Virus genome (UHGV): UHGV-0176603
DNA from: a virus
DNA length: 14,510 nucleotides
Reading direction: 5' to 3' (one strand)
The position numbers and the translations under genes are program-made. The notes beneath the pieces were generated by a model. That model saw only the letters and a list, made by a program, of their open reading frames with translations. It made no database searches and was not told the DNA's origin. This document shows, one piece after another, positions 1 through 14,510 of this stretch; within the stretch, counting starts at the first letter, position 1, and each line of letters opens with the position of its first letter.

Positions 1-16
1 CCCCGTCGCGGTTTCC

Positions 17-157
17 TTACTGCTTACACTGTAAGAACGCCGCAAACTCCGCTCCCCAGAAGCTCATCCGTATTTCACACAGCGAACCGTGCAGCATCCA
101 GATGATGAGGATTACCGTCACGCAGAACGTGATGGCCGTAAGCGATTTTTGCGACAT
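17..157 (-). CDS. Hok/Gef-family type I toxin (small membrane toxin, HokA-like), 46 aa
   Basis: Manual reverse-complement translation of 157->17 gives MSQKSLTAITFCVTVILIIWMLHGSLCEIRMSFWGAEFAAFLQCKQ*, with an N-terminal hydrophobic helix and the SLCE(I) motif plus a C-terminal Cys typical of Hok/Gef. ATG at 157 is preceded by AAAGGAG at about 7 nt spacing. Below the 60-aa cutoff, so absent from the ORF track. Confidence 0.65.
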   Translation of the reverse strand: MSQKSLTAITFCVTVILIIWMLHGSLCEIRMSFWGAEFAAFLQCKQ

Positions 158-186
158 AGCGCTTGCTCCTTTGTTGGAGAGGCGCT
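158..186 (-). promoter_or_regulatory. Imperfect hairpin in the hok-like 5' leader that buries the Shine-Dalgarno sequence
   Basis: Plus-strand AGCGC(158-162)...GCGCT(182-186) and CTCC(166-169)...GGAG(176-179) are inverted repeats; in the minus-strand mRNA the GGAG of the RBS lies in the stem immediately 5' of the ATG. Pairing judged by eye, not folded. Confidence 0.35.
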
Positions 187-346
187 AACCTATCACTTGC
201 TAGGTTGACGGGTTAGGGCCTCGGTTAAACAGAAATGTTTTCCGGGGCCTTTCCACATCCGGCCTTCGGGTATTCCCTCCGACCATCAGCCGAAAGGCAC
301 CCGCACGTAATCTATCGCTTTTTTGTTACTCCGGCAATTCTGCCTG

Positions 347-607
347 TTAATTCTGAGGTAAAGGCAAACTCATCTGATTGTTTCCCCTGTGTGAAGCTGG
401 CAGCTCATGCCACGGGATACCTTCTGATGAGTGAACGCCGGAGGCGTGTTTCGATGTGAATTTATGGAAAGCTTCCAGTGTTGAGAAGCATACGCCGCAT
501 TCCAGGTTGTTACACTGGTAATACTTTTGCCGCACGGTGTTTGAATCATTTTCCGGACGACTGGTGCGGATACGGGCAGATGCGCCACAAAGCGGACAAC
601 GGAACAT
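347..607 (-). CDS. ogr: Ogr/Delta-family zinc-finger late transcription activator
   Basis: 86-aa ORF starting MFRCPLCGASARIRTSR...YYQCNNLECG, matching the P2 Ogr pattern MFHCPLC...ARTSR...YHQC..C (CxxC...CxxxxC zinc finger). Strong RBS AAAGGAGGT upstream of ATG at 607. Lies just downstream of D, as in P2. Confidence 0.8.
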   Translation of the reverse strand: MFRCPLCGASARIRTSRPENDSNTVRQKYYQCNNLECGVCFSTLEAFHKFTSKHASGVHSSEGIPWHELPASHRGNNQMSLPLPQN

Positions 608-649
608 AGCGACCTCCTTTAACGTGGTGCTGCCGCTATTCTAAGTTGC

Positions 650-1759
650 TCACTCTGTTTCCGCTATCCATTCTGGGATTTTTGCTTCAAGCTCAAGCTG
701 CGTGGTAAAGCCGCTGTTATCAATGGTGTGCTCGGCTTTTGCAATAATCCAGTCCTGATTGTCGATGTCATTTTTGAAGCCTGTCACCGTGCCATGCATT
801 TCGGGATAGAGTTCTGCACGTCCACGCGCCAGCGTGATGGAGAATGATGCGGCTCCGCGTTGTAGTTGCTGCCACTTTGCCGCCGCTGCGCGTCTTGCTG
901 CCTGCTCGTTCTGATAAGTCTTGCGTAACACAAACACATTGCCTTCCGCGCCTTCCATATAATCACCTTCACGGCTGCTGCTTTTCTCCTTTTTGGGTTT
1001 TGGCGGTTTACGGCGTTTCACGCTGACTTTTTTCTTTTTCCCGTAATTAAGATCAAGCCAGTAGGCGCGTACCCCCGTATACGCCTCGCGGTCAGCAATA
1101 CGGAACTGATGGCGATCGCCGCTGCTGCGTGTAATGGCGAACGAGGGCAACGGCTGGCCCTGTGCGTTCACGCCACCACCTGGCATGATGAATAACAGAT
1201 TGCCGCTTTTTACCGTGGTGATTGCGCCCAGCATTTCCGCCATGCGCGTAAGGAAGGACATGTCGCTTTCTTCGGTCTGGTCGGCGTGGTCGATTTCGAT
1301 ATCCATCAGCATTTCGCTGATTTGCGGTTTCAGACCATACCGATGAGCGATGGCGGATACCACACGCTCAACGGTCACATCATGCCAGGACACCTCACGT
1401 TTAACGTTAAATTCATCCCGAAAATCTGCGCTTCTGGCTGAAACAGTCAGCCTGTCCGGCGGTCCTTCGTGAGCGATTTCATCAACAATGTAAGTGCCTT
1501 TTTCTGTCAGCGGTTCTCCCTTCCAGCCAATGAGAACCGTCAGGCGCGCGCCCCGTGGCGGTAGCTGCAACTGACCATCCGCATCATCCAGCGTGATGGT
1601 GAGCTGGTCCGCCTCAAATCCCCGGTTGTCGGTCAGCGACAGGCTCATCAGGCGCTCTGCCACGCCGGACAGCGTTTTACCCTCCGCGAGAATATCAAAA
1701 TCCGGCATTTTCACGGTGTCTGTGCCCTGACTGAGCAATTGCATGGTGGTGTCGGTCAT
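650..1759 (-). CDS. D: Tail protein D (P2 gpD-like late control/tail protein)
   Basis: ORF-track frame 650..1891; start reassigned to the ATG at 1759 (MTDTTMQLLSQG...), which has a GGGAGGG RBS about 6 nt upstream, giving 369 aa (P2 gpD is about 387 aa from memory). Position next to ogr matches P2. Confidence 0.85.
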   Translation of the reverse strand: MTDTTMQLLSQGTDTVKMPDFDILAEGKTLSGVAERLMSLSLTDNRGFEADQLTITLDDADGQLQLPPRGARLTVLIGWKGEPLTEKGTYIVDEIAHEGPPDRLTVSARSADFRDEFNVKREVSWHDVTVERVVSAIAHRYGLKPQISEMLMDIEIDHADQTEESDMSFLTRMAEMLGAITTVKSGNLLFIMPGGGVNAQGQPLPSFAITRSSGDRHQFRIADREAYTGVRAYWLDLNYGKKKKVSVKRRKPPKPKKEKSSSREGDYMEGAEGNVFVLRKTYQNEQAARRAAAAKWQQLQRGAASFSITLARGRAELYPEMHGTVTGFKNDIDNQDWIIAKAEHTIDNSGFTTQLELEAKIPEWIAETE

Positions 1760-1916
1760 CTGTTCCCTCCCTGTGCGGCATGGTCGCATGTGCGTGCGGA
1801 GTGGGTTACTGCTTTTTGTTGTCGCCGTGGCGGGAGAATAGCGCAGGGGTGAGATTACGCGCGTGGTGGGTGATGATTGTTGCTGAATCATTTAACGGAT
1901 ACAAGGGGCTGAAGCT
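1760..1916. promoter_or_regulatory. Divergent intergenic region between D (minus) and FI (plus); presumed to hold promoters for both
   Basis: 157-bp non-coding gap between two divergently oriented genes, each with its own RBS. Promoter elements are not confidently identifiable by eye. Confidence 0.3.
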
Positions 1917-3101
1917 ATGAGTGAAACTCGTTTTCATGGTGCCCGTGTTACGGAAAGTACCGACCTGGTAACAGCGATTAATGATGTTGATTCCAGCGTT
2001 ATCGGTATCGTGGCAACGGCGGATGATGCGGACGCGAAGCTGTTCCCGCTGAACAAGCCCACACTGCTGACCCGCGTCAATGACGTGCTGGGAAAATGCG
2101 GGACAACGGGGACGCTTTATCGTGCGCTTAAGGCCATCGCAGACCAGGTGAGCACAAAGGTGATCGTCGTTCGCGTGGCTGAACACAAAGAAGAAGACGG
2201 AAAGACGCAGGATCAACTGGTTATCGGTGGTTCTGAGGATGACGGCAGCTATACGGGGATGTATGCGCTGCTTGTTGCAGAGCAGGATGAAAGCATCGGA
2301 TACCGTCCGCGTATTCTGGCCGCGCCGGAGCTGGACACGGAGGCGGTAACAAAATCCCTGTGCGTGATTGCGGGTAAACTGCGCGCGTTTGTGTATGCCT
2401 CATGTCACGGCTGTAACACGATGGCTGAGGCGATTACCTACCGCCAGAAATTCAACGAACGTGAGGTGATGCTCTTATGGCCGGACTTCATCGCCTACAA
2501 CCCGAAAAGTGGCAAAAACGAAACGTTCCCCGCGCCTGCCTATGCGTGCGGCCTTCGTGCGTACATTGACCATGAACAGGGATGGCACAAATCGCTGTCC
2601 AACGTTCCGGTTAAAAATGTGCTGGGGATGTCCCGACATGTGTTCTGGTCGTTGCAGGCCGAAGACAGTGATGCCAACAGCCTCAACAACAAAGAAATCA
2701 CGACCATTATTCGTCGCAACGGGTTCCGCTTCTGGGGCAACCGCACACCGGAAACGAACGCCTACATCTTTGAGGTGTATACCCGAACCGCACAGGTGCT
2801 GGCTGATTCAATTGCGGAAGCGCAGTTTGAAACCATCGACAGTCCACTGACGCCTGCGAACGTGAAGGATGTTATCAGCGCCATCAGGGCAAAACTGGAT
2901 TCGCTGGTTACTGCCGGGAAACTGATTGGGGCGTCGTGCTGGTATGACATTGTGGATAACAGTACCACGGAATTGCGACAGGGGCGTGTGCGTATTCGCT
3001 ACAAATATACGCCCGTTCCTCCGCTGGAAGATATGGAGCTTTACCAGACGTTTACTGATGAATACTTTGATCCCGCATTTGCGGTGCTGGGAGGTGTCTG
3101 A
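1917..3101 (+). CDS. FI: Contractile tail sheath protein (P2 gpFI-like)
   Basis: 394-aa ORF (P2 FI is about 396 aa from memory) with conserved sheath motifs (KLRAF.Y, WPDF.A, GWHK.LSNV, IRR.GFRFWGNRT, YTRTAQV, YDYTPVPPLE). RBS AAGGGG 8 nt upstream of ATG. Confidence 0.9.
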   Translation: MSETRFHGARVTESTDLVTAINDVDSSVIGIVATADDADAKLFPLNKPTLLTRVNDVLGKCGTTGTLYRALKAIADQVSTKVIVVRVAEHKEEDGKTQDQLVIGGSEDDGSYTGMYALLVAEQDESIGYRPRILAAPELDTEAVTKSLCVIAGKLRAFVYASCHGCNTMAEAITYRQKFNEREVMLLWPDFIAYNPKSGKNETFPAPAYACGLRAYIDHEQGWHKSLSNVPVKNVLGMSRHVFWSLQAEDSDANSLNNKEITTIIRRNGFRFWGNRTPETNAYIFEVYTRTAQVLADSIAEAQFETIDSPLTPANVKDVISAIRAKLDSLVTAGKLIGASCWYDIVDNSTTELRQGRVRIRYKYTPVPPLEDMELYQTFTDEYFDPAFAVLGGV

Positions 3102-3613
3102 TGGCTGTACCAAAACATCTTCGCTTTTTTACGTTGTTTGTGGATGGTGAAAACGAAGTGGGCAAAGTGACATCCGTCACTCTGCCCAAACTGACGCGCA
3201 AAACCGACAGCTACCGGGGGGGCGGCATGATGGGTGCGGTAAGTATTGATCTCGGTCTGGACGACTCCGCGCTTGATGCGAGCTTTGTCATGGGGGGCGC
3301 AGTTCGTGAGCTGTTCCTTAAGTATGGCGGCACGATTGACGGCACGCTGCTGCGTTTTGCGGGTGAATACTACACCGATGCAGAAAGCGACCTGTATGAA
3401 GTCGAAATGCGCGGACGTGTGACGGAAATTGATATGGGGGAAGCCAAACAGGGCGAAGCCACATCACACACTTACGCCATTAAAAACACCTACTACAAGC
3501 TGAGTGTTAACGATCGCCCGTTGTGGGAGATTGACCTGCTGAACTTCATTTACCGGAAGGACGGCAAGGACATTGTGCCCGATCGCATCCGTTCCGCGCT
3601 TGGGCTTGGCTGA
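3101..3613 (+). CDS. FII: Tail tube protein (P2 gpFII-like)
   Basis: 170-aa ORF (P2 FII is about 172 aa from memory) whose ATG overlaps the FI stop (ATGA-type coupling); canonical position after the sheath gene. Confidence 0.88.
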   Translation: MAVPKHLRFFTLFVDGENEVGKVTSVTLPKLTRKTDSYRGGGMMGAVSIDLGLDDSALDASFVMGGAVRELFLKYGGTIDGTLLRFAGEYYTDAESDLYEVEMRGRVTEIDMGEAKQGEATSHTYAIKNTYYKLSVNDRPLWEIDLLNFIYRKDGKDIVPDRIRSALGLG

Positions 3614-3626
3614 TAAGTAATATGCA

Positions 3627-3645
3627 GGCGGCGCAGTGCGTCGCC
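3627..3645 (+). other. Stem-loop in the FII-E intergenic spacer (no U-tract)
   Basis: GGCGGCG-CAGTG-CGTCGCC: 7-bp stem (one G.U) with a 5-nt loop, followed by the E RBS AAAGGAG rather than a T-run. Confidence 0.25.
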
Positions 3646-3667
3646 TCTGACTGAAAGGAGTTTCCTG

Positions 3668-4033
3668 ATGAAAGAGACGAAAAACATCGATACCGAAAAC
3701 ACGGTAGTTACTGACACTGTGAAAGAAACCAGTGAGCGTGGCGTAAAACTTACCCAACCAATTGAGCGAAGCGGCGAAAAAATCACGTATGTGGAGATCA
3801 CCGGGGCTATTGAGCAGGCTGGATCTCTGCGAGATTTGTCGCTGTCTGATGTGCTGAGTCTGAAAGCGGAATCCATGTTTACGCTGCTGTCACGCGTGAC
3901 ATCACCGCGACTGGATGAAGTGACGATCAAAAAAATGGCATCCCGTGACTTTATTCAGTTATGTGTGGTTGCCGTAAATTTTTTGAGCGGTGCGGACTCT
4001 GGCGGGAAGAACGAACAGGCGACGGAAGCCTGA
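3668..4033 (+). CDS. E: Tail assembly chaperone E (P2 gpE-like)
   Basis: 121-aa ORF directly after the tube gene and before the tape measure; RBS AAAGGAG 7 nt upstream; contains the slippery site for E'. Confidence 0.85.
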   Translation: MKETKNIDTENTVVTDTVKETSERGVKLTQPIERSGEKITYVEITGAIEQAGSLRDLSLSDVLSLKAESMFTLLSRVTSPRLDEVTIKKMASRDFIQLCVVAVNFLSGADSGGKNEQATEA

Positions 4034-4197
4034 TCACGGTTGTGTGCTTTGAGCACATAGAAGACTTTGTGGCAGATATTGCCGTTATTTTTAACTGGTC
4101 GCCCGCCGAAATCTTCATGATGACGCCCGGCGAAGTGGTTAGCTGGCGTGAGCGGGCGGCACTTCGCAGCGGGAATGCAGACAATGAAGACTCTTGA
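3668..4197 (+). CDS. E': E' (E+E' fusion made by a -1 programmed ribosomal frameshift)
   Basis: At the slippery heptamer T TTT TTG (3979-3985) a -1 shift moves from the E frame into the 3961..4197 ORF frame, which then reads ERCGLWREERTGDG...NEDS*. Same layout as P2 E/E' and lambda G/GT. Confidence 0.7.
3979..3985 (+). promoter_or_regulatory. -1 frameshift slippery heptamer TTTTTTG
   Basis: Six T then G, positioned in the E zero frame as aaT TTT TTG; the -1 frame opens into the E' extension ORF. Confidence 0.7.
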
Positions 4198-6991
4198 TAT
4201 CCGGGTCGCTTTCAGCGCCGTTGACAGGCTGACCCGACCTGCCGAAAACGCACGCCGCCTGATGGGGCAGTTTGGTGACTCCATCCAGCGAACGCAGGGG
4301 GCGATCAAAAATCTCGAGCGTCAGGCGCGTTCATTTGAGCGCGCCCGCGACGCTGTCAGTAAAGCGGATGCGGGTATCGTGAAAGCACGACGCCAGCTTA
4401 ACGCCCTTAATCAGTTACAACGCACGGGTACAGTGCTCAGCGAAAAACAACAAAAGCTGATGCAGCAGTTAAGCACCCGGCTTGAACGCCTGAATGAATC
4501 GCGCACACGGGAAATTCAGAAAATGCGGGAGCTTGGAGGAGAGCTGAAACGCCACGGCATTTCCCTGACAGGCAGCGATAACACCATCCAGCAGGCCATC
4601 AGACGCACCGAACAGTACAACAACCAGCTTGAACGCGAACGGCAGGCGCTTGCGCGTGTAACGCGGGCGCGTGAGCGGTATTCGCGCGCGCAGGAAACCG
4701 CGGGAAAACTGAAAACAGGTGGTGCGCTGGCAATTGGTGCGGCAGCGGCGGGCGGCTATGCTGCCGGGCGTTTTTTGCAGCCTGCGATCGGGTTCGGGAA
4801 AGAGATGTCCCGCGTTCAGGCGCTGACGCGAATCGACCAGAACAGCCCACAGTTTAAGGCGCTGCGTGAGCAGGCGTTAAAACTTGGATCTGAAACGCAG
4901 TTCACCGCTGGAGATGCCGCCAGTGGACAGGCATTTCTTGCAATGGCTGGCTTCACACCACAGGCCATTCAGGCTGCGCTTCCCGGCGTGCTGAGCATGG
5001 CAACGGCTGGCGGTATGGATCTCGGCGAGACGGCGGATATTGGCTCAAACATCCTGACGCAGTTCGGCCTTTCTGCTGACCAGATGGACCGGGTCGGTGA
5101 CACGCTCACCGCAGCGTTTACCCGTACCAACACTGACCTTCGCGCACTGGGCGAAACCATGAAATATGCAGGTCCGGTGGCGGGTAAGCTGGGAATATCG
5201 CTGGAGCAGGCCGCAGCGATGGCGGGCGTGCTGGCGAATATGGGTATCAGGGGAAGTGATGCCGGGACGGCAATGCGTGCCAGCCTGGCTCGTCTGGCAT
5301 CACCACCAAAGGCGGCGGCAGAAGCTCTGAAAGAGCTGGGCGTGTCCGTCTCGGATGCCGGGGGCAAAATGCGCCCGATGGAGGATTTGCTGGCCGACCT
5401 TTATAAAGCCACCCGCAAATACGGGGAAGTTGACCGGGTATCGTTCTTTAAGGACATCGCCGGGGAAGAGGCTTTCACATCGTTTATGGCCCTCGTTGAT
5501 GCGGCAGGTGACGGCTCCTTACCCAAACTGAGAAAAGAACTTGAAGGCGCACGCGGTGAGGCTGAACGCACGGCAAAGGTTATGGCCAATAACCTTGATG
5601 GCGACCTGAAATCACTCGGCAGTGCATGGGAAGGGTTGCGCATCCGCATTGCAGATCTGATTGACGGCCCGCTGCGTTCTGTCACGCAGTGGCTCACGCG
5701 GGTGGTATCAAGGGTGACGGCGCTGGCGCAGGCCCATCCGGTACTGACGCGCCAGCTACTGATAGCAGGCGGTGCGCTGCTGGCAATGACTGCAACGGTT
5801 GGCTCGTTGTCGCTGGTTATTGGTGTGCTTCACGGGAAACTGGCCACGTTACGTCTTGGTTTTTCTCTCCTGACCGGATCAATGAATGTCGTCAGGGTGC
5901 TGCCAGCACTATGGGGAATGGTGACGGGTTCCGTTTCTTTACTGGGAGGCGCTATCGGGGCGCTGTTCAGTCCGGTCGGGTTGATTGCTGCAGCGTTTGT
6001 CGCTGCGGCGGTTCTCATCTGGAAATACTGGGAACCCATCAAGGCGTTTTATGCCGGGGTGTTCAGCGGGATTATGGAAAGACTGACCCCGTTGCGTGAA
6101 ACCTTTGAACGGTTTGGCCCTGTTTTTGACGCAATCGGAAGCGGGATCAGCCAGGTGTTTAACTGGTTTAAATCGCTGCTGTCACCGATGGAGTCCAGCA
6201 AGGAAACGCTGGATAAATGTACCAGTGCTGGCGAGATATTCGGTAATGTTCTTGGCGGTGCGTTACAACTTGTTCTGACGCCTGCAAAAATGCTACTGGA
6301 TACGCTGGCGTGGATACTTGAAAAACTTGGCGTCCTTCCGGATGAAGCGGAAAGGGCGCGCAAGAAAATCGAAGACGCACAGCGTGCGGCCATTCTTCAG
6401 GACAAGGTTGCTCTGTTTCAGGGAGACATTGCGAAAATCAATCCGCCGAAGTCTGCGGAAAATGGCAATGGCACCGGAGGCGATAAACCCAAAGACAACA
6501 AACCGCTCACAGACAGCAATACCGGTACGCTGCGCAGACTCAGCAAAATTGCTGATAACACAGGTAAGCTGGTTGAGGAGACGAAAAAACGCATTGGCCC
6601 CGGCGATATTGTCTTTAAAAACCTGCCCCGAGCACTTGCTGTTCGTGGGGAGTGGCAGGAGCGGAAGATTGCGCAGGTCAGTAAGCCTGCCCCCGCAATT
6701 AATATCACACCCGTGGTCCCGGCTCCGCTGCCTCCGGCGCTGGTCCCTGTTGTTGCGGCCAGCTCCCGCCCGGTGGCGGAGGCTATACGATCTCCAGTGG
6801 CATCAGTTCCTGTAACTTCCCGTAACCAGGAGCCTGTTGCCTCCGGATTTGGCGGTGAAATTCATGTTCATCTGCATAACGTTGTTACACAGAATCCCCG
6901 CGAACTGGCGAAACTGGTCGGTGAAATGGTCAGGGCAGAAATGGAACGGCGCGCCCGTGCCGGGCGTGGCAGTTTTTACGATAAAGATTGA
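4175..6991 (+). CDS. T: Tail tape measure protein (P2 gpT-like)
   Basis: Very long ORF (947 codons in the track from a GTG at 4148; first ATGs at 4175 and 4184) with a coiled-coil-like N-terminus, a central Gly/Ala-rich hydrophobic stretch and a Pro/Ala-rich C-terminus. Start codon uncertain. Confidence 0.85.
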   Translation: MQTMKTLDIRVAFSAVDRLTRPAENARRLMGQFGDSIQRTQGAIKNLERQARSFERARDAVSKADAGIVKARRQLNALNQLQRTGTVLSEKQQKLMQQLSTRLERLNESRTREIQKMRELGGELKRHGISLTGSDNTIQQAIRRTEQYNNQLERERQALARVTRARERYSRAQETAGKLKTGGALAIGAAAAGGYAAGRFLQPAIGFGKEMSRVQALTRIDQNSPQFKALREQALKLGSETQFTAGDAASGQAFLAMAGFTPQAIQAALPGVLSMATAGGMDLGETADIGSNILTQFGLSADQMDRVGDTLTAAFTRTNTDLRALGETMKYAGPVAGKLGISLEQAAAMAGVLANMGIRGSDAGTAMRASLARLASPPKAAAEALKELGVSVSDAGGKMRPMEDLLADLYKATRKYGEVDRVSFFKDIAGEEAFTSFMALVDAAGDGSLPKLRKELEGARGEAERTAKVMANNLDGDLKSLGSAWEGLRIRIADLIDGPLRSVTQWLTRVVSRVTALAQAHPVLTRQLLIAGGALLAMTATVGSLSLVIGVLHGKLATLRLGFSLLTGSMNVVRVLPALWGMVTGSVSLLGGAIGALFSPVGLIAAAFVAAAVLIWKYWEPIKAFYAGVFSGIMERLTPLRETFERFGPVFDAIGSGISQVFNWFKSLLSPMESSKETLDKCTSAGEIFGNVLGGALQLVLTPAKMLLDTLAWILEKLGVLPDEAERARKKIEDAQRAAILQDKVALFQGDIAKINPPKSAENGNGTGGDKPKDNKPLTDSNTGTLRRLSKIADNTGKLVEETKKRIGPGDIVFKNLPRALAVRGEWQERKIAQVSKPAPAINITPVVPAPLPPALVPVVAASSRPVAEAIRSPVASVPVTSRNQEPVASGFGGEIHVHLHNVVTQNPRELAKLVGEMVRAEMERRARAGRGSFYDKD

Positions 6992-6997
6992 GGAGTC

Positions 6998-7492
6998 ATG
7001 ACCATGATGATGATCTACGGCATGTTTGTTTTTGAGCTGCGTACATTGCCGCATCAGCAGTTACAGCAAAACAAAAGCTGGCGGCATGTGAAAAATGAAC
7101 GCGTTAACCGTTCAGCAAGCTGGCAGTATATCGGCGCAGGTGATGATCGCATTGTTCTTTCCGGCGTGCTTTATCCTGAAATTACAGGTGGCGAAGTGTC
7201 GCTGTCGCTGCTGACCACGCAGGCGTATACAGGACGCCCCTGGCCTCTGATTGATGGCGTCGGGCAGATTTACGGCATGTATGTCCTGACCGAAACGAGT
7301 ACAAACCGCTCTGAGTTTGATCGCTACGGTAAGGCGAAAAAGATAGAATTTTCACTGACCCTTGAACGCTGTGATGAGGATTTACGGGAGCGCCTGCAAT
7401 CCTCATCGTTCAGCGATATGCTGTCCGGCTTCAAAGATAAGGTGACATCATCTCTTAACAGTGCGGTCAGTTCTGTTAATGGACTGTTCTGA
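6998..7492 (+). CDS. U: Tail protein U (P2 gpU-like)
   Basis: 164-aa ORF just after T, GAGGAG RBS upstream; start may be the ATG at 6998 or 7004. Size and position match P2 gpU. Confidence 0.8.
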   Translation: MTMMMIYGMFVFELRTLPHQQLQQNKSWRHVKNERVNRSASWQYIGAGDDRIVLSGVLYPEITGGEVSLSLLTTQAYTGRPWPLIDGVGQIYGMYVLTETSTNRSEFDRYGKAKKIEFSLTLERCDEDLRERLQSSSFSDMLSGFKDKVTSSLNSAVSSVNGLF

Positions 7493-7536
7493 TTTAACGC
7501 AAATCACAAATAGTTAGATAAACAGAAATAACGATA

Positions 7537-7565
7537 AGGCCCGATATTCGGGCCTTTCGTTTATT
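7537..7565. terminator. Bidirectional rho-independent terminator between convergent U and G
   Basis: GGCCCG (7538-7543), loop ATATT, CGGGCC (7549-7554), then TTTCGTTTATT on plus; the minus strand reads as the same hairpin followed by TTATCGTTATTT. Confidence 0.6.
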
Positions 7566-8094
7566 CTGGTTGTTCCGGAAATGTAACGGGCAATTCAGAG
7601 GTATCAGTGGCTTCAATCTGTTGCACGTACCGCATCCAGTTCATCAGTTGTTGCCTGTCTGAATCAGTGATAATCCCCAAAGTAAGCTGGGTTTGCCAGA
7701 ACTGCGTTTTTTCTCTGGCCTGTTGTAACAACTTTTGTTTCTGATTTTCAACCTGCAACCGTTGCTCTTCTTCGGAATATATACGTTTAATGACGGCACC
7801 ATCCTTAAACATCCATTTACCTGAGTCATCAGCACGTCGGTTGGCGGTAATATCAGGAACCTCGACAACGCTGAAACCTTCAGGGTTAAGCGTTGAAGCA
7901 TCTCTGGTGATGCCGACAATTATATTATTCTCGTCGTAAACAATCTTTATCGTGTCTTCCTGAAAATTACTTACTTCCTCATACCAGTTTTTTCCCTCTT
8001 CGGACCATAACCAGATAACATCAAAATTTTTTGTCAGTTGATACTGGGCAACAGTTTTTGGATTACCCGCAGTAATATTTTTTAAATGCTGCAT
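7561..8094 (-). CDS. G: Tail fiber assembly chaperone (P2 gpG-like Tfa)
   Basis: 177-aa [42 protein letters not shown]...[32 protein letters not shown], very close to my recollection of the P2 gpG N-terminal domain; the C-terminal half diverges. Sits immediately downstream of H. Confidence 0.85.
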
Positions 8095-8097
8095 AAA

Positions 8098-10080
8098 CTA
8101 CACCTGTGCGACGTTATACCATGTGCCATTGATGTATTTTTGTATTGGTCTGAATACTGCGGGGTCATCACCATCGACTTCACCGACAATACCAAGCCCT
8201 GTAATTACATGCCCTGCTTTCTCATACATCACCCCTTTCTGCATGGTCTGGACAACACGTGTGCCAAGTCTGACATCTCTCACATAGCGGGAATCAAAGT
8301 TACCGTAATCCGAGGGATTAACACGCCCCGTAATATTTATGGTTTTATTACTTTGAATGCTACCGGAGACAAAGCGCATAACATGGACGTTATTAGCATA
8401 AACATCCAGATTACCGTCGCCATTTTGTTTAAAGCCCGTGTCATTATCACCCAAAACAATCGAGTTACCGCCAAGAGCACTGGATGTACCGATGCCCAGT
8501 GCACCATTCAATTGACCTCCAGATAATGACAACGCCCCAACATCAGCAGCAGTCGGTTTAATGTGCGAACTATAAATTACATATACAGTTCCATCTGTCA
8601 GGCCTGTTGGTTTATTCGCTGTATAAGTTGGTGATGTATGAATCGTTACGCTGGCGTTACTGGTATAATCCCACTGAATATTAACACCTGTGGCGTAATT
8701 ACCTATTTCAACATAAACATCATAGGTATCACCGGATGTATTCACCCATGCAAAATTAGTAAATCCAACCGAGGTCCGTCGCCATAACGCACCAGTAAGA
8801 CCTTTTGGATTTCCATTTCCCGCACGAAGAACAAGTTCAGATATACCAGCCTGCATAGGGGAGTTAACATTATATCCGGCACCACCAATCAGACTTATGT
8901 AAACCACGGAACTGGCCTGTGGCATGATTACAGTTGCCAGCCTGAACCATCCTGTACCACCACTAAAAGACATGGTTGTTGAATTTGTTGCTCCAATATT
9001 GCGCAGGAATAATCTTTTATCAGGAATATCCGCGCCATTTTGATCTTTCTGAAGACGTTTTTCAGCATTGTCATAGGCAGCCTTCACTGCTTTTGGCGTT
9101 GCCGCGAGGGTTTCAGAATCACTGTTTGCAGCGCTACTGAGCTGGACAAGGCCTTTTCGCGCTGTGGTGGCATCCTGCGCAGTATATTTCCCGTTAGCAA
9201 GGTCATACGCTGTCTTAACCGCCTTTGGCGTTGCCGCAAGCGTTTCAGAATCGCTGTTGGTGACGCTACTGAGCTGGACAAGGCCTTTTCGCGCTGTGGT
9301 GGCATCCTGTGCAGTGTATTTTCCGTTAGCAAGGTCATAGGCAGCCTTTACCGCCTTTGGCGTTGCGGCCAGCGTTTCAGAATCGCTGTTGGTGGCACTA
9401 CTGAGCTGGACAAGGCCTTTTCGCGCTGTTGTGGCATCCTGCGCAGTATATTTTCCGTTAGCAAGATCATACGCGGCCTTAACCGCTTTCGGCGTTGCGG
9501 CCAGCGTTTCAGAATCGCTGTTAGTGGCGCTACTGAGTTGAACAAAGCCTTTTGCGGTCAGCGAGGCGTCCGGGTGACGTCGTGACTGTTCATGCTCTTT
9601 CAGTTTGTCATCCACGTAATCCACTGTGGCCATCACCATGGTGTTATCCACGGTAAGCGCCACGGTGGCAGTGCTGGATACGGTCAGAATGGTGCGAAAT
9701 GTTTGTGCACGACCGGACCCTTCGGCAACGGCTGGCTTGTAACTTTCGGCAGTATTGCCCACCGCGATTAAATCGCCGTGCTCATCAAATACACCAATTT
9801 CCCGGATCCAGAATCCGCCCGTTTCTGGAGGAATAACCAGCTCTGCAATAATGCGGTTCTGATGTGTTGCGTCCAGGATGACGCGATTAACAGTATGTCG
9901 CCACACCTCATGCACCAGACGGGTCTGCTTACTGTCTGGTGTGGGCAATGTACCGCCACCGTCGCCCACGGCCATATGAGTCAGGCGGACAGGCTTACCA
10001 TCTGGCGCGGCTGCCTGAGCTAATTTTTTGGCACCCGTATTGGTGATAACGGTTTTAAATTTACGTGTTGTGGTACTCAT
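8098..10080 (-). CDS. H: Tail fiber protein (P2 gpH-like)
   Basis: 660-aa ORF with a conserved N-terminus (MAVGDGGG, EVWRH, IIAELVIPPE, SYKPA.AEGSG), four tandem fiber-repeat units, and a C-terminal receptor-binding region. Confidence 0.9.
   Translation of the reverse strand: MSTTTRKFKTVITNTGAKKLAQAAAPDGKPVRLTHMAVGDGGGTLPTPDSKQTRLVHEVWRHTVNRVILDATHQNRIIAELVIPPETGGFWIREIGVFDEHGDLIAVGNTAESYKPAVAEGSGRAQTFRTILTVSSTATVALTVDNTMVMATVDYVDDKLKEHEQSRRHPDASLTAKGFVQLSSATNSDSETLAATPKAVKAAYDLANGKYTAQDATTARKGLVQLSSATNSDSETLAATPKAVKAAYDLANGKYTAQDATTARKGLVQLSSVTNSDSETLAATPKAVKTAYDLANGKYTAQDATTARKGLVQLSSAANSDSETLAATPKAVKAAYDNAEKRLQKDQNGADIPDKRLFLRNIGATNSTTMSFSGGTGWFRLATVIMPQASSVVYISLIGGAGYNVNSPMQAGISELVLRAGNGNPKGLTGALWRRTSVGFTNFAWVNTSGDTYDVYVEIGNYATGVNIQWDYTSNASVTIHTSPTYTANKPTGLTDGTVYVIYSSHIKPTAADVGALSLSGGQLNGALGIGTSSALGGNSIVLGDNDTGFKQNGDGNLDVYANNVHVMRFVSGSIQSNKTINITGRVNPSDYGNFDSRYVRDVRLGTRVVQTMQKGVMYEKAGHVITGLGIVGEVDGDDPAVFRPIQKYINGTWYNVAQV
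9070..9570 (-). repeat. Four in-frame tandem repeats of about 132 bp (44 aa) inside H
   Basis: The unit KG(F/L)VQLSSATNSDSETLAATPKAVKAAYDLANGKYTAQDATTAR occurs four times (aa about 172-338) with only a few substitutions; the nucleotide copies are near-identical. Confidence 0.85.
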
Positions 10081-10082
10081 GC

Positions 10083-10613
10083 TTAATCGTCCGGATAAAT
10101 GGTAATGACTTCACCGTCGTAAGTTGCTGCCGCCGCGAAAATATCTCCCGGGATCTCCTGAATGATATTCAGCCCTGTCATGTGGCGGCTGACCGGGCGA
10201 GCATCAGCAATCAACCGCTCCATTTCCAGATACATTTCCTCCGTCACGCCACTGTCCAGCGTGCCGACTTCAACGGTAAATGTTCCCGGTTCCCCGCCGA
10301 ACTCCCACCACTCAGACACACGAATGAGATATCCCAGCGGCTCAATGGCCCGGCGCAGTGCGCTGATGGTTCCCTTGTGTCGGTGTATCAGCCATGCATC
10401 ACGAATCACCTGTCGCTTTGTCTCTTCCGGCCAGTTGCGATCCCAGCGGTCAACGGAAAATGCCCAGGCTAGATAAGGCAGCAGATGCACCGGGCAGGTG
10501 TCCGGCGACCACAGCGTGTTGAGGTCTACCGGGATGTCTGTAATGCGTGTTCCGACAGCTTCGGCACAACGCATGAAATTGCTGGCTGATGGCGGTAACA
10601 GTGAATTACTCAT
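10083..10613 (-). CDS. I: Baseplate protein I (P2 gpI-like)
   Basis: ORF-track frame 10083..10646; start reassigned to the ATG at 10613 (MSNSLLPPSAS...), 8 nt overlapping the J stop, giving 176 aa. Conserved LWSPDTCP..LLPYLAWAFSVDRWD core. Confidence 0.85.
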   Translation of the reverse strand: MSNSLLPPSASNFMRCAEAVGTRITDIPVDLNTLWSPDTCPVHLLPYLAWAFSVDRWDRNWPEETKRQVIRDAWLIHRHKGTISALRRAIEPLGYLIRVSEWWEFGGEPGTFTVEVGTLDSGVTEEMYLEMERLIADARPVSRHMTGLNIIQEIPGDIFAAAATYDGEVITIYPDD

Positions 10614-11502
10614 TACGCCCACCTTCGCTGATGGTGAATGACTCACAGCGCGCCGCCTGTATGTCGCTGATGGCCATATTTTGTGTGGGTTCGATTATCT
10701 CCACGCGTTGCACACCGTGCACATGCAGTGCGGCAGCAATGGCTGACAACGCCACGTCCTGACCGATAAGCCCCTGTTCAGCCAGCCACTTCCTGAATGA
10801 CGATTCCGCCGCGGCCAGAATAGGTTCGGATTCCGGGCCGGGGTAAAAGTACAGTTTTGCATTCAGCCGCCATGTCACGATTCTGGCGCTCTGTACGGTC
10901 AGGCGGTCGGCCACCGGGCGGGTATCCTCTGCATTCAGAACGGCGCGAACGGTATTAAGCAACGCCTCCGTTGCCGTGCCGTCGCCTTCAGTGGACAGGA
11001 TGGAAACCGTCACATTTGCCGGAGACGGACTGATAGCCCGCGCATCACGCACCAGACCGCTGGCGCTGCGGGCAAAATACTCGTATGCGCCTGACGGGCC
11101 AGCAACGCTCAGGCCGTCATACGCCCGTTGCGCCCGCAGTCTCAGCGAGGTGTCGCTCTCCATCACCGCGTCGGTGGTATCCGTTGCCGGAGTGATAACC
11201 AGGCGCTTTGTGTTCATATTGCCTGCGAGGTTGTCCAGGTTTGTCCCGGCGCTGTGGCTTAACATGCAGGCGCGTGCACCCTCATTGACCCGCTGGCGTA
11301 ACAGCATTTCACGAAACGACATGGTTTGAGCGATAACGTTAAGGGGTTCCGATTCCAGCTCCAGCGCGGCGGAAACGGCTTCACGCTGTTCGGCGGGATA
11401 GGACGCAATCATCATGGCTTTTGTGTCAGCCAGAATTGCTTCAAAGTCAGGCTCCGCGATGATGGCGGGTTCCGGTAACTGGGAAAGGTCAACGGCGGGC
11501 AT
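10606..11502 (-). CDS. J: Baseplate assembly protein J (P2 gpJ-like)
   Basis: 298-aa ORF (P2 J is about 302 aa from memory) with GAGGGAG RBS, between W and I. Confidence 0.9.
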   Translation of the reverse strand: MPAVDLSQLPEPAIIAEPDFEAILADTKAMMIASYPAEQREAVSAALELESEPLNVIAQTMSFREMLLRQRVNEGARACMLSHSAGTNLDNLAGNMNTKRLVITPATDTTDAVMESDTSLRLRAQRAYDGLSVAGPSGAYEYFARSASGLVRDARAISPSPANVTVSILSTEGDGTATEALLNTVRAVLNAEDTRPVADRLTVQSARIVTWRLNAKLYFYPGPESEPILAAAESSFRKWLAEQGLIGQDVALSAIAAALHVHGVQRVEIIEPTQNMAISDIQAARCESFTISEGGRNE

Positions 11503-11505
11503 GAT

Positions 11506-11856
11506 TTACTCCCTCAGCGTGATGGTTAACTCAACATTCTGCATGGTCTGCATGACAGTGCCCGACAGCGTCACCCCGGCGCGGCCTCCCGCTTTCCAGA
11601 CAACGTCGATGGCATCCAGGGCAATGCGGGGTTCCCATCGTGTCAGCGCAATCACGGCAGCACTCATGCATTGCAGACGCGTGGTGTTATTCATGGGTTC
11701 GTCAATCAAATCAGGCACAAGGCTGCCATATTCCCGTCGCATAACCCGGCTTGCCAGCGGGGTGGTCAGGATATCCCTGACTGACTGTTTCAGGTGCTCC
11801 ATATCGTTCAGGTTTCCCGTCCCGTCCGGATTCATTCCTGTGTAGCGGGTTGTCAC
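11506..11856 (-). CDS. W: Baseplate assembly protein W (gpW/gp25 family)
   Basis: 116-aa ORF MTTRYTGMNPDG...RVMRREYGSL...; closely matches my recollection of P2 gpW (MTARYLGMNRSDG...RVMRRDYGSL). Confidence 0.9.
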   Translation of the reverse strand: MTTRYTGMNPDGTGNLNDMEHLKQSVRDILTTPLASRVMRREYGSLVPDLIDEPMNNTTRLQCMSAAVIALTRWEPRIALDAIDVVWKAGGRAGVTLSGTVMQTMQNVELTITLRE

Positions 11857-12434
11857 TGCGGGCCTCCTGTCGAATCGCTGCCGCCTTTCACGCCACCGTG
11901 TTTATGCGTATGCACGGTAATGCCGTTTGAGGTGAAGTTGCCGCCGCTGTGCGTGATATTGCCGCTCATCTTTCCTCCTTTTGTGACGTCAAGCGTCGCC
12001 GTTCTCAGAAGGTTTGTGCATTCCACGACGGGCGTATCCAGTTTCACGCTGACGGATGCCTGTAAAGTGGCCGTTTTCATGCCGCTGGCGCTCAGTGCGC
12101 CTGCGTCCGCGTCGTAGCGGAACACCGCGCCGTCCGGCGCGCTGATCACGATTTCTTTCAGGCTTTTGCCGGGGGCCGGACTGGCATCACTCCACAGGCT
12201 GCCAATTATCATGGCGGTTTCCGGGTTGCCGCCAATGCAGGCAATTACCACCTGTTCGCCTGGTGATGGCGGCAGCCACACATTGAAGGCTCCTGCGCGC
12301 GTGGTGTTCCAGCGCAACCAGCCTGTTTCCAGTTCGCCGCTGCGAACGCGCACGCACCAGGATTCCTCATCAACTTCAGAGATGATCCCGGTGCGGATGA
12401 TGTTGCTCAGCAGTCGCATGAGTTCTGCGCTCAC
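11853..12434 (-). CDS. V: Baseplate spike protein V (P2 gpV-like)
   Basis: 193-aa ORF with IRTGII, VGEQV, PVVECTN and KGG.M.GNI.H.GG...SNG...HTHKHGG (C-terminal HxH metal-binding apex), matching my recollection of P2 gpV. Start overlaps the S stop. Confidence 0.9.
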   Translation of the reverse strand: MSAELMRLLSNIIRTGIISEVDEESWCVRVRSGELETGWLRWNTTRAGAFNVWLPPSPGEQVVIACIGGNPETAMIIGSLWSDASPAPGKSLKEIVISAPDGAVFRYDADAGALSASGMKTATLQASVSVKLDTPVVECTNLLRTATLDVTKGGKMSGNITHSGGNFTSNGITVHTHKHGGVKGGSDSTGGPQ

Positions 12435-13075
12435 CGTACAGCCTCCGCAATCCGGCCCAGCACCGTGTTATAAATCAGGCGTTCATCTGCCTGACTGATG
12501 CCCAACAGCTCACGTACCGGGTAATCGGTGAAAATGCCCGGAGCAACCTGATCGCGCTCACCGAACTGATGAACGCGTGCAATACGTGCGGCCACGCCGC
12601 TGTAACCCACCGTCACACCGGAAGCATCTGCACGGGCTTTCAGGTAGCGGGCGGTGCGCAGTTTTACGAACATGGGGACGCGCCTGGTGCTGTCCTGGTT
12701 GATGCGCCGGGTGCGTATTTCCAGAAAGCGGTCGATGTCATCCCGGTAAAACGTGCGGATGCTGTTTTTATCCTCATCCCACCCGGTGATGGTTCGCCCG
12801 TATTTCCCCGTGTCGTGATGCCAGTTTTTCAGCGTGCGTGCTTCGTTATTCCAGATAAAGCGAATGCGCTCCTGTATCCGGGTTACGCGGCGTCTGCGTG
12901 GTGTCCATGCAGTTCCGTCCGGCGCTTTCTGTGACCGGATACGTGCCTGCTGGGCGCGACGTAAATCCTGTGCCAGCTTTCTGGCGATGTTATTGATGGC
13001 CTGCTGATTCAGGCTGTCGCGGATAGCCTCAAAGGTTTCATCCACGCGGGTGAATGCCTTATCCATCGCTTTCAC
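12431..13075 (-). CDS. S: Tail completion / virion morphogenesis protein (gpS-like)
   Basis: 214-aa basic ORF between R and V, the position of P2 gene S; it is longer than P2 gpS (about 150 aa from memory). Family assignment rests on position and composition. Confidence 0.65.
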   Translation of the reverse strand: MKAMDKAFTRVDETFEAIRDSLNQQAINNIARKLAQDLRRAQQARIRSQKAPDGTAWTPRRRRVTRIQERIRFIWNNEARTLKNWHHDTGKYGRTITGWDEDKNSIRTFYRDDIDRFLEIRTRRINQDSTRRVPMFVKLRTARYLKARADASGVTVGYSGVAARIARVHQFGERDQVAPGIFTDYPVRELLGISQADERLIYNTVLGRIAEAVR

Positions 13076-13526
13076 CCCACGTCACATCCTGGAATACATG
13101 CGACCAGTCGCCTTCGGAAGAGGGCAGACGGGGTTTTGGCTCCGGCAGGTGTTCTGCCTGCGGTGTCCCCTGACTGCTGCGCGTGATGCGAACGCGTTCC
13201 CGCAGAGGGAGCGTAAACAGGAGATCGGCGCTGTCATCGTCATTGATAACGGCGGAGAATTTGATGTCCTGATTACGCTCCGGATTGAGCAACAACTGTG
13301 GCTGATTTTCGGATAACCACGCCAGCAGCGGCAGCGTGAGGTCGTCCAGCTCCCCGGCGTAATCCATGACAAACATCACCATCTGATAGCGGTAAACAAA
13401 CGAGGGCGTTTCTCCGGTCGTTTCAATGTTGCCGCTCTCCACGAAAATGGTGAATTTTTCCGGGTTGGCCTGACACCATCGGCATGAACGGGTCATGGCT
13501 TCACGCAGGGAATCAGTTTTCAGCAT
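13059..13526 (-). CDS. R: Tail completion protein R (P2 gpR-like)
   Basis: 155-aa ORF starting MLKTDSLR (P2 gpR MLKPDSLR, 155 aa from memory), located between the lysis genes and S. Confidence 0.75.
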   Translation of the reverse strand: MLKTDSLREAMTRSCRWCQANPEKFTIFVESGNIETTGETPSFVYRYQMVMFVMDYAGELDDLTLPLLAWLSENQPQLLLNPERNQDIKFSAVINDDDSADLLFTLPLRERVRITRSSQGTPQAEHLPEPKPRLPSSEGDWSHVFQDVTWGESDG

Positions 13527-13803
13527 GGTTGTTATCCTCGTTGTTCAGTCGTTGCAGCCTGCGCTGTTCCAGTAATTCAATGGCCCGTTTATCAGCGTTA
13601 CAGGTTTCCAGTGCATCCAGAAGGCGGTCGCCCCATATACCGAGATTTCCCCATGTGGGAGTGTCAGGGAAGGGGGGAGGTGTTACCGGTATGGTCAGCG
13701 TCTGCGGTATAAGCCGGACTGACGGCGCTGGCAGTGGCGCGTTCTGCGTGCCTGCGCAACCTGTCAGTAAAACGAGCGTCAGGCAAAGCGTGGGCGCATT
13801 CAT
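13513..13803 (-). CDS. lysC: Outer-membrane spanin lipoprotein (LysC/Rz1-like)
   Basis: From the ATG at 13803: MNAPTLCLTLVLLTGCAG..., a signal peptide with lipobox LTGC, then a Pro-rich mature region. Embedded out of frame in the 3' part of lysB and overlapping the R start, as in P2. Confidence 0.65.
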   Translation of the reverse strand: MNAPTLCLTLVLLTGCAGTQNAPLPAPSVRLIPQTLTIPVTPPPFPDTPTWGNLGIWGDRLLDALETCNADKRAIELLEQRRLQRLNNEDNNHAEN

Positions 13804-14071
13804 CTTTTGCAATATCGTTGCGTAGCTGTTCACGTCTGGCCTCTCCGTCCTGATTTCTCTGTTGATTTTCCACGCGGAGTTGCGCCAGCACCTGCTGCAT
13901 ATCCTGTACCCCGGCGCTGATGATATTCAGGGTGTCGACGGTACTTTTCAGGGTGCTGGCCTGCGCTTCGTTTCTGGCGTTCTCCCGGCCCAGTGACCAC
14001 GACAGACGCATGGATGCTCCCCAGGCGGCAATCAGAAGAAAAGCGACGCCCAGCGTGGGCCAGAGCTTCAT
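13664..14071 (-). CDS. lysB: Inner-membrane spanin (LysB/Rz-like)
   Basis: From the ATG at 14071: MKLWPTLGVAFLLIAAWGASMRL... (N-terminal transmembrane helix) followed by a charged, coiled-coil-like periplasmic domain. Start overlaps the endolysin stop. Confidence 0.65.
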   Translation of the reverse strand: MKLWPTLGVAFLLIAAWGASMRLSWSLGRENARNEAQASTLKSTVDTLNIISAGVQDMQQVLAQLRVENQQRNQDGEARREQLRNDIAKDECAHALPDARFTDRLRRHAERATASAVSPAYTADADHTGNTSPLP

Positions 14072-14460
14072 GCCGGATAGGCTCCGTGTGGTAACTGAAA
14101 GTGCGGTCCGTCTTTCAGAGTCTTCCAGTCGCCGCCCCATTCCACCGGAATATTCAGTTCCCGGCTGGCCTGTCTGAATGCTGCTGCGATTTTTTCGTAC
14201 AGCGGCCATTCCCATGACACCTGGCTGCCGATATAAGCCACAACATCCACGGCATGCCCCGTAAGGTGGCGGCTGTTCATGGTCTGGCTCTTACCCGTGG
14301 CCACCAGTTGCTTCTGGCGGTAACGGCTGCGCAACCCTTCGGTGATACCAAAATCCACTTCCGAGATTTCCAGTGCCCGTCGGGTCACTTTCACCAGATC
14401 AGGATTTACGCCCTGCAAATTCTTTTCGCTCCGGCTGCTGAATTTAAATGTGTTGCTCAT
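14068..14460 (-). CDS. Endolysin, peptidase M15 family (T5-like L-alanyl-D-glutamate endopeptidase)
   Basis: 130-aa ORF MSNTFKFSSRSEKNL..VNPDLVKVTRRALEIS.VDFGI.EGLRS...SRHLTGHAVDV...DGPH; pattern and length match the phage T5-type M15 endolysin as I recall it. RBS AAGGAG upstream. Confidence 0.85.
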   Translation of the reverse strand: MSNTFKFSSRSEKNLQGVNPDLVKVTRRALEISEVDFGITEGLRSRYRQKQLVATGKSQTMNSRHLTGHAVDVVAYIGSQVSWEWPLYEKIAAAFRQASRELNIPVEWGGDWKTLKDGPHFQLPHGAYPA

Positions 14461-14510
14461 TCGTCCTTCTCCTTCACCCTGCGATTAAAGGCCGCAATAA
14501 CCTTGTCGCG
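14457..14510 (-). CDS. 3' end of an upstream gene, probably the holin (partial; runs off the window)
   Basis: The minus-strand frame ending ...RDKVIAAFNRRVKEKDE* has its TGA overlapping the endolysin ATG (ATGA). A charged C-terminal tail and position fit a holin, but only 17 codons are visible. Confidence 0.3.
   Translation of the reverse strand, partial: RDKVIAAFNRRVKEKDE

Follow-up and report, generated by a model that had tools for sequence, protein, structure and literature searches.

The left end of the window (the whole 14,510-nucleotide stretch of virus genome UHGV-0176603 analyzed here) is proposed to harbor a toxin gene belonging to a type I toxin-antitoxin (TA) module of the hok/sok type, carried as cargo between ogr and the attachment site (att) of a P88-like prophage (genus Xuanwuvirus, family Peduoviridae) located past the leuZ terminator, a reading to which we assign a probability of approximately 0.88. 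The value of the analysis is at the level of annotation, in that the RNA parts of the module (Sok, tac-fbi, and a truncated mok) have been identified, and as a discovery it carries little weight. The gene was known beforehand and is annotated as a matter of routine, and approximately one-third of complete Escherichia coli genomes carry the module.

A Hok/Gef family toxin gene adjacent to ogr

The first-pass annotation, which was made from the sequence of the window, had assigned a 46-codon open reading frame (ORF) on the minus strand to the Hok/Gef family, and profile searches bore out this assignment. The 46-amino-acid (aa) translation of positions 17 to 157 (MSQKSLTAITFCVTVILIIWMLHGSLCEIRMSFWGAEFAAFLQCKQ) matched the Pfam model HOK_GEF (PF01848) across residues 7 to 44 with a score of 30.1 bits (cut-off, 22; E value, 3.7e-7), and it matched PHROG 251 (“MokW-like host killing”) end to end (residues 1 to 46; E value, 2.5e-23). 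The cut-offs of the NCBIfam models for HokA (NF007290; 35.8 bits against a cut-off of 89) and Hok (NF007279; 23.6 bits against a cut-off of 73) were not reached, and because these scores fall far short, the sequence comparisons indicate that the peptide is a member of the Hok/Gef family which is neither a HokA ortholog nor an ortholog of any named Hok protein of K-12.

Alignment of the peptide with R1-type Hok, HokW, and HokC revealed invariant columns at M1, C12, T14, C27, E28, A39, and F41. A recent catalogue lists seven residues (M1, C16, T18, L30, C31, E32, and E41 in R1 numbering) as being shared by more than 80% of Hok peptides (10.1101/2025.08.07.668861), and the window Hok retains all seven (M1, C12, T14, L26, C27, E28, and E37) at a constant offset of −4 relative to R1. 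Among the family hallmarks cited previously, the N-terminal membrane helix and the SLCEIR motif hold, whereas the C-terminal Cys is not universal, being present at that site in 34% of the catalogued Hok peptides (10.1101/2025.08.07.668861) and replaced by Tyr in R1 Hok in our peptide alignment. Comparison of hok with two intact relatives, all with a truncated mok, yielded dN/dS values of 0.22 to 0.28 which, although noisy given that they derive from only 46 codons, point to purifying selection on the gene. A larger ORF crossing the hok region in another frame, which had been named as the finding that would overturn the assignment, was not detected once the analysis was extended leftward beyond position 1. 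The ORF is a genuine hok-type gene, the membrane toxicity of its product being predicted by family assignment.

Location of hok within a P88-like prophage

The gap between the ogr stop codon (position 347) and the start of hok (position 157) measures 189 bp, in agreement with the earlier estimate of about 190 bp. The sequence to the left of the window was obtained from the corresponding locus of E. coli 95-3192 (L001), in which window position 1 corresponds to position 6001. Homology to K-12 in this locus extends through pgsA-glyW-cysT-leuZ and ends at L001 position 5074, the end of the leuZ 3′ETS terminator, placing the host junction approximately 0.93 kb to the left of the window, beyond hok and directly past the leuZ terminator. 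Since K-12 homology ends at this point, the prophage begins there and hok lies inside it, which answers the question that the leftward extension proposed in the first-pass annotation was intended to decide. Homology to phage P88 ends at L001 position 5896, just past the hok terminator; the intervening stretch from hok to att (L001 positions 5075 to 5896, or approximately 105 to 926 nt to the left of window position 1) is, therefore, on the basis of these alignments, considered a variable cargo slot. This slot contains an ORF of 93 aa (L001 positions 5546 to 5827) which belongs to PHROG 27544 and weakly resembles a membrane-associated moron protein.

The ogr-hok pair was also found at prophage ends located by serS (E. 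coli E302, L019) and by ytfP-yidD (BEC1, L020), which together with leuZ constitute three integration sites. The locus comparisons indicate that hok is an accessory (moron) gene of a P2-family prophage, not belonging to its conserved set of structural and regulatory genes, and that the gap between ogr and att in P88-like phages serves as a cargo slot. Separately, in Escherichia albertii (L016) a hok gene is located beside serS and ogr was not detected, an arrangement which may represent a prophage scar retaining the toxin locus.

Predicted structure of the hok mRNA

The window does not contain the 3′ part of the hok transcript: the 3′ untranslated region (UTR) begins at positions 16 to 1 of the minus strand, where it is cut by the window edge, and both the fbi element and the terminator are located to the left of position 1. 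The intrinsic terminator, identified by a terminator scan, occupies L001 positions 5903 to 5930 (minus strand; 71 to 98 nt to the left of position 1). At the 5′ end, a putative hok promoter (positions 309 to 337, minus strand), starting 10 nt past the ogr stop codon, was read from the sequence as TTGCCG (positions 337 to 332) and TAGATT (positions 314 to 309) separated by a 17-bp spacer; its hexamers recur in the copies of Shiga toxin (Stx) phages, Salmonella, and other E. coli. A consensus promoter scan returned no sigma-70 match, the hok promoter hexamers, which match the consensus weakly, falling below its threshold, and the assignments of both this promoter and the sok promoter described below consequently derive from homology only. 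Because the terminator scan detected no terminator between ogr and hok, read-through from the late operon into hok at induction is conceivable from the arrangement of the sequence.

The leader was matched by Rfam family RF01794 (“sok”), whose full model (positions 1 to 157) aligned with window positions 302 to 147 of the minus strand with a score of 47.3 bits (E value, 3.5e-9), which is below the gathering score of 59. As this model starts like the 5′ end of the hokW mRNA and ends at the hok AUG, it describes the hok leader on the sense strand.

An mRNA of 409 nt is predicted when position 302 is taken as +1 and the terminator (L001 positions 5930 to 5903) as the 3′ end. The folding energy of this RNA was −178.4 kcal/mol, compared with −136.8 ± 5.9 kcal/mol for shuffled sequences (z = −7.08). 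In the predicted fold, the first 14 to 15 nt, which include the tac element (GGGUGCCUUUC; positions 292 to 302, minus strand), pair with AAGGCACCC and neighboring bases, the fbi element at mRNA positions 339 to 351 (L001 positions 5952 to 5964, minus strand; approximately 40 to 50 nt to the left of position 1), with a probability of approximately 0.98, the duplex having an energy of −26.3 kcal/mol. Equivalent pairings are formed by GGGUGCUUGAGG and CCUCAACGCACCC in hokW and by GGCGCUU and AAGCGCC in the R1-type locus, and the modeled 5′-3′ pairing of the window mRNA corresponds to the tac-fbi lock of the family.

The earlier proposal that the AAGGAG site resides in a leader hairpin was upheld by folding. 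This Shine-Dalgarno (SD) sequence, read from the sequence at positions 166 to 171 of the minus strand, is located 8 nt before the AUG and is held by UAGCGCCUCUCC within a predicted hairpin, UAGCGCCUCUCC/GGAGCAAGCGCUA (window positions 187 to 157; mRNA positions 116 to 146), which has an energy of −14.2 kcal/mol when folded alone; in the full-length fold, the GGAG bases have an unpaired probability of approximately 0.

The fold was further assessed for covariation in an alignment of 12 copies of this Hok subfamily. The full-length structure was paired in 88.6% of alignment cells, compared with 38 to 44% when the partners were slid, although the percentage paired is inflated by the derivation of the structure from one of the aligned sequences. 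That derivation does not explain the compensatory changes: 19 pairs exhibited double-sided changes, a number reached by none of 500 shuffles, and the covariation score was 0.170 compared with 0.04 to 0.08. Across the 12 copies, covariation thus supports the fold predicted for the window. The tac-fbi and SD helices themselves vary very little, with helix 1 (tac-fbi) being paired in 93.8% of cells and helix 7 (the SD hairpin) in 93.9%, the latter displaying one-sided changes and no compensatory pairs among the 12 copies; both are compatible with, and not proven by, covariation.

A putative Sok antisense RNA

The first-pass annotation had been unable to discern an antisense RNA by eye and had suggested a search of the plus strand for a promoter and terminator. 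A consensus scan flagged neither a sok promoter nor a Sok terminator, whereas comparison with homologs made a candidate Sok identifiable. Its putative promoter (positions 163 to 191, plus strand) comprises TTGCTC (positions 163 to 168), a 17-bp spacer, and TAACCT (positions 186 to 191), hexamers which are conserved in all relatives and which align with the R1 sok promoter. As deduced by comparing primers YO-421/422 with wild-type Sp5 (L010), the TAACCT hexamer is that mutated in the “pro-less” sokW construct, and antitoxin activity was lost in the promoter-less sokW construct of Takada et al. (PMC8621323).

The putative Sok RNA itself is placed at positions 199 to 256 of the plus strand, both ends of which we infer, with a terminator hairpin at positions 215 to 251. 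With a start near positions 198 to 199, its length would be approximately 55 to 60 nt, and it is colinear with the annotated 59-nt sokC of K-12. The candidate has a folding energy of −24 kcal/mol (z = −2.9), a poor U-tract (UUUCC), and a promoter with a weak match to the consensus. The arms of the SD hairpin (window positions 157 to 191) coincide with the putative sok −35 and −10 hexamers on the opposite strand, and this overlap may explain the near-invariance of the SD helix.

A truncated mok reading frame in the hok leader

The claim that no mok-like frame overlaps hok is accurate for the window copy and is incomplete, as the leader contains a 21-codon ORF (MWKGPGKHFCLTEALTRQPSK; positions 193 to 258, minus strand) which is a truncated mok-like frame. 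Its AUG is conserved (mRNA position 45; window positions 258 to 256), 103 nt upstream of hok, and its stop codon lies 5 nt before the anti-SD strand and 21 nt before the hok SD. When ATG, GTG, TTG, CTG, ATT, ATC, and ATA were considered as start codons, none opened any of the three frames across the hok SD in the window copy or in two intact relatives from Stx phages. In hokW, hokC, and the R1-type locus, the mok ATG is positioned just past GAGGC in the Sok-target loop, and mokC, mokW, and the R1-type mok are in frame with their respective hok genes; in the alignment, the window locus and its subfamily have no ATG at this target-loop position.

In three relatives, a long frame begins at the AUG at mRNA position 45, comprising 79 codons in E. 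albertii (L016, positions 1398 to 1637), 61 in E. coli E302 (L019), and 78 in E. coli BEC1 (L020), and in each case it continues past the hok SD into hok, which it overlaps in a different frame. The E302 copy encodes a Hok which differs by one residue, within a module that is 93% identical to that of the window. Sequence comparison identifies this long frame as a classical mok and the ORF in the window as its truncated counterpart. Among the 14 loci inspected, mok was long in 3, devoid of an AUG in 1, and cut to 8 to 25 codons in 10, of which 7 have their stop codon −3 to +5 nt from the anti-SD strand.

In R1, toxicity is suppressed when mok is interrupted by a stop codon upstream of hok (PMC9841398), and by this rule the window copy, whose mok is cut before the hok SD, could be attenuated in its translation of Hok. 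The polymorphism of mok, long in some copies and cut in most, around a conserved hok is the sole departure from the textbook system and represents a modest lead: such natural alleles would allow a test of whether translation of mok is always needed for Hok synthesis.

A possible structural switch in the leader

The leader also contains a potential Sok-target hairpin, GAGGCCCUAACC/GGUUAGCGCCUC, and because the 3′ strand of this hairpin overlaps the anti-SD strand, it and the SD hairpin are mutually exclusive. In predicted 3′-shortened RNAs, the 5′ end folds onto positions 49 to 59 and the target hairpin appears, while the SD hairpin is closed in every such form. The predicted cost of opening the translation-initiation region was 14.5 kcal/mol in the full-length RNA, 8.7 to 14.4 kcal/mol in 3′-shortened RNAs (depending on the assumed end), and approximately 16 kcal/mol with the Sok site blocked; this constitutes a weak trend which depends on the assumed 3′ end of the model and was not taken as evidence for a switch. 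Each of the 12 copies is able to form the helices of the refolded structure (97% paired), which do not vary among them, and covariation consequently neither supports nor refutes them. A structural switch in the leader is, based on these models, a possibility. A bolder and rather doubtful proposal is that a selected hok with a truncated mok in most copies reflects mok-independent or “terminating-ribosome” activation, in which pairing with Sok would drive the leader into its SD-closed form without blocking mok.

Proposed mode of action and alternative interpretations

By homology with R1 hok/sok, sokC, and hokW-sokW, the full-length hok mRNA would be stable and translationally silent until slow trimming of its 3′ end removes fbi, upon which the leader would refold. 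A labile Sok of approximately 55 to 60 nt, expressed from the plus-strand TTGCTC-17-TAACCT promoter, is presumed to pair with the leader at approximately positions 47 to 105, bringing about repression and cleavage by RNase III. Where Sok is not replenished, Hok would be synthesized, enter the inner membrane, and kill or lyse the cell. The supply of Sok could stop upon loss of the element, shut-off of transcription by an infecting phage, or prophage induction, and the likely benefit to the phage is any one of prophage retention, the exclusion of competing phages, and assistance with lysis. The hokW-sokW module is an experimentally demonstrated type I TA system, with earlier lysis and higher Sp5 release at induction (PMC8621323), and R1 hok/sok has been reported to exclude T4, as cited in the same paper.

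It is possible, if unlikely, that the locus represents an attenuated or silenced relic in which the mok frame needed to open the hok SD has been cut short, and which persists by hitchhiking with the prophage. Consistent with such decay, mok ends after 21 codons, 21 nt short of the hok SD, with no start-like codon opening a frame across it, and stops in mok upstream of hok abolish toxicity in R1 (PMC9841398); furthermore, the SD hairpin is closed in all predicted 3′-shortened forms, some sister copies have decayed (the frameshift in Stx2_481 and the deletion in EH2011), and the prophage itself is a remnant in RM12581 and 95-3192. A relic would not, however, be expected to have kept hok at its ORF length, with a strong SD and every residue conserved in the family, nor dN/dS values of 0.22 to 0.28 among copies which all have a truncated mok, and the tac-fbi pairing, Sok promoter, and Sok hairpin are likewise intact. 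In 7 of the 10 truncated copies, moreover, a terminating ribosome near the anti-SD strand could still unwind the SD hairpin, and the active phage P88 has an identical gene. The toxin gene of a hok/sok-type module remains the preferred reading.

The location of the gene had previously been left as either a toxin moron at the prophage edge or an adjacent host locus, of which the former is favored by the phage records and by a junction situated 0.93 kb further out. Assignment to the host chromosome beside the prophage was prompted by the position of hok on the far side of ogr, since on the P2 map no further gene separates ogr from att. This alternative is rendered very improbable by the fact that the ogr-hok pair is internal in the records of phages P88, Chuche, PhiR44_2, P884B11, and Shae_phiSM, by the lack of such a gene at leuZ in K-12, whose homology ends 0.93 kb further out, and by the occurrence of the pair at serS and ytfP-yidD in other strains; it was rejected on these grounds of phage records, comparison with K-12, and multiple integration sites. 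More improbable still, to the point of being negligible, is the absence of any gene, with a short ORF and its motif having arisen by chance: any window of 14.5 kb contains many ORFs of 46 codons, but three independent profile matches, to Pfam, PHROG, and Rfam (E values of 3.7e-7, 2.5e-23, and 3.5e-9, respectively), together with the purifying selection acting on the ORF and the covariation of the RNA structure, led us to reject it.

Comparison with characterized hok/sok systems

The proposed module resembles that of R1 hok/sok (parB), the paradigm of type I TA systems, in the N-terminal membrane helix and SLCEIR motif of its toxin (33% peptide identity) and in possessing a structured mRNA of approximately 0.4 kb (predicted in the case of the window) with tac-fbi pairing, a sequestered AAGGAG, and an fbi which starts approximately 50 to 60 nt past the stop codon. 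The R1 sok promoter (TTGCGC-17-TATCCT) and its putative counterpart in the window (TTGCTC-17-TAACCT) both overlap the hok ribosome-binding region. The two modules differ in that the window Hok comprises 46 aa compared with 52 in R1, while the leader from GCCUC to the SD is 9 nt shorter. The mok start of the window copy, at mRNA position 45, lies opposite the 3′ part of Sok, whereas R1 mok starts in the Sok-target loop at approximately position 116, and, unlike that of R1, it is cut to 21 codons. The window module is, in addition, prophage borne, whereas that of R1 is plasmid borne.

With hokW-sokW of the Stx2 prophage Sp5/933W (PMC8621323), the window module shares prophage carriage, the PHROG family name, the sok −10 hexamer TAACCT, and the leader plan. 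HokW, however, comprises 51 aa and is 33% identical to the window Hok, its mok begins at an ATG at the classical target-loop site, in frame with hok, which the window copy lacks, and its host is a lambdoid phage. A second copy in Sp5/933W, with 76% aa and 84% DNA identity, is much closer to the window gene than is hokW. The K-12 hokC/mokC/sokC locus (gef) has the same architecture, and the 59-nt sokC maps to the homologous part of the leader; the HokC peptide is 24% identical, the start codon of mokC falls within the target loop and its frame is that of hokC, and the K-12 copy is disrupted downstream by IS186. The nearest counterpart is found in phage P88, whose gp52 (YP_009113095.1), like WP_000078920.1, is identical in protein sequence to the window Hok and is encoded at the same place beside ogr.

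Distribution and annotation of the hok module

The description of the gene as unannotated held for the ORF track used at the time and not for public databases, since the identical coding sequence (CDS) is present in RefSeq as WP_000078920.1 (“Hok/Gef family protein”), beside the ogr/Delta-like zinc-finger gene and gene D. The databases mark the CDS only, and Sok, mok, and RNA elements such as tac-fbi are annotated nowhere. Over its first 650 bases, the window matches many chromosomes of Shiga toxin-producing E. coli with 100% identity, including those of O145:H28 strains RM12581 and RM13514, and the 323-base hok module was detected in 1,750 of 5,426 complete E. coli genomes, amounting to approximately 2,860 copies with up to nine places per genome, being labeled Hok/Gef in every case among the matches listed.

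Within the phage collection, an ogr-adjacent hok with 94 to 98% identity was found in P88 and P884B11 (both of genus Xuanwuvirus, Peduoviridae), Chuche, PhiR44_2, 500465-2, 520873, and Citrobacter phage Shae_phiSM. Hok genes have been reported to be enriched in prophages (10.1101/2025.08.07.668861), and a literature search for a hok described in P2-like phages returned nothing specific. A homolog with approximately 84% DNA and 76% protein identity is present in many phages of the Stx-converting type, 933W and VT2-Sakai among them; in 933W (NC_000924.1, positions 45660 to 45797) and VT2-Sakai (AP000363.1, positions 44701 to 44838), this 46-aa, 76% identical homolog is present besides hokW and is unannotated. 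Disrupted copies of hok occur in Stx2a phages, with an extra G causing a frameshift in Stx2_481 (L004) and an 8-nt deletion in EH2011 (L006), and both retain a well-kept leader and 3′ UTR despite the broken hok.

A profile search with a three-member Hok alignment returned six loci, three of which are probably contaminants: their contigs are labeled as a Planococcaceae metagenome-assembled genome (MAG) and Vagococcus sp. (100% identical hok and ogr) and Xanthomonas pisi (a partial copy with 74% identity) (L013, L014, and L017). These copies most likely reflect enterobacterial contamination or misbinning.

Additional features of the prophage

Insertion at leuZ leaves the sequence of the 3′ETS-leuZ regulatory RNA intact up to its T-run (L001 positions 5005 to 5075; L009). 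In both RM12581 and 95-3192, the prophage is a remnant whose integrase and early region are missing or have given way to IS3 and a type I restriction-modification island. In O145:H28 RM12581 (L008, positions 12749 to 14700), the P2-like prophage, without integrase and early genes, borders on that side IS3 and a type I restriction-modification island that has decayed, and in 95-3192 (L001, positions 12503 to 12650), the tape-measure gene is cut by IS3. Gene D (positions 650 to 1891, minus strand) was mechanically called as an ORF of 413 aa from the first ATG, compared with the 369-aa product in RefSeq (positions 650 to 1759). A gene encoding a “recombinase family protein” is situated between oppositely oriented tail fiber assembly genes (window positions approximately 7561 to 8094, minus strand; L008 positions 27906 to 30539), a region which looks like a Gin/Cin-type invertible host range segment.

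Follow-up and report, generated by a model that had tools for sequence, protein, structure and literature searches.

The tail genes FI-FII-E/E'-T-U of the viral sequence UHGV-0176603 lie in opposite orientation to their P2-like neighbors, and this flipped block is almost certainly a fixed, ancient gene order of the lineage, not a switch, an accident or an artifact. Overall, the findings in the window (the whole stretch of DNA that was analyzed, 14,510 nt) are best explained, with a probability of about 0.9, by a P88-like prophage that inherited a once-inverted P_F-FI-U segment, including a putative two-way promoter in the spacer between D and FI.

Gene Content of the Window and Comparison with P2

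Genes were assigned from the ORF map, PHROG and Pfam matches, and tblastn against P2. The main features, by position in the window, are as follows.

347-607, minus strand: ogr-type late activator, 86 aa (Pfam Ogr_Delta, E = 5e-14; 36% amino acid identity to P2 Ogr)
650-1759, minus strand: D, tail/baseplate hub, 369 aa, facing away from FI and not part of the inverted block (Pfam Phage_GPD; 48% identity to P2 D, 96% to P88 D)
1917-3101, plus strand: FI, tail sheath, 394 aa (three Pfam sheath domains; 46% identity to P2 FI, 98% to P88)
3101-3613, plus strand: FII, tail tube, 170 aa (Pfam Phage_tube, E = 7.5e-47)
3668-4033, plus strand: E, tail assembly chaperone, 121 aa (phrog_103 tail protein; length as in P88)
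3979-3985, plus strand: T-TTT-TTG -1 slippery site for E+E' (sequence and reading frames)
4042-4197, plus strand: E' part, GpE family, -1 frame (Pfam Phage_P2_GpE, E = 7e-13)
4184-6991, plus strand: T, tape measure, 935 aa, with the same start codon as in P88 (ATG at 4184) (Pfam PhageMin_Tail; phrog_28; P88 annotation)
6998-7492, plus strand: U, tail protein, 164 aa, final gene of the inverted block (Pfam Phage_P2_GpU, E = 4.6e-39)
7561-8094, minus strand: G, tail-fiber assembly protein, convergent with U (Pfam Caudo_TAP; 67% identity to P2 G)
8098-10080, minus strand: H, tail fiber, 660 aa (phrog_381; tblastn to P2 H)

Beyond H, the minus-strand run continues with I, J, W, V, S, and R. In the ORF map, ogr, D, and the genes from G through the lysis genes are therefore all on the minus strand, and FI-FII-E/E'-T-U (1917-7492) is on the plus strand. 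Homologs of FI, FII, E/E', T, U, and D were all found by Pfam and PHROG, together with the Ogr/Delta zinc-finger activator (zinc-finger cysteines C4, C7, C32, and C37), which identifies a Peduoviridae tail module. E gave no tblastn match to P2, and its identity is based on PHROG and Pfam. The T-TTT-TTG heptamer is in the E frame and the GpE domain is encoded by the -1 frame, as in the E/E' frameshift of P2, which has the same heptamer and whose record marks this gene as having a -1 frameshift. Translation of D begins at 1759, on an ATG that follows a GGAGGG ribosome-binding site; a longer D ORF reaching 1891 was rejected as an artifact of a frame that happens to stay open through the spacer. 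An Rfam scan of the window returned zero matches.

The P2 record places R, S, V, W, J, I, H, G, FI, FII, E, T, U, D, and ogr on one strand, with only the moron Z/fun opposed. The same gene set, one to one from R through ogr, is present in the window (tblastn; E by PHROG and Pfam), with amino acid identities of 25-74%, mostly 33-74%, and of 33-48% for the tail-module genes except E. Unlike in P2, where G-FI-FII-E-T-U-D-ogr follow one another on one strand, FI-U and its promoter are inverted in the window and lie opposite to G, D, and ogr, so that D no longer closes the F operon and must have a promoter of its own. The window also differs from P2 in lacking the Z/fun moron between G and the block, and in the overlap of S and V, which leaves no orf30/P_V region. 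The initial annotation had described the block as inverted relative to the flanking P2-like genes, described P2 as keeping these genes on one strand, placed the junctions at 1760-1916 and 7493-7560, and judged the proteins to be intact. Each of these statements is borne out: the junction coordinates are exact, the ORFs of the block have the lengths annotated in P88, at 96-100% identity, and the frameshift heptamer is in place.

P88-Like Relatives Carrying the Same Layout

The window very probably belongs to a P2-family prophage of the P88-like (Xuanwuvirus) type. Its strand string is identical to those of P88 and PhiSM, in which hok, ogr, and D are followed by FI-U on the opposite strand and then, back on the first strand, by the genes from the tail fiber to the lysis genes. 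PhiSM, PhiR44_2, 503458, and 500465-2 share 95-97% nucleotide identity with 82-88% of the window, these comparisons with P88-type genomes referring to the 14.5-kb window, and the P88 alignment covers 57% of the window because its tail-fiber segment differs. The 157-bp D-FI spacer and the activator dyad within it (described below) are identical to the window in P88 and its close relatives. Unlike P88, which has a DNA invertase and a ~2-kb invertible alternative tail-fiber segment between U and G, the window has neither, and the distal part of its H and G sequence resembles that of P2-type phages (82-88% identity). The direct 68-bp U-G junction occurs in exactly this form in 28 E. coli genomes, and such junctions are common across the wider clade.

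The inverted layout is annotated in P88, PhiSM, phiT5282H, SEN5, KSP20, ST16-OXA48phi5.4, and 3LV2017, of which KSP20 has the oldest-looking accession. It recurs in P88 (genus Xuanwuvirus), in phages belonging to four further ICTV genera, and in 23 prophages of ~14 enterobacterial genera. At a minimum, the clade comprises Xuanwuvirus, Novemvirus, Reipivirus, Reginaelenavirus, Senquatrovirus, and Serratia phage KSP20. With five ICTV genera sharing the inverted order, the one-strand order is a trait of P2 itself and is no criterion for Peduoviridae. In addition, P88 and PhiSM are plaque-forming phages (PMC5285337, PMC6456863), indicating that the inverted layout works. The initial annotation had suggested surveying the orientation in related prophages, and had reasoned that the layout would be a known variant if close relatives routinely carried it; they do, and the inverted order is therefore a known variant of the lineage. 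Our literature search found no explicit description of the inversion or of a D-FI promoter: the inversion goes unmentioned in papers on P88, PhiSM, SEN4/5, and the Serratia PP4/KSP20 prophage, and a paper on Burkholderia P2-like phages applies the word "inverted" to IS elements only.

Survey and Phylogeny of the Inverted Order

Of 5426 complete E. coli genomes, 1355 (~25%) align across the D-FI junction in one uninterrupted piece, and 764 genomes match at least 80% of the length of the window collinearly. By contrast, a mock U-D junction in the P2 orientation was contiguous in 0 of the 1411 genomes having either half. A first scan of viral contigs returned relatives that were 98-99% identical only, which confirmed the layout but did not address its phylogenetic depth.

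Loci were surveyed more broadly in a GTDB-based collection with one genome per species, from which the best 80 of 165 matches were taken. Among these 80 matches, all 23 loci with a sheath at least 58% identical to that of the window are inverted, whereas the other D-containing loci are collinear (51/51). In neighbor-joining trees, constructed without bootstrap support, the inverted loci form an exclusive clade for both FI (31/31) and D (28/28), and in both trees this clade nests among collinear taxa when Burkholderia prophages are used as the root. Sheath identity within the inverted clade falls to 56%. The exclusive clade in both trees indicates a single old inversion that has been retained ever since. 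A second, independent inversion may have taken place elsewhere in Peduoviridae, as the survey comprises the best 80 of 165 matches from one collection. Clade-specific remodeling was also sought at the U C-terminus and D N-terminus, which flank the old U-D breakpoint; these ends vary in both the inverted and the collinear groups, and therefore allow no inference on remodeling of the breakpoint.

Very probably, in the common ancestor of this Peduoviridae clade, a segment containing P_F and FI-FII-E/E'-T-U was inverted once relative to cos and all the other genes. In a circular genome, inverting this segment is the same event as inverting all the rest.

A Predicted Two-Way Late Promoter in the D-FI Spacer

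The inversion would have separated D from the F operon, leaving D and FI divergent across a spacer that contains the following features.

1760-1916, no strand: divergent D-FI spacer, 157 bp, left inversion junction and proposed two-way late promoter region (spacer alignment, conserved blocks)
1780-1788, minus strand: predicted extended -10 element TGcGACCAT of the D promoter, predicted start ~1773 (mirrors the FI side)
1820-1837, no strand: Ogr-type activator dyad TGT-N12-AGA, center 1828.5 (conserved across relatives)
1872-1877, plus strand: predicted -10 hexamer GATGAT of a P_F-like promoter, predicted start ~1884 (aligns with the conserved GATTAT of relatives, positions 53-58 from the dyad start)

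Once the start of D is corrected, nearly all inverted loci have a spacer of ~150-157 bp (locus L104 has 140 bp), with the D start unplaceable in two loci; raw tblastn estimates before this correction were 157-180 bp. The dyad was recognized through the alignment of the spacer over relatives and through the extended motif TTGTTGT-N12-ASA at 1816-1837, which has its sole match in the window here, vs. 0.09 expected by chance. Nearly all inverted-type loci have it in the corresponding position, and P2-type loci essentially lack it. The window dyad has one mismatch to the P2 consensus (AGA for ACA); a search of the whole window for the perfect TGT-N12-ACA dyad gave 0 matches, and allowing one mismatch gave 73 matches vs. 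68 expected, which is uninformative alone. The perfect dyad is present in loci L104, L106, L107, L167, L168, and L170. The spacer gave no match in a generic sigma-70 scan, which is expected for activator-dependent promoters.

On the FI side, the predicted P_F-like promoter and Ogr-type activator have counterparts upstream of FI in P2 at comparable spacing, the distance from the dyad center to the FI ATG being 88.5 nt in the window and 82.5 nt in P2. The spacer as a whole resembles the P2 P_P/P_O region. The P2-type shared-site design entails activation by an Ogr-family protein through the alpha subunit of RNA polymerase. P_P/P_O has one annotated activator site and starts at 3016 and 3127; the distance between these starts is 111 bp, and the dyad center is 55.5 nt from either one. 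In both regions, divergent late genes are separated by a spacer of ~155 bp with one TGT-N12-NNA dyad at its middle, and on either side of the dyad a -10 hexamer occupies positions 53-58, those of the window being predicted here; the P_O hexamer has the same offset as that of the FI side, with its annotated start at position 65. The predicted starts of the window, placed from the mirrored -10-like hexamers, are likewise 111 bp apart. Hexamers resembling -10 elements occupy positions 53-58 on both strands in 13 diverged lineages. The 154-bp P-O spacer of P88 shares the arrangement and carries the same dyad variant and flank, TCT-N12-ACA-ACAAAAG. Unlike P_P/P_O, the putative promoter of the window is situated at D-FI, a locus that exists only because of the inversion, and its starts and Ogr dependence are predicted.

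From this likeness and from sequence conservation, the single dyad probably drives both P_F rightwards and a D promoter leftwards. In that case the D-FI spacer would now hold one dyad-symmetric Ogr-type site serving both directions, with a rightward P_F start at ~1884 and a leftward D start at ~1773 in the manner of the P2 P_P/P_O design. We also lean slightly towards the idea that the inversion was tolerated and then fixed because the dyad-symmetric Ogr site, placed back to back with the orphaned D, yielded a second P_P/P_O-style promoter and uncoupled low-copy D from the high-copy sheath and tube. The D-FI junction would represent a natural experiment in promoter evolution: following an inversion, an activator site with dyad symmetry seems to have been put to use again, now in both directions.

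It is also conceivable, though less likely, that the inversion is fixed as described and D is not driven by the shared dyad, having instead an activator-free promoter with an extended -10, a second site that went unrecognized, or a different control together with ogr. The D-side -10 hexamer, GACCAT, is weak and has a TG extension that can dispense with activation, and the D promoter could therefore fire without the activator. Furthermore, this hexamer differs among lineages, a conserved CGCGCGCG block sits between the dyad and the -10 element, and the Ogr dependence of D is argued by analogy. However, 12 of 13 representative lineages conserve TG-n-RAnnnT on the D strand, 50-58 positions from the dyad, giving the D-side hexamer the same offset as that of the FI side despite the diverged intervening sequence. 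The agreement of the 111-bp start spacing with the annotation of P_P/P_O, where one site is shared, also argues against an independent D promoter, as does the status of D in P2 as a late structural gene of the Ogr-dependent F operon.

The U-G Junction

At the other end of the block, the 68-bp gap between U and G contains a terminator.

7536-7556, no strand: GC-rich hairpin with T-runs on both strands, two-way terminator at the convergent U-G right junction (terminator scan matches on both strands)

The fold z-scores of the hairpin are -6.4 on the plus strand and -5.3 on the minus strand. Transcription of FI-U and the long transcription unit that ends with G would both stop at this hairpin.

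Other Explanations for the Orientation

One alternative is a programmed flipping of the block by a DNA invertase of the Gin/Cin/Hin type, since P88, PhiSM, and many E. coli prophages have a serine invertase as the next gene after U. As with the Mu G segment, the P1 C segment, and the P88-like fiber cassette, a tail-region segment is found here in the orientation opposite to that of a reference phage. We regard such flipping as highly improbable, because none of the three hallmarks of such switches (crossover repeats, both orientations, and an adjacent serine invertase) was found. Inverted repeats flanking 1760-7560 were not detected, nor were relics of recombination at the block ends, and none of the 25 longest of 360 repeat pairs, nor any found by inspection, pairs 1760-1916 with 7493-7560. 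Only one orientation was seen in 1355-1411 genomes. The window has no invertase and only the 68-bp gap between U and G, and other invertase-free members of the clade share its orientation. In the many P88-like relatives with an invertase gene beside U, the gene flanks the tail-fiber cassette and the enzyme serves that segment. Unlike the segments inverted by Gin, Cin, and Hin, the block consists of 5.6-5.8 kb of essential genes and not of alternative fiber tips.

The initial annotation had offered three readings of the orientation, of which the lineage-specific rearrangement stands and the other two, a recent inversion in a decaying prophage and an assembly error, fall. A recent inversion private to this prophage, favored by nothing beyond what the P2 gene order would lead one to expect beforehand, has a negligible probability: the order is kept by every member of an exclusive clade spanning five ICTV genera and ~14 host genera, within which the sheath has diverged to 56%, and it is found in the plaque-forming phages P88 and PhiSM (PMC5285337, PMC6456863). 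In addition, the genes of the block are all full length with the E/E' frameshift site intact, and near-identical (>95%) prophages in the P2 orientation are absent among the 1411 genomes. An assembly or scaffolding error with a flipped contig, suggested by the unexpected orientation and nothing more, is the least credible of all, given a left junction that is one alignment piece in 1355 complete E. coli genomes, with 0 of 1411 showing the P2-orientation junction, an exact U-G junction contiguous in 28 genomes and direct U-G junctions common in the wider clade, the conserved regulatory architecture of the spacer, and the purpose-built two-way terminator at the other end.

P2 is thus not a template for all P2-like phages; a large and common branch carries the operon from the sheath gene to U on the other strand, and this orientation should therefore not be counted as a sign of prophage decay or misassembly.

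Gene Layout and Relation to P88

An ORF map, PHROG and Pfam scans, and tblastn against P2 gave the following layout for the window, with genes named after their P2 homologs:

17-157, minus strand: hok/gef-family gene
347-607, minus strand: ogr
650-1759, minus strand: D
1917-3101, plus strand: FI
3101-3613, plus strand: FII
3668-4033, plus strand: E
to 4197, plus strand: E' (-1 frame)
4184-6991, plus strand: T
6998-7492, plus strand: U
7561-8094, minus strand: G
8098-10080, minus strand: H
beyond 10080, minus strand: I, J, W, V, S, R, and part of the lysis cassette

In the P2 record, R, S, V, W, J, I, H, G, FI, FII, E, T, U, D, and ogr all lie on a single strand, which bears out the claim of the initial annotation that the FI-U block is opposite in strand to its flanking genes; the junctions at 1760-1916 and 7493-7560 are likewise correct according to the ORF map. 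The block genes are intact, as had been proposed: they have the same lengths as in P88 at 96-100% identity, and the T-TTT-TTG slippery heptamer of E/E' is in the correct frame (3979-3985). The true start of D is the ATG at 1759, which is preceded by a GGAGGG ribosome-binding site and is equivalent to the ATG annotated in the P88 record. A coding extension of D to 1891 was rejected, as the extra residues match nothing, the phrog_52 match beginning with residue 43 of this longer ORF.

Among the relatives surveyed (L-numbered loci), RefSeq/PGAP enters D as a "VgrG/Pvc8 family" protein of 266 aa together with a pseudo "hypothetical" (L004 2649-3449; L005 2639-3439), as it does in many E. coli prophages; translation of D in loci of this type gives an intact 369-aa ORF. 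In Citrobacter phage Shae_phiSM (L002, OR565851), product names at 2294-4745 are one gene out of register, such that D carries the name "ogr/Delta-like zinc finger" and the sheath that of "late control gene D protein."

The window belongs among the P88-like phages, and differs from P88 solely in lacking the invertase and alternative fibre cassette (~2 kb) and in its P2-like fibre tip. Distal H and G (7500-9850) are AT-rich (42-43% GC vs. ~55% elsewhere) and are 82-91% identical to P2-type Escherichia/Yersinia phages, not P88, which points to a putative swap of the receptor-binding tip and its chaperone. Within H, a tandem array at 9070-9553 (period 132 bp, 3.7 copies, 89% matches) encodes 44-residue tail-fibre shaft repeats. 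S and V overlap at 12431-12434, and the orf30 region with the separate PV-type spacer of P2 is missing; R-S-V-W-J-I-H-G probably continue the O operon in this lineage. At the prophage end, beside ogr, the 46-aa Hok/Gef-family toxin gene (Pfam HOK_GEF, E = 3.7e-07) corresponds to a gene annotated as MokW-like in P88 and adjoins serS at the prophage border in E. coli S12; no hok/sok RNA reached the Rfam gathering score in the window.

Distribution and Origin of the Inverted Block

In a megablast search of a phage collection, each P88-type phage aligned to the window in a single collinear place (95-97% identity), with coverage of 82-88% for PhiSM, PhiR44_2, 503458, and 500465-2, and 57% for P88. 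The genes of P88 and PhiSM are annotated on the same strands as those of the window. The divergent D|FI junction (window 1300-2400) is unbroken in 1355 of 5426 complete E. coli genomes, and the window is collinear over at least 80% of its length in 764. A control junction built in the P2 order (the D 5' end joined to the reverse complement of the U 3' end) was found with both halves together in none of the 1411 genomes having either half. The U|G junction exactly as in the window, with no invertase, is less common (28 genomes). In most E. coli relatives this position is occupied by a DNA invertase and an invertible tail-fibre cassette, and in the wider clade U and G are often joined directly, with junctions of 50-220 bp.

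For a species-level scan (one genome per bacterial species), the window/P2 sheath alignment served as query, the best 80 of 165 hits were kept, and both protein sets were run by tblastn on all 80 loci. Among these 80, all 23 loci with a sheath at least 58% identical to that of the window are arranged as ogr- D- | FI+ ... U+ | (G-) H- I- J-, while the 51 remaining loci that include D are all collinear with P2, Burkholderia prophages among them; six further loci end before D. Hosts of the inverted loci are labelled Salmonella, Citrobacter, Edwardsiella, Enterobacter, Kosakonia, Symbiopectobacterium, Mixta, Pantoea, Erwinia, Trabulsiella, Izhakiella, Klebsiella, Pectobacterium, and another Enterobacteriaceae bacterium, plus one Vagococcus assembly that is probably contaminated. 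The latter (Vagococcus sp. WN89Y, labelled as a Firmicute) holds two enterobacterial P2-family prophage loci (L087, L133), one with a sheath 97% identical to that of the window, and is probably contaminated or mislabelled. Named phages with the inverted order include phiT5282H (Novemvirus), KSP20, ST16-OXA48phi5.4 (Reipivirus), 3LV2017 (Reginaelenavirus), and SEN5 (Senquatrovirus; sheath 56% identical), and the next phage in the ranking, vB_YenM_42.18 (Firavirus; 51%), is collinear with P2. Trabulsiella odontotermitis (L099), a member of the inverted clade, shows an additional local rearrangement downstream of U (U+ I+ H+ G-).

Neighbor-joining trees without bootstrap support, with Burkholderia prophages as the root, group the inverted loci into an exclusive clade both for FI, inside the block (31/31), and for D, outside it (28/28). 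A single inversion in the clade ancestor, kept since, is the simplest reading. For a circular phage genome, a flip of FI-U is equivalent to a flip of its complement; "FI-U inverted" is the natural wording because cos and all other genes retain the P2 order.

The initial annotation had left three explanations open, of which a lineage-specific rearrangement stands, given the same order across an exclusive clade. A recent inversion in a decaying prophage is excluded by the D|FI junction in 1355 E. coli genomes and by that order throughout a diverged clade, and an assembly error by the same junction counts, the lack of any P2-order junction and the clade-wide order. A programmed switch is also excluded: no inverted repeats bracketing the block were found (25 longest of 360 pairs, plus inspection), the window has no invertase gene, a single orientation is seen, and clade members without invertase share it. 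The inverted layout is functional, since P88 and PhiSM are inducible and plaque-forming (PMC5285337, PMC6456863). PhiSM was described with a long non-contractile tail (PMC6456863), which is odd given its sheath and tube genes.

The arrangement is not new but ordinary in this lineage, and is present in annotated public genomes and five ICTV genera (oldest-looking accession, KSP20). The papers covered on P88, PhiSM, SEN4/5, and the Serratia PP4/KSP20 prophage contain no comment on the inversion. The sole possibly new element is a putative two-way D/F late promoter.

A Putative Two-Way Promoter and Terminator at the Junctions

The F operon of P2 ends with D, which the inversion would thus have detached and orphaned. 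Once D start codons are corrected, nearly all inverted loci have a D|FI spacer of ~150-157 bp (140 bp in L104; D start unplaceable in two loci; in L099, none placeable at the usual distance from the dyad). The spacer alignment contains a single strongly conserved element, TTTTTGTTGT-N12-AGA/ACA (window 1816-1837), including a dyad at 1820-1837 (center 1828.5); in six relatives this dyad perfectly matches TGT-N12-ACA, the consensus for those late promoters of P2 that depend on Ogr (PMC3931495, citing Christie and Calendar, 1985; Julien and Calendar, 1995). The window has one copy of the extended motif (chance expectation, 0.09); nearly all inverted-type loci have it at this position, and P2-type loci almost never do.

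When 13 diverged lineages were registered on the dyad, a conserved GATTAT appeared at 53-58 from it on the FI strand (GATGAT in the window, 1872-1877), and the D strand showed a conserved TG-n-RAnnnT whose hexamer likewise falls at 53-58 (TGcGACCAT in the window, plus-strand 1780-1788). These mirrored hexamers predict starts near 1884 (+) and 1773 (-), 111 bp apart and each 55.5 nt from the dyad center. For the divergent P and O operons, the P2 record lists a single "activator binding site; pO, pP promoters"; the two starts (3016 and 3127) are also 111 bp apart, each 55.5 nt from the center of a TGT-N12-CCA dyad. The P|O spacer of P88 (154 bp) carries the same dyad variant and flank, TCT-N12-ACA-ACAAAAG, the sole other extended-motif copy in the 25 kb of P88 examined.

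Based on dyad conservation, the mirrored hexamers, and this likeness to P2 and P88 P|O (one shared site with divergent starts, predicted in our case), we propose that the D|FI spacer may be a second shared-site two-way late promoter, with a probability of roughly 0.55-0.6. The main rival is that D is driven by an independent extended -10 promoter. Under the proposed two-way promoter, one dyad would drive FI rightwards and D leftwards.

At the other junction, the convergent U and G genes are separated by a GC-rich hairpin of 9 bp (7536-7556) that has T-runs on either strand; given these T-runs and its fold z-scores of -6.4 and -5.3, it is a predicted two-way terminator.

The junctions around the inverted block also act as cargo sites in relatives. 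E. coli EC21Z-048 has a SIR2-family and TIR-domain gene pair between ogr and D (L004 628-2543), and a SIR2-family gene is also listed in the match to E. coli HSP60 (H138). In Klebsiella phage ST16-OXA48phi5.4, U is separated from the fibre genes by a DUF262 gene and a hypothetical gene (L169 7809-9712), and SEN5 carries a macro-domain gene among its fibre genes.
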